Assembly: GCF_006345805.1 (NCBI RefSeq)
Contig: NC_042999.1
Coordinates: forward strand, 97,774,001 to 97,838,000
Origin: Octopus sinensis
Lineage: Eukaryota
Direction: 5' to 3'
Length of the DNA stretch: 64,000 nt
Part shown: piece after piece, positions 1-64,000 of the stretch
Layout: each line of letters starts with the position of its first letter
Numbering within the stretch: position 1 is the stretch's first letter
Program-made: the position numbers and the translations under genes
The notes under the pieces: model-generated
Told to the model about the DNA's origin: nothing
The model's database searches: none
The model's input: only the letters and a program-made list of their open reading frames with translations

Positions 1-594
1 TAAAAACCGCTACATCTACTTTGTGCAAGTTCCTCAGACTCTTTGGGAGAATATTAAAAAGCTGTGGGCCCTTGAAACCCAGGCTGTTGCAGAAGCTGGT
101 CCTGAAGCATGATGGCATTGCTGGGATCTTTGGCACTATGCAGTGTCGTCCCGTTCTAGCATTGATGTAGCTTATAATGCCAAAATTTGGCACAATTCCT
201 TCCAGGATCTTCCAGATATATATTACTGCATACCTCTCCCGTCTTCTCTCCGGGAAGTAGAGTCTTAGCTGTTTCAACCTTTCCCAGTAGCTGAGCTGTT
301 GCAAAGCGACGATCTTCTTTGTGAATTTTCTCTGGATTGCTTCAAGGTCCGCTGTTAATTTGACACTGGTGGGTGACCATAGCTGTGAGCAGTAATCCAG
401 GCGGCTGAGGACGAATGTCCGCCAGAGGACCATCATGGTTTCCTTATCTCTGGTTCTGAATGTTCTTAGGATCCACCCAGCCAGTCGTCTGCACTTTGTC
501 GCCATCCTGGCAATGTGCACTTGGAAAGAGGTTTCATCACTCATGTAGATACCCAGGTCCCTCACAGACTTAGGCTCTGGCATTGAAATTCCCT

Positions 595-597
<3 letters not shown>
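1..597 (-). mobile_element. CR1-clade LINE, 5'-truncated, C-terminal part of ORF2 (runs off window start)
   Basis: Manual minus-strand translation is open throughout: SVRDLGIYMSDETSFQVHIARMATKCRRLAGWILRTFRTRDKETMMVLWRTFVLSRLDYCSQLWSP...LSYWERLKQLRLYFPERRRERYAVIYIWKIL. These are typical CR1 post-RT motifs. The 5' end abuts (TA)n. Confidence 0.88.

Positions 598-667
<70 letters not shown>
598..667. repeat. (TA)n microsatellite
   Basis: Pure TA run seen directly. Similar TA tracts at about 1030-1110, 1380-1637, 24474-24625, 25200-25383, 32678-32802, 37640-37945, 38332-38412, 53825-53898, 62110-62230 and 62640-62708. Confidence 0.98.
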
Positions 668-670
<3 letters not shown>

Positions 671-1013
671 TACACACACATGCAGAATCGTCTATTCTTT
701 CAATTGAAGTCATAATATAATTTTCATTTATTTCGTGTATGTATGTATGTTGTGTCTATGTAATTCTGCATGTCTGTATTCATATCTATACGTATACATG
801 AATTTATGTTTCTAGGTATATATGTGCATGCGTTGAAAATTCGTATTTATGTGTATCTGATTAAAGCTGCACATATTTCTACATCTAAAACTGTATCTCT
901 AAATTTTTATCTCTAAATTTTGTGCATGGACCTGTACATCTATATATAAGTATGTATGCTTATATACATATATAGATATAGATATAGCTACAGATATGTG
1001 TGTGTGTGTCTAT

Positions 1014-1048
<35 letters not shown>

Positions 1049-1073
1049 ATATATATATATATATATAATATAT

Positions 1074-1115
<42 letters not shown>

Positions 1116-1150
1116 TATATACATGTGCTTATCTGAACATGTATGTATGT

Positions 1151-1338
1151 AAGGCGGCAAAATGCTTAGCGGTATTTCGTCTGTATTTAGGTTCTGAGTT
1201 CAAATTCCACCGAGGTCGACTTTGCCTTTCATCCGTTCAGGGTTGATAAATCAAGTATCAGTTGCGTACTGGGGTCGATCTAATTCACTGGTCCCCTTCC
1301 CCAAAATTTCGCGCCTTGTGCCTAGAGTACAAAAGAAT
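1151..1338 (+). mobile_element. tRNA-derived SINE family A (head AAGGCGGC..., core CCTTTCATCCTTTCGGGGTCGATAAA)
   Basis: Box B-like GAGTTCAAATTCC; aligns with more than 12 other copies in the window. The core resembles the Meta-SINE domain (from recall, unverified). Confidence 0.85.
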
Positions 1339-1383
1339 ACATATGTATGCATGTATGTATATGTACGTATGCATCTATGTATG

Positions 1384-1427
<44 letters not shown>

Positions 1428-1576
1428 TAGATGTATATATTTGTATATACTTGTATGTATATATATATATATTTGTATATACCTGTATGTATATATATAT
1501 ATATAATATATATATATATATACATATATATACATATATATATATATAATATATATATTATATATATATAATATAT

Positions 1577-1632
<56 letters not shown>

Positions 1633-1929
1633 ATATACGTTGGTATGCATGTGCGCCCATGTGTATGTCTGTACACTAATGTATATAAATATGCATGAGT
1701 GTGTACGTGCATGGATATAAGTTTCTTTATATATGTAGGTAAGGGTGTATGCGTGTATGTATATGTATGTGCGTGTGTGCGCGCGCGTGCATGTGAGTGT
1801 GTGTTTGTGTGAATTTGTAATAACTCGCTTATGTGCATGTATGTGCGGATATCTTCGTTCTAAAGTCATCTTCCAATGTTTTTTAAAGATAATGTATTCT
1901 TTTGAAGTTATGTTCCTTAAAAAAAAAAA

Positions 1930-2900
1930 AAACTCATTTGAAGGAAGGAGGAGGAGGAAGAAAAGATGGTGGTGGTGGTGGTGACTGCGGCGGCGGCAAG
2001 GAGGAGGAGGAGGAGGAGACGAAGGTGGCGGATGGAATGGATTTGTGTGATGAAGAGGATGGGGAGGAGAAAGAAGATGAAGAAGAAGAGGAGGAGAATT
2101 ACGATGACGAAGATGATGGAAAACAAAGATGGGTTATTAACTAAAAATAAAAGGAAAGAAAACTACAGAAAATACGAAAATACTTTTTTAAAATGAGATA
2201 ACACTTAATGTACAAACACACACACACATACACACACACAAACACACACACATTATATTAGCTCTCCCCATCAACTCCATCATCACCACCTCCATCATCA
2301 TAATCAGCGACCACCAACCATCGTCAGTATAGTCATCGTCATCATCATGAACCTTTTTCTTCTTCTTCTTCTTCCTCCTCCTGATCTTCATCGTCTACTT
2401 CGTCATCATCATCTAAATTGTTTTCAATAACATAACCATCATCATCAAGACCATCTTTGTCATCGCCATTGCTACCGTCGCCGCTATCATCATTACAATC
2501 ATCTACTATCACCACCACCACCACCACAACAACAACAACAACACAACCACAACCACAACCACTACCACCTCCTCTTCTTTTTCTTCTCCTTCTCTTCTTT
2601 CTCTTCATCATCATCACCACCACCACCACCACCACCAGCGCCATTCTTCTTTCTCTTTTTCTTCTTCCTCTTCTTTTCCCCCCTCCTCTTCTTTCCCTTC
2701 ATCATCATCATCATCATCATCATCACCAACACCACTGCCACCACCGCCATCTTTATTGTCATGCTAACTGTCGTCGACGTTGCTGTCATCAGCACCGTTC
2801 CAACCTTAATTTCTCCAACTTTATCGAAAATAATAACAACAACCACCACAATGATGATGATTATGATGATGATGATGATGATGACGACAACAGCAAAAAG
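1930..2900. repeat. Trinucleotide low-complexity mosaic (GGA/GGT/CAT/CAC/CTT/GAT)
   Basis: Alternating short trinucleotide runs that generate the spurious homopolymer ORFs. Similar tracts at 4190-4580, 13540-13920 and 59830-60010. Confidence 0.9.
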
Positions 2901-3232
2901 AAAAACACGATGTTTACCTCTCCTCCTGCCCTACCCGTTTTCGAAATCTCACCACTCAATGTATATTCACAAACTCCTTACCCCCGTCACTCGCCCTAGC
3001 CATTCCCATCATCCAACTATATTGTTTAATATTCCCCACAAATCATTTATCGGCCGAAGGAATATCTGAGAGGAAAGACTGAGAGAGAGAGAGTGAGAGA
3101 AGCGAGAGAGAGAGAGAGAGGGGGGAAGGGTAAGAGAGAATATATGGACAAAGAAAATGTGTGAGAAAATATTTTGAATGAGAAATATCTATTTGTCTCT
3201 CTCCCTCCCGTTTCTCTCCTCCTCTTTATATA

Positions 3233-3298
<66 letters not shown>

Positions 3299-3930
3299 CA
3301 TGTATGTTTGAATAAGTGTGGAGGTGTGTGTGCATGTGTATGTTTGTGTATATGCAGATATGTATATATATATATGTATGTATGTATGTATGTATAAGGA
3401 GCAAGAGAGACAGGGAGAGAAAAGAGGAGGGAACATAATGATATACAAAAATATATAAAATAAAAAGTGATATAGATAGTGTTAAGAAGAGAAAAGAATA
3501 AAGACAGATAGCTGAACAACGATTGAGATATACTGAGATGGGATGGAGGGAGAAAGAGATAGATAGAGAGAGAGAGAGATAGAGAGAGAGCGAGAGAGAG
3601 AGAGATAGGTAACTAAGTGACAAAGAGAGAAAGGGGTTACGACAATGAAGAAGGAAAGGCTGATGAATAAAGACATCTAGACGGGGAAAGACAAAGGATG
3701 TGTGAGAGAAACATGAAGAAAAGAAAGAATTGAGGAAAGGTAGAGACAGAAATAAAGGTAGCTATTGGGAGAGAAAGCAGGGGTGTAGTTACATGAAGGC
3801 ATATAGAATCCTAGAGAGGGAGAGACGGTGGAGAAAGCGAAAAGGTTGAAGCACAAAGACTAAGAGAGACATAGATACAGAGATATGGGAGAAACTTGGA
3901 AAAAAGAGAGGAGCATTGGATGTGTGTGTC

Positions 3931-3986
<56 letters not shown>

Positions 3987-4226
3987 AACAGAGAGGGAGT
4001 ATAGAGAGAAGGGAAAGTGAGGGAGTGGAAGAGACAGCGAAAGAGTTGGTGAGACAAAGAAAGATAAAGAAAAACAAAAAACCGAGATGGATAGAAAGAA
4101 AACTAAATCATGTGATTTTGCAGTTTAGATGCCGCCATTATGCCACGTCAGATAGACAAGAACGGAAATCAAAGGATCGCTTCTTCTCGCTTTCTTTGTT
4201 GGTAGTTGTGTATTGTTGTTGTTGTA

Positions 4227-4260
<34 letters not shown>

Positions 4261-4741
4261 TCTTGTTTCTTGTCGTTGTCGTCATCATTGTTGTTATTCT
4301 GGCTTTGATTGTAGTTTCGTGTCGTCCACTATCGTTATTGTGATTGCTTATTTGTTTGTGGTTTCTGTTGTTCTTGCTGCAGTTGTCGTCTCTGTCGCTA
4401 AAACCACCACCGCTTTTGCTGCTCCTCCTGCTGCTGCCACTACTCTTCATGCTGGTGTTATGGCCATGCTTGTTCGTTGTTGTTGCTGTTATTGTTATTG
4501 CTGTTGTTAATGTTGTTATTGGTGGTGGTGGTGGTGGTTTTGGTGTACTTGTGTTTGCCGCTAGTTTTGTTGTATGCGTTGTGCTTGCTGAATACTGAAG
4601 AAATAATCTAAAATTAAGGAAGCTATTTCGTATGATTTATGCTTTAGACTTTAAAGATGAAAGTCACAAGACAGGAGTTGTTTGATTCTTTCTTTATTTC
4701 TACAGTTTATTGTATTTTTTGCAGATATATGGAGCATGAGT

Positions 4742-4786
<45 letters not shown>

Positions 4787-4984
4787 GTGTGTAAGTGTGC
4801 TATTTTTGTAATATTATAATTTTCCCTTTTATTTTCTGTCACACATAACCCTCCAATCTCACGCCACCGCATTACCATCGCCTACGACGCTGTCATTTGC
4901 TTCATTATTAACGTTGTGTTGGTGTAAGAAATCTTCATCATCATTATAATCAGTAACAATTAAATATGAGTCAACAGCATTTAG

Positions 4985-5505
4985 TAAAGAGCTAGTGATA
5001 GAGAGAATTAGATCAGAGGAGGAGTTAGTTAATAAACTAGAAGAGACGATCAGAAATGACATTGCGACATCGTGGTAGAGGTTGAAATGTCTCTCGACCA
5101 TTTGTTCAAAGCGAAACACAAAGGCTGCGTTGTTAGGGCTAGAGCGCGTGCGCTAAAGCAAAAAGGAACAAAAATTGTTCGATGGGCTCGGATGGTAGAG
5201 TCATAATTTAGTCTTTGACAGGTCAGGATGGGAGAATACTGCGTGATTCCAACCAAGTGTGTGCAGCTTTCTAGCAGCACTTCGCTCAAATGCGATGAGT
5301 CACAGAGGACTATGGACTTCAATACCTACCTCGACGACATACAGCAACTCTATCACATCTGACAGCTAAACGCAGAATTCCCAATTCTGTGAGCCGGGGT
5401 GTGTTAACGTTATTGGGAAAGGACGCTAACAAACGGAATATTATTGACAATTTCCGGTCCATAACCCTGTTAAATGCGGATTTTAAAATTTTGGCTAAGG
5501 TGTAC
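4985..5505 (+). mobile_element. Decayed Tx1/L1-clade LINE ORF2 fragment (linker plus start of RT)
   Basis: Plus-strand translation SRGVLTLLGKDANKRNIIDNFRSITLLNADFKILAKV matches the RT motif NxRPITLLNxDYKILAK. Upstream part KLEETIR...LDHLFKAKHKGCVVRARARA; stops and frameshifts present. Confidence 0.78.
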
Positions 5506-5685
5506 TGAATTTGTGATGCCCCTCCCCCACCACCACCACCACTATTTATGCCCCTGTAACAAATAACAGATATCATCATCATCCTCATCATCAGCACCAT
5601 CATCATCATCAGTTAATTAGGATTTGTACCAATGTGAGTTTCGTACGAATGTTAGAAAGAAAAAATTATAATAGATTAATGTAAA

Positions 5686-6030
5686 GTATTCCGCCGAGGT
5701 CGACTTTGCCTTTCACCCTTTCGGGGTCGAAAAGATAAGTACCAGGTGAACACTGGGGTCTATGTAATCGACACATCCTCACTTCTCTCAAGCTGCCCTT
5801 GTGGCAAAACTTTGAAATAATTATGAATGTAAAGTTGTTGATTGGCAGAATTGAGAAAGAATCGAACAAAAGAAAAAAAACCTTCCGGCTCTTTTCTTTC
5901 GGATTTCAAATCCCGCCATAGCCAACTTTATCTTTCATCTCTACAGGGTGTAAAGAACTAAGAACCGACAAGCACTGGGGTCGATTTCATCCTCGAAATT
6001 CAGGCCTTGTACCAATATTAGAAACAATCG
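5686..6030 (+). mobile_element. Two tandem partial SINE family A copies
   Basis: GCCGAGGTCGACTTTGCCTTTCACCCTTTCGGGGTCGA near 5692-5730; second diverged copy about 5838-6030 ending CAGGCCTTGTACCAATATTAGAAAC. Confidence 0.75.
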
Positions 6031-6119
6031 TTGTGGTGCTGATCTTCTGTTTTCACGTGGTGCTATGACAGAATCGGTTAAGTGTCAGAGACAGTATTTT
6101 GATACGTCTCTTTACATGT

Positions 6120-6560
6120 CGATAAAATGAATGCTCGTCGTGTATTCGGAAACAATTCAATTGACAAAATTTGATCTTGTGCCAGGTATGGAATAGTGTC
6201 TTAGATGCACGCTGAGATCGTGTGATGCTAGCTAATAGGAGAGGGTAGGTAATAACCTTGCAAAGCTGCTCAGAAGTATCCAACTGCCTGACAGATACTG
6301 AATGGACATCCCAAATTTGCCAAGTATGGACATGGAGCAAACACATTGCACCATTCAGTACCTAGATAGTACACTTTCCTTTGAGGCCAGTGAATAGAAA
6401 TAGTATTGAGCGTCTTCAGTTTCAACTAGTTGACTATATAGATTACAAATGGGTTATCCGCGCAGACGACCATATAATGCATTGACAGTAACACGACTAC
6501 TAGAAGCTGAACGGGTCGTTCCAAGCATACAAAAACTACAACTACCAGACTGGTGAAAAA
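6120..6560 (+). mobile_element. Possible highly decayed hAT transposase C-terminal remnant
   Basis: Weak similarity only (LQFSTS... and PSIQKL, compared with the hAT dimerisation domain); adjacent to a hAT-type MITE. Confidence 0.25.
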
Positions 6561-6638
6561 AGTGATTGATAAGAGTGTTTGTCAATAATTTGTGCTGATG
6601 AACTCTAAAAAAGATGGTTAGATTAGAATTGATTTGAG

Positions 6639-6900
6639 CACTGGTTCTCAACTGGGGTCCATGTGACCTTTGTGGGTGGGTCTGTGTAAGATTTTATTGT
6701 TAAAATTTATATGCAATAAATGGGTTATTCTTCTACGATACATAAAATATTTCAACAACCTTTTTTAAATACAATTTCTAATAATTATTTAATTGTAAAA
6801 AATATAATAGGATTATTTAAACATCAAATGGTTATGAAGACCTGATAGAGCAAAACGGGAATCAAAAGGTCGGTAGGTAAAGAATGGTTGAGAGACACTG
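6639..6900. mobile_element. hAT (Charlie-like) MITE
   Basis: Termini CACTGGTTCTCAACT ... GGTTGAGAGACACTG form imperfect TIRs of the CAGTGGTTCTCAAC type. Flanks GATTTGAG / GGTTAGAG match 6 of 8, consistent with an 8-bp TSD. Confidence 0.72.
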
Positions 6901-6904
6901 GGTT

Positions 6905-7150
6905 AGAGATTAGCAAAGAAAAAGCAAAAAAAAGATAATAGATTCTCGGGGGAATCAAGGGAGAAAATTAGAAGAGGCGATAAGAAAAAGCCTTGTGACC
7001 GACGAGCTCGCAGTGATAATGGATCTGGGCCGTTTCTTGAACGCGTAACATGAAAGGTGCCTTGTCGAAGTTAAGCCACATTCTCTAAGACGTGAAGGAA
7101 CGAAAGCCGTTCGATGTGCTCAAATAGTAGAGACGTTGCGTGGCACAAAT
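6905..7150 (+). mobile_element. Second Tx1-like ORF2 linker fragment, paralogous to 5030-5205
   Basis: KLEEAIR...LGRFLNA*HERCLVEVKPHSLRREGTKAVRCAQIVE aligns with LDHLFKAKHKGCVVRARARALKQKGTKIVRWARMVE at about 5093-5200. Confidence 0.6.
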
Positions 7151-7168
7151 ACATAATCTGGGCCGGAG

Positions 7169-7990
7169 ATGTCCGTGTACAATTCAATTCAAAGGAAATG
7201 TGTGGTTTTCCAGCAATATTTTACTCAACTGTTTGATATGAACAGTGAAATGGAGACCATAGTGAACTTTCATGCCTACTTCGCTGGCCAGCTGCAATTT
7301 TTGGCAGATTATGCGAATACTAAGAAAGGCCGATACACAGCAACTGTAGTGCAGGGAACAAATCACTTGGTTTGGATAGTCTGCCCTATGAACTTTAAGT
7401 ATGTATGCCAAATTTGTTCGCCAACTTCTTGGTACATGTTCATTGCATTAGGCAGAATGGGGAACTTTCATGTCTGTGAACTGCAAATTAATACAGCTAA
7501 TGAAGAGAGACTGATCGAATGTATGAAGAAGGTAATTATACATTTCTAGCCCATACTTTTACTGAGTGCAGATTTTAAAGCGAGAAAACCTAAATTTGCA
7601 TGATCTCGAACAGATCCATCTACACACCCTCCATTTCATGCGATATATCGCAGGCAGGGAGGATAACAACCTGGTTTCAGCGGGGTCCTCATCAGTTTGG
7701 ATCGTACGAAAGCTTTCCAGTAAGCTTTTGTTACATGCCAACTGTCCTCACGGCGATCAGTTTCGTTCTTTTCATTCAAATGTTCAAAGACATTTGCTCG
7801 GAAGTCAAATTAAATGGCCACTTATTGAAATCAGTACGATTCATGTACTCATCCCCTCACTATTTACTAACTTTAAATCAATTGCAACGGAAACTGGTGG
7901 CTCCGAGGAGCATTCCTTTAGAAGAGCCGTGTCCGCATATGCAGGCGATATTAACTTGTACTGTCTTCAATTTTGTTTGAGCCATGATGT
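7169..7990 (+). mobile_element. Possible decayed Ty3/Gypsy pol fragment (RT end and RNase H)
   Basis: IVNFHAYF, EERLIECMKKVIIHF and MRYIAGREDNNLVSA loosely and colinearly resemble Gypsy MVNFYRRF, DRELLAIYxAVKHF and IRHIxGKDNVVADALSR. Confidence 0.38.
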
Positions 7991-8008
7991 CTAATAAAGA
8001 AACCATTA

Positions 8009-8058
<50 letters not shown>

Positions 8059-8553
8059 GAGTGAACGAGCAGTGCATGCCATCAAAGTGACACTGGGATC
8101 AAATATACGAAGTCCAGTATACCCGTCTGGTAAGGGGACACCAGGCATATGCATCACAACCATATGTGCGCAACATGGTGATCTCATATCAAGATAAACA
8201 GCGCATGTCCTTGCAGGTGGGGCTCAGTTAGAATTTTCTTCAGGTCGAGTATGCCATCCTGCTCAAATGGTCCTTGAATAAGGGCTGTTTAAGAATATTG
8301 AACGAAATGTTGAACTCCAAAGAATTCTTCTCAGCACATAGCTATGATGCTCCCCCACTACTGCTGGTGATCAGAGATGCACATATCGTCAGTCACCAAA
8401 GGACATGCTCAACTGGTTAAGATCAAACCACTGACAAGCAAATTTGTGTTATTGAGCAGAATATTTGTTGTAGCCCATCTTTTATGCCAAAGCAAAACAT
8501 GTACAAGATAACACTGCCAGTCAGTTAAAATCAGAAGCCATGCGAGCCAATGC
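8059..8553 (-). mobile_element. Non-coding interspersed repeat (probable LINE 3' UTR) embedded in (TAA)n
   Basis: About 500 bp of complex sequence flanked on both sides by (TTA)n arrays (8011-8058 and 8555-8642); no credible ORF. Confidence 0.45.
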
Positions 8554-8605
<52 letters not shown>

Positions 8606-8724
8606 ATTATTATTATTATTATTATTATTGTTATTATTATTAATGAACTATGTTGCTTCATGGAATTTTAAGTTAATCATGTTTACTATTGAACTACAAT
8701 AAGTAGTCTGAAAGGAAGAACATT

Positions 8725-9960
8725 GACTAGATTTTGCAAAGAGATTTTTCTGTACTTCATTGTATTACTGCTCTACATTGTATTGACGGCATTTTTCTTG
8801 CTGTATCAAGTAGACGTTTTTGCAATGCATTATTCCCAGGTGAAGATCAAGACTTTCAAGGTTAGTTCTCAGACATTTTGTCACTGTTCCCACGGCCCCA
8901 AAGATAACTGTGAAGCTCATGACCTTGTTAACTTGTTTGTTCCAGTACTTGAGTATTTCATACTTCAAATCGGTATAATACTCTACTTTTTTCTATTTCC
9001 ATTTTTTTTTACTCAGGTGTTAACAGGCTTGCCACGTCGATTACAATACTTAGTTTCTTATTGTTGTTAATATCCGTCATGTTGGGCTCTATTCTTCTTT
9101 TGGCTTGTATCGGAAAGCCCCACAGCAACCTCTCTTCATAGTTTTCGAGGACTTACATTTCTATTTCCATAAAATTATTACAATTTTTCTGTGAATACAA
9201 AATCAAATTACCAGCAAAAATTCCACTGTATTATTGTAGCAACCTTATCATGCCGACCCTTTTCGTATTCAGAGTTAATTGCGGACGCTCTGATGCAAAG
9301 TATTTGAGTAAGCAGTTTTGTTTATCTATCGTCCTCTGGATCCGTTTTATCCGTAGAGGCCTGTTCTTGAGCTGCCACGATCATTCTCTCCGTCTCGTTC
9401 TTCAGTAACTTTTTCTTAGCCATGGCCAGCTGTCATTCTCATCCTTTACCTTTTATGTGTTTTTTGAAAAACGTTGCGTGAAGCGTCTTTCCATTGAATT
9501 TTGCCTCTTTACCATATTTCCTGATTTTCTCTTTGGTTTCTGCACATCCTTCAAATAGTAATACGCTAATCCAATCTTAAGCAGTATTTCTCCTTTTACA
9601 CAATTGTCTTCTCTAGGCCTACTACACCTTATTTCTAACCCTCCTTTTACTCTTTCCCGGTGTAACCGGTCTGCATTAGATTAGGGATGTATGTTTCTAT
9701 GCACTGTGAGCAGCTTCCACATTTTCCTGTTGATGTCCTTCGTCACATCCTTTCTCTATTTAATAACACCTGTTTCACAACTTAATAGAGATACCTCCTC
9801 GGGCTGAGTGCTTGTATGATATTCCATGCATTAGATTTGGATTTTAGAATTTTCTTCATTCTACGTAAATATTTTTTTTATTACTGAGGATTTTCTTTAT
9901 TTCTATACTTTTGATTTTGTTACTTTCTAGTATTAACAAAAATTTCTATTTTTCTACGCT
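8725..9960 (-). mobile_element. Decayed R4/Dong-clade (RLE) LINE, C-terminal ORF
   Basis: Minus-strand motifs LKNETERMIVAAQEQA, RHDKVATI, IVIDVAS and VIFGAVGTVTKCLRTNLESL correspond to ETE..I.AAQEQA, RHD and the RLE endonuclease domain. Confidence 0.78.
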
Positions 9961-9994
9961 TTAAGTTTTCTCCACTTCATCTCTATCATTGCAT

Positions 9995-10300
9995 ATTTTT
10001 CGAAAACCCAGAATTCGGTTTCTCAAATCCAAAATGCCTTTTGGAACCTAAAAGAATATATACAAAGAGGAAAGGGTTACGGAACGGTGGCGATAAGATT
10101 TGAAACAGAGAAAGAAGCAAAAACTCACTCTCTAAAACCCCTGAAAAGTGAGGATCTCTTGTTGGTTCCTTCCTACTGCGTCAAGAGATTAGCCAAAATC
10201 CAGGCCAGCAAGTACCGCCAGAAATAGCTATTTCTTGTCTAATTGCTGCGGTTGTGGTAGACATCGAGGAAAACACAAAAATCCTTGAAATCTACTTCAC
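9995..10300 (+). mobile_element. Possible LINE ORF1 (Tx1-like) fragment
   Basis: Coding-like frame YIQRGKGYGTVAIRFETEKEAKTHSLKPLKSEDLLLVPSY with an RRM-like pattern; frameshifted downstream. Confidence 0.35.
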
Positions 10301-11039
10301 CAAAAAAAATAATAAATAATAAAAAGAGAGAGAGAGCTGATCGGGAATGGGGATAGAACTCTCATCCAGACCACTCAAAAAAATGTGACTACCATCCCAG
10401 ACTAAATGCATCTCCCAGACGGCACCATCATACCCTTTAGGAAGGAAGGAAGGAAGGAAGACCAAGAGTGTCATCTGTCTTTCGACCACACATAAATTAA
10501 AAGAGAAAAAGAATACACCCTCTCTTCTCTCAACACCAAGGAAGCCACCAACAATAGATATCAAAGCCCAAAAAGCAACAACACGAACTGCAACATCAAC
10601 AAAACAACAAAAAAAAGGACGAGGACAGGAAAACAAAACTAAAAGAAGGAAAGAAAAGGCAAAAAGGAAAAAAAATCAACAACAGACAAAAAACAACCAT
10701 CATCCACATAAAAAGTGAAGAAGAAAAGTAAAAGCGGCAAAAACAAAAAGCTTACGAAATAAACACTTCCCCACCACAGCCACCAACACAACCCATCCCA
10801 CATACACAACAATCAACAATGATAACAACAAAAGCAAGCACAAAGTAAAGAAAGTAGCATTACTAACTACATGGTAATAAACACAGAAAACGCAGATTTC
10901 ATGAATTACATAAAGATATACCATCATAACGCAGACAGTTTCTATAACACCCACAATCTCCATACCTACACACATACAAATCATTCAAAGAGCACAAGAC
11001 ACATACACCCACTAAAAACTAAATTCCCAAAGGAAATCG

Positions 11040-11286
11040 GTGACTTTATTTACATTATTTACATTTGACGGATATTTGTCCTCATCGTGTTTGTTGTTAA
11101 CACGTTTCCGCTGATATACCCTCCAGCCTTCATCAGGTGTCTTAGGGAAATTTCGAACTTTGGTTCTCATTCCTAAGGTATTTTTCAATGTTATTATTAT
11201 TATTATCATTCATGTCACTGCCTGGAATCGAACTCGGAATCTTGGGGTTAGTAGCCCGCGCTCTTAACCACTACGCCATATGCCGG
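11040..11286 (-). mobile_element. tRNA-headed element with hammerhead core; probable inverted Penelope pLTR or SINE-like unit
   Basis: Minus strand: box A TGGCGTAGTGG, loop GGG-CTACTAA-CCC, box B GAGTTCGATTCC (11214-11284); then GACAC-CTGATGA-AGGCTG...CAGCG-GAAAC-GTGTT (11099-11141); ends in (TGTAAATAA)2. Confidence 0.7.
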
Positions 11287-11324
11287 TGGGAAATTACGTT
11301 GTGAATTTTTGGGCTTATAATTAA

Positions 11325-11765
11325 GATACAAAAGATATGCGGGCCATCTAACATCAGTACGGTATTCAAGAGTAATACAAGACTTCGCAAATATCTCCTT
11401 CTAGTAAAACCACCAGTAGAAGAGAATATGACCAAAAACTGCGTGTACTCCATCCCATGCAGCTGTGGTAGGTTATACAAAGGCGAAACATGCCGCCCCC
11501 TCAAAATAAGGGTAGACGAACATCGCAAAGCTGTGACAGGAGGAGATATTGATAAAATCCGGTATAGCTGATCATGTATGGAAAAATGGAGACTACCTCC
11601 CCCTGTGGGATGAAGTTAAAATAACAGGCAAAGAGCACCACTGGAAAATATGAAAACTAAAAGAAGCAGGACATATGCCAGGACACAACAACCCCCTAAG
11701 GAGACCGAGTGCAGATATGAATAGCATATGGGATCCGGTATTATGGAAGGATAGGAAAATATTAG
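11325..11765 (+). mobile_element. Penelope-like element, GIY-YIG endonuclease fragment
   Basis: STVFKSNTRLRKYLLLVKPPVEENMTKNCVYSIPCSCGRLYKGETCRPLKIRVDEHRK...IADHVW...KEHHWKI*KLKEA, matching the PLE GIY-YIG pattern VY.IPC.C...Y.GET.R.L..R..EH. Confidence 0.88.
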
Positions 11766-11769
11766 ATTT

Positions 11770-12317
11770 AAAGGAATATAAGAGACGCCACGACAATATA
11801 GCCAGGCTTGTCTATTGGACACTCTGCAACAAGTATGGACTTGACAAAGCATAAAATTGGTACGACCACAAACCTGAAGGCATCATCGAAAATAGAAATG
11901 CAAAGATCCTATGGGATTTTATGATTCAGTGCGACCATGAGATAGAGAATGTGAAGCCGGACATAGTCTTAATTGAGAAAGAAAACAATCTATGCTGGAT
12001 CATAGATATAGCATGCCCAGCTGACAACAAGGTATGCGATAAGGAAAAAAGAAAAGTCGGAAGATATGACAGGTTAGCTTGGAAAGTTAAGCAGTTGTAG
12101 TACCAATAATTGTTGGAACCCTGGGAGAAGTGAGAAGAAATCTCGAGAAGTACATGGAACAAATAGGGGCTGCAATAAGGGTGGAGTACTCGCAGAAAAC
12201 AGCACTGCTTTGATCCGCTCGAATACTCCGGAAGGTGCTCGAAAACTAAGAGACGTTTACTGGTAGTGAACAGCTGACACCGTAGTACATCTCCAGCGTT
12301 AGAAGCTGTGCAAAAGC

Positions 12318-12370
<53 letters not shown>
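11770..12370 (+). mobile_element. R4/Dong-clade LINE 3' end with (TAA)n tail
   Basis: KEYKRRHDNIARLVYW...KILWDFMIQCDHEIENVKPDIVLIEKENNLCWIIDIACPAD...QKTALL*SARILRKVLEN*, short UTR, then (TAA)n at 12319-12370. Confidence 0.9.
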
Positions 12371-12373
<3 letters not shown>

Positions 12374-12470
12374 GAAGAAGAAGAAGAAGAAGAAGAAGAA
12401 GAAGAAGAAGAAGAAGAAGAAGAAGAAGAAGAAGAACCCATAATAATAATTATTATTATAATAATAATAA

Positions 12471-12590
12471 CCCATACCTGGTGTTATTTAGTTCGTTTGA
12501 GAGTGGGATCAGTGCCATGCAAAAGAGTAATGGAGAGAGGGAGTCACCTTGAAAGATGCCTCGTTTGATGTTGATGTTGTTAGTTTGGTT
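12471..12590 (-). mobile_element. R4/Dong-type RT domain fragment
   Basis: NINIKRGIFQGDSLSPLLFCMALIPLSNELNNTRYG (RT QG.SLSP motif), abutting (TAA)n. Confidence 0.8.
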
Positions 12591-12769
12591 CATCCTATTA
12601 ATATAGCTACGTTCTTTGATTATCTCCCTTGAAAACACGTTCATCGTTTGCACGTAACATATGGTGGCGTTGCTGCTTCCAAAGTTCATTTTCGTTTCTC
12701 TATTACTAATTTTACTCGCGTATCTTTCTTAAAATGAGCTGCTTGGCGGAGGTCTGCGGAGGATGACAT

Positions 12770-13248
12770 GACAAGCCTTGTCTACTGAGATCGACTCAAA
12801 AAGCTCAGGCTTTGCTCCCTCCACCGCCGCTGTGAGCTTTATATCATCTGTATGATGTGGAAAATATTCCATCAACATTGCCCATCTTTAAAATTCGTCC
12901 GAGGCTTGGCCCCCGTGCCATTCGTCCATTACAGAAATGTTCGTATCGTATCACAAAACTACGACAGAACTATTTCACCTTAATTGGCCCTGCTCTCTTC
13001 ACCATCGTGCCAGACACACATAAAGGAGGAAAGTGACTTCACAGCATTCAAACGATCCGTAGATGATTACCCACAACAAATACCAGATAAATCACCCACA
13101 CCTTGATATGTCTCTGAAAACAATAACCCTCTGCTTGAATGGGCTACGGGTCCACAGAGCTGACTGTGTATTTCTTCCAGGTGATGTTATTAAATTAGGC
13201 ATGGCCTCATTCAACTTCGGCCGAAACTTATCTAAGTAATCTAATCTA
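12770..13248 (+). mobile_element. Decayed CR1-clade LINE 3' end
   Basis: LVY*DRLKKLRLCSLHRRCELYIICMMWKIF is homologous to the LSYWERLKQLRLY...YIWKIL motif of the 1-597 element; ends in TCTAAGTAATCTAATCTA. Confidence 0.7.
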
Positions 13249-14993
13249 TGCTATAACGTTTTAATCAAAGCATAACAACGTGGGTAGAGGCTGATATCTT
13301 AACATTTCTGATGGTCTTGAGTATAAAAAAAAATATTAAAGATTTATATAGAACCACATTCAGAGTATGTCTATAAGCTATTGTGTTTAGACCTGGTTTC
13401 TATCCTCAAACTGTTCCGTTTTGTAGATACATTTTTTTTTTAATAAAGCACTCCGAAATTAGGAAAAATCAAAAATCTGCAACAGTCTCGGTCCCATGAG
13501 TATAAGATAATGGATTTTCAACAGTGTAAAGAAACTGATTGTGGTGATCGTAGTTTTGACGGTGATTGTGGTGAAAGCAGAGACAGTGTCGATGATGACG
13601 ATGGTCGAGATAAGTACGGGAGGAGGATGAAATAGTATCAGTGGTTATAATGGCGACAGGAGTGGTGCGATGTGTGATGCTGAGGTGATGGTGGTAATAG
13701 TGGTGTTGATGATAGTGTTAGTTGTGTAATGGTGGTATTGTAGTGGTTATACTGGTTGTGGTGGTGAAAGTGACTGTCAAGGTAATCGTCATGATAATGT
13801 TGATGGCGGTGTATATGGTTGAAGTGGAAGCAATGACAATGCTGCCGATGATGTTGGTGGTGTTGGTGGTGGTGGTGGTGGTGGTGGTGGTCGTCGTCGT
13901 CGTCGTATTGCTGCCCCTGCTGGTTTGGCGGAGGTCTGCGCTCTCCGAGTGCTTTCCTAGTTATCATTATTATTATTGGGAAGAGCCATCACTAAAAATA
14001 AAATACTGGATTACTGAAAACACCGTTGTACATAAGTAGTAGGTATAGTTATGCATATGTTTATAACAGTGAACTAATACACATATCTGAGATGTCAGGG
14101 AGTTGTTTAATACGCATATCCGTATGCAATGAATTTTGTGATAGGTGATGATACAGTAATATCTTTCGTGGGAATACGTGGGTACACATGGTTACTTCTA
14201 GTAATGGCAGTCAATAGAAAGGAGATAATCTTCCCTTCACTACATGTGGTGGGATTAGAAATTTGAATTTGAAATTAAGGAATTACAAGAATAAAGATGC
14301 ATAATAGTAATTTTGTTCTATTGCCCAAATATAGCTAGTTCTCGGAGTAGTCGGGCGGTTAACAAAATGGAAAACAAGGCTGTGGTGGTCCGGATACCTT
14401 GGAATCCTAGAGCCGTGGAAGTCAACGATAGAACTGGGGTCGGAGGTTAAATGAATGCAATGGGAAGGTGGCTGAAGACTGTGATGGAAAGCTTGAAAGG
14501 AGAGATGAGGGACAGATGAGATTTGCATAAAGAAGCTCCCCAAAACTCCATTTACTTTGTTTGTCAGTCGTCTTATGTTAATGGTAAAGGAACAGTTGAG
14601 TAACTCTGCATTAGTTCATTATTTTTTTAGCAGAAAGTTTAAACACACATTCATATATAATTGCACACACTTACAAATACATACTAACACGTGCAAATTA
14701 TTGCATACATGTATTCTTGCTTCTTCTAATATGTTTACTTTTCTTGCCGTTCGCTGATAATCTATATCTTATCTCTTATCTCACAATCTTTTGTGCCTCA
14801 TACAACGTGAGCAATTTTTCTCGTCTCATACTTCTTCCAATTTCAAAATATTTTCCCTCTAAAATCTCATTGCTGGTATACAGTGATATATTTTGTTTTC
14901 ATCAACTGTTATTTGACACTGTCAGCATATATGCTGGTTGCAGATTTATGTTAGATATATTTATGAAATTTATCAAATATTATATATGAATAC

Positions 14994-15024
<31 letters not shown>

Positions 15025-15263
15025 TGTATGTATGTATGTATGTATGTATGTATGTATGTATGTACGTACGCACGTATGTATGAAATGTTGCATATACGTT
15101 CATGTATATGTATGTATATATGTATTTATGTAGATATGTATGTATTTCAGCAGTAACAACGCCAAGGAGGGTTTAGGCATAAACGAACTTCATTGAGTCT
15201 GTCTAGAGTTTCCTCTCTTCTATTTGAACTAATCTAAAGCTCACACTCACACGCACGCACACG

Positions 15264-15341
<78 letters not shown>

Positions 15342-15605
15342 GAATATCTATATATTTATAGGCATTGTTTCACAGTAAATCATTGAGGGTTCCTGAAGTT
15401 TCCAATACCTGCAATAGAGTTGTTACACTACAAATGTATTTTTTATGTAGTCATACCCAATACACCATACACTGCTCTCTCCCCTTCTCTCTTATTATAC
15501 ATGCATGCATACATACATACATACATACATACATACATACATACATACATACATACATACATGTATACATACATAATACCATATTATACATACATACTTA
15601 CATGC

Positions 15606-15640
<35 letters not shown>

Positions 15641-16589
15641 TGTTTCTTTATTAGCCACACAGGGCTGCACACAGATAGAACAAATTACAAGGTAGAGCTT
15701 TTCTTTTGAAGGGTTTTAAAAAAAAAAAAAAAGGAAGGGGGAGGTTTCGATCAAAAGGGATCGTAAAAGGAGAGAAAGAGGACAAAAAAAGGGGGGGGTT
15801 AAAAAAAAAAAAAAGGGGGAGAGGAAAAAAAAAATTTCAATAGGGATCGTTATCACAGAAATGTCAATATGAAGTGTAAAGGGGAGGACAGGTGAGGTTT
15901 ACCCGTGGAAAGAAAAGCCTACGGAAAAGACCCGGTAACCTCGGTCAATGAATGAAGTACATTTTATATTTCTTTTTTTTTTTTTTTTTTTTTTTTGCAA
16001 ATAAGCAACTCTCTGTTTTCGATTTCTGGGTTCATAGGACTATGCTCAAGGTGGCTTCGTCATTCATACGTGCCATTCTTGCTACATTCACCCATCTTTT
16101 TTTAAAACATTCGCTAGACAAAACTTGCCTCTCTACTCTCACTTTCCTTTTCAAGTGGTACTTGAAGAAGTTGATGAGAGATTGACCAGAGAGGAAAGTG
16201 TTTGTCTCCAATCCTTTCAGACGCGTCCACCAATACATTCTTTCGCCATAGCCACAAGGATGATGAAAATAGCTCTTCCTTCCCGTTTGAAGGAAGGAGG
16301 CGTGACAATATTGACGATAGACTCAGCTGATAAACCGACTCGTCCCACACGTGACAGCAGTTGTTCGACATAACCCACAGGTCGGAAATTGTGTGGACAC
16401 TGAACGAGTGCGTGCAGAACGGTTTCGTCGCTCTGACCGCATCTCGGGCAGGTCGGCCCCGTGTTTCTCGAGCCGTGTCTGTAGAGCTTATCCCGAACGG
16501 GTAGCGCTTCTCGGTAGCACTGCCAGGCCAGGGATCTCTGGAAGTTGTCCATGGGCCCTGGCCCGAAAGTCGTCCCGAACAGGCGGGTC

Positions 16590-16590
<1 letters not shown>
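15641..16590 (-). mobile_element. Tx1/L1-clade LINE 3' end (zf-RVT plus 3' UTR) inserted in (GATA)n
   Basis: LAWQCYREALPVRDKLYRHG...CPRCGQSDETVLHALVQCP zinc knuckle; ORF ends near 16032; about 390-nt UTR with AATAAA; GATA arrays on both sides (15607-15640 and 16591-16682). Confidence 0.9.
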
Positions 16591-16682
<92 letters not shown>

Positions 16683-17647
16683 CGAGTCCATAGTATCAAT
16701 ATAGAGTGAAACCGGAAGCGGTGGAAACATACGTAAACTTCCGGTGTTCAGTCTTGATATGTTAATCCTCAAAGTGTTTTCAAGTGATGAGAGTTGTGTT
16801 AAGCCGGTAATTCGTCATTAGAGTCAACACTGAGACATCCAGTTGCTAGCATACTCCTATACATATACACTTTAGGAGAGGTCCACATTATCGATGTAGT
16901 TGAGACTGGAAGTGGTGGGAAAATATATTAACAAACTAAGAGAGCTCAGTCTATGCATATTTTTCCTTGAAGCGGATTGATGTGGTGGAGCTAAGAAGAA
17001 TTAATCCGGTATTTCGTTCATTAGGTTCTACCTGGAGTAATAGCTTTTCTGTAGTGAAACATCGATACCGTGGAGCCATAAGATGTGGGGTTGCTGTGAA
17101 CGCCTTAAACAAATAATACGGCACTTCTTGTTAGTAGGGTAAAGTAAATTTTGTCATTTAGTAGGATAGTGTTTGGCGATATATATTAGTATTAGAGGAA
17201 TGTACTGAAGGACTAAATTAACATGAACGATTAAATAAATAGCATACATTGCTTTGAGAGCAAACGAGGCCGACATGCATTTATAATCGTTGACTATACC
17301 TATCATATTATTTGGAACAATAACGTGATCTGTTCTCAATATCGTAGTACTAAATATCACATGATGTATGAAGGGGAAATACCATCGATTAGATCGATTT
17401 TTCAACACTTGTGAAAAGAGAGTGAGAGAATTAAGCGATTAGAAAATTATAAAGTGTGATGACCCATGAAGTAATAAAAAAAATGATTGTTGGTATAAAT
17501 GTAATATTAACCCTTTATGATATTATTATTTTGATTCGGTTCATGAGTTCTAGTTAGGGAAATATATAAGGAGGTTTGGTTGGAGAGTGTACAGTAAAAA
17601 CAAGGAAGGGTAGGAGAAATCACGGAGGCAATATTACGGTGCAGATA

Positions 17648-17862
17648 AGGCGGTGAGCCGGCAGAATCGTTAGAACGCTGGACAAAATGCTTAGCGACAT
17701 TTCGTCAGTTTACTTTCTGAGTTCAAATTCTACCGAGGCCGACTTTGCTTTTCATTTTTCAGGGTCGATAAAATAAGTACCAGCAAAGCACCGGGGTCGA
17801 TATAATTGATTTATCCTCTTCCCCAAAATCACTGGCCTTGAGCGAAAATTTGAAACCAATAT
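17648..17862 (+). mobile_element. SINE family A, full-length monomer
   Basis: AAGGCGGTGAGCCGGCAGAATCGTTAG...GAGTTCAAATTC...GGGTCGATAAAATAAGTACCAG...GGCCTTG. Confidence 0.85.
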
Positions 17863-18699
17863 TACGGTGTATAAAATATACATTGTAGTCGCAGTCCACT
17901 GAATATAATTGGTTCAAATAGTCCCAGGCAGAAACACAGTCCAATGACTGTTTACAAGGCTTATTAGTAAAGTAAGAAAAGTTTTAAGTGAAAAATGGGA
18001 AGTGATTGCAAAGAAACTAGAGGAAATGGAAGAGTCAATATTGATGAAAAAGAAATATCGATGTTATGGGTGTTAGAGAGAGAATTGAAATGAGGAAAGA
18101 TTAGAAAGGAATCGAGGATGAGGAAAATAAGACGATGGATCGTGATAGTAATTAAGTCTACGAGTGGATAAATAGGTTTACATAATCAGTGTGTGAGTAG
18201 ATGTCCCAACTCCCAGTATGATTTCACTCTCTAAACTAAAAGCAAAAGATATACTGCTACTAAAAGTAAAGTTAAAACATTAAATAGAACTTTTAAAAAT
18301 ATGTCCTCAAGATATTGGAGTCTTCCAGTTCCAAGTATCTCGAAACTGTTTACCGTTCGGATGCACTCCAACACATTTGAAGAAATGGTTGCTAGAATAC
18401 ACAACTCAACATAGCCAGAAAATCTTTCACGCCTTGTATTTTTTCAATGTATCTTATTTTGATTATTGTGCGCTTTATGGTTGCTTTTTATATTTATTTC
18501 CGTGCAAAAATGTGTGCGTATACATATGTCCATATGCTTGCATCTGTATGTGCATGCGCGTGTGTGCGTGTATGTGTGTGTGTTTGTGTGCTTTTACAAT
18601 GCTTAATATATCCTTCCATATACTGTATTACATCTCTAACCCATTCCTTCTTAATTTGTAAACGATCTTGTCTCTCATTCTTGCGGAATCAAAAAAAAA

Positions 18700-18813
18700 A
18701 AAGTGTCAGTCAAGCACTGGGATCGATATAATCGACTAGCCCTCTCCTCCATAACTTCAAGCCTTCTACCTATAATAGAAAGAATTATTATTATTATTAT
18801 TATTAGTAGTAGT

Positions 18814-18862
<49 letters not shown>

Positions 18863-19341
18863 AATTTTGGGGGAGGAGACTAGTCAGTTACCTCGACCCC
18901 AGTGCTTCACTAGTACTTAATTTAACGACATCGGCGGAATTTGAACTTAGAACGTAAAGCCGGACGAAATACCCATTTCTTTATTACCCACAAGGGGCTA
19001 AACACAGAGGGGACAAACAAGGACAGACATAGGTATTAAGTCGATTACATCGACCCCAGTGCGTGCTAGCGATTCTACCAGCTTGCCGCCTTATTAATAG
19101 TAATAATAATAATCCTTTCTACTGGAGGCACAAGGTCTCAAATTTGATGGGTGGGGACAAGTCGATTATATCGACCCCAGTGTTACACTGGGTTTTGATT
19201 TATCGACTCCAAAAGGATAAAAGGCAAAGTCGACTTTGGCCTAATTTGAACTCAGAACGTAATTCGAACTCAGACGAAGTACGGCGAAGCACTTTGTCCA
19301 GCGCGCTGAAGATTCTGCCAGCTCGCCTTTATTATTATTAT

Positions 19342-19382
<41 letters not shown>

Positions 19383-19460
19383 TTATTATTATTATTATTA
19401 TTATCATTATTATTTAAGGCGGCGAGCTGGCAGAATCGTTAGCATACCGGGCAAAATATT
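18700..19460. mobile_element. Cluster of SINE family A copies in (TAA)/(TAG) arrays
   Basis: Plus-strand tail 18700-18790; minus-strand dimer 18862-19092 with Tx1-like tail; minus-strand monomer 19113-19330; plus-strand head 19416-19460. Confidence 0.82.
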
Positions 19461-19751
19461 ATTACGATTATAATTACTAGTGTTAGTATATATTTTGATT
19501 TATGAACCATTTCGTGTAAGATAGAAAACAATTAATTAAAATACAGAAAAGCAGAGAGAAGAAAACATCAAGCAAAGACAGAAAAGCAGAAATGAAAATC
19601 CATTCAAGACCCTAGAATGCTATTTCATGTATGTGGTACCCGAGGAGAAGTCTACACAAACTTACAAATATACACAGACATGTTAATATATGTGTTTTAG
19701 GCACATATTCGTATCTAGATTCGTGTCTCTTCAAACTGCACACATTAAACG

Positions 19752-19786
<35 letters not shown>

Positions 19787-19945
19787 GTGTTTCTATGTGT
19801 GCATCTATCTTTCTGTCTTCCCGCTTTGTCTCTCTTTCTCTTCCTCTTTTATCTACACATCTATCTGCCTATCTGTCTATCTATTTATCTATCCAATCTA
19901 TCTTAGTTGCTGTTTTTAAGAGTGTGCATGTGTCAAGCACTCACA

Positions 19946-20025
<80 letters not shown>

Positions 20026-21008
20026 ATACATGCATATATACGTACACACACACATGTATATATATATATATATGTGTATATATATATATAATACGCAACA
20101 ACGTGATTTTTATCTTGGATACAAAAAACATACACGGGCTCAAACGGATATCAATAGTTTTATCCTAAACATCCACACACACATATACGCATAGACGTAT
20201 ATATTCATCTACACAGACACATCCATACACATACACATATATTAAAAAAAAAAACATCAAATGCACATATACACGCACAAACACATTCTCAAATGCATAC
20301 AAGAGCATATACACAAAAGTCTTTTTACATTAGCGTATCTTTTCAATCCTAGCCCAGGTTAATGCCTATTTAAAGGCAAAAAAATAGCATTTTATTTTAG
20401 AACACGTAGAAAGACATCAGCGTATCGGTACGATTTCCATTGATTGCCAAAGAACTACTTATTTACAAAGAAACATATACACATGTGACGCACATACGTA
20501 CATGCAAAATGTACGTATCGCGGTTTCAGCAACCATATTCTCCGCGCATGAATTTATAATACATATATGCGCATGTGTGCGGGCACGTGTATGAGTACGT
20601 CTGTGCGTGTAAATATATGTATGTATATGGATATATGTATATATGTATGCTTGTGTGAAAGTATATGTACGTTTAAATGTGTAAGTGAATATAGATTTCC
20701 TAAAATTCTTCCGTATATACATATATGTCAGTGTTGCTGTAAAAAGAAAGGAGTACGCATGTGAGTGTTATTTATCTATATTTTTTGTGAATGTGTGCGA
20801 AAGAAAGAGAGAGACAGAAGGGGGAGGGCGAGAAAAGGAGAGAGAGAGATTTCAGGCGTATATATGTATTAAAATGTTTTGAATAAAGAGATGCTATAAA
20901 CGGAAAGTTGCATATATACAACTATAAATCGATACATACGTGCATGTGTATGAGTATGTATGCAATACACACCAACATTTGCGCCTATTTCCTATACAAA
21001 TATCTGTT

Positions 21009-21039
<31 letters not shown>

Positions 21040-21587
21040 GTTTTTGTGTGTGTATTATATGTATATGTATGTGCATATATATGTATACATGTATATGAGT
21101 GTGTCTGTGTGTGTGTGTGTGTGTGTGTTTATGCCTATTAACACTCACATTCATAACTTTAAAGAGAAGATAAATTATACGCACGTTAAAATGAAACGAG
21201 CAAACACACTCATACGCGCAAGCATATGCGCAAACACACAGACGCATGCACGCACACACGCATGCACATACACACATACACACATTGAATAAAGCCTACA
21301 AAACAGCCAGGAATATTTAAAAACGGAGAACCCCTTTGAAGATGCTGCTACACATGATGCTGACGTGACTGCAATAATGCTCATGCTTTATAGGAGGAAA
21401 AAATGGCTGCCATCAAATATACTCAGTCATGCGCATCACGTCACTCTGAAATCTATTTATTATTGGAAAGCTAGTGAAAGAGACGCCGTATTATAGGGGC
21501 TGAACATTGCTGACGTTATAGTTATAGTGCAGTTGTCGATAGTGGGGTTAGGCGGTGAATTATGACCTAGTTTCTGACTTTATATGT

Positions 21588-21695
21588 GTTCGCTTGACCT
21601 GTCCGAAATAGCAGCTTTTCTACTTCGAGTTTGCATCTCATTGTCTAAAAAAGAAAGAGAACATTAAATAATGTAGTCCTAGTTACAAAATGCCG

Positions 21696-21761
<66 letters not shown>

Positions 21762-22070
21762 GGTTATGAAGAGAAACTTTTGATTATGAATCTTTTCAGC
21801 CAGTGATGAGGCTAAACTAGTAAAATGAACCTTTAGTTAAAACTAAGAAAATTACGAGCCAATGTAGAAAGTCCTACACTATCGCTTGATCTGCCAGAAA
21901 TAGCAAGTAAATTTCCCTCGTAATGCATCCCACGGTGTCGGAAATAGTGTTATTGATAAACATTTTTAATCGGCGCACAACAAACATATTCTGATCATGA
22001 CGGGTAAGACTTTAATCTTATTACTGATTAATCAGGACCGAGCCCAGAATAAATAACCCCAGAAACAACA
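21588..22070 (+). repeat. Two copies of interspersed repeat family C
   Basis: CGCTTGA(C/T)CTG..GAAATAGCA motif at about 21590 and 21882. Related copies at about 49040-49215 (+), 51080-51200 (-) and 57385-57565 (-). Confidence 0.6.
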
Positions 22071-22074
22071 ACGA

Positions 22075-23030
22075 GTCTTTTTCTGACTTTGTCATATATT
22101 CTTCTTTGATGGAAACTTCTTTAATGGCTACTCTCCAACCTAACCAACTACCGCCATTTCGCACTCCTTTTCAGTATCTCTAAGCTGGTGGATAACAATC
22201 CACCCCATGGAGAATTGCTTTTCCTCCTTAACAACCGTCTGTACAGTTATCATAAAGACAGATATGGTGAAGACATATTCTACATCAATCAACACTAAGC
22301 TCTCGATCTCGAGAAATCTAGCGAAAGCAATATTAGTGCTCTCGACAGCAGCAAAGCTGTCGATCATGTCTGGTGCGCATGTCAATGAACTTCTCTGTAA
22401 CCTACAATATATCAACCCTGCAGTGCTGAGAATTGTTTTCACTTCTTACACATAACTGTTGTTCTTATCGTCAATGACATAACTCCTGTCACCTCTAACA
22501 ATGCGCAGATCATACCAACTTTCATTCCTCCCCAATCCTCCGCACTCAACCTTCATCTTTTTGCATCCGAGGCATTTCACACCAGATCTACGCTAGCAGA
22601 AAACTCACAAACTTCTAATGGTGTCAGACAAATATTCTATCCTTCAGAAGCAAAAACACTCAAACACTGCACATAAGAAAATATCATTGTCTTCATTTCA
22701 CTTGAACGTAAGCAGAGAGCAACTAGTTTTACACCAATCGCTTTTCGTCAAGCCAAGAAAATATTTCACCCCCCCCCCCACGTCTACTAACTCTCAGGTG
22801 AGGCCCAAAATGGACTACTGTTCTCACATCTGAGACAGTGTTGCTACCACGACATGTCCTTACATCCTAGGCCGCATCAAGCGACACGCTACTCAGTTGA
22901 TTCGCATTCCTACCGGTAACCGGCAGACATACTGTCTCATCAATCTGCCAATTCAACCTTTACTACGATGGCTTCTGCTCATCAAAGCTAGTTCTCGTCC
23001 TACCACCAAACAGGCACTCTAGATTCACTC
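22075..23030 (+). mobile_element. Decayed CR1/Jockey-group LINE RT
   Basis: ALDSSKAVDHVW (equivalent to ALDISKAFDRVW) near 22337 and QVRPKMDYCSHI* near 22795; many deletions. Confidence 0.75.
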
Positions 23031-23162
23031 AGTTATTATTGTTATTAAGTATTGAAAGAGTGAAAGCAGACAGATAGCCAGATAAGTCAATATACACTCT
23101 TGGTTAATCAAACTGCAGTCTTTTAATCGTTCTGTGTGTTTATGATTATACTGAAAGACAAA

Positions 23163-23207
<45 letters not shown>

Positions 23208-23789
23208 ATATATATATATTCACTAATGAAAGAATTTAAAGCACGGAAAAAAATCGATAAATAAATCAAATTTTCGCTTGTCTTCGATATTGTATGTCTG
23301 CAATACATTTTCATTAATTTATTCTTTGCAAGTAAATATGCTCACCATATCCGGCTTGTCTTTGTTATTCTAATATAGTATAAGGTAAAAAGTAAATCTT
23401 ATATGTTCACAAATAAATCCTCTATTAAAACCGTAAATAAATGTTTTAAGATGTTTTTTTTTTATTATTCTTCCCTAAAATATTCCAAAGTTGAAAGTTC
23501 TGATTCTTCTGACATCGTGGCATTCGGTATTCTAAGTTTTAAGCTTTACAATATATATATACCACGATGCAGCACGGACTTTGTCAGTGAACAGGTCGCG
23601 GATTTTAGCGACGAAAATATTTTGACGAATTAAACTTAAATGTTGAAGTGAATCGAACGGCTTTTGTGTGTTTCTTAAATGGCTTATAAACACCTTCCAC
23701 GCTGCAATTGTTTTCGTTTCAGCACACGATCTCAGATCAAATTACTTGCTATGCGAGTACATCTCCGTAATATATAATATATATATATT

Positions 23790-23823
<34 letters not shown>

Positions 23824-24060
23824 CAGGGTTGGCCAAACGTCACCTGTCAGTAAATGAAAACAATTTAATTCCAAGATGTATTTATGTTCAACAACTGAAT
23901 GAACTTAATAAAAACATCTAAATATGAATTTTCATGAAAATTGTTCAAACTGAAGTCCTTGAGCCACACATTTTTCCATTCGAGTCAATACAGAATTACA
24001 GATAGTATTTATTAAATTTTGATTTACTGTCGAGTGACTTTTAGCCAATATATATTCCTT
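23824..24060 (-). mobile_element. Tc1/mariner-superfamily 3' end remnant
   Basis: TA-CAGGGTTGGCCAAA terminus; minus-strand NLINTICNSVLTRMEKCVAQGLQFEQFS* resembles a transposase C-terminus (R...C...G..FE). Confidence 0.6.
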
Positions 24061-24363
24061 TTTTTCTTTTATTCTTTTATTTGTTTCAGTGATTTGACTG
24101 CAGCCATCCTGGAACACTGCTTTTAGTCGAGCAAATCGATCTCAGGACTTATTCTTTGTAAGCCTAGTAGTTATTCTATCTGTCTCTTACCGAACCACTA
24201 AGTTACGGGGACGCAAACGCACCAGCATCGGTTGTCAAACGATGGTGGGGGGGGGGGAACAAACACAGACACACAAACATGCACACACAGGTATACATAT
24301 ATATATACAGGTGGTGTATACAACAAACAGATGTAATAGCTTAATGCTCGGGAAGTGAAAAAG

Positions 24364-24401
24364 TCGTTGACGTTTCGAGCCTACGCTCTTCCACAGAAAG
24401 G
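24364..24401 (-). ncRNA. Minimal type I hammerhead-like motif with variant core
   Basis: CTTT-CTGTGGA-A-GAGC(GTAG)GCTC-GAAA-CG-TC-AACG; the core deviates from CUGANGA at position A6. Homologous to the 54000 motif. Confidence 0.5.
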
Positions 24402-24468
24402 AACGCAGAAAGAAACAAGGAGAGAAACTACAGTGTGTGTAGTGGTTAGCGAATATACATACATACAT

Positions 24469-24517
<49 letters not shown>

Positions 24518-24534
24518 CATATATATATATACAT

Positions 24535-24605
<71 letters not shown>

Positions 24606-24741
24606 TATATATATATACATATATATTTAAAATTAAGGATAAAATCTTTATTAGAAATTATCAGTAGTTAGCGTGAAAAACCTCGTAAGAGAAAAAATCT
24701 GTAAATTTTTCCACTTTGAAAATATTTATTTATATTATATA

Positions 24742-25194
24742 GAGGGTACTATTATTCATAGGTACCGCACACTAGGAGGGACTCTTGCAGTAAAAACTAC
24801 TAAAATAAACAAATTGTACCGAATGCAAAACTTCAAAGCAAGTCACTTAAAAACAGAATTTAGTTACATATCACCTGTGATTTCGCAATCAATGCAGAAT
24901 ATGCATTTTATGCTCTTCAGTGCAACGAACTCAAGACATGTAAGGAAAAAACACAATATAGCATACCTGACAGCCAATCGTAGAATTCGTCGTAGCATGT
25001 ACGAATGTTTATCTTTACATATCTATGAAAATGGCGGGCTTATTCGCAATGCATTTCGGTAAGGTGATATGTAACTAAATTCTGTTTTTAAATGACTTGC
25101 TTTGAAGTTTTGCATTCAGTACAATTTGTTTATTTTAGTAGTTTTGATGCAGAGTCCCTCCTAGCGTGCGGTACCTATGAATAATAGTACCCTC
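24742..25194. mobile_element. MITE with about 135-bp TIRs and GAG...CTC termini (Sola-like)
   Basis: GAGGGTACTATTATTCATAGGTACCGCAC...GTTACATATCACCT is mirrored at about 25062-25194; TATA on both sides is a candidate 4-bp TSD. Confidence 0.85.
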
Positions 25195-25218
25195 TATACA
25201 TACATATATATATATTAT

Positions 25219-25272
<54 letters not shown>

Positions 25273-25326
25273 CCTATCTATATATATATATACATATATA
25301 TACATACATACATATATATACATATA

Positions 25327-25383
<57 letters not shown>

Positions 25384-25532
25384 CCGACAGGCTCCTTTCA
25401 GTTTCCGTCTACCAAATCTACTCACAAGGCTTAGGTTAGCCCGAGGCTATAGAAGAAGACACTTGTCCAAGGTGCCACGCAGTGGGACTGAACCCTAACC
25501 ATGTGGTTGGTAAGCAACCTACTTACCAATCT

Positions 25533-25641
<109 letters not shown>

Positions 25642-27858
25642 CAGATAGAGGGGAAGAGAGGGAGGGAAGGGGGAGAGAGAGCTATTTCGTCACATGATAG
25701 TGGGATCATGAGTTAACTTTCTGGTTCGAACAGCCGGTTGTCCCTGATCAAGGCACTTTGTTCTGCGTTCCTCCAACCTACATAACTGAAAATATGTAGC
25801 ATTCAACTGCTGTTACAGCTTTCTGTCCCACCGGACATCGAATCCTAAACATTGTACTGAGTCAAGTGTGGGAGAGCCGACAGAGTATCTATGTCTCCTT
25901 GCAAATACACAGTCATTTAAGACGAAAGCATGATACATGCTACTAAGTCATCCCCGTTTCCTAATATCGACCGTATATGTATTGCGCCATTAAAGACAGT
26001 GAATTGGATTTTCTTTTTACTTACCGAGTCAGGAAAAAAGATTTTTTTAGGTAACTCGAGAGCAGGGATGGTGTTAATGTTCAATTTGAATTGTTACAGC
26101 TCATCACCTGCAAGAAAGCTATGTGTCGGAGAAAATCATAGAGAGCCGTTGTTCTGGTGATGAAGGATTAGGCACAGCGCTTAGTGCGGATAAAGTTGGG
26201 TTGGACGCATCAAATGTGATGAGAAGTGAAGAGATGGGGTGATCGGGGTACTTAAGTGGTGGAGGTACGAGACCAGCCTGTTCTGGAAAGCAGAAGAACA
26301 AAAAAACGCCATGGAAGCCCATGAGCTGTGACAAGTAACACAAATCGCCCGCAGACGGCGGAAGACTTTGGGGATCGGGAAGTGTGTACCAAGTGGGTAC
26401 CGCAGCAATTTGTATTCGGTTTGAAGGAGAGAAGAGTGGCGTGCGGGACAACAGTTAACGAAAAAGACAACAAAAAGCGTGAAAATTCCCTCATCAGCAG
26501 CGCTATAATCCAGAATCATAACGGTTTCGACGCTGGAAAATACAGAACTGTTCATCTGGAGAGGTCCAATGGTTATAAATATCACTGACTAAGAGGACTT
26601 AACTGTATGAATTCCTACGAGTTAAATTATGGAAGCTGACGACATAATTTAACTCATGGGAACTATAGACAAATAAAGTATTGTGACTCAAGAAAAAAAC
26701 TATTTCCCCTTAGGGCGAAGTTGTGTGACCAATGTAATTTGGTGGAGATATATGTGGCATGGTATGTAGGATTTTTTTTATCAATTACTTTTAACCTAAA
26801 GGTTGATTTAAAATTTCATACATGCGTCATTAAATTCCGCAGCAATAGTGTAAATAGAAACAAAAAATCTTTAAAATATAGTTTAAATAATGAAAGAAAA
26901 CAATCGGTAAAATCAACAGCAGTATTGCCAATAAACAAAAAGAAATTAAATAAAACCTGAAACCAAAAAAGTCAATAGTGCCTTGAAACCAATACTTCAT
27001 TATAATTTATCAAGTGTTTGTTTCGATATATTAGCAAAAAAGGAAAAAGAAACTGTTTTGATACATGCTAGGATTTACCGCTCCATTAAAAATGGAATCT
27101 TCTTTCAAAGTAGACAAACTTAATTTAAAACTAAAAATACATCACAGCAGACATTGATTTATATGGTATATCATATATACCATAACTGGTAAAATATAAT
27201 ACATACTGAACATCAATATATTTTGGTAAAAGTTATATATATTCGTGAACTTGTGCATATTGTATTTCAGCTAGTCATACGAAGCAAACTTTATGGCTGT
27301 TTTCCAGATTATCTAAAATTTTGTGTGTGTGTGTGTGTGTGATGAGAGAAACACAGTTTTTAACAATCTATTTTAAATAACGTTCAAAATCACTTTAATT
27401 ATATCTCAGGGTGGGGGCAAATTACAAGATAAGGAGAAATCATGAAAGAGAGAAGAGTGACAGAAAAAATACAATGCGAGAATAAGGAAAAAAGGGACGT
27501 GGGGAGGCCGCAAAGCAAGAAAAGCATAATTTTACCTTACATTTATAATATATACATACATACAGACAGACAGACAAACAGACAGACAGGCAGGCAAGCA
27601 GGAAGGCAGACAGACAGACAGATAGATAGAGATAGATAGATAGATAGATAGATAGATGATAGACAGATAGATAGATAGACATATACATGCATACATACAT
27701 ACATACATACATACGTACATACATACATACATACATACATACATACATACATACATACATACATACATACATACATGGTACATTTTTATATGTATACACA
27801 CCATAAACACACATGTGTGTGTGCATGTGTGCGTGCGTATTTATGTGTGTATATATAA

Positions 27859-29275
27859 TTGTTTGATATATCGATGAGATCGTGTGGTAGTGCAGGCATC
27901 AGTGAACTTGTATGTCTCTATATATTAGATACTCTGAGATCCAAGTTCCAAATCTACGACAATGACGATAGTTTGGAAATATCACACGACTGTGATGGAC
28001 ATATACTCGATAACTTTAGGGAAAAATTCATGAATACCTTTAAACTGTTAGGCTTCAAAGTTACTGGATATACTAATCTGTCCAAAATTGATTTCTTAGA
28101 TATTTCCCCAGACAGACTTAAACTCATACTCATAAACAGAATGAGAAACTCACATATACACATAAACAGTCCTGTCACCTACCCACCCCATAGTGTTAAA
28201 AAAACCTGATAGTCAACATCAGTAATAGAACATTTAAGGCAACACTTTCTAACAATGTCCGAGATAACAGCGGCTTCAATCATAAAGTATCATATAACCC
28301 TTATGTTAAAAATATGAAGCCAAAAATGGCCTAACAATAGACCCAGGAAAATAATGTGGTTCACCCCCACTTTCTCTTTAAATGTCAAAACTAACACAGG
28401 CAAGAAATTTCTGGTATTAACATTTCCCAGTAAAACACAAATACAAAAAAATTTAATTGACAAGGAAGATCATTATCCCTCGCAAGTCACACAAAGAGCC
28501 CACTCACATTTGTAACTTCTGAGACCCTGAAGCTTGCCCGTTCCGTCAGGTGTATTTGATAAACGCAGTTGTTTATGAAACCGAAGACACAGTAGTGCTT
28601 CAAGATAATGTAATCGATTAGAAAAATTACGTCAGTCTAAGCGAAGGCAATTTTAAAAGTCGTTATGCAAACCATCAGTTTTCTCTCCGTGGCTAGAAAT
28701 GTATGGGGTCTAACGACTAACTGCACACCACATACATTCAAGTGGAAAATCATGGAAAAATCTATGCCGTATATAAATGAATTAAGCAGATGCAAGTTAT
28801 GTGTAGCTGAAATATCACACATTCTTTTTATATCCAAGAATTCCAACACGCTACTTAATTCCAGATCCAAAACTAATAGCAAATACAAACATATGGATAA
28901 ATATATGGATAAACTGGAGGATGCCACCCTCTCTAGATTGAGTTGCTATCTCACAGACTTTGGCTTCCTCTCTGATCTATTATTCTTCACCAGCTAGATT
29001 AGTTATGATTTCCACAGACAAAGGACACATAGATCTTGCTTTTCTTACTTTTCTTTTATTTCTTCTCATTCAGCATTTTGCTTCAACCTTCACGTTTTAT
29101 TTCTCGTTTTTTTTCTCTCATGTTTTCTCATAGACCAGCGCCCTGGTTTTCAAATAGGTCTAAAGGTATGCATTAAGCCTGAAGGGTTGCTTGAAGACAC
29201 ATGGCGTGCTATACAAGAATGCCAAGTTACTGTATCTTTATGACTTGAAACTATTAGTAGCCCTTTTTAAAATTC
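27859..29275 (+). mobile_element. Decayed Penelope-like element (Neptune-type), RT to GIY-YIG plus 3' region
   Basis: FDISMRSCGSAGISELVCLYIL (equivalent to FDVTMGS.DGAE.CELVG), IDFLDIS, IMWFTPTFSLNVKTNTGKKFL, FKSRYANHQFS, WKIMEKSMPY...RCKLCVAE...LLNSRS. Confidence 0.82.
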
Positions 29276-29344
29276 TGTGTATATTATATGATACTATCAT
29301 GGGCTAGTAAACTATATATAAAGACATAAGTATGTATGTATGTA

Positions 29345-29387
<43 letters not shown>

Positions 29388-30145
29388 TTATGTACGTATG
29401 TATGCACGTATGTATGTATGTATGTACTATACGTACGTCTATGTATATAAGTCATACGTACGTATGTATGTACGTAAGTTCGTATATACATATGTATGTA
29501 TGTATGTATGTATTATGTATGTATGTAATGTATGTATGTATGTATGTATGCATATATATATATATAGATATATATATATATAATAATATATAATATGTAT
29601 TATGTACGTATGTATGCCACGTATGTATGTAATGTACGTACGTACGTACGTACGTATATGTATATAAGTCATACGTACTATGTATGTACGTAAGTTCGTA
29701 TATATATATGTATGTATGTAGGTATGTAATGTATGTATGTATGTATGTATGTATGTAATGTATGTATGTATGTATGTAATGTATGTATGTATGTATGTAT
29801 GCATGTATGTAATGTATGTAGTAATGTATGTATGTATGTATGTATGTATGTATGTATGTACGTATGTATGTGTGAAGATGTGTGTAAAAACATATAGCGA
29901 GCGTGGAGGAGTAGAGAAAATGAAAACAAAGAGTTCTACTATTTATTATTTTATCAACGTAAATCTCGATACTTAAATGAAATATTTAAATGTCTGACCT
30001 GGAAGGACGACGACTTAGACAGTAAATTATGCGAGGAATTTAAATGGATGAACTCTTTCTCAGTAGATTCTGATTTTGATGTAAACTAAACTTAAAAGCA
30101 TAAAAACTTAAATATTACAAAATTACATAAATTAACCATTGTATA

Positions 30146-30703
30146 CAATGTCTGATCAAAGGGTATCGTGACTGTTGCTGTCGTAACGGAACTAAAGTAC
30201 GCAGAGTAAAGCTGCTTGGCATAGATTGACTTTGAACTCTGTCGCGCATGCACACTAAGTTATAACGTTCTCGCTCACTTCCGTTGTTTGTAACAGTGCT
30301 TGGAAATAAAGTAAAGTGTGCTCGTTTCAAACAGATCGGGTTTCAGCTGCACAGGATTTTGTACAGAAAGATGTCGAGAAAGATGAAAACTTTTACAAAA
30401 TGGTCATAACAGGTGCTGAAGCGTGGATCTATAGCTATGGTTCCGAAAACAAGGCTCAGGGTTCGCAGCGAAAAATCCCAGCAAAATTTCAAGGCGTGGA
30501 GGAAATCCATGAGAATGCAACGTGGCAGCTGCTCACTATCCCCAAAAAAGGCGTTCCAGAAAGCTTCCACCAATGCAAACGACACTGGATAAATTGAGTA
30601 GCTTCCAAATGGGACTACTTCGAAAGAAATTAAATGCCGAAATGATAAGTGTTGTAGTTTTCTTTTCATAGCATCAGTTCCAATACTTTTTGGTCAAACC
30701 TCC
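30146..30703 (+). mobile_element. Internally deleted mariner
   Basis: DENFYKMVITGAEAWIYSYGSENKAQ (equivalent to ITGDETW.Y.YDPE) and C-terminal FQGVEEIHEN...WDYFE; imperfect TIRs CAATGTCTGATCAAA / TTTGGTCAAACCTCC bounded by TA. Confidence 0.8.
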
Positions 30704-30811
30704 TAGCACTGCTATTGCAACAACTTGAATTTCGTATAATTTAAATATTCTGTCATGTTTCTTAACCTTAATATAATGTTTTTGTGGTCCATCTTTGGAG
30801 AAATGACTACA

Positions 30812-31246
30812 TTTCAATCTACTATAGGTACAAGGCCTGGAATTTTCGGAAAGAGACTAGTCAATTATATCGAACCCAGTGCTCAAATGGTACTTTATTT
30901 TATCGAGCCCCAAAAAATGGCAGGCAAAAGTTGACGTCAGAGACAGAAGACACAGCCGGAATAAATGCCGCCAAACATTTTGTCCGGCTTGCTACAGATT
31001 CTTCCAGCTCGTCACCTTCGGATATGACTATTTTAATGTTATATTAATCGTTATCATGCCGGACAAAATGCTTAGCAGCATTTCTTATGACTCATTACGT
31101 TCTTAGCTTAAATCCGGGCGAGGTCGATTTTATCAATCATCCTTTCGGGGTCAATAAAATAAGTACCTTTTGGGCACTGGGGGTGATGTAATTGACTAGC
31201 CCCTCCACCAAAGTTTCAGGCCTTGTGTCTATAGTAGAAAGAATTA
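30812..31246. mobile_element. Head-to-head pair of diverged SINE family A copies
   Basis: Minus copy about 30812-31018 and plus copy about 31045-31246 (CCGGACAAAATGCTTAGC...CCTTTCGGGGTCAATAAAATAAGTACC). Confidence 0.75.
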
Positions 31247-32062
31247 ATGTAAACTTATTATTTCTGCTTACCACTTAAATTTTAAAGTAGACAGCGTACA
31301 CAACAAAATGTTTCCTACCTCAAAGATCCGGATTATATTTAATGGGGGTCGTTATCATTACAGTGTTTGTATTACATCCGTAATAGTCTAATTTATCCAA
31401 CTAGTTTTATTTATGAGCAAAATAATAATTAAGCTCATTTATTATGCGATGAGTTTAATGCATCGAAACAAATAAAATGGCGGATCAATTTATAAGCGAC
31501 CGGCAAAAATGTAGTTAAGTCATTTACCGTTGTCATTCAGTTTGGTTACTGGGATCCATTTAATCTAAACTACGTCGGATATCGGAGGTTTTCCGAGTAC
31601 TGAATCAACAATAAACACATTCGTTCATGAAAGTTGAAGGTAGTATAGCACTGCAGTGAAGCATTTAGCGTGGAGATTGCACCATATGCTACTCTTGCAA
31701 CTAGGTTAATCTTCTTTCATTTTATGTGCATTCCCCACATATTGCACTCCCCAGTCATTATTATACGCATAATTGTCACTCCCAAGCCACTATTATACAT
31801 ATAATTTACACTCCCCTTGAATTATTTGCACATCCCCCAGATACAATAATACATACAATATATATACTCCCCTTGAAATGTAACTTTTGCTCCAATCATT
31901 GTTGCAAATGTTGTATGCAGAAGCTAACTTTATTAATTTCTGATAAATTAAGAGGGACGCCATGGAGTAGTTTTATTGATAAAAATATTTAATCGTAAAA
32001 AAAGTAAACGGAAAATATGCAAAATGCAATAAACGAATTTTGTTCAACCACTAAATATGGCA

Positions 32063-32143
<81 letters not shown>

Positions 32144-32672
32144 ATAATAATAATAATAATAATATAGTTGGTTGCTTTGTGTTAGGCTGCTTTCCTTGAC
32201 TACGCTTCAATGATTTAGGAAACTCCAACAACACCCACATTTGAAAACACTCTATGAGATGCCGTTTCAACTTACCATTTTTCATATCGTGTTATTGGAT
32301 TACTTTTTTTCTGTCAGAAATTCGATGGTATTCGCAATTGCATAGAGACTGCAGTTATAACTATTCAATTGCTAATCACAATGTGTAAAATAAACTTGGG
32401 GATTGCCACTTTTGTCAAGATATGTATAGTGAGTTTGCAACCGGTTTTGCGCAGATTAAGTTAATTTGGACGATACTAGACAATCTGCTGACTTCATCTA
32501 CATTTTTACCGTTGGAAAGGTGAAGTACAGGTTAAGATAGTTATAAAAAAAAAAGTCTACGCATTGTTATAGCCAGATGAATCGAACCTACCTAACCCGT
32601 GATGTCTGTAATAACAAATGTTGTGTTCACCGCATGTATTTATCAGTCAACCACCTTATTAATATATGTATA

Positions 32673-32798
<126 letters not shown>

Positions 32799-32881
32799 AT
32801 ATACGGAGAGAGAGAGAGTGAAACATTAATATTCTTTCTAAATCTTTCAACGAGAGACATTCAGTAACAGTACTCTAAAGA

Positions 32882-33247
32882 AAAGATTATTTGCCAACAT
32901 AATGTGGAAGTCCCGGTTGCAACGAATGTTACAATTATTTGATGTCTCTATTATTAGATCAGAAACTGTATGTCACTTTGTAAATTATATATATTTTCGA
33001 ACAAGGGTTTGGCAGTGCCATCTCTAGCCGAGCGGTTATTCTGTGCCGAGGAAGCGAAATAACCCAAAAACCGCAGTCCAGAGATATTGCTTTGTGCTGA
33101 GTGGGTTTGCTGAACTCCCCTGTTCGAAAATATAAGGACACAGATAGTGTGTCGTATAGCTAGCTGGAGATGATGCTTCCTGGGGCTAAATAACAGTAAC
33201 ATTCGCCCCAACTGGAACTACCACATTATGTTGGCATATAATCTTTA
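32882..33247. mobile_element. MITE with about 38-bp TIRs
   Basis: AAAGATTATTTGCCAACATAATGTGGAAGTCCCGGTTG versus the reverse complement of the right end, AAAGATTATATGCCAACATAATGTGGTAGTTCCAGTTG. Confidence 0.8.
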
Positions 33248-33449
33248 CTATATATATATATATAATATAATAATATAATATAATATAATATAATATAATA
33301 TAATATAAATTGATGAGGTAAGGCAGATAGAAGAGATATAAGACTTAAGGTAGAAATAAGAGATATATCTCTACATCTCTTATTTCTACATAATCTCTAT
33401 ATATCTATAATATATATAATATATATATATATAATATATATATATATTC

Positions 33450-33790
33450 TTTTATTCTTTTAGTTGTTTCAGTCATTTGACTGTGGTCATGCTGGAGCAC
33501 TGTTTTTAGTTGAACAAATCGACCGCAGGACTTATTCTTTGTAAGACTAGTACTTATTCTATCGGTCTATTTTTACCGAACCACTGACGGGGACGTAAAC
33601 ACACCAACACCGATTGTCAAGCGATGGTGGAGCGACAAACACAGATAGAAATAACAAATTCATCCAAGGCTTGGGTCAGCCCGAGGCTATAGCAGAAGAC
33701 ACTTGCCCCAGGTGCTACGCAGTGGGACTGAACACTAACCATGTCGTTGGGAAGGAAGCTTCTTACCACACAGTCCATTCCTGCGCCTAT
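33450..33790 (-). mobile_element. SINE family B copy
   Basis: Colinear with 48463-48865 (TTTCAGTCATTTGACTG...GAAGACACTTGCCC...CTTACCACACAG...CCTGCGCCT). Confidence 0.85.
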
Positions 33791-33998
33791 ATATATATGT
33801 ATATATATAGATATATATATATATATATTATATATATATATATATATTATATATATACTGATGAGCAAATAAGTGCAAAACAAGGTGGAAAAAATAGTAC
33901 TCAAATACCAAAGATAGAGTAATATACTTTTTTATTAAGGCCGCATAATTATCACAGGCCTGTTACTCAGAGTTTCACATTCCCGTTTGTTGTGATGA

Positions 33999-34055
<57 letters not shown>

Positions 34056-34880
34056 TAATATATATATATCCTCCCCCATCGAAAAAAATTTGCGTATTAA
34101 GCTATGAAGAAAATTTTATCGCATTTCTTGCATTCTATTAGAACGCATACGTTAGCCAATCAGCAACATTGTCACATGTGTTCCATGAGTCCAATAAAGA
34201 AATTTACCAATCAAGATTGTTGTATTATGTGTTGGCATTATGTAATGTCATCCTAAAGCAGAAAACAATTTCATTGCATTAAATAAGGACAACTGGAAAC
34301 AATAAGTCAATTTCGCAACAAAATTGGTGAAATTTGACTGCAAAAAAGAGTGAAATTATTGTCGAGACAAAGCTTGGAATTAATGTTCGTAATGTAGATT
34401 GCGTTATCGCGCCACAACCTGAAAAATACACACACACACACAGAGTCTACAGTGAATATAATTTGTATAAGTAATATTACAGAATTCTATTCCATTGCGT
34501 TTACACATTTGCATTGTGAAAGTTCAAAAGAAAAAAGGGTAATATATACCGTGTTCGCCGAGGCATCTTATCTACAGATGACATCTTGGTTTTCAGTGAC
34601 ATAAAACGACAATCATGACTGGTCAATTGCTTTAATTGGAGTTGGGGTTATCGAGCTCCTGTCACTATGTTGCTGATTGGCTAAACTTCTACTAGAATAC
34701 GGAAAGCAAGAAATGATAGAAAAGGTTAGGTTTTTACATATTAATGAGCTGCTTTTATCGATGGGGAGAATCAGTTTTCAGATAAGTATAATATTATTGC
34801 AGCATGAAAAACTGAAAATAAGCAGGCATGTTGCACGGTCTCCGCAATTTCGTACATACATGTGTGTGTGTGTGTGTGTG

Positions 34881-34913
<33 letters not shown>

Positions 34914-35060
34914 TGCGCGCGCGCATGTGTGTTTAGTATGATTGTATGTCATTATTCAGTTTTATTTCAAGATTTATTTCCAATAGAGAAAGAGCCGGTT
35001 TCTAACCTAGATCCATGGCTCTTTCATTGGAATTTCAACATCAACAACAGGCTATGTATG

Positions 35061-35115
<55 letters not shown>

Positions 35116-35215
35116 TGTATGTATGTATGCATGCATGTATGTATGTATGCATGTAAGTATGTATGTATGTATGTATGTATGTATGTATGTATGTATGTAT
35201 GTATGCATGAATGTA

Positions 35216-36442
35216 TTAAGTTGTCACATATGAAGTGTCACATTTTTAATTACTTGTTATTTCAGGCATTTAAAAACTCAATTTTGTATACCCTTGCATT
35301 TAATTTTGACTCTTTTTTCTTTCCAAACAATATTGAAATACAAAATTCGTACCCACAGACCTTATGAAAATGATAACAACGAAACAATGATGAGTGGTTT
35401 TCTTGTATGCGTACAAACAAGGTCACTCTGCTGCAGAAGCTCTACGGAATATCAAGCGGGCCTTTGGTAATGGTTTTGTTGACATCAGAACTGTCCAGAG
35501 ATGGTTCCAAAGATATCGTTCAGGAGATGATTGCCTTGAAAATGAACCAAGGGGGAGGCCAAAATCAGTTACGCAGCATGATGGATTAAACGTTTTGGTT
35601 GAACAAAATCTGAGAACAACGGTCCGAAAACTTTCATCAGAGCTCTAAACATCTCGCACAACTGTTTCTCGACACCTGGAAAAATTGGAAAAGTCAAGAA
35701 AATGGATAGATTTGTTTCACATGAACTGAACGAGATTCAAACAAGCAAGCGCCTCGAAGTGTGCTCCTTACTGCTTTCTCAACTGGAAAAGAACCATTTT
35801 TGCATCGAATAAATACATGTGATGAAAAATGGATACTCTTTGACAACAGCAGGCGAACAGGACAGTGATTGGATGCAGAAACGTCTTCTAAACTCTGCCC
35901 AAAACCACCATTTCGCCCTAAACAGTTAGTGGTCACTGTGTGGTGATCTGCGAAGGGTGTTATTCATTATTCATTTTTGCAACAAGGAAAAACGGTAACA
36001 GCAACATCATATTGCCTGAAAATTGATTGTATGCATGAGAATTTGAAAAAGAAGCAAACTAGATTAATGAATAGAGATGGCCCAATTTTGCTCCACGACA
36101 ATGCACGGCCTAACACTTCTCAAGCTCCGGTCCAAAAGTTGCAATATCTTCCCTATTCTCCTGATATCTCTCCTACTGATTATCACTTATTTAAGCATTT
36201 GGAGCTTTTCATATGCAATAAAACATTCTTAAATAGAGAAAAGGTAATTGAAGCATTCGGACAGTTCGTCACAGCAAAAGATGAAATTTTTTTTAAGATG
36301 GTATACATAACTCAGGGAAACGTTGGGCAAAGGTCATAACTGAACATGGATTATACTTTGATTAAATAAATCAGTTCTCTAACACTTCTGAAACATTTCA
36401 TTGTTACTTTTCAAATTCGACAATTCATGAGTGACAACCTAG
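35216..36442 (+). mobile_element. Near full-length decayed mariner (Hsmar1/cecropia-like); transposase pseudogene about 35365-36365
   Basis: FLYAYKQGHSAAEALRNIKRAFG...RTVQRWFQRYRSGD, TCDEKWILFDN, LLHDNARP, YSPDISPTDYHLF. TIRs TTAAGTTGTCACATATGAAGTGTC / GACAATTCATGAGTGACAACCTAG, TA TSD; multiple stops and frameshifts. Confidence 0.93.
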
Positions 36443-36589
36443 TATGTTTGGATGTATGTATGTATGTATGTATGTATGTATGTATGTATGTATGTATGCA
36501 TGTATGTATGTATGTATGTATGTATGTATGTACGTACGTACGTATGTATGTATCTATGTATGTATGTATGTATGTATGTATACGTGCAG

Positions 36590-36975
36590 ATTTGTATTAT
36601 GTATGTCTTCTCATGCATATCCTTGCATATCTATACATGCCCTATACATACTTAAAGGATAGACTTCTGGGGAGTTTTACAGACTTTTACACTTCTAGTG
36701 ATGATTTGGATCTGTAGTCTTCAAATCAGCCTCCTTCTTTCTCGTTTTGAGAAACCTAATTTCACAAGATTGGTATTTAGGCAGTGCGTTACATATCCCA
36801 GTTACACAATAGTTAAAGGTATAAACCTGAACTTGTGATCTAGATAGAGTAACTGCAGATTTTTCAATAGTTCAGCGTAGGTATTCTCTTTTTCACTGAT
36901 CTTCAGCTTTATATTAACATCTGCTGGGCATCTGATTTCCACAACTGCTCTCAGTTTCTCTTCTCTATACTAAAT
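36590..36975 (-). mobile_element. RLE-type non-LTR retrotransposon 3' end within (TATG)n
   Basis: [40 protein letters not shown]...FRFIPLTIV*LGYV (RLE E..CP...K...Y...IP...LG pattern); TATG repeats on both sides. Confidence 0.72.
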
Positions 36976-37243
36976 CATTATATCAGGTTTATCGAGTTTA
37001 CAATGTATGTATGTGTGTATGTATGTATGTATGTATGTATGGATGGATTGATGGATGGATGGATGGATGGGTGGATGGATGGATGGATGGGGAAAATTAT
37101 GATAAACACAAGATGCAGTTAATATCATTTTTTCCCTACCTATGTTTCACCATTGTGGGCATTTGCACCCGCTGCAATGGGTATTCCTTGTAAGTATTCC
37201 AAATGGATACTGAACCACAACAGTTCTTCCGAGTATAACTACG

Positions 37244-37284
<41 letters not shown>

Positions 37285-37781
37285 GCGTGCGTGCGCGCGT
37301 GTGTGTGTATCCGTGTGCGTGCGCGCACGCATATGTGTGTGTCTGTTAATGAGTTTTACAAAGGCAATCAAATAAAATAACTAACCAAATAAAATCAGGA
37401 CTTTATTTCTATTTAGTGCATATTCTACTGTTTAACTCATGGTACGCCTTGTTCCCAATTGAGGTTTACGATTTTACCAGAATTTGAAATGGTATTTCAT
37501 TTTCAGGTCATGCAAAATCCAAGATATCGGTGTCATTGAATGATTGTAACGGAATTAAGCTCTTGAAAATGTCGACAATGAAATAGACAGACTTAATACA
37601 AAATTTCATAGTATCGCGCTTTTGTACTATATGTGTAACGATATATATATATATATATATTATATAGACACACACACACAGACACATATATATATATATA
37701 TATATATAATATATATATATATATATACACGTATATATATACATTTATATATATACATATATATACATATATATGTGTATG

Positions 37782-37841
<60 letters not shown>

Positions 37842-38329
37842 TATATATATATTATATATATATATATATTATATATATATATATACACGTATATATATAC
37901 ATTTATATATATACATATATATGTGTATGTATATATATATATATTTGTTCGTTTTCTTGTAGACAGAGGAGTGTATATATAATATGCTCGGTGGGAAATA
38001 GATATTAAGCGTATAATCATGACGAAGGAGTGCTTATTATAAACATAATGACAAATGGGGAGTGCAATATCCAGGGGAGTACAAATTATACGCAACAGCA
38101 GCATTGTTCGTCTTATGTACAAATGGCATATCATTAAAAACATCGTGTGAACTAAGGAAAATGATTGACTACGACTCCTAGTCTTTTGGGTTTCTACACA
38201 TACATACACACACACTCTCCGCACATGCACATATACCTTCATACATATAAACATCAACATGCGTATATACTTAAAAAGGCTCAGCCAAAAGGAATTAACC
38301 ATGTGCTTGTGTGTCTCTCATATACATGC

Positions 38330-38413
<84 letters not shown>

Positions 38414-39399
38414 GTATGTATAGATAGATATACGCATACATTTATAGACATTCACATATACATATTTATGTCTACGTTTGGATGTATGTATGTGCATGTA
38501 TTTAGATATGGTATATATCTATCTATATTTATATATATATATATATATATCTACCATATTTATATAGACGATTGCACACACGCACACACACATACACTCA
38601 CACATATATACATATGTATATACATATATTATATATTATTCATATTATATATTATTTAAAAGAGTTTGATTCGGTTCTATGCATCTTACAGTTTTGCGGG
38701 CCTCTAACAGAGGCCCGTCTCTTTCTTGCTTAGATTACCGAATATACATATATATATATATATATATATATTCGTTTAAGAGTCGACATTTTTACATAGA
38801 TTTTTAGGCTAAAAACTGCGAGACGGATATTAAATGGATACTACTTTAACTAGACGAAATTTAAGGTACAGTACTACGTACCATAAATCTAGCAAACCCA
38901 CAAATAATCTTTTTTAATGAATAAAGGAAATGAATAAACAATGACATGCAGTGATAATACCAATAAAAATATACATCTTACTAAATCAAAACATTCATCT
39001 TACTAAATAAATATGGGTCTTGTGGCTATTTAGAATATTTCTATTTAGAGGTTTACTCGTATCTATCATACTTGATCAACTGCACAAGCCCACGTCACTT
39101 TCATTACAGTACTGAAATCTTATTTTTAATTAGGTTCAATGCAGTTTAACGGTATAAATATTAAAACGAAAATGATAAAAAGGTGAACGAACATGAATTC
39201 ATAAGCTTAATTAATACATACAAGAGTGATGTAGCTATTTATTATGGCTTTAAATCACAATTACAGGGTAAATGTTAAACGTATCAAACAAAAATTCATT
39301 AAGATCTTGCAAAATCAACTTCAGAACTGAATAAACTTCCATAATCATTAGGGTGAATGATGTCACCGTACGGATCCTCTTCATTGCTGTCTATAATTA

Positions 39400-40110
39400 T
39401 AACTTACACGACATCTGTTGCTTTTTCATTATCATCATTCGACAAATGTTCGCCTTCTGTACCATTCAATGTATTCAAAATTTCATATCTGAAAAATTTG
39501 ATAATAATGTCAGCTTTTATTTCCTTCCTTGATTTAACGATCCATTCACAAACGAGAAGCAGTGATGCAGCCTACGTATTGCTTCCTCTCTTCTGTGAGT
39601 TGCTCCATCGAGTATCCAGTTATTAGATTTACACATGATGTCCCTAAATAGTTTATTAATACCGATATATAACGGTTGCAAAAAATATGTAAATCTGACG
39701 GGAATTGCTACTATGTTACCGGATATTATCAACAAATATCTTCACTGGATGTTATATAAGCTAATCTTAGATTCGTAAACTCTTTTCCTTTTCAGCCCGG
39801 CAGATTGTAAATTCCAAGCTTCACCTATCCATTTTGCCACATTTATCTCCATTCATCCAGTCTTTTAGTTGCAGTAATATAATCACTTCTGGAAATTTCT
39901 CTTGTCGTAATTTTTTTTTCTTAAAAACAGCCATCGGTTTTAATGTGTATCTCGAAGTCCTTTTACCTTAATGAATGAGTGCGTTACGAGCACGCATTTC
40001 TTCCGAAAGAAGTTTTCACGGAAGACGAAATACACCAGCGATTAGCATATTTAGGTTCGAATACGCTGGAACGTGTTTCGAATGAATATGCAAGCCATCG
40101 TTTTGATCCT
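39400..40110 (-). mobile_element. Decayed pogo/Tigger-family DDE transposase
   Basis: LKPMAVFKKK, WMN, IPVRFTYFLQPLYIGINKLFRDIM (equivalent to IPGG.T..LQPLDV.INKPFK), CEWIVKSRKEIKADIIIKFF...LNGTEGEHL. Confidence 0.78.
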
Positions 40111-40178
40111 TGATGTTCATTGTGCTCATGGCGATTAATCATCATCATCATCATCATCATTATTATTATTACTACAAT

Positions 40179-40227
<49 letters not shown>

Positions 40228-40852
40228 GCGACTCTATACTGTTTTCTCCCCAACCTTCTCTATTCCCTTTTTCTTCCTTTCACAGTCTTCTGTCCCTCTC
40301 TCCCTCTCTTTCACTTTCTTTCTCTTTTTCGTTGCTTACGCGTGACCATCGTCCATCTTTCTTTTCTTGCACGGACGTTCTAAGGACTGGACGTCTCCTA
40401 TCGCTCTCTTCTATCTTTTCTCTTTTCAAAGAAAACATTTCTCTCAGCGTTCACAATTTCCCCCTCGTTCTGGTCTAATGGCACTCATTGTTTGTTTTCG
40501 TTCGGTTTCCTTGTATGTCTCTACTGTCCTGATTTTGTTCCCAACTTTGACACTTCATAAATCCAATATTTTATTGTGGTATTTATGGGAGCAACTGTCT
40601 TCGAAAACTCATATTGTCATTGATTGTCGAAATGGGGAGTAGATGGACAACCGACAACAGATGAAGGGTCGTTCTTTGTATTCTTTGTATTATTTATCCT
40701 GTTTTTCATTTTTTCTCTCGTTGTTTATGTATTTAACTTATTTGTTTTCGTATTTCATGTTGTCTAATGTTGGTGACATCCTGCACCCATATATGCATTA
40801 TATATATATATATGTGTGTGTGTGTGTGCATATATATATTATATGATATTAT

Positions 40853-40954
<102 letters not shown>

Positions 40955-41349
40955 TTGAATTCTTGATAAGTGTTGTAAACTGACTGACTTCTTCCTTTCT
41001 GTACCTCGTAGAAGGATCCAACAAGCCGAAGTTTTGGAATACGGTTTCGACCAATCTGCATGCAGCTTAAACGTCACGGTTTGCCGGGCGAACCAGTATT
41101 ACTGGCATAGAACCTGCCTTTATTTTAACCAATTAACTTGCGGTTTACATGTAATGGTTTTAAGAGACAGCAAACTTAGTTGGTTTCGATCGTTTTTATT
41201 TCAATCGGTGGGAGTCTTCTGTAATTTGTGTATATACATATGTTATAGATATTTTAAAATCCACATTATTAACTGGTTAATCATTAACTAGTTAATGATG
41301 TTAATTAACTACTTTCATAATAGTAATTGCCTGATTAAAGTAGTTGTTT

Positions 41350-41720
41350 ATAGAGCTATGGTCCAGATCAATAACAGCCATACATATAACTAACACTGGA
41401 GCCATAGAAAATAACAGCAACACGAGTTTTTATCTGCACAAAAATTCTTTCAAATATCCAGACAACAGATTGTCAACGAGTCTATCAGCAACATATACGG
41501 CAGTTAAATTGGTTGTTCCCCTTTCAAGATCCGGTGGCCTATCTTGGAAAAAGCCAGACCATGCAAGCATGAATCCTACCACAGTTGTATGAAATGCCCA
41601 TTGCGCTTAAGTGAAAAATATATTATCCTTTTCTAAGATAAATCTGCCTTGAATTATTGCAGGCATTCATCGAAGTTTCGGATTTCGAAAGCTTTGCCAA
41701 CGAACTATTATCTTTAGCGT
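41350..41720 (-). mobile_element. Possible decayed Tc1-like transposase
   Basis: GFMLAWSGFFQDRPPDLERGTTNLTAVYVADRLVDNLL resembles Tc1 VMVWG....L....GNLTA..Y.D.L. Confidence 0.35.
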
Positions 41721-42877
41721 AAACATTAACATTGCGTTGATTAACATTAACATTGTATCAACTATCAATTTTAATTTCAATTTTAATCTTTTACAAAATA
41801 TTTTCCTTTAAATCTTCAGTCCTAAAAGGACCTTTTCATTCGCTCTGTTTATTATACCTGTTTCCACGACTATAGATATTTTAATTATTCTGTTTTTAAT
41901 TCTAATTCGATTCGCTTTCAATATTTATGTTTTTCCGTTATGGTCAGTCGTTTTTCATCCAACAAATTATATTGAATAATTTTGCTTTCTCCAATTAGCT
42001 TCAAGTGTGTATTCGATGAATTTCTAAATAATAATTGCTGAAACGTTTATAAATACTTAAAAATTATAGTATTGTTCTAAATACTCATTACTGACATTTG
42101 AGTAACAGTTTGTGAAGTTTTTCAGCTTCAATAAAGCACTAATTTACTCTATCTTTCTTATTTTCCACCTTTGTGCACGCATATATACGTGTGTGTGTGT
42201 GTGTATGCGTGTGTGTGACCTTGTGTGTGTGAACGTGCACGCGTGCGTATGAAATAATGTATTTAGTTTCGATCCTTATATTAAAGTATAGTTTTGAAAT
42301 CTGTACAGCTTTCAACCAGCGATGTGATGTTAATTGGTGTTAATGTGGTGTTAAGAAATCTCTTTTTACCACTCTGTTGAGAGAGAGAAATAATTGGCTT
42401 GACCTGGTTTCGATCCTAGTTTCGGAATTCTTCAGACCTCACACAACCAATTTTTGTTTTCGTTTTGTTTTTTGTTTTTGTTTTGTTTTTTGTTTTTTCA
42501 CTCATAAAGAGAGATAAAAAATAGTTTACAGCCACTGAATATTAAAATTACAATAAATCAATTTATCCTATTTGCATAAATAGTACTTTCAATGTCTGTT
42601 TTCAATTATTTAACTATTGATGCACGAAACAGCTTATGTTCGATAATCTGAAATATAGAGAAAGGTATATTTTTATGTATGTATCAATATATCAATATAT
42701 ATATCTTCACACGTTCCAGTCCACTCGTCCGAAAAATACTACAATTAGCATTTTAACACTGCCACAGACCAGCGTCAAGTTCAGGGGAATGCCGAATTCT
42801 GTTCTCGGTCGCTTGTACACCAAGAAATTCGGATGAGCCCCATCCTAATATTTTTGTAGGCTCGCGAAAAATTTTAA

Positions 42878-43200
42878 CTATATATATTATATAAAATCCG
42901 TTCTGTCTGTCTGTGTGCGTGTCTTCTCGGGCATCCACCATTCGATCGCGCTCAAATTTGATATGTAGTTACTGACGGTATCAGGGCGTGTATAGCTCTT
43001 GAAAAAATTACAAAAATCGATTCAGGTGAGAATGCGAACGATAAAGCCGTGGGAACGTGCATTTGTACGCGCAAGTACATCAGCTGTTGCGATCGATACT
43101 ACGCATACGCGAGAAAAATGCACGTGCAGTTTGCGCAAAAAAAGCTGGCTGGCTTGAAATAATATAAACTTATTACTGTCCCAGATACGTTCTCATAAAT
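42878..43200 (+). mobile_element. Non-autonomous Helitron-like element, 5' part
   Basis: CTATATAT..TATAAAATCCGTTCTGTCTGTCTGTGTG followed by TCGATCGCGCTCAAATTTG, a common 5' architecture of these elements; 3' end not identified. Confidence 0.45.
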
Positions 43201-43679
43201 TCATCATGCTTTTCCATCTAGATTTACCTCCACTTACCCATTTACATGCATCGTTTTTGTCCTGCTTTTCTTCCGTCAACCTGTACATAACTGCACATTC
43301 CATTTTTTTGTTGTTTTTGTACTGCTTAAAGGTACGTTTCTTTACTGCCAAGCTTACTGTTTAAACCATGTTTGTGTTCTCCCAGTCAACAGCCTTATCA
43401 TTACTGGTACTTTAAACTCTTCGGTTGCATATTTGTATGAATAAATCCGTTTTTCTTTGGAATAGAAAAAAAGTCTATCTTTATTTCTTCTTTTGCTGGT
43501 GTCTCAAATTTAGGTTAAATCAGTGTTTCTCAAAGGGGAGGCCAATGGGACGGTCGAACAAGTTGTTTTAAGAAAATTTGATTTAAATATTTGACAACTC
43601 AGCACCGTCCATTGGACGGGGGGAATTTTTCTCGTATATATATATATATACATATATATACGCACACACACACACATAT

Positions 43680-43930
43680 ATGTGTGTGTGAGTGTGTATG
43701 TGTGTCTTTGTGTTTGTGTTTGCCCCACCACCACCACCACAGCTTTACAACTGGTGTTGGTGTGTTTGCGTCCCCGTAACATTACCGGTTCGGTAAAAAT
43801 GGGGCCGAAAGAATAAGTATCGGACTTTAGAAAATAAGTACTGGGGTCGATTCATTCGACTAAAAAAATTGAAGGCAGTGCCCCAGCATGACTGCAGTCT
43901 AATTACTGAAATAAGTAAAAGATAAAAGAC
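43680..43930 (+). mobile_element. SINE family B, 3' half
   Basis: GTGTTGGTGTGTTTGCGTCCCCGTAAC...GAATAAGTA...CTGGGGTCGATTCATTCGACTAAA...CCAGCATGACTGCAGTC...ACTGAAA. Confidence 0.8.
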
Positions 43931-43986
43931 ACACATATGTGTGTGTGTGTGTGTGTGTGTTTGTGTGTGCGTGCACGCGCGTGTAA

Positions 43987-44032
<46 letters not shown>

Positions 44033-44902
44033 GCAATAAGTATCTTATTGGTATGCAAATTAAGGTATATTTTATGCATTACCCATTTTTAACCAACGAT
44101 GTTTCTCTAATTTTATACGCTTAGGTATAAACAATTCTTTTTTAAAATTTTTTTCTCACTCTGTAGGAAACAAAGAGGATTAGCCCGACCTGGTTTCGAT
44201 CCTAGTTGCGATTTCTTCTGAGATAACATATCTACCTATGTTTGCTTACTGACACAAATATGATTTACAGTTATTTACAGCCACAAATATGAACACTCCA
44301 TTAAATCGATTTATCTAGTTTGCATAAATCGTGATTTCAATGACGACAACGTCATCTATTTAATTACATATACGCTAAACAAATTATATTCGCCACTTCA
44401 AAAAATATATTAAGGTAAATGTTCTTGGATGTATCAATATATATGTTTGCGTGTATGTGTATCATATGTGTGTGTATGCATGTATATAATATACATATAT
44501 ATTCATTTACATACTTAACGTAGAATATATATCTTTTACGTATCATATATATCTTTTACGTATCATATATACCTGTAATATATATATATATTAGTCTGTC
44601 TGTATCTTTCGTAATGTGTGTGCATGTGTATATGTGTGTGTGTGGTGTGTGTGTGTGTATGTGTGTGCGTATATGTCTGCGCGTGTGTGTATTACAACGA
44701 GACAGACTGATAGACAAAGAATGACAGAATGCACGCCTACATATTCGAAAAATATAAAAAATATAAATGTTGATAGAAAAGATTCAGAATAAAAGAATAC
44801 ACTGAAGCGGATCTTTCAATGTAAAAAACGACTTTACTACTCATATGAAGCAGGGTGTTATTCTGAAATAGTTCTAAAAAAACTGTATCGATGCCTTTGG
44901 AT

Positions 44903-45268
44903 AATTACCTCCGCCTTCGCTAAGGCTGAGGTAATGTTTTTCAGTTGTGTTTGCTTGTTCGTGGACAATATATCTCAAGAACCGCTGGATGGATTCGGAT
45001 GAAACTTTCAGTGATGTTTGGCCTCGTAACTGGCATGATCTGATTAGATTTTGGGATCAATCCGGTACCAGACAAGGATTCTGGATTACTTTTCCTGTTT
45101 TTTACTTAGTTTTTGAGAGCGGTCGGGTTCATTTTTAGTATTCTCGTTTGTGAGGGCAGTCAAGTTTATTTCAGACATTCTCATTTTAAAAATCATCTTT
45201 GGCTAATCGTTGAGAGTATGTTAGTGTTGCCTTGATGGAGGTTTGCGCTCTTTGAGTTCTCTTTTGAT
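44903..45268 (+). mobile_element. Helentron-associated (HINE/DINE-1-like) element
   Basis: 5' ATTACCTCCGCC and 3' CCTTGATGGAGGTTTGCGCTCTTTGAGTTCTCTTTT (subterminal inverted repeat plus hairpin); internal GGATGGATTCGGATGAAACTTT. An isolated related 3' end lies at 13925-13962. Confidence 0.72.
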
Positions 45269-45386
45269 ACTTTGTTTTGCCACTGAGGCGGGTAAACAAA
45301 GGTGCTACCCGTTGTCTATAATGAAGCGAGTGTTTGAGCATGTAGGTGAAAGAGAAACAAAACAAAGAGAAAGAGAGACAGAGTGT

Positions 45387-45439
<53 letters not shown>

Positions 45440-45510
45440 CGCATATGTACTTGTTTCTAGGAGCGAGCGAATGTATGTAGTATTGGAGCAAAAAAGAAAC
45501 AGCTGGAAAT

Positions 45511-45542
<32 letters not shown>

Positions 45543-46650
45543 TTGTGTGTGTATGTGTGCGTGTGTGTGCGCGCGTGTATGTATGACGAAAAGAGAATGT
45601 ATGATGAAAAGAACATGTATCTGTATATGAGCGTGTGTGTGCGTGTGAAAGAAATTATGTATATATGTCCTCGTGTATATCAATACGTGTGTTTGTACGT
45701 AGGTGTATATGTATGTGCTAGAAAGAGTGTTTAAGAGAGAGAGAGAGAAAGCGTTAACGTGTGTGTGTGTATGTATGTGTGAGAGAGAGGAAAGGTACAT
45801 GTTTGTGAAAGAGTCTATGTATGTGTAGTGATCGAAAGAGTGAGAGTATGATACAGAGAGGAATAAAAGTGTGTGACAGAGTTGTTTGTATATAAAAAAA
45901 TATTGGAAGGAGTGGACTATGGTATATGACAGTTAAAAATGAATGTTTGAAGAGTGGGGCGTTACTATTTGATGGAACTATATTGATGGATCAGGATGTT
46001 TCTCGGTGAAACGATGCGTTTAAAATGAAGGCGTTCGGTCGATCTCGTTCGTGAGCGACACCTAGCGGAGAGATATGAAAACAAATGAATCCAGCTTCTC
46101 TAATCATGTGAGAAGTCATCACACGTAGACTGTCTCTTTGATTGTTTGCATGACTGCATGTCTGAATACTTCAGTTCGAACGAAGTTAAATTGCAATCAT
46201 CGAGGGAGAGAGAGCGAGCTGACTAGCGACAGAGAGAGAGAGATGGAAGAGAGATGTCGTGAAGAGAAGTGGAAGGGAAATTAATGAGGGACACAGGAAG
46301 AAGTGTTATGAGAGAGGAAGCGCGAAGGGATGTAAACCGAGTTACGGTTTGGCGAGTGCTTGGGTTCGTTCGATCTCGCATGCTGAAGAGCTACTTAGCA
46401 GAGAGATAGCAAAATACTGAAAAAATAAATAAATAAATAAATCAAACTAAGAAACACAAAAGTGTAGCGCTGGGCGTTAGTTTAGCCTCCAAAATATCTG
46501 TTGTCGATGATATATGAGAGTAATGTTAAAAAGAGAGAAGACAAAAACAACTGCGCTACCGTCAACAGCAATGTCAAAATTACTTTTGAACGAGTCAGCG
46601 TAGGAATCTATATGTGGTCGCTAGACAGGCCAGAAAAGGTTGTGAGATTC

Positions 46651-46709
<59 letters not shown>

Positions 46710-46786
46710 ACTCCCTATCTATCTATCTATCTCACATATCACGCAACCTTGTTTTAACATTTTCACATTCAAATTACTCTGGTAAA

Positions 46787-46925
46787 TATGTTTCTTTATT
46801 AGCCACACAGGGCTGAACACAGAGGGGACAAATTACAAAGTATAGATTTTCTTTTGAGGAAGAGAAAAGGCGGGGTAGATTTTCGATAAAAAGGGATCGT
46901 AAAAAAAAGAAAAAAGAAAAGAAAA
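46787..46925 (-). mobile_element. Short 3'-terminal copy of the Tx1-like LINE
   Basis: TGTTTCTTTATTAGCCACACAGGGCTGAACACAGA...TTTTCTTTTGA...AAAAGGGATCGTAAAA is nearly identical to 15641-15770. Confidence 0.85.
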
Positions 46926-47569
46926 TGTAATGCATATTCATTTACTTAGTTTTGAATTATGTATCGTCTTGTAGCTTTGAGATTTCGATGAAGACATTGT
47001 ATATTTTCAAAATGACATTCTAGGGTAAATGTGAGAGGGTGGATCTGGCCAGTTTTAATGTAGAGCAGATAGAAAATATGGGTCAGATATGGCCGGTTTA
47101 AATGGTAAGAATATATTGAATAATGCTCTTACATGGTTACTCTGTCTGGAAGAAAGATGGAATAGAATGTTATCGACTAGAAGGTCTTCGATGATATAAT
47201 TGTTTAGGCACCAAAGTACACAATTATTCCAAGTTAACATCAAATACTCAGAAAAGTACCTTAAAAAATGTAGTTTCATCAGAAGTCGTAAGGGAAGAAG
47301 TGACAGAATTCTAACGAGCTGTTGCATACATTGAAATTTTTTATATCAATCCTTATTCCAAGTTGCTTAACAACAATAGTAGCTTCTAACAGTGTTTATG
47401 TGCATACGTGTTTCTGTCGCTCAGTCTAAATGTGTGTGTGTGTGTGTGTATGTGTGTGAGACTGTGTATGTATGTGTGTGTGCGTGTGTGTGTGTGTGTA
47501 TCTGTGTGTGTGCGCACGCGCATGTGAGAAACTTCTATATTCTGACATACAATATAAATACTGACATGC

Positions 47570-48423
47570 AAGGCGGCGTGCTGGCAGAAACGTTAGCGCG
47601 CCGGGCGAAATGCTTAGCGATATTTCGTCTGCCATTACGTTCTGAGTTCAAATTTCGCCGAGGTCGACTTTACCTTTCATCCTTTCGGGGTCGATTAAAT
47701 AAGTATCAGTTACGCACTGGGGTTGATATATTCGGTTTAATCCGTTTGTTTGTCTCTTCTGTATTTAGTCCCTTGTAGGTAGTAAAGAAATAGGTATTTC
47801 GTCTACTGCTACGTTCTGAGTTCAAATTCCGCCGAGGTCGACTTTGCCTTTTATCTTTTCGGAGTCGATAAATTAAGTACCATTGAAACACTGAGGTCGA
47901 TATAATCGAATAGTCCCCTTCCCCCAAATTTCAGGCCTTGTGCCTATAGTAGAAAGGATTAAAACTGATAGATAGATAGATAGATAGATAGCACAGAAGT
48001 TTGAAAGGAGAGGAAAAGTCGATTATAAGGACCCCAGTACTTTACTGGTACTCTATTTTATTGACCCTGAAAAAATAAAAGGCAAAACTGACCTCCGGGA
48101 TTTGGAGAGCAAAAATCGCAATGCATTTTTTTTTGTTTGTTTTGTTTTTAGTTTTTTGGCGTTCTAACGAGTCTGGCAATTCACCACCGAAACAACAACA
48201 ATAACAATAACAATGGTTTCTGACGTATGCATAAAAGGCCAGCAGCTTTGAGGGAAAGAGGTTATTCGATACCATTGACCGTAGCACTTGACTGGATCTT
48301 TATTTCATTGACCCAAAATATGGGAGGTAAAGTTGAGATTTAAACTTAGAAAGTAAAGAACCGGAATAAATTCCACAAGGCACTTCATCGACAGCTCTAA
48401 CCATTCTGTCAATTCACTGCCCT

Positions 48424-48424
<1 letters not shown>
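47570..48424. mobile_element. SINE family A cluster (plus-strand dimer 47570-47960; minus copies 47985-48190 and 48216-48424)
   Basis: Direct alignment to the other family A copies. Confidence 0.85.
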
Positions 48425-48461
<37 letters not shown>

Positions 48462-48462
48462 C

Positions 48463-48887
48463 TCTTTTATTTGTTTCAGTCATTTGACTGCGGCCATGCT
48501 GGAGCACCGCCTTTAGTCGAGCAAATCGACCCCAGGACTTATTCTTTGTAAGCCTAGTACTTATTCTATCAGTCTCTTTTGCCGAACCGCTAAGTTACGG
48601 GGACGTAAACACACCACCATCGGTTGTCAAGCGATGTTGGGGTGACAAACACAGACACACAAACCTATACACACACGTAGATATATATATACATATATAC
48701 GACGGGCTTCCGTCAATTTCCATCAGCCAAATCCACTCACAAGGCATTGGTCGGCCCGAGGCTACAGTAGAAGACACTTGCCTAAGGTGCCACGCAGTGG
48801 GACTGAACCCGGAATCATGTGGTTGGTAAGCAAGCTACTTACCACACAGCCACTTCTGCGCCTATACTTACCACACAGCCACTCCTA
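48463..48887 (-). mobile_element. tRNA-derived CORE-like SINE family B, intact
   Basis: Minus strand AGGCGCAGAAGTGGCTGTGTGGTAAG (box A) ...CCGGGTTCAGTCCC (box B) ...CCTTAGGCAAGTGTCTTCT; internal (TA)/(TG) tract; head partly duplicated at 48866-48887. Confidence 0.9.
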
Positions 48888-49670
48888 CAACAACTAAAAT
48901 AACAACAGCAGCAAGAACAACAATAACTAAAGTAACAGCAAGAAGAAGAAGAATAAGAACAACAACAACAACAACAACAACAGCAACAACAACACCAACA
49001 CCAACAACAACGACAACAACAAACATGAGGGAGCTTCTATTTGGTCGTTGCTTGACTTGACAGAAAAAGCAGCTCCATCTTCCTCAAATTACCCAGTACC
49101 ATCTCAAATGAAGATGCATTGATCAATGTAATTCTTGTGCAACACAGACTGGTGGGGTCCGGACACTTTTGATTATACCAGTGCAAGATCAGATTTGATT
49201 AGAACTAAACAACTAACCTTTCACCAACCAGCGCCAACATCAACATTAAGCTCTGATTCACAAAATATGTCCCAGTGTCACTAAAATTTTTGCCGCTTCA
49301 AGTGTTTTCTCGAACTGTAATGGCCGCTTGGTGTGGAGCTCAGTTGACAGTTGCATGGGATAATTATAGTCATTCTGCCGTATCTAGTGTTGATATTAAA
49401 CTCCTACATACTAAGCTAACTATCTAAACTCGCTATATAGCCACACACGCACACACACACGCACACACACACACACACCTCACACGCATACACGAACACA
49501 CGCACGCACGCACACATACACACACTTGTTTATATGCATGTGTGCTTCTATCGCTCAGTCTAAATATATTTGGGTGTATGTGTATGTGTGCGTGTAGGCT
49601 TGTGCGTTAGAAACATTTATATTCCGACATATAACATTAATACTGACATGCGTATATATAATATATATAT

Positions 49671-49710
<40 letters not shown>

Positions 49711-49713
49711 GTG

Positions 49714-49794
<81 letters not shown>

Positions 49795-49877
49795 GAAATG
49801 ATTGATAGCCTGAGATGTGTACATGAACATGAACATATACAAATACTCATGCGCATACACTCAGACACAGATGCAAG

Positions 49878-50178
49878 TATCACCGTGATCAGCGTGACCG
49901 ACCAGGCTATCAGATGTTGCTGCGCATCGCTGGTCACAATGCGCTTCGCATTGTTTTAGCCTTCAAATGATGCCACCCCGCTGGCTAAGCGAGCAGGCCA
50001 ACAGAAGAAAGAGTGAGAGAAAGTTGTGGCGAAAGAGTACAGCAGTGATCGTCACCATCGCCTGCCGGAACATCGTGGAGCTTTAGGTGTTTTCGCTCAA
50101 TAAACACTCACAACGCCCGGTCTGGGAATCGAAACCGCGAGTCCGCTGCCCTAACCACTGGGCCATTGTGCCGCCACA
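49878..50178 (-). mobile_element. tRNA-derived SINE family D
   Basis: Minus strand GGCGGCACAATGGCCCAGTGGTTAGGGCAGCGGACTCGCGGTTTCGATTCCCAG (boxes A and B, anticodon region shortened), followed by a unique body of about 250 nt. Confidence 0.75.
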
Positions 50179-50547
50179 GATGCAAATATACACACATACA
50201 TAGACACACACGCTTGTAGATATATTTCTAAACCGCTTCAAAACCTACAGTTTCTCTACCCGAATTCTGTAATTACATTTATACCTGTAATTATCGGTAT
50301 ACTTATCAGTGATATTAAATATCGAAGTCGTAAATTTGTAAAAGCTATAGTTTACAAGCAAAGAAAGTCATCACCTAACACAAGAAATAAAATAAGAAAT
50401 AAAATTTGTAGGTGGAACAGTAACGATATGTAAGACTTCTCTAAAGTATTTTTCTTAATTTTTCCTTTTTTATTTTTTGTTAACTAAAGCACAACAGTAA
50501 CTTTGTTTCTTTGACAGAAACCAACATCTTTATTATAGAAAGAATTC

Positions 50548-50584
<37 letters not shown>

Positions 50585-50599
50585 TAATAATAATAATAA

Positions 50600-51039
50600 T
50601 GCTTCCAAATTTTGGCACAAGGTCAGCAACTTGGGGTAGGGGGTAAGTCGATTACATCAACCACAGTACTCGACTGGCACTTCTTTCATCAACCAAGAAA
50701 GGATGAAAGGTAATGTCAAATTCAGCGGAATTTGAACTCAGAACGTAAAAGCAGACGAAATGCTGCTAAACAATTTGTCCAGCGTACTTACGATTCTGCA
50801 AGATCGCCGCTTTAATAATAATAATCGTTTCTAATATAAGCACAAAGCCTGGAATTGCGTGGACGAAGATAGTTGATCACATCGACCCATGTATTCGACT
50901 GGTACATAATTTATCGACCCCGAAAGAAGGAAAGGCAAAGTCGACCCAGGCGGAATTTGAACTCAGAACGTAAAGACGGACGAAATGCCACTAAGCATTT
51001 TGTCCGGCGTGCTTACGATTCTGTCGGCTTGCCACCTTA
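50600..51039 (-). mobile_element. Two tandem SINE family A copies separated by (TAA)n
   Basis: GGAATTTGAACTCAGAACGTAAA...ACGATTCTG occurs twice; heads end at about 50814 and 51039. Confidence 0.85.
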
Positions 51040-51823
51040 ATAATAGCAATAATAAAACACGATAACATGTGCACGGTTGAGCTGCAAGCAATGGCAGAAT
51101 ATCGAAAGAGTAAAGACCAATATGTTGTTCTTTCTTTAAGATAGCAAAATATGGTTTCAAAGGGATTTGATTTGTAAGCTTAACAGGGCAGATTCCTTTG
51201 CTAGCTCGCATCAACCACGACAAGAACAACAAAAACAACAACGAAGGCAAATCAAAATACATGGCATTATTGATAGCAACAGTGTATGCTTGAGGAAATC
51301 TTTGATAGCAAGCCCTGCAACATCATATCAGGTGGAAACATACTCAAATGTATAGATTGAACAGGAAATTTTACTGCTAACCTGCACATAAATCATTTCT
51401 TTGCTGACAAAGGACCTCGACCAACGATACACTAACATGTTCTTTTCAGTGAACCCTAAATGTAATTGATATATTTATAGCACTTATAACCTGGCACTAG
51501 TGGAAGTAGCCGTCAGATTTCGTTACCGTCAATCAAATTATATATGTGTGTAAGTATGTGTGTGTGTGTGTGTGCTTGTTTCTTGACTTGAAAGCTCAAA
51601 TATATGGGATAGTACACGCGCACACACAAACACACACATATATGTATATAGATATGTATATATAAAAATTTAAATTTAAAATAATAAGGGTGAAAAATTG
51701 AATATTAATTTGATTAATATCAATTTAAAACCAGTGGTCTAGCATATTGAAATCTGATGAAAAATTATATTACAGAAAAATTATATTACAGAAAAATTAT
51801 ATAACTACAGAAAAATTATATTA

Positions 51824-52049
51824 CATACATATAAGAGGGATGACCACTACGTGGACATCCATATGCTAAAGTAGATCCGCTATGGTCTTACCATTAAGAA
51901 AGGAATATTCTCAAGAAAATTTTAGCAAGAAAATTTCTGGCGTTTGCTAAAACTTTCTTGAGAATATTCCTTTCTTAGTGGTAAGACCATAGCGGATCTG
52001 CTTCTAGCATATGGATGACCACATAGTGGTCACCCCTCTTATATGTATG
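51824..52049. repeat. Near-perfect palindrome of about 225 bp
   Basis: ATAAGAGGGATGACCAC...TTTTAGCAA is mirrored by TTGCTAAAA...GTGGTCACCCCTCTTAT, with a spacer of about 15 nt. Confidence 0.93.
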
Positions 52050-52059
52050 ATATATATAT

Positions 52060-52915
52060 ATGGATCAAAAGTTTGATACAAATTCGTTGTTACTTTTGAA
52101 TTTCCGAGTACACAAAAAAGTACCAATGAATTTGAATCAAACTGTTTTATCCATACATGTAACTCCAAATAAATTTGTTGAGTGACCTTCTTTCGTTTGT
52201 CCACTCACTCGTGTATATGACTTTGTTTTGCAGTTCTTCTCCCCTATTCGTCGATATTTGTGATGGCTGAAACGAAAGAACAGCGTGCATCCGTGAAATT
52301 CTGGGGAAAACGGCAGCTGAGACAGTTGTCGTGCTTTAAACAGCTTGCAAGTACGCTGTCATAAGTAAAACAGAAGTTTACGAATGCTTTTCACGCTTTA
52401 GGAATGGTCACTTGTTGCTTGAGGACAAGTGACCATTCTAATCGCTTGAAGACACTTGCCACTTGAAGACAACCTTGTTCAGGGCAATCGTTGACCACCG
52501 TACGAATGAAAATTTATAAACTCATCTTGGAGAACTGTCACTGAACAATTGCCGAAATTCTTGATTTGATTGGTGTATCTTGGAGCTCCTGCCAACGAAT
52601 TCTGAGCGCGGAATTGCGAATAAAAAAAGTTGCAGCAAAACTTGCGCCTCGCTTGTTCACAGAGGATCAAAAGTAGTCACGAGTAAGATATATGTCGTGA
52701 ACTGAAAGAACAGTTGGAAGTTAGTTGATCCGGACCTTTTTTCGAAGGTCATCAGTGGTGATGAAAGTCGGTGCAACGTAAATTGCAGATCTGGAAGAGG
52801 CGAAGAAAAAAAGGAGGCGCTAAAAGGCATCATTTTGCAAGAATTCCAGCACTACTTCGAACCGTGAAAAACGCATCTGGAATAAAATTACATTCCAAAA
52901 TTCCGGTTTCCGTGT
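52060..52915 (+). mobile_element. Decayed mariner (second subfamily)
   Basis: MAETKEQRASVKF..GKTAAETVVVL...VYECFSRFRNG, KKVAAKLAPRLFTEDQK, DPDLFSKVISGDES. Confidence 0.82.
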
Positions 52916-53842
52916 GGATGGGGAGGTGAACCATAACATCCAATTTTAAAAATCAAAGCTATAAATTCAAATGTAGAACATATGTATGTATCCTCTTGCC
53001 AGCTGTCTCCCGTAAAAATGGAAGATCTGTTATACAACCGGATTTGCTATTCTGAAGTAATTTATTCTATAGCTTCGGCTTTTTCTGCATTGAAGCAGGA
53101 AACTCTACAGAAGCATATGAATATGTGCTGGTTTCGATGTGTGTGTGGGGGGGTTGTATATGTGTGGGGGGAGTTGTGTGTGTGCGCGTATGTGTGTGTG
53201 CACGCGTATATTTCACGTTTTACTTTTGTAAGCAACAACTATCCGGTACGATTAAAGAAAATCATGCTTGCTGGCTTCTGGTTTACCGGCAAAACGTGTA
53301 ACAAAGTTGTAACTTGTTGCCATCACATTTTGGAGTCTAGTCCTGCTCTCCCTCTCTTTCTCCTCCTCTCTCTCTCTACCTACCTAACTACCTACCTACT
53401 TACCTACCTATGTATCTATTTATCTCTCTGTCTCTCTTTATTTCTCAATATAAATACTTCAAGAATGACTAAATTACCTATTCAAATGAACTGTATTATA
53501 AAATTGTCGTTACTGTATGGATAAATAAAATAACACATACAACTCATTTATTATTAGGAAGAGTAAATTATATATATATAATAATACTGTAAATGTGTCT
53601 CCTGAGAAATAGTAAAAGTAATTACCCAATCAACGACGAGTATTACTGCTAGTAATATTTATATATGTATGTATGTATACACACACACACACACACACAT
53701 ACAGTGTTTCCTGGCGTAGATCCAGTGAAAATTATATCATTACTGTGGATGACATCAGGTAGTCCAAATGTGAATATGCTTATCGACATACTAATAGACA
53801 TACCCAAAGTCCAAATAGTTACAAATATATATATATATATTA

Positions 53843-53902
<60 letters not shown>

Positions 53903-53999
53903 ATCCAAGCATGAAAACACAAAGAGAAAAAACACAACAACGCGAGGACGTGGAACAAAATAGTATTATTGGACGCTCAGGAAGGAGGAAAGAAGGAGG

Positions 54000-54034
54000 G
54001 TTTAACGTTTCGAGCAGAGCTCTTCGTCAGAAAC
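54000..54034 (-). ncRNA. Minimal type I hammerhead ribozyme motif in a roughly 210-bp repeat (53897-54105)
   Basis: GTTT-CTGACGA-A-GAGC(TCT)GCTC-GAAA-CG-TT-AAAC: complete CUGANGA and GAAA core, stem I GTTT/AAAC, palindromic ACGT stem III. Confidence 0.75.
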
Positions 54035-54636
54035 ATAGGTATAGGAAAGATCCAAAGACAGAGGAAAAAAATCGCCAATGGTACACACGCGGTCACATTT
54101 TGGAGAAAATTTTGTCGTGTTTTTCAATTTTACTTCAGTATTGTTTATATATATATGCCTGTACATATCATACTTCTATTCCTGTATTCTTGCATTTATA
54201 TCTATATCTATATACATTTGTGTTTGTGTTTAAGCACACACATATAAATAAATATATAAATAAATAAGTATACCTATATGTTTATTCAGCGATAAATATA
54301 TGTTGATATAGAACGTTATATCAACAGAGTGGTATGTAAAAAACGATATCAGGAGATGTATTAGATAGGGTGGCGTGTCTATGAATGATTAATGTTTGTG
54401 AATGCGTGCGTAAACAGTTTTCTACACATATCTAAATGTAAATCAATCTATAATTGAAATTATATATATTTATGTGTATATCTATGTAATTTCTTTAGTT
54501 TTCATAAACCATTGCGGACAAAACAACGCTAGAGCACTGCCTTCATGCAATCTTTTCGGGTTAGGTTGGAGTGTGGATAAGAAGCTCACAGACATAGTTG
54601 ATGTCATAAAGAGATTCAGCATGGTTTCTTTATCAT

Positions 54637-54674
<38 letters not shown>

Positions 54675-54864
54675 GTGTGTGTGTGTGTGTGTGTGTTATG
54701 TATGTATGTATAGTCGTGTGATTTTAATTTTCTTATACTTCCCTCCAATATAAAAACAACAGATTTCTAACTCATTGGAATTTATGAATTTATGCGAGCT
54801 AGATATGTTAGTAAGATATGCATGTATGTATGTAAGTAAGTATGTATGTATGTATGTATGTATG

Positions 54865-54895
<31 letters not shown>

Positions 54896-55138
54896 CTATG
54901 TATGTATGTATGTATGTATGTATGTATGTATGTATGTATTATGTATGTATGTATTATGTATGTATTATGTATGTATGCATGTAAGTATGTATTTATGTAT
55001 GTATGTATTATATATGCACGTATTATGTATGCATGTATTATGTATGCATGTATGTATGCATGTATGTATTATGTATTATGAATTATGTATGTATGTATGT
55101 ATGTATGTATTATGTATGTATGCATGTATGTATGGATG

Positions 55139-55169
<31 letters not shown>

Positions 55170-55170
55170 G

Positions 55171-55233
<63 letters not shown>

Positions 55234-55810
55234 GTAGGTAGCTAGGTATGTATGTATGTGTTTTTGTAAGTATGTATGTTTGTATGTATGTATGTGTTTG
55301 TATGTATGTGTTTGAATGTATGTGTATCTGTATGTATGTATGTATGTGTGTATGTATGTATGTATGTATGTATATACGTATGTCTTTGTATGAGTTGAAG
55401 TATTTTAATATTTCGCAGAATGATCGGTAACAAAGGGAAAATGTTTGCGGGTGAGATTTCCTGTGAAAAAATTTGAAGGGATTTGTTAAACTGAGAAACT
55501 TAAGCAAACGTGTGAATAGAGTTGCACTTGTGTATTGAAACGTACACATTGCCTGTTCAGTGCACATGTTTGCGTATGTGTATTTGATTACTCTTTATTA
55601 CGTATTCTATAGTCACGTGTGATTATGTATGCATATTACATTCAATGAATATGAAGTTTTATCACGGTATAACCATGCATGACTTTGTGCTGATAAACAG
55701 AAACCGTTTCCTCAGAAGTTTCATTGCGATAGATCCGTGCGAATCCTTGGTCATATGCTAGAGAATACTTACCGAGAATCTACTATCAATTCTAGTGATA
55801 CTATTTGCCT

Positions 55811-55858
<48 letters not shown>

Positions 55859-55867
55859 ACATATATA

Positions 55868-55917
<50 letters not shown>

Positions 55918-56370
55918 TATATATATATAATACTGTTGTCTGGGGAGAGTCATTCACTTTTAGTGCAATATTTAACGCACTCACCGGTAAAATTTCCACT
56001 TGCTTTTTTTCTTTTTTCTAAAATTTTCGTTGCGTCTTGCAACCTTTTCGATAGTTTTGACTCTATCCGTTATTCACACTGCGTTCTTTTTGTTTGCTTG
56101 TGCGCATGTGTGTGGGTTAGTGTGTGTGTGTGTATGTGTGTGTGTGTTTTGCAACTATGTACCGTGTTTGTATGTATGGATGTGCATCTCTATATGTGTG
56201 GATCTGTGTCTTCATGTGTCCTTGTGTGAAGTAAAGTGAGTGTGTACATATGGTCATGTGTTTCAGTCTCCATTTGTGTATGTGTGCTTATCTGTTCATA
56301 TAACCTATGTACCTGTCCGTCTGTATGTTGATCTGTTTATTTTCATATCCATATACTTACATACATGTGC

Positions 56371-56421
<51 letters not shown>

Positions 56422-56459
56422 CATACAAACCCACACACACATACACATACACACATCAA

Positions 56460-57380
56460 TGTCCCAAGCTTTGGTATCCATTCCAGTTTTAAGCTTTGCT
56501 TCAGCTTATCCTTGTATCGACGGAGGGGACAGCCACGGAGTTTTCTTCCGGGGGAAAGTTCATCATATAAAATTTGACGCGGCCGCCTGGTTTCTTTCAT
56601 TCTTGCTATGTGGCCCGCCCATCTCAGACGATGTTTCATGAAGGTAGCCTCGATGCCACTGCTTTTCGTTCTCACCATTTAATATTCATAATAGAACGGA
56701 GCTTCTGTTGGTGAAATCGCTCTAGTTTTGTGACGTCACTTCGGTTAAGAGTCCAGGTTTCACAGCCGTAGAGGAGAGTGGAGATCACGACTGCTTGGCA
56801 GACACTTAATTTTGTTTTGTGGTTCAGATCTTTGTTCTAAAACCCCTCTTCGCGAGTCGCGTGGGCAGCCGAAACGTTGTGGGGCCTTCCACTTTGTAGT
56901 CCTTGGCACGGTATCAAAGGCCTTTTCGAGGTTGTATAAAACAAAATAGAGACGTTTTGTTGTTCTCTACTCTTTTCTTGCATTCGTCGAGCACAAAAGA
57001 TCACGTCAGTTATCCCTCGGGATGGTCGAAATCCACATTGTAATTCGGGCAGGACTTCCTCTGCGATAGTTTAGAGACGATCCAGAAGGAGTCTTGCAAA
57101 AATTTTCCCTGCAGTGGAGAGCAGTGAGATGCCACGATAGTTCCCACAGATCGTTCTATCTCTTTTTTTTTTTTAAATGGTGATAATAACAGCATCTTAG
57201 AAGTCTTTAGGGACATGGCAGTTTTTCCACATTCGGAGAATCAATGTGAACAGACTGGTGTTTAATAGTCGACTATGTTTTAGAAGTTCCACTGGGATGT
57301 TGTCTGGGCCAGGACCATTAGTAGATGTGATGAAACTGGTTTGTAAATCTTTGTGAATTTTGGGGTGGGGCGGGATACTG
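56460..57380 (-). mobile_element. RTE-clade LINE RT fragments
   Basis: GPGPDNIPVELLK; TKLSVCQAVVISTLLYGCETWT; HRLRWAGHIARMKETRRPRQILYDELSPGRKLRGCPLRRYKDKLK. Confidence 0.88.
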
Positions 57381-58155
57381 TGAAACCCTAGATCTCGCCT
57401 GATTGAGTATGATCTATGTCATTCGATCAGTAACCATCATCATCAGGAACTGCATTGTTAGTGTTTTTTTTGTTTGTTTGTTTGTTTTTAGATTGTAGAA
57501 TGTATTTGAGGGAATTGGACTCTTGTTTCCAGTAGGTTGAGCGATTAATTACAGGCTATATCATGTAAAGAATCTATATGTCTCTATATAAGCTGTTCAA
57601 CTATTGGTTCATCCATTTTTCACTTACGAGAGGGAAGCTGTAAAAATGATTTGGGTTTTTTTTTCCTCTCTCAGACGTATAATCATAAGTAACTCAAGAT
57701 ATCATATTGATCATTCATTGAATATTTAATATTTCTCACTGGTTCCATGTCTACGGACAAACTTGATCCTGTAGTTGTATACTTACAACATGAAATTACA
57801 GAAAAATAAATATTCAATTAATTGATAATATAATATTCTCCAAGCTGACGTCTTTAGTTTAAATCAGAAATCAGATAGGAAGAGACGAAAAGAAGAGAGA
57901 AGAAAGGGGAAAAAATAATGTAGTATCACACAGTTTTAGAATAGAAACATAATTTAGCGATAGTTCCTATCTTTTCTCTGCAAAAACAGACAAGAATTCA
58001 TCCTAACACATGCACATTATCATGAATGTGAGCACCGATTCGTCCTACTGAGCGAGCAGACATTTTAGAGATGTGTTATGAAAAATGCTATGTGTAGCAT
58101 GCACGGATTTTATTCATTTATGTGTCAGTACATTGTTTGGCAGTGTATATATAAT

Positions 58156-58255
58156 NNNNNNNNNNNNNNNNNNNNNNNNNNNNNNNNNNNNNNNNNNNNN
58201 NNNNNNNNNNNNNNNNNNNNNNNNNNNNNNNNNNNNNNNNNNNNNNNNNNNNNNN
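58156..58255. other. Assembly gap (100 N)
   Basis: Run of exactly 100 N, a standard placeholder for a gap of unknown size. Confidence 0.99.
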
Positions 58256-58543
58256 TGCATGCATGCATGTATGTATGTATATCGCCGCATAAACATGTAT
58301 ATTATAAACATTATAATTATAACATTATAAACATTATCATTAAAATTATAAACTGATTAGGATTAGTGGTTAGCAGATTCATATTAACTGACTTGCAGTA
58401 TTTGGTTACATCTCTTTATGTTTCAGTGGGATTGACTTTGCTTTTCCTCTTTCCAAGGTCGATAACTCAAGAACTACGGTCACACCAACCATCTCTACCG
58501 CTCTCTCGCTCTCTCTCTCTCTTTCCCGAAATATGCCGCCAAA

Positions 58544-58607
<64 letters not shown>

Positions 58608-58679
58608 ATACATACATTCATGGGTATACATATATGATTCACTTCGCACTGTTTTGGCCTTACCCACGATCCTTTATAC

Positions 58680-58711
<32 letters not shown>

Positions 58712-58744
58712 TGTATGTATGTATATACATATATATATATATAT

Positions 58745-58779
<35 letters not shown>

Positions 58780-59110
58780 TACTCCTTCGTAACACAGTGT
58801 AGGTAAAAATACACCGGAGTCTTTAGTTATCTGTCAAGTCACAACAAGGACCTCAGTCAGATAGTACTTTCCTTAAGATGTGCGCTGTGCCCAATAAAGC
58901 TGCTTTTTGCCATCCATCAATCTTGCAAGGGATTTCCAGTTGCGTTAAGAAGTTTTGGAGTTTCAATGGGATTGAGCCCAGCGCTCCGATCACCACTGGT
59001 ATCACTTTTACATTACCCTCTCGTATTCTATACAGTCTTGCCATTTCCACTTGGTGATTTTTCAACCTCTTTACTCACAACATTTATGTCATTTGGTATG
59101 GCTACATCAA
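58780..59110 (-). mobile_element. R4/Dong-clade LINE 3' end
   Basis: EMARLYRIREGNVKVIPVVIGALGSIP...WQKAALLGTAHILRKVLSD*. Confidence 0.85.
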
Positions 59111-59130
59111 TTATTATTATTATTATTATT

Positions 59131-59434
59131 CAGTAGTTTTATTTTTATTTTTATAGCGTGCTTTCACTTCACTACCGAGCGCAGCTCTGTGTGCCTTGGG
59201 TATGTGCTGTGATTTGTTGTGATGCTCTGATGGTTATTGTATGGAAAGTGTTCTGCGTAGGATGTGTGCAGTGCCTAGTAGTGCAATTTTCTGTATGTTA
59301 TATGTGTTTGTAAGTCCTGGTGTTTTTGTTATGTATTTGTCTGAATATTTTTTTATCATGCCTAATGCACCTACTATGATAGGAATTGTTTCTGTTTTCA
59401 GATTCCACATTCTAGTTACCTCTATTTCCAGGTC
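59131..59434 (-). mobile_element. R4/Dong-clade LINE 3' end inside (TAA)n
   Basis: DLEIEVTRMWNLKTETIPIIVGALGMIKK...IQKIALLGTAHILRRTLSIQ*; (TTA)n on both sides (59111-59130 and 59435-59475). Confidence 0.9.
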
Positions 59435-59475
<41 letters not shown>

Positions 59476-60277
59476 TATATACTCCGCTGGTAACAGAGAC
59501 CAATTTATTCTAACGGATGTATTCTGTTACAATGTCGTGAGGAAAACGATATCAAAATGATATCTTTTTATCACGACATTGAAACATAACACCCGAAACA
59601 GGTTTTATACTTACTATCGTCAGAGATATACTAGTTTTACCTCACTAAAGCATGTTTGACAAAGAATCGGATCTCTCCTTCTCCCTTCTCTCTTTCTGCA
59701 AATTTCTCTCTCCGTCTCTTGCCTTCTCTCCCTCCTCCTCTCTCTCTCTCTCTCTCTTCACTCTCCTTGAAAACAGCCGCGTCTATATTTTGTATTGAAT
59801 ATTTTGTTCCTTTTTAGGTTATATTATTTTGTGGCAGTAACAGCTTGTAATAGTGGTAATGATAGTGGTAACGGCGGAGTATTGTAGTACTGGTAGTGTA
59901 GTTTTTATGGTGGCAGTGATGATGATGTGGTATTACTAATGGTCATAGTGATGATGGTGGTGATTGTGGTGGTATCGATAGTTGTAGCTGTCGTGGAGCT
60001 GATGGAGGTAGGTAGCATTTGACGACTAAACAACTGCTGCGTCTTTTTAACAACTGGTGGACCCGGTATCTGTCAAGCTGTAAGACAATCTGCCCTACTT
60101 CTGCACTTCAACAACAAAAGACAGAAAAGAAACAATATTGAATCAATTTAGAAACCATATCGGAAATAAACTTCATGTTTTTTTAGAAATATAAGTACTG
60201 TTGTCATTGTTGTTGTTGTCGTCGTCGTCGTGACGGCGGCGGCGGCGGCGGTGGTAGTGGTTGTTGCTTGCGAGCAT

Positions 60278-61005
60278 ACAGAATCGTTTATATGACGAAC
60301 AAAATGCTTTGCGACACTTGGTCTGTCTTTACGTACCGAGTTCGAATTCCGCCGCAGTCGACTTCGCATTTTAGGCTTTAAGGTGGATAAATTGAGTAGC
60401 AGTTGAGCACTGGGCTCTATTCAACCGATTATTCCTTAATTTATCGACCCCGAAAGGATGAAAAGCAAAGTCGACCTCGGCGGAATTTGAACTCAGAACG
60501 TAGCGGCAGACGAAATACCTATTTATATACAAGTCCTTTGTATATATATATACAAAGGACTAAACACACAGAGAACAAACAAGGACAGACAGACGGATTA
60601 AGTCGATTACATCGACCCCAGTGCGTAACTGGTACTTATTTAATCGACCCCGAAAGGATGAAAGGCTAAGTCGACCTCGGTGGAATTTGAACTCAGAACG
60701 TAACGGCAGACGAAATACGGCTACGCATTTCGCCCGGCGTGCTAACGTTTCTGCCAGCTCGCCACCTTTAAAGCAGTCATTATTATCATGATTCCCATGA
60801 AGTACTGTGACTTAACAAAACTGCTAGAGCGTAAACGAAAAGGCCTTACGGTATTTGTTCCGCCTCTTTAGTTTCTGAGCTCAAATCTCATTCAAGCCAA
60901 CCTTGCTTTTTATCTTTCTGGAGTCGATAAAATAAAGTAATGTTTAAATATTAAAGTGGTTATATAATCGACAGTTTCCTTCCTCCATATTGTCCTGCCT
61001 TGTTT
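60278..61005. mobile_element. SINE family A cluster (+ 60278-60425; minus dimer 60435-60770; + 60815-61005)
   Basis: Direct alignment to the other family A copies. Confidence 0.82.
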
Positions 61006-61211
61006 CAATGAAAAAAATTTTGGCATTAGTTTTGCTGCTGCTGATGAGAGTGATTGCAGTATATATCGATTTTGATGGGCGCCAAGTTCATTCAACGGCG
61101 TGGCGGACGCGCCATGTCTGTCATGACGTGAAAGATGAAAGGCAGTGCACATGAACTCTATAGATAGATAGATAGATAGTTAGATAGATAGACACACATA
61201 CATACATGGAT

Positions 61212-61253
<42 letters not shown>

Positions 61254-61292
61254 ATATTATATATAATATATAATATATATATATATATATAT

Positions 61293-61565
61293 ATCTTCTC
61301 TATATATAAAACTGAAAATGTGTGTCTGTCTGTGTGAATCCCTAAAACTTGAGAACTACACAACCAATTTCATTCAAATTTTACACATGCCTTACTTAGG
61401 GTCCATGTAGTGTCATGGGTAAAAAAAAACTTCTAACATCTTGCTTAGGGCGAGTCCACAACAATATCATATCTTCTCCACTATTTCAGTATTACGTGTT
61501 AAAAGTGAAACAAAAACATCTCTCTATTGTAATGTCAGATACTTTCACATTAATACTGAAACTAT
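61293..61565 (+). mobile_element. Non-autonomous Helitron-like element, 5' part
   Basis: TCTTCTCTATATATAAAACTGAAAATGTGTGTCTGTCTGTGTG...CAACCAATTTCATTCAAATTTTACACA. Confidence 0.5.
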
Positions 61566-61976
61566 TTTATAAGAGGGATGAACCATTAACAGTGGACATC
61601 CATTTTGCTAGAAGAAGATCTGCTATGGTCTTGTATGCTACACGACTGGTTTTCAATTCATATTAATCAAATCAATATTCAATTGCTCACCCTTATTATT
61701 TTGAATTTAAATTTAAACCTAGGACCATGTGTTTTGGAACGAAGTTTGTTACCACACAGCCACACCTGCACCTATGTATGTGTGTGTGTATGTGTGTATA
61801 GCTGTATATGTATACATCTATATACATATACATCTATAAATATAGATGTATATGTATATATATATATGTGTAGATGTATATATATAGAGAGAGAGATGTA
61901 CATGTAATATGTACACATATATATTCACATATATACATGCATACATATATACACCCATACACACATACACACACAC

Positions 61977-62090
61977 AGGTGCAGGTGTGGGTGTGTGGTA
62001 ACAAACTTCGTTCCAAAACACATGGTCTCAGTTCAGTGTGTGTGTGAGTGTGTGTGTATCTACATACATACATACACACACACACACACG

Positions 62091-62130
<40 letters not shown>

Positions 62131-62188
62131 ATATAATATATATATTATATATATATATATAACATATATATATATATACTTATATACT

Positions 62189-62230
<42 letters not shown>

Positions 62231-62460
62231 GAGAGAGAGGAGAGAGAGAAGGAGAGAGAGAGAGAGAGATTTCGTAGGCAGAAACTTAAAAAGAAATCAA
62301 TCGTATGTATATGTATGTATAAATTTAAGTGTATGTGTGTGACTTTGTTTCTGTGTTTCACCCTCATCACTGCTTCACAACTGCTGTTCGTTTATTTACA
62401 ACCCCATAACTTATTCATTTCACAATAAGAAACTAATAGAATAAGTACCAGGCTTATCAA
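61977..62460 (+). mobile_element. Old SINE family B copy with expanded internal microsatellite
   Basis: Head AGGTGCAGGTGTGGGTGTGTGGTAAC at 61977; 3' part (CCCCATAACTTA...TAGAATAAGTACCAGGCTT) at 62270-62456. Confidence 0.65.
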
Positions 62461-62638
62461 CATAAAAAAAGCACTACGCTGTGTCTCATATTTTTGTTGG
62501 CCCACGCAGTTGTATTTATCAATTTATCTTTGTGTGTGTGTGTATATATATATATATATAATACACACACACGCACGCACACACATACACACACACACAC
62601 AAACAAACACACACACACACACCAACACACCACACACC

Positions 62639-62701
<63 letters not shown>

Positions 62702-62754
62702 TATATACATGTATGTATATGTGTACATTCAATGTATTATATCAAAGACAATGT

Positions 62755-63360
62755 CTTTATGTGTTCGTGTATTACTTATACATTTGAAAACTGCTGCACC
62801 GATCATAATGAAATTTGAAACACAAAATCGAAGCCCAGGGAGAAGGGTAATGCTGTGTGTTTCATACAATTTCGTGGACCAAAATTTCTGAATGGATCCT
62901 TATGATATTTGAAACTTAGATTCAATGCATAAGGGCGGGTATAATGCAATATGTTTGCTTTGAATATCGGATGGCTTAAATGGGGCAGAACCCCCCCCCC
63001 CATGAAAATTCATAAATTTTCGATGTTGATGAAATTTCAACCATGGGTATCAAGAAGTATTCTCAAAGTTTCCACTTCACATGAGAATTCTAAGACACCG
63101 TAATGGGAACCTTAACTCCCAAATTTTAGTAATTTCTTTTATGATCCAAAACTAAGTCAAAAGTACAGAATGGATCTTTCCGAAATTTGGAAATTATATT
63201 CTATGCATAAGGGACACAACCCCCATGACAATTCATATATTTTTGCTGTTGATGAAATTTTAACCATAGATATTAGATACAAATGAAGTAATATTTATAA
63301 AATTTCATCTTCTTACAAATTAGAAAGACCTCTTCATAGGGACTTAATACCCACAATTTT
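62755..63360 (+). mobile_element. Helentron/HINE-like element with internal direct repeats of about 225 bp
   Basis: AAAACTGCTGCACCGATCATAATGAAATTTG; CCCCATGA(A/C)AATTCATA...GTTGATGAAATTT(C/T)AACCAT repeated at about 62998 and 63221. Confidence 0.5.
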
Positions 63361-64000
63361 GTCATTTTATCTCAGCAAAGACAAATAGTTGTACTCTTGG
63401 AATATGTGGGTCATCCGAGAATAGAAGATGAGCATTATTTGTAATTCAATGGTACAACAGTGTAAGAGTTTACTTTGACATACACTTAGATTGTGATTTC
63501 TGCAATGTGCTACATAAATTGTCAAGTAAATGAGAGGCATTTTTGCCTCCACTGATTCAGTTGCAAAGTGTTGTGTAAAGCTATTTGATTTCAGATCTCC
63601 TTTCAGCCTTTCTATTATCACGAGGTTACACATAGTCTCCTGATGGTAACATTGATTTCAAGGCCTTCCCAGATGAGTGACTGGTTATTCAAAGACATTT
63701 ATAGATTGTAAATTTATTCTGCCCAGTTACATATCAGTATAGTGGTCATTTGCAAACTCCAACTTTCATTTCTCCTTAGCCCTCACATCACACAGTTTTT
63801 AATGTTATTTCAGTTGGGTCACGCCCTTCCAATTGCTATAGATTCGTAATGCATCTTACGGCTGTGCCTGTCACCTGGATGGTGAGGATCCTACATTGGG
63901 AGTGGTAACGACTAGGGTAGGGTAACTGACTGATTATTGGGATCATTCGTCTTTTGGTTTCCTGTAGCTTTGCTCTCTTTTACAAACCCAGTGAACATAT

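What the first reader, a model, noticed from the sequence alone, without database searches (positions are those of the whole stretch)
11040..11765. Penelope terminal unit combining a tRNA-like Pol III promoter and a hammerhead ribozyme core
Seen: a unit of about 245 nt on the minus strand with a tRNA-like head (box A TGGCGTAGTGG, box B GAGTTCGATTCC, anticodon-like loop CTACTAA), a short (TAA)n linker, a hammerhead core (GACAC-CTGATGA...GAAAC-GTGTT) and a (TGTAAATAA)2 tail. It lies head-to-head with a plus-strand GIY-YIG fragment. Known: Penelope-like elements carry minimal hammerheads in their pLTRs, and 5'-truncated copies often have an inverted pLTR upstream. Inference: either this family captured a tRNA gene inside its pLTR (Pol III-driven, self-cleaving transcripts), or this is a SINE mobilised by Penelope machinery. 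This copy lacks the NUH triplet between GAAAC and stem I and is probably inactive.
Basis: partly seen in the sequence, partly recalled or inferred. Interest (0 to 1): 0.8.

Follow-up and report, generated by a model that had tools for sequence, protein, structure and literature searches.

The report
Penelope retrotransposon with tRNA-derived promoter

Summary
Observation confirmed. Window 11046-11320(-) is the 3' pseudo-LTR, and 11323-11770(+) the GIY-YIG end, of one Penelope/Poseidon-type element (about 2.65 kb, single ORF); the two arms abut in element coordinates, so this is one 5'-inverted insertion. The tRNA head is built into the protein-coding element: it follows the stop codon in direct orientation in 22 of 24 other copies. 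It best matches the genome's tRNA-Arg(ACG) (46/65), with A and B boxes at tRNA spacing. The family's commonest letters give a complete minimal type-I hammerhead; this copy has lost the cleavage triplet and the G10.1-C11.1 pair. New here: 73 of 91 head-bearing segments start within -8..+11 of tRNA +1, short and ORF-linked copies show no diagnostic differences, and the sense strand has no T4 terminator over 2.65 kb (P about 0.016; a second PLE family has 3-6). Best reading: Pol III starts at the head, and PLE-type internal reverse transcription yields SINE-like run-off copies. Pol III use and self-cleavage are untested; RNA-seq was uninformative. PLE hammerheads are known; I found no tRNA-headed autonomous PLE in nine literature searches, but Repbase and Dfam could not be checked.

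The parts
11046..11320 (-). Inverted arm: ORF stop codon, spacer and whole pseudo-LTR (tRNA head, TAA tract, ORF start, hammerhead, short 3' end)
   Evidence: aligns to profile columns 2375-2652 at 93.8% with one 3-nt gap
11286..11320 (-). Last codon, TAA stop (11317-11315) and spacer between ORF end and tRNA head
   Evidence: same spacer follows the ORF end in other copies
11221..11285 (-). tRNA-derived head, best match tRNA-Arg(ACG), no 3' acceptor strand; 5' ends of short copies pile up at its start
   Evidence: 46/65 identities, z 10.3, best of 12 isotype groups tested
11268..11278 (-). Pol III box A at tRNA position 8
   Evidence: consensus recalled
11225..11233 (-). Pol III box B at tRNA position 53
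   Evidence: consensus recalled
11191..11210 (-). (TAA)n tract, variable in length among copies, upstream of the start codon
11168..11170 (-). In-frame ATG of the element's ORF, which runs through the hammerhead
   Evidence: similar N-terminal peptide in relative P0004 (E 0.007 pairwise)
11099..11141 (-). Minimal type-I hammerhead; in this copy the cleavage triplet is deleted and C11.1 (11109) is substituted
11046..11063 (-). 3' end of the short class (without the ~28-nt PLE tail found in about half of the copies)
11323..11770 (+). Direct arm: end of the RT thumb/linker and GIY-YIG endonuclease, frameshifted, ending where the inverted arm begins
   Evidence: columns 1931-2377, 94.2%

Best explanation
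The locus is a dead, 5'-inverted insertion of a protein-coding Penelope/Poseidon-type retroelement whose pseudo-LTR contains a tRNA-Arg-like head, the ORF start and a minimal hammerhead motif, and the head likely serves as an internal RNA polymerase III promoter. Shown: element anatomy, head fixed ~30 nt behind the stop codon, 5' ends of short copies piled at the head's start, two 3'-end classes, target duplications on some solo copies. Inferred: RNA starts a few bases upstream of tRNA +1; the element's RT/GIY-YIG protein nicks AT-rich DNA and starts reverse transcription internally, about 120-160 nt into the ORF (as shown in vitro for the anole element PAc), so RNA that begins at the head gives a 250-280-nt run-off copy that looks like a SINE; longer copies need RNA that reads through a tandem into a downstream pLTR. 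Priming at both nicked strands, or a second internal priming, gives the head-to-head arms. The hammerhead would cleave only as a dimer or with protein help and would cut the start codon off the ORF; uncleaved RNA appears to be what is inserted.
For: Head after ORF in 22 of 24 GIY-picked copies; unit in direct orientation in 19 of 20 RT-picked copies that reach the ORF end. Partial-tandem full-length copies L140, L128. One open frame of 783 codons in the column-majority profile. 5' ends: 18 of 43 at-risk hammerhead-picked segments stop in -8..+11, hazard 0.027/nt against 0.005 downstream and 0.002 upstream; 73 of 91 head-picked segments stop there. Exact-pattern counts drop from 1598 (head) to 497 (ORF end) across ~45 nt. 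No diagnostic column, similar divergence (5.9% vs 6.6%) in 98 short and 49 ORF-linked copies. 3' ends bimodal, 43 and 43 of 95. 9-12-bp duplications on 6 of 14 solo copies. No T>=4 run on the sense strand, 3.3 expected, P 0.016; second PLE family without a head has 3-6. Mechanistic precedent PMC11167929, PMC4209133.
Against: No RNA evidence for a defined 5' end: three unstranded RNA-seq runs showed both strands, 66-71% of reads running on into unlike sequence and no pile-up of ends. The 5' ends are spread over ~20 nt and coincide with a small quasi-palindrome at -7..+4, and about half of the segments have an inversion there, so fold-back could cause part of the peak. A and B boxes are no better conserved among copies than their neighbours. 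G>=4 runs are also absent, and T4 absence is not significant under Markov-1/2 controls (P 0.06, 0.12). Only one control family. Characterised Penelope promoters are Pol II type (PMC2377424). 19 of 91 heads do not reach the hammerhead body.
Confidence: 0.6

Rival explanations
1. Same anatomy, but the head is a vestige of an old tRNA or SINE insertion; the 5'-end peak marks a Pol II start site in the pLTR or a reverse-transcriptase stop and fold-back at the small palindrome at -7..+4.
For: Penelope and Chlamys start sites lie in the pLTR and are Pol II type. 45 of 91 head-picked segments have an inverted arm, many joined in the palindrome. A 2.4-kb ORF needs translation, which favours capped RNA (established knowledge; also argued for TRIMp3 partners in PMC10886601).
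Against: About 14 solo copies without inversion also start at -7..+11, nine of them at -7..-2 (my reading). The head does not fold stably (z +1.76 for this copy). Boxes A and B are intact at exact tRNA spacing while the acceptor strand is gone. Sense strand lacks T4.
Confidence: 0.28
2. The short units are a separate non-autonomous SINE lineage (tRNA head plus PLE 3' end) mobilised in trans, and ORF-linked heads arose by recombination with it.
For: Short units outnumber ORF-linked ones about three to five fold and carry target duplications.
Against: No column differs in its commonest letter between the two classes; smallest P 0.00035 of 236 tests; both variants at hammerhead position 7 occur in both. 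The head sits at one fixed place behind the ORF in 22 of 24 copies.
Confidence: 0.09
3. A chance SINE insertion beside a Penelope fragment at this locus.
For: 6 of 91 heads have neither hammerhead body, inverted partner nor ORF link.
Against: the stop-spacer-head joint also appears in contigs of runs from other organisms (joint 11317/11770 in X3, X16, X20).
Confidence: 0.01

Closest known systems
Penelope/Poseidon-clade PLEs with minimal hammerheads (Poseidon_Ac/PAc of Anolis, Cercyon, Xena)
   Same: Single RT plus C-terminal GIY-YIG ORF, partial tandems, inverted 5'-truncated arms, optional ~30-nt tail, ORF start inside or before the hammerhead, long helix II, 5-bp helix I, extra base before helix II, palindromic 15.2-16.2 (PMC4209133, PMC11167929, PMC8557442).
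   Different: pLTR begins with a tRNA-derived head with boxes A and B; most copies are head-to-tail run-off units; no T4 on the sense strand. PMC4209133 does not contain the word tRNA.
Schistosoma Sm-alpha / Sj-alpha SINE-like repeats
   Same: Pol III promoter and type-I hammerhead in one short repeat (as reviewed in PMC6765202; primary paper not held).
   Different: Those are non-coding tandem repeats with canonical hammerheads; here the unit is the terminal repeat and ORF start of a protein-coding PLE.
TRIMp3: Cassandra, Helenus, Ajax
   Same: Small-RNA-derived Pol III promoter embedded in a terminal repeat (PMC10886601).
   Different: Non-autonomous LTR elements of 0.3-1.3 kb that do not share the LTR with their autonomous partners; no ribozyme; the paper does not mention Penelope.
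tRNA-derived SINEs sharing a 3' end with a LINE (including cephalopod OK/OR1/OR2; primary paper not seen)
   Same: tRNA head, short length, target duplications, high copy number.
   Different: Here the autonomous partner itself carries the head, the mobilising enzyme is a PLE, and the 3' end is the PLE tail. Identity with OR1/OR2 could not be tested.
Metazoan non-LTR retrozymes
   Same: 170-400-nt hammerhead-bearing units proposed to be mobilised by PLEs (PMC7229834).
   Different: Retrozymes are tandem arrays with canonical ribozymes and circular RNAs; these units are dispersed or inverted pairs with a minimal ribozyme; no tandem short arrays seen in 95 sampled segments.

Membership tests
Penelope-like element, Penelope/Poseidon clade | Single ORF with RT and C-terminal GIY-YIG endonuclease | tested here: met
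   783 codons without stop in the column-majority profile; RVT_1 weak hit, E 1e-4, below cut-off; 56% identity over 555 aa to P0004, which passes RVT_1; GIY-YIG read from motifs (VY..YKG, E, H..H), Pfam GIY-YIG itself not hit
Penelope-like element, Penelope/Poseidon clade | Pseudo-LTRs from partial tandems, inverted 5'-truncated arms | tested here: met
   L140, L128; inversions in 45 of 91 segments
Penelope-like element, Penelope/Poseidon clade | Optional 30-40-nt tail (two RT start sites) | tested here: met
   3' ends bimodal, 43 at columns 2646-2668 and 43 at >=2676 of 95; tail here ~28 nt
Penelope-like element, Penelope/Poseidon clade | No Zn-finger linker between RT and EN (unlike Neptune/Nematis) | tested here: met
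   By reading; the control family has a CxxxxCxxC linker. No tree was built
Minimal type-I hammerhead of PLEs | CUGANGA, bulge, G10.1-C11.1, GAAA, NUH, helix I of 4-5 bp (family level) | tested here: met
   Commonest letter at every core column fits; only position 7 is polymorphic; 27 of 83 copies have all 14 core positions
Minimal type-I hammerhead of PLEs | Same core in this copy | tested here: not met
   3-nt deletion of the cleavage triplet (also in 8 of 83 copies) and substitution at 11109
Minimal type-I hammerhead of PLEs | Self-cleavage | not testable with these tools
   No pile-up of 5' ends at the site: 2 of 180 segments at columns 2594-2597, in a sample biased to longer copies
tRNA-derived SINE (SINE2) | tRNA-related head with boxes A and B | tested here: met
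tRNA-derived SINE (SINE2) | 5' end at the head, target duplications, many dispersed copies | tested here: met
tRNA-derived SINE (SINE2) | Independent non-autonomous lineage, head absent from the partner element | tested here: not met
tRNA-derived SINE (SINE2) | Transcription by Pol III | tested here: inconclusive
   RNA-seq uninformative; indirect support only
Functional tRNA gene | Cloverleaf with acceptor stem | tested here: not met
   ARAGORN 0 genes, no Rfam tRNA hit, 3' acceptor strand absent

The most novel reading that the evidence does not exclude
An autonomous, protein-coding retrotransposon whose full 2.65-kb RNA is made by RNA polymerase III from a captured tRNA promoter: the sense strand has been purged of T4 terminators, the uncapped RNA is translated from an AUG ~115 nt behind the start, and the same master produces both full elements and a SINE-like swarm. 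It would be a LINE-SINE pair in one element and a natural Pol III mRNA.
Probability: 0.22. Interest if true: 0.9.

Novelty: new variant of a known kind. Interest (0 to 1): 0.62.

Why it matters
SINEs are usually explained as a tRNA promoter fused to the 3' end of a LINE, with the LINE keeping a Pol II promoter. Here the autonomous element carries the tRNA head itself, and the SINE-like copies appear to fall out of Penelope's internal reverse-transcription start. That gives a genomic read-out of where a PLE transcript begins, supports in a genome what was shown in vitro for PAc, links PLEs to Pol III-plus-hammerhead repeats such as Sm-alpha and to retrozymes, and makes a sharp test possible: can Pol III drive a protein-coding retroelement? 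It also means tens of thousands of 'SINE' or 'tRNA pseudogene' annotations in this lineage are PLE ends.

Tried and rejected
ARAGORN and Rfam found neither head nor hammerhead. MFE folding of this copy's hammerhead and head gave nothing above shuffles (its third sequence was a wrong stretch and is ignored). One search used wrong-orientation coordinates and hit an unrelated repeat; repeated correctly. Pfam did not recognise the window fragments; PDB search gave nothing. No relative in metagenome contigs, so pLTR DNA of distant relatives was not obtained and the age of the capture is open. No RNA holder was listed on record; raw RNA reads from organism B were unstranded and showed no ends. No target duplication is evident around the window copy. 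No trace of hammerhead cleavage in 5' ends. Boxes not more conserved than flanks. The binomial values rest on hand counts and a hazard I chose, and one copy counted as solo (L236) later proved inverted; I do not rely on them. Parent tRNA: Arg-TCT looked best among the first sample but Arg-ACG won once fetched; not all isotypes were tested. Earlier findings of the scan: none. Papers PMC5785218 and PMC108972 were not held. Literature searches without a report of a tRNA-headed PLE; two used the word octopus because I recalled this repeat from cephalopod sequence, which no call established. Repbase, Dfam, SINEBase sequences and subscription papers (Ohshima and Okada 1994) could not be checked.

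Full report
Observation. The plus strand from 11323 encodes a frameshifted GIY-YIG end. ARAGORN and Rfam see neither RNA motif. With my own pattern, an A-box/B-box pair at tRNA spacing occurs once in the window against 0.017 expected.

Both parts are high-copy repeats. In the 2.72-Gb genome G000 an exact 26-mer of the hammerhead occurs 4903 times, a 30-mer pattern of the head 1598 times and a 30-mer pattern of the ORF end 497 times, with zero hits for the reversed controls. At about 6% divergence per site the first figure suggests roughly 25-40 thousand pLTR copies (my estimate).

The head belongs to the protein-coding element. Of 24 other copies picked by the GIY-YIG fragment, 22 carry the head about 30 nt behind the stop codon in direct orientation; L032 has the head deleted but keeps the rest of the unit, and L047 breaks off after the head's first bases. 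Of 30 loci picked by an RT stretch, 20 reach the ORF end and 19 of these continue into the unit (L111 repeats L033, and some loci on small contigs may be duplicates). L140 and L128 show the classical partial tandem, a pLTR piece followed by the ORF. A profile from 26 natural pieces has 2692 columns; its commonest letters give one frame without a stop over 783 codons. A natural 551-aa frame is 56% identical to database protein P0004, which passes Pfam RVT_1. There is no Zn-finger linker, so by the criterion in PMC8557442 (passages) this is the Penelope/Poseidon type; no tree was built. The in-frame ATG lies inside the pLTR (window 11170) and the frame runs through the hammerhead; P0004 has a similar N-terminal peptide (weak, E 0.007). 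In the anole element PAc the ORF also starts before the cleavage site (PMC11167929, parts 1-2 of 4 read). The stop-spacer joint is also seen in contigs from runs of other organisms.

The window copy. The plus arm covers columns 1931-2377 and the minus arm columns 2375-2652, each about 94% identical to the commonest letters. The arms therefore tile the last 730 nt of the element once, head to head, the geometry known as twin priming in L1 (recalled). Four of the 30 RT-picked loci show the same abutting geometry (L112, L121, L138, L139). No target duplication is evident; the right neighbour from 11771 is an unrelated 5'-truncated LINE piece.

The hammerhead. In copies not picked on this motif, every core column has the hammerhead letter as its commonest, and only position 7, the free position of CUGANGA, is polymorphic. 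The architecture (5-bp helix I, an extra base before a 5-6-bp helix II, G10.1-C11.1, palindromic 15.2-16.2, GUU site) is that of the PLE minimal hammerhead described in PMC4209133 (passages and section 5), which is weak as a monomer. 27 of 83 copies keep all 14 core positions and 8 share the 3-nt deletion seen here. The window copy also has a substitution at C11.1, so it is inactive on two counts. 5' ends do not pile up at the cleavage site (2 of 180, biased sample), in line with PAc, where uncleaved RNA is the main template.

The head. Against tRNA genes fetched from the same genome, the best match is tRNA-Arg(ACG): 46 of 65 columns, z 10.3, next best score 55 against 67, in register from the first bases (12 groups tested, not all isotypes). 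Boxes A and B sit at tRNA positions 8 and 53; the 3' acceptor strand is missing, so it is a promoter-type remnant, not a tRNA gene. Whether it came straight from a tRNA gene or through a tRNA-Arg SINE with a (TAA)n tail is open.

Where copies begin. Among 93 hammerhead-picked segments (first 90 loci along contig C1; 2 of 95 failed), 43 reach the head and 18 of them stop within -8..+11 of tRNA +1, 0.027 per nt against 0.005 just downstream and 0.002 upstream; several of the 11 ends at -48..-9 are fold-back junctions at the same place. Among 91 head-picked segments, 73 stop in -8..+11, 15 are linked to the ORF side (14 by the script, L265 moved there by reading) and 3 stop in the spacer. About half have an inverted arm, often joined in a quasi-palindrome at -7..+4, and arms of one pair are not independent. 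About 14 copies without any inversion still start at -7..+11, nine at -7..-2 (my reading). Six of 14 solo copies inspected have 9-12-bp target duplications. 3' ends fall in two classes, 43 and 43 of 95, about 28 nt apart, the PLE tail (envelope ends are fuzzy). 72 of 91 heads run into the hammerhead body; of the other 19, nine have an inverted partner arm with the body, four are ORF-linked and six are neither, most ending in the TAA tract. Short (98) and ORF-linked (49) copies differ in no column's commonest letter and are about equally diverged, so they come from the same masters.

Terminators. The sense strand has no run of four or more T over 2.65 kb but 30 runs of A. Synonymous-codon shuffles expect 3.3 (P 0.016), base-weighted recoding 4.9 (P 0.005); Markov-1 and -2 controls give only P 0.06 and 0.12, and G runs are absent too. 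A second, young PLE family in the genome, without a head in the stretch read behind its ORF, has 3-6 T4 runs per reading frame in 11 of 11 loci. This is suggestive, not proof.

Mechanism. PAc nicks AT-rich DNA and starts reverse transcription at two sites 111-118 nt into its ORF. Here the 3' ends lie about 120-160 nt behind the ATG. An RNA that starts at the head and is copied from those sites gives exactly the 250-280-nt unit that dominates the genome. The 5'-end peak thus most simply marks the RNA's start, and intact boxes at canonical spacing plus the missing terminators point to Pol III (0.6). The main rival is a Pol II start or an RT stop with fold-back at the same place (0.28); Penelope's own promoter is Pol II type (PMC2377424, passages). 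Three RNA-seq runs were unstranded, dominated by copies inside host transcripts, and showed no ends, so transcription is untested. Whether Pol III also makes the translated full-length RNA is the bolder claim (0.22).

Comparison and novelty. It is a member of the Penelope/Poseidon PLEs and its hammerhead is of the known minimal type. The short copies work like SINEs but fail the test of being an independent lineage. Nearest analogies are the Schistosoma Pol III-plus-hammerhead repeats (review PMC6765202, passages), TRIMp3 elements with tRNA or 5S promoters in LTRs, all non-autonomous (PMC10886601, passages), and metazoan retrozymes (PMC7229834, passages). Passages of PMC4758252, PMC4824008, PMC6962438, PMC10294476 and PMC13725137 added no report of such an element. 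Nine searches found no tRNA-headed autonomous PLE, but repeat libraries, supplements and subscription papers were not seen, and so abundant a family is probably catalogued under some name. Verdict: real, new variant of a known kind, interest 0.62.

Noticed in passing
window 11771-12350 (+): 5'-truncated 3' end of an unrelated non-LTR element with a restriction-like endonuclease motif (RHD...KPD...D), ending in (TAA)n; looks R4/Dong-like by recall. Atlas hits are unnamed eukaryotic clusters; other copies continue upstream of 11771.
   Followed up: partly
window 12456-12728 (-): RT fragment (GIFQGDSLSPLLF) of a similar non-LTR element, tail region facing the one above across (TAA)n(GAA)n repeats.
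   Followed up: no
L351-L361: A second, young PLE family with long intact frames (687-1009 codons between stops), a CxxxxCxxC linker (Neptune-like), C-rich sense strand, CA-rich 3' region and a hammerhead-like motif in its terminal repeat.
   Followed up: partly
L291, L269, L241, L263: Four heads end in the TAA tract against the same other repeat; four more (L273, L283, L246, L272) abut LINE-like pieces. Suggests shared use of (TAA)n microsatellites as targets.
   Followed up: no
G000:C2:3129900-3149500: Tandem array of about 85 tRNA-Arg(ACG)-like genes with a ~206-bp period.
   Followed up: no
hammerhead-picked set L141-L230: About 20 of 93 segments have their 5' end inside the TAA tract, next to (TAA)n, (GAA)n or (GAT)n microsatellites: a second 5'-end hot spot, probably microhomology with the target.
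   Followed up: partly
window 54030 region (-), offset 9970 on the reverse strand: One match to my loose minimal-hammerhead pattern elsewhere in the window, about position 54000; not examined.
   Followed up: no

What the first reader, a model, noticed from the sequence alone, without database searches (positions are those of the whole stretch)
18975..19030. SINE tail is shared with the 3' end of the local Tx1-like LINE
Seen: the SINE tail TTTCTTTATTACCCACAAGGGGCTAAACACAGAGGGGACAAA (18976-19017) matches the LINE terminus TTTCTTTATTAGCCACACAGGGCTGAACACAGAGGGGACAAA (about 46791-46832) at 38 of 42 positions. It also matches the end of the zf-RVT-bearing copy at 15641. Known: stringent SINE/LINE pairs share 3' ends, mostly in the CR1, L2 and RTE clades. 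Inference: a SINE subfamily mobilised by a Tx1/L1-clade LINE through a shared 3' stem-loop, a less commonly reported pairing.
Basis: partly seen in the sequence, partly recalled or inferred. Interest (0 to 1): 0.72.

Follow-up and report, generated by a model that had tools for sequence, protein, structure and literature searches.

The report
Octopus SINE borrows Tx1-like LINE tail
A very abundant short repeat (SINE) in this octopus-like genome ends in the same 42-base tail, with a small hairpin, as a group of L1/Tx1-type jumping genes, so it likely borrows the copying enzyme of such a gene, though probably not of the microsatellite-bound family lying beside it in this window.

Summary
The match is real: 38 of 42 bases, none expected by chance. 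Both elements lie on the minus strand. The block is the true 3' terminus of a ~6.2 kb LINE (endonuclease, RT, zf-RVT): 30 of 30 genome copies end there. It is also the 3' end of a 230-nt SINE subfamily with 10-20 bp target duplications and at least 47,957 exact tails. The SINE tail is nearest LINE subfamily B (37/42) and of similar age.

In the flagged copy the block is internal, because a truncated second SINE unit follows; 30% of tails genome-wide show that junction.

The LINE is L1-group and most likely Tx1-like. It sits inside (ATCT)n arrays, and its best named relative is a "transposon TX1" protein. No reference RT tree could be built.

A stem-loop is not supported by folding energy. It is supported by covariation: a 4-bp stem and CUUGU loop across six LINE 3'-end types and three SINE tail types.

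Against mobilisation by this LINE: 72% of LINE tails are followed by ATCT repeats, but only 3 of 47,957 SINE tails. An unsampled sister LINE is the likelier driver.

This scan noted the same pairing before, in this and other genomes. I found it in no paper searched.

The parts
18975..19017 (-). LINE-like 3' tail block of the SINE (tail type t1). It holds the GCCC-CUUGU-GGGU hairpin and the AAUAAAGAAAU trailer.
   Evidence: 38/42 to 46791-46832.
18975..19090 (-). SINE unit 1, an internally deleted t1 unit. It has 30 nt of head (19061-19090) joined at GCACGC|ACTGGGG to the body and tail.
   Evidence: The same deletion junction is seen in L042, L043 and L050. The exact junction string occurs once in the genome.
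18862..18974 (-). Second SINE unit. It is 5'-truncated at GGTATTTCG inside the head, carries a different tail (...CCCCCAAAATTCTA) and has an internal deletion.
18806..18861 (-). (CTA)n simple repeat after the composite SINE.
15640..16590 (-). 5'-truncated copy of LINE subfamily A. It holds the C-terminal part of ORF2 with the zf-RVT motif (ORF 16217-16747), a ~400-nt 3' UTR and the terminus ...GGCTAATAAAGAAACAT.
15640..15684 (-).
   Evidence: 34/42 to the SINE block.
15606..15639 (-). (ATCT)n array directly 3' of the LINE-A copy.
16591..16682 (-). (ATCT)n array directly 5' of the truncated LINE-A copy.
46788..46925 (-). ~140-nt 3' fragment of LINE subfamily B, the LINE type nearest to the SINE tail. 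This copy has no ATCT repeats after it.
47572..47791 (+). Second SINE t1 unit in the window. It is followed at 47793 by a truncated unit with tail t2 and then (ATAG)n.
60521..60766 (-). Third SINE t1 unit. Its hairpin is disrupted by a (TA)n stretch, and it is followed at 60519 by a truncated unit.

Best explanation
The 42-nt block is the 3'-terminal module of a group of L1/Tx1-like LINEs. One subfamily of the genome's main SINE carries the same module as its own 3' end, and it likely serves as the handle by which a Tx1-like reverse transcriptase would pick up the SINE RNA.

Shown: the block ends both elements. It consists of a 4-bp stem with a CUUGU or CUGUGU loop, followed by an A-rich trailer (AAUAAAGAAA). 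Six LINE 3'-end types (A-F) and three SINE tail types (t1-t3) carry versions of it, with compensatory stem changes.

Inferred: the SINE took the module from a LINE of the B/E kind, probably by template switching or recombination. A Tx1-like ORF2 protein binds the hairpin and starts reverse transcription just after AAAGAAAU at a nicked target, which leaves 10-20 bp duplications.

Also inferred: the driver is most likely a sister family that was not sampled here. The local families A, B, C, E and F live inside (ATCT)n arrays, whereas the SINE lands at (G/T)(G/A)TAT sites. Those sites include one inside its own head, and insertion there would build the tandem and mixed dimers seen in this window.
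For: Terminus in the LINE: 30/30 copies end at ...AATAAAGAAACAT. There are 4,754 exact 28-mer tails in the genome, with 0 in the reversed-pattern control.

Terminus in the SINE: monomers end at AAAGAAAT(A). Of 31 monomers examined, 14 have TSDs of 10-20 bp, median 16 (examples). There are 47,957 exact tails. Of 44 tails checked, 41 are preceded by the SINE body.

Nearest LINE type is B at 37/42, then E, C and A. Median divergence to consensus is similar: SINE t1 9.2% (n=10) and LINE-B 8.2% (n=29).

The module is present in LINE types A-F. ORF2 of types A and D is 75% identical (355/472). That favours the direction LINE to SINE, because in the SINE it is one of several alternative tails.

Hairpin covariation on 27 distinct tails: 85.2% of cells paired against 63.5% in shuffles (0/500 as high). 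The covariation score is 0.568 against 0.215 (0/500), and slid controls reach at most 0.199. Pair 12-20 is CG in 17 and GC in 9.

LINE nature: Exo_endo_phos, RVT_1 and zf-RVT domains. The RT scores 131 bits to human L1 ORF2p and 77 bits to R2. It scores 259 bits to a protein named transposon TX1 149 kDa. Copies with intact ORF2 of 1105-1200 aa exist.

Flank motifs partly agree. SINE flanks read A[T/G][A/G]TAT (n=34) and LINE flanks read ATCTAT (n=41).
Against: Terminal repeats differ sharply. 3,437 of 4,754 LINE tails (72%) are followed by ATCTATCT, against 3 of 47,957 SINE tails. Known stringent pairs usually share the terminal repeat.

LINE copies are flanked by (ATCT)n on both sides. The SINE is not.

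No LINE with the SINE's exact hairpin (GCCCCTTGTGGG) behind the conserved LINE 3' UTR block was found: 0 matches. No A/B/C-type LINE tail abuts the SINE's GGTATTTCG site: 0 matches.

Hairpin folding energies are no better than shuffles: -4.9 to -8.1 kcal/mol, z from -0.5 to +2.1.

The covariation set was pre-selected for at least 3 of 4 pairs, and its rows are related sequences.

No experiment shows trans-mobilisation.
Confidence: 0.6

Rival explanations
1. The tail is a relic. The SINE once picked up a Tx1-like 3' end by template switching, but another LINE (for example the RTE, CR1 or Dong-R4 families reported as active in octopus) copies it without using the hairpin.
For: The SINE lacks the LINE's (ATCT)n. 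No matching LINE partner was found. RTE, CR1 and Dong-R4 are listed as recently active in Octopus vulgaris (PMC13282606, passages). RTE activity in octopus is documented (PMC9115989, passages).
Against: New copies end precisely at AAAGAAAT(A) in tens of thousands of copies. That is what a recognised 3' end gives. Three different SINE tails all keep the same loop with compensated stems, which implies selection on the hairpin in the SINE itself. Tails t2 and t3 also share (ATT)n with LINE type D.
Confidence: 0.2
2. The direction is reversed. The LINE lineage acquired its terminus from the far more abundant SINE.
For: The SINE outnumbers the LINE about tenfold in exact tails (47,957 against 4,754). 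LINE-SINE recombination is discussed as possible in PMC5786205 (passage).
Against: All six LINE 3'-end types examined carry the module, including D with a different microsatellite and 75% ORF2 identity to A. In the SINE the module varies between alternative tails on one shared body. Similarity stops where the SINE body begins.
Confidence: 0.08
3. The local (ATCT)n-bound LINE families themselves mobilise the SINE. The difference in landing sites arises because target choice depends on pairing between the RNA's 3' extension and the nicked DNA: (AUCU)n in the LINE, none in the SINE.
For: Flank motifs share A at +1 and TAT at +4 to +6. Rare SINE copies do lie inside (ATCT)n arrays (L131, L132). 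14 of 41 LINE tails lack ATCT repeats and sit in AT-rich sites. Families A and E have copies with intact ORF2.
Against: Target choice of Tx1-clade LINEs is attributed mainly to the endonuclease (PMC4494074, introduction passage). 3 of 47,957 is very low if the same endonuclease were used.
Confidence: 0.12

Closest known systems
Stringent-type SINE/LINE pairs with a common 3' tail (eel UnaSINE1/UnaL2; CR1, L2 and RTE pairs; review by Ohshima 2013, PMC3747384, passages read)
   Same: The SINE's last 42-50 nt are homologous to the LINE's last 42-50 nt. A small stem-loop with a conserved loop and compensated stem lies near the end. Copies have precise 3' ends and TSDs.
   Different: The partner is L1/Tx1-like, not CR1, L2 or RTE. 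The SINE does not share the LINE's terminal microsatellite. No exactly matching LINE was found.
L1-clade stringent pairs in plants and algae (maize and sorghum SINEs with a monocot L1 lineage; Chlamydomonas SINEX-3_CR/L1-1_CR; PMC3747384 sections 4.3-4.4, passages; PMC3472496, search listing only)
   Same: An L1-group LINE has a conserved 3' hairpin shared with SINEs, and compensatory mutations occur in the stem.
   Different: Those pairs end in poly(A) and occur in green plants or algae. Here the host is an animal, and the LINE ends in, or sits within, (ATCT)n or (ATT)n.
Crocodilian SINEU with Tx1-Mar LINEs (Kojima 2015, PMC4494074, abstract and passages)
   Same: A SINE is proposed to depend on target-specific Tx1-clade LINEs. 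Some Tx1 families target microsatellites ((TC)n, (TTC)n, (TTCC)n).
   Different: For SINEU the link rests on a shared target (a Mariner transposon), and no LINE with the SINEU-1 3' part was found. Here the link rests on a shared 3' tail, while the target is not shared. The SINE head here is not snRNA-derived.
Octopus tRNA-derived and CORE-type SINEs OR1, OR2 and OK (Ohshima and Okada 1994; cited in PMC4758252 and PMC4824008; the original was not read)
   Same: Host group, size class, and a central region that I recall as resembling the CORE domain (recalled, not tested).
   Different: Identity with OR1, OR2 or OK could not be checked because no reference sequences were available. The papers read mention no LINE partner for them.

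Membership tests
Stringent SINE/LINE pair (shared 3' tail) | SINE 3' terminus homologous to the LINE 3' terminus, at the very end of both | tested here: met
   38/42 in the window and 37/42 between consensus sequences. LINE terminus in 30/30 copies. SINE monomers end there and carry TSDs.
Stringent SINE/LINE pair (shared 3' tail) | Same terminal repeat after the shared tail | tested here: not met
   LINE tail followed by ATCTATCT in 3,437 of 4,754. SINE tail followed by ATCTATCT in 3 of 47,957.
Stringent SINE/LINE pair (shared 3' tail) | Conserved stem-loop in the tail with compensatory changes | tested here: met
   85.2% paired against 63.5% in shuffles (0/500), and 3 of 4 pairs change on both sides. 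Caveats: rows were pre-selected and are related, and folding energy is not better than shuffles.
Stringent SINE/LINE pair (shared 3' tail) | Overlapping periods of activity | tested here: met
   Median divergence to consensus is 9.2% for the SINE (n=10) and 8.2% for LINE-B (n=29). Samples are small.
Stringent SINE/LINE pair (shared 3' tail) | LINE proteins mobilise the SINE in trans through the tail | not testable with these tools
   Needs a retrotransposition assay.
Tx1 clade of the L1 group of non-LTR retrotransposons | ORF2 with APE endonuclease, RT and a C-terminal zinc-binding motif | tested here: met
   PF03372, PF00078 and PF13966.
Tx1 clade of the L1 group of non-LTR retrotransposons | RT groups with Tx1 references in a phylogeny | tested here: inconclusive
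   No labelled reference set could be obtained, so only proxies exist. The RT scores 259 bits to a protein named 'transposon TX1 149 kDa' (P0106) and 131 bits to human L1 ORF2p. P0106 scores 170 bits to L1. L1-Tx1 is the only L1-like class listed as active in Octopus vulgaris (PMC13282606).
Tx1 clade of the L1 group of non-LTR retrotransposons | Target-specific insertion (a trait of many members; PMC4494074) | tested here: met
   (ATCT)n lies on both sides of 4/4 long copies and of truncated copies. 72% of tails are followed by ATCT repeats. Type D is followed by (ATT)n in 12/12 copies.
tRNA-derived (SINE2) or CORE-SINE | Head derived from a tRNA with A and B boxes | tested here: inconclusive
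   ARAGORN found no tRNA in L040. Rfam gave no tRNA match in L092. Box-like motifs (GAGTTCAAATTCC) and GGCGG/CCGCC end complementarity were seen by eye only, against box consensus sequences that I recalled.
tRNA-derived (SINE2) or CORE-SINE | Short, non-coding, high copy number, flanked by TSDs | tested here: met
   230-nt consensus, at least 47,957 tails, TSDs of 10-20 bp.
tRNA-derived (SINE2) or CORE-SINE | CORE central domain | not tested
   The resemblance is recalled. No reference sequence was available.

The most novel reading that the evidence does not exclude
Octopod Tx1-like LINEs are stringent-type elements that recognise a 3' hairpin with a CUUGU loop. The dominant octopus SINE superfamily has repeatedly swapped such hairpin tails (t1, t2, t3) between Tx1-like partners. 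On this reading the great octopus SINE expansion was driven by site-specific L1/Tx1-group LINEs. It would be the first animal case of tail-based SINE capture by this group, with self-targeting of the SINE head building SINE arrays.
Probability: 0.4. Interest if true: 0.72.

Novelty: new variant of a known kind. Interest (0 to 1): 0.55.

Why it matters
SINEs make up a large part of octopus genomes: 11.6% in Octopus vulgaris per PMC13282606, and about 40% of the repeat content per PMC8967140. The papers I could search name no LINE partner for them.

A shared hairpin tail points to the L1/Tx1 group. In animals that group is known for poly(A)-based (mammalian L1) or target-based (Tx1-Mar/SINEU) relations, not for tail mimicry. 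The finding gives a concrete, mutable RNA element (stem plus CUUGU loop) and candidate copies with intact ORF2 for a retrotransposition assay. It also bears on whether stringent 3'-end recognition is ancestral in the L1 group, a question raised for plants in PMC3747384.

Tried and rejected
(1) Thermodynamic support for the hairpin. MFE of the last 45-60 nt of LINE A, B, C and the SINE is -4.9 to -8.1 kcal/mol, with z from -0.5 to +2.1 against shuffles, so energy gives no support.

(2) tRNA origin of the head. ARAGORN and Rfam found no tRNA. The mir-297-type Rfam hits are TA/TG simple repeats below the gathering score.

(3) I first took the full LINE to be 5.05 kb. That was a truncated copy; the full length is about 6.2 kb.

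(4) I first took the TSD start to be G(G/A)TAT in 8 of 9 cases. That sample was biased by my query. A less biased sample of 34 gives A[T/G][A/G]TAT, with ATATAT the commonest.

(5) The idea that the window copy belongs to a sizeable 'short-form composite' subfamily. The exact deletion junction occurs once in the genome, so it is rare or recurrent.

(6) Search for the LINE that lands at the SINE's GGTATTTCG site, a lead from earlier notes. There were 0 matches for A/B/C-type tails. One LINE tail was found lodged elsewhere in a SINE head (L161). None turned up among 95 site occurrences in about 450 kb.

(7) Search for a LINE with the t1 hairpin behind the conserved 3' UTR block: 0 matches.

(8) The protein atlas search returned only generic RVT_1 clusters and did not help with the clade.

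(9) Chance was rejected as an explanation.

Full report
OBSERVATION. The strings at 18976-19017 and 46791-46832 agree at 38 of 42 positions. A degenerate pattern covering both hits only these two places in the window. It hit none in 100 shuffles. The third copy begins at 15643, not 15641. In register it agrees with the SINE block at 34/42 and with the 46791 block at 38/42.

STRAND AND ANATOMY OF THE LINE. The zf-RVT-like ORF next to 15643 lies on the minus strand (16217-16747). Read on that strand, the copy runs from 16590 down to 15640. It contains the end of ORF2 and a 3' UTR of about 400 nt with an internal A-run. It ends at the terminus ...GGCTAATAAAGAAACAT, followed by (ATCT)n.

A genome search with these 950 nt scored 40 of 1,719 candidates. 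All 30 fetched loci align over the full 950 nt at 88-96% identity. All 30 end at the same terminus, and 26 of 30 are followed by ATCTATCT with at most 1 mismatch. The other 4 are followed by ATCT-type repeats with small indels. The 42-nt block is therefore the LINE's true 3' end.

Long copies share sequence for about 6.2 kb. My first estimate of 5.05 kb came from a truncated copy. Pfam finds Exo_endo_phos (9.9e-17), RVT_1 (2.3e-31) and zf-RVT (4.2e-07) on ORF pieces. ORF1 pieces show a CX2CX4HX4C knuckle. The copies examined first are riddled with frameshifts. A later protein search found many copies with open ORF2 frames of 1105-1200 aa and no stops.

By their 3' ends these LINEs fall into types A, B, C, E and F, all followed by (ATCT)n, and type D, followed by (ATT)n. 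The RT regions of types A and D are 75% identical (355/472). The window fragment 46788-46925 is a ~140-nt stub of type B.

TARGET OF THE LINE. Four of four long copies are preceded, as well as followed, by (ATCT)n. So are the truncated copies L001, L002 and L031. Six of 30 loci hold more than one copy within about 4 kb. Genome-wide, 3,437 of 4,754 exact LINE tails (72%) are followed by ATCTATCT. In the sample, 14 of 41 tails were not. This is the pattern of a microsatellite-targeting element. Such targeting is described for Tx1-clade Kibi, Koshi and crocodilian families in PMC4494074 (passages).

CLADE. On PDB sequences the RT piece hits human L1 ORF2p best (131 bits, 4.7e-37), ahead of R2 proteins (77 bits). 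PDB holds no RTE, CR1 or Jockey RT, so this alone is weak. Among 120 listed homologues nearly all carry PF03372, PF00078 and PF13966. The only informative name is 'transposon TX1 uncharacterized 149 kDa protein' from alligator (P0106: 259 bits, 37% identity; 33% over 667 aa to an intact type D ORF2). P0106 itself scores 170 bits to L1 ORF2p. A recent Octopus vulgaris repeat paper lists L1-Tx1 as the only L1-like class among recently active LINEs, with 13 families and 421 insertions (PMC13282606, passages). I could not build a tree with labelled references. 'Tx1-like' is therefore likely, about 0.8, but not proven.

THE SINE. The flagged block lies in a minus-strand SINE. A majority consensus of 18 full units is 230 nt. 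It consists of a head with box-like motifs, a body (...GGTCGACTTTGCCTTTCATCCTTTCGGGGTCGATAAATTAAGTACCAG...CACTGGGGTCGAT.TAATCGAC) and the tail. ARAGORN and Rfam find no tRNA in it, so a tRNA origin is only inferred.

Monomers end at AAAGAAAT(A). Of 31 monomers examined, 14 have recognisable TSDs of 10-20 bp, median 16. The exact 28-nt tail occurs 47,957 times, with 0 in the reversed control. Of 44 tails checked, 41 are preceded by the SINE body, and the other 3 are decayed or truncated SINE copies. The block is thus a genuine SINE 3' tail, here called t1.

Consensus against consensus, t1 is nearest LINE type B (37/42). Types E, C and A follow, and with a 3-nt gap the similarity reaches about 50 nt. 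Median divergence to consensus is 9.2% for t1 units found by chance in LINE loci (n=10). It is 8.2% for LINE-B ends (n=29) and 5.9% for LINE-A ends (n=29).

WHY THE BLOCK IS INTERNAL HERE. In all three t1 copies of the window, the tail is followed at once by a second SINE unit. That unit starts at GGTATTTCG, a site inside the SINE head (18975-19090 minus, 47572-47791 plus, about 60521-60766 minus). Genome-wide, 14,290 of 47,957 exact tails (30%) are followed by AGGTATTTCG. Arrays of two or three units lie within a single TSD (L046, L048). Mixed dimers, with a t1 unit followed by a unit bearing another tail, also lie within one TSD (L042).

The simplest reading is insertion of a t1 copy into the GGTAT site of a resident SINE, with the 5' junction resolved by homology. 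This is inferred. Retrotransposition of read-through multimer transcripts is not excluded. The flagged copy also has an internal deletion (GCACGC|ACTGGGG). L042, L043 and L050 share it, but its exact junction occurs only once in the genome.

HAIRPIN. Folding the last 45-60 nt gives only a 3-4 bp stem, and energies are no better than shuffles. Comparison is more telling. LINE types A, B, E and F have AGCC-CUGUGU-GGCU, and type D has GCC-CUUGU-GGC. SINE t1 has GCCC-CUUGU-GGGU, with variants ACCC...GGGU and GCCC...GGGC. SINE t2 has AGGC-CUUGU-GCCU. SINE t3 has UGGC-CUUGU-GCCA or UGCC-CUUGU-GGCA.

On an alignment of 27 distinct natural tails, 85.2% of cells pair, against 63.5% in shuffles (0/500). 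The covariation score is 0.568 against 0.215 (0/500), and slid registers score at most 0.199. Pair 12-20 is CG in 17 rows and GC in 9. Pair 11-21 is GC 9, CG 6, GU 2, UG 2 and unpaired 8.

Three caveats apply. I kept only variants with at least 3 of 4 pairs, dropping five single-copy variants and one mis-picked site. The rows are related. The five LINE rows with a 6-nt loop are one column out of register in that alignment; in their own register they pair 4 of 4 (types A, B, E, F) or 3 of 4 (type C). I take the hairpin as supported by covariation, not by energy.

DOES THIS LINE MOVE THIS SINE? For: a shared terminus, a shared hairpin, similar age, and flank motifs that partly agree. SINE flanks read A 31/34, T/G 29/34, A/G 33/34, T 29/34, A 27/34, T 22/34. 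LINE flanks read ATCTAT.

Against: only 3 of 47,957 SINE tails are followed by ATCTATCT. Two of these (L131, L132) do sit inside ATCT arrays. No A/B/C-type LINE tail abuts the SINE's GGTATTTCG site (0 matches). One LINE tail sits elsewhere in a SINE head (L161). No LINE with the t1 hairpin behind the conserved 3' UTR block was found (0 matches).

By contrast, SINE tails t2 and t3 end in (ATT)n, like LINE type D. I conclude that the SINE copied its tail from this LINE lineage and is likely driven by a Tx1-like family. The families in the window are probably not the driver.

LITERATURE. Searches found no paper that describes an octopus or cephalopod SINE sharing a tail with a Tx1 or L1 LINE. Ohshima 2013 (PMC3747384, passages including the head of Table 1) lists 58 pairs, mostly CR1 and RTE, and gives L1-clade cases only in maize, sorghum and Chlamydomonas. 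Kojima 2015 (PMC4494074, abstract and passages) links SINEU to Tx1-Mar by a shared target, not a shared tail. Kojima 2018 (PMC5786205, passages) and SINEBase (PMC3531059, passages) do not mention Tx1. The octopus LINE paper PMC9115989 (passages) deals with RTE and Dong elements. Repbase, Dfam and SINEBase themselves could not be queried.

EARLIER NOTES OF THIS SCAN. The same pairing was reported before on other DNA. 86 notes in at least 15 genomes hold the words 'Tx1 SINE tail', and several come from this genome. I treated them as leads. My own calls reproduce the shared tail, the hairpin with a conserved loop, the self-nesting at the head site and the mixed dimers. I did not reproduce a LINE landing at the SINE head site.

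VERDICT. This is a new variant of a known kind of system: tail-sharing SINE/LINE partners, here with an L1/Tx1-like, microsatellite-bound LINE group in an animal.

Noticed in passing
L133-L144, L147, L150-L154, L157-L158 (genome loci): Many Tx1-like LINE copies have open ORF2 frames of 1105-1200 aa without stops, in types A, D and E. These families may have been active recently. The first look gave 74,266 candidates for the ORF2 query.
   Followed up: partly
window 47793-47990; 18690-18805; 5690-5830; L053, L064, L093 and others: The same SINE body carries at least two other tails (t2, t3). Both have the same CUUGU-loop hairpin with flipped stem pairs and end in (ATT)n. This resembles the 3' end of LINE type D (...CAGCCCTTGTGGCCAATAAAAAAGAATTG(ATT)n).
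   Followed up: partly
genome-wide; examples L046, L048, L049; C1:8970294-8971812: Head-to-tail SINE arrays occur, up to at least 7 exact tails about 185 nt apart. 30% of exact t1 tails are followed by a unit starting at GGTATTTCG. Whole arrays can lie within one TSD.
   Followed up: partly
L118, L128, L129, L104 (genome loci): Between AAAGAAAT and the TSD some copies carry 1-4 extra bases (A, AT, AGGT). AGGT equals the start of the next unit in tandem arrays, which hints that source copies lie in arrays.
   Followed up: no
L002, L003, L009, L019, L023, L025, L034, L036, L077: LINE copies stand in tandem, separated only by short (ATCT)n. Several 5' truncations fall at the same CTATAGGGG site, apparently by microhomology with the repeat.
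   Followed up: partly
L161 (G000:C10:31630864-31630945): A LINE tail (...GGCTAATAAAGAAAT) is joined to a SINE head at GAAAT|GCTTAGC. This was the single genome match of that kind.
   Followed up: no
L050, L089, L102, L125: t1 tails are followed by near-complete SINE heads starting around AGAAACGTTAGC. This may be a second preferred landing site, in the A-box region of the SINE head.
   Followed up: no
window 58156-58255: A run of 100 N, either an assembly gap or a withheld stretch.
   Followed up: no
L092 293-478 and 738-811: Rfam mir-297, mir-568 and mir-1277 matches lie below the gathering score and fall on TA/TG simple repeats. They are artefacts of low complexity.
   Followed up: yes
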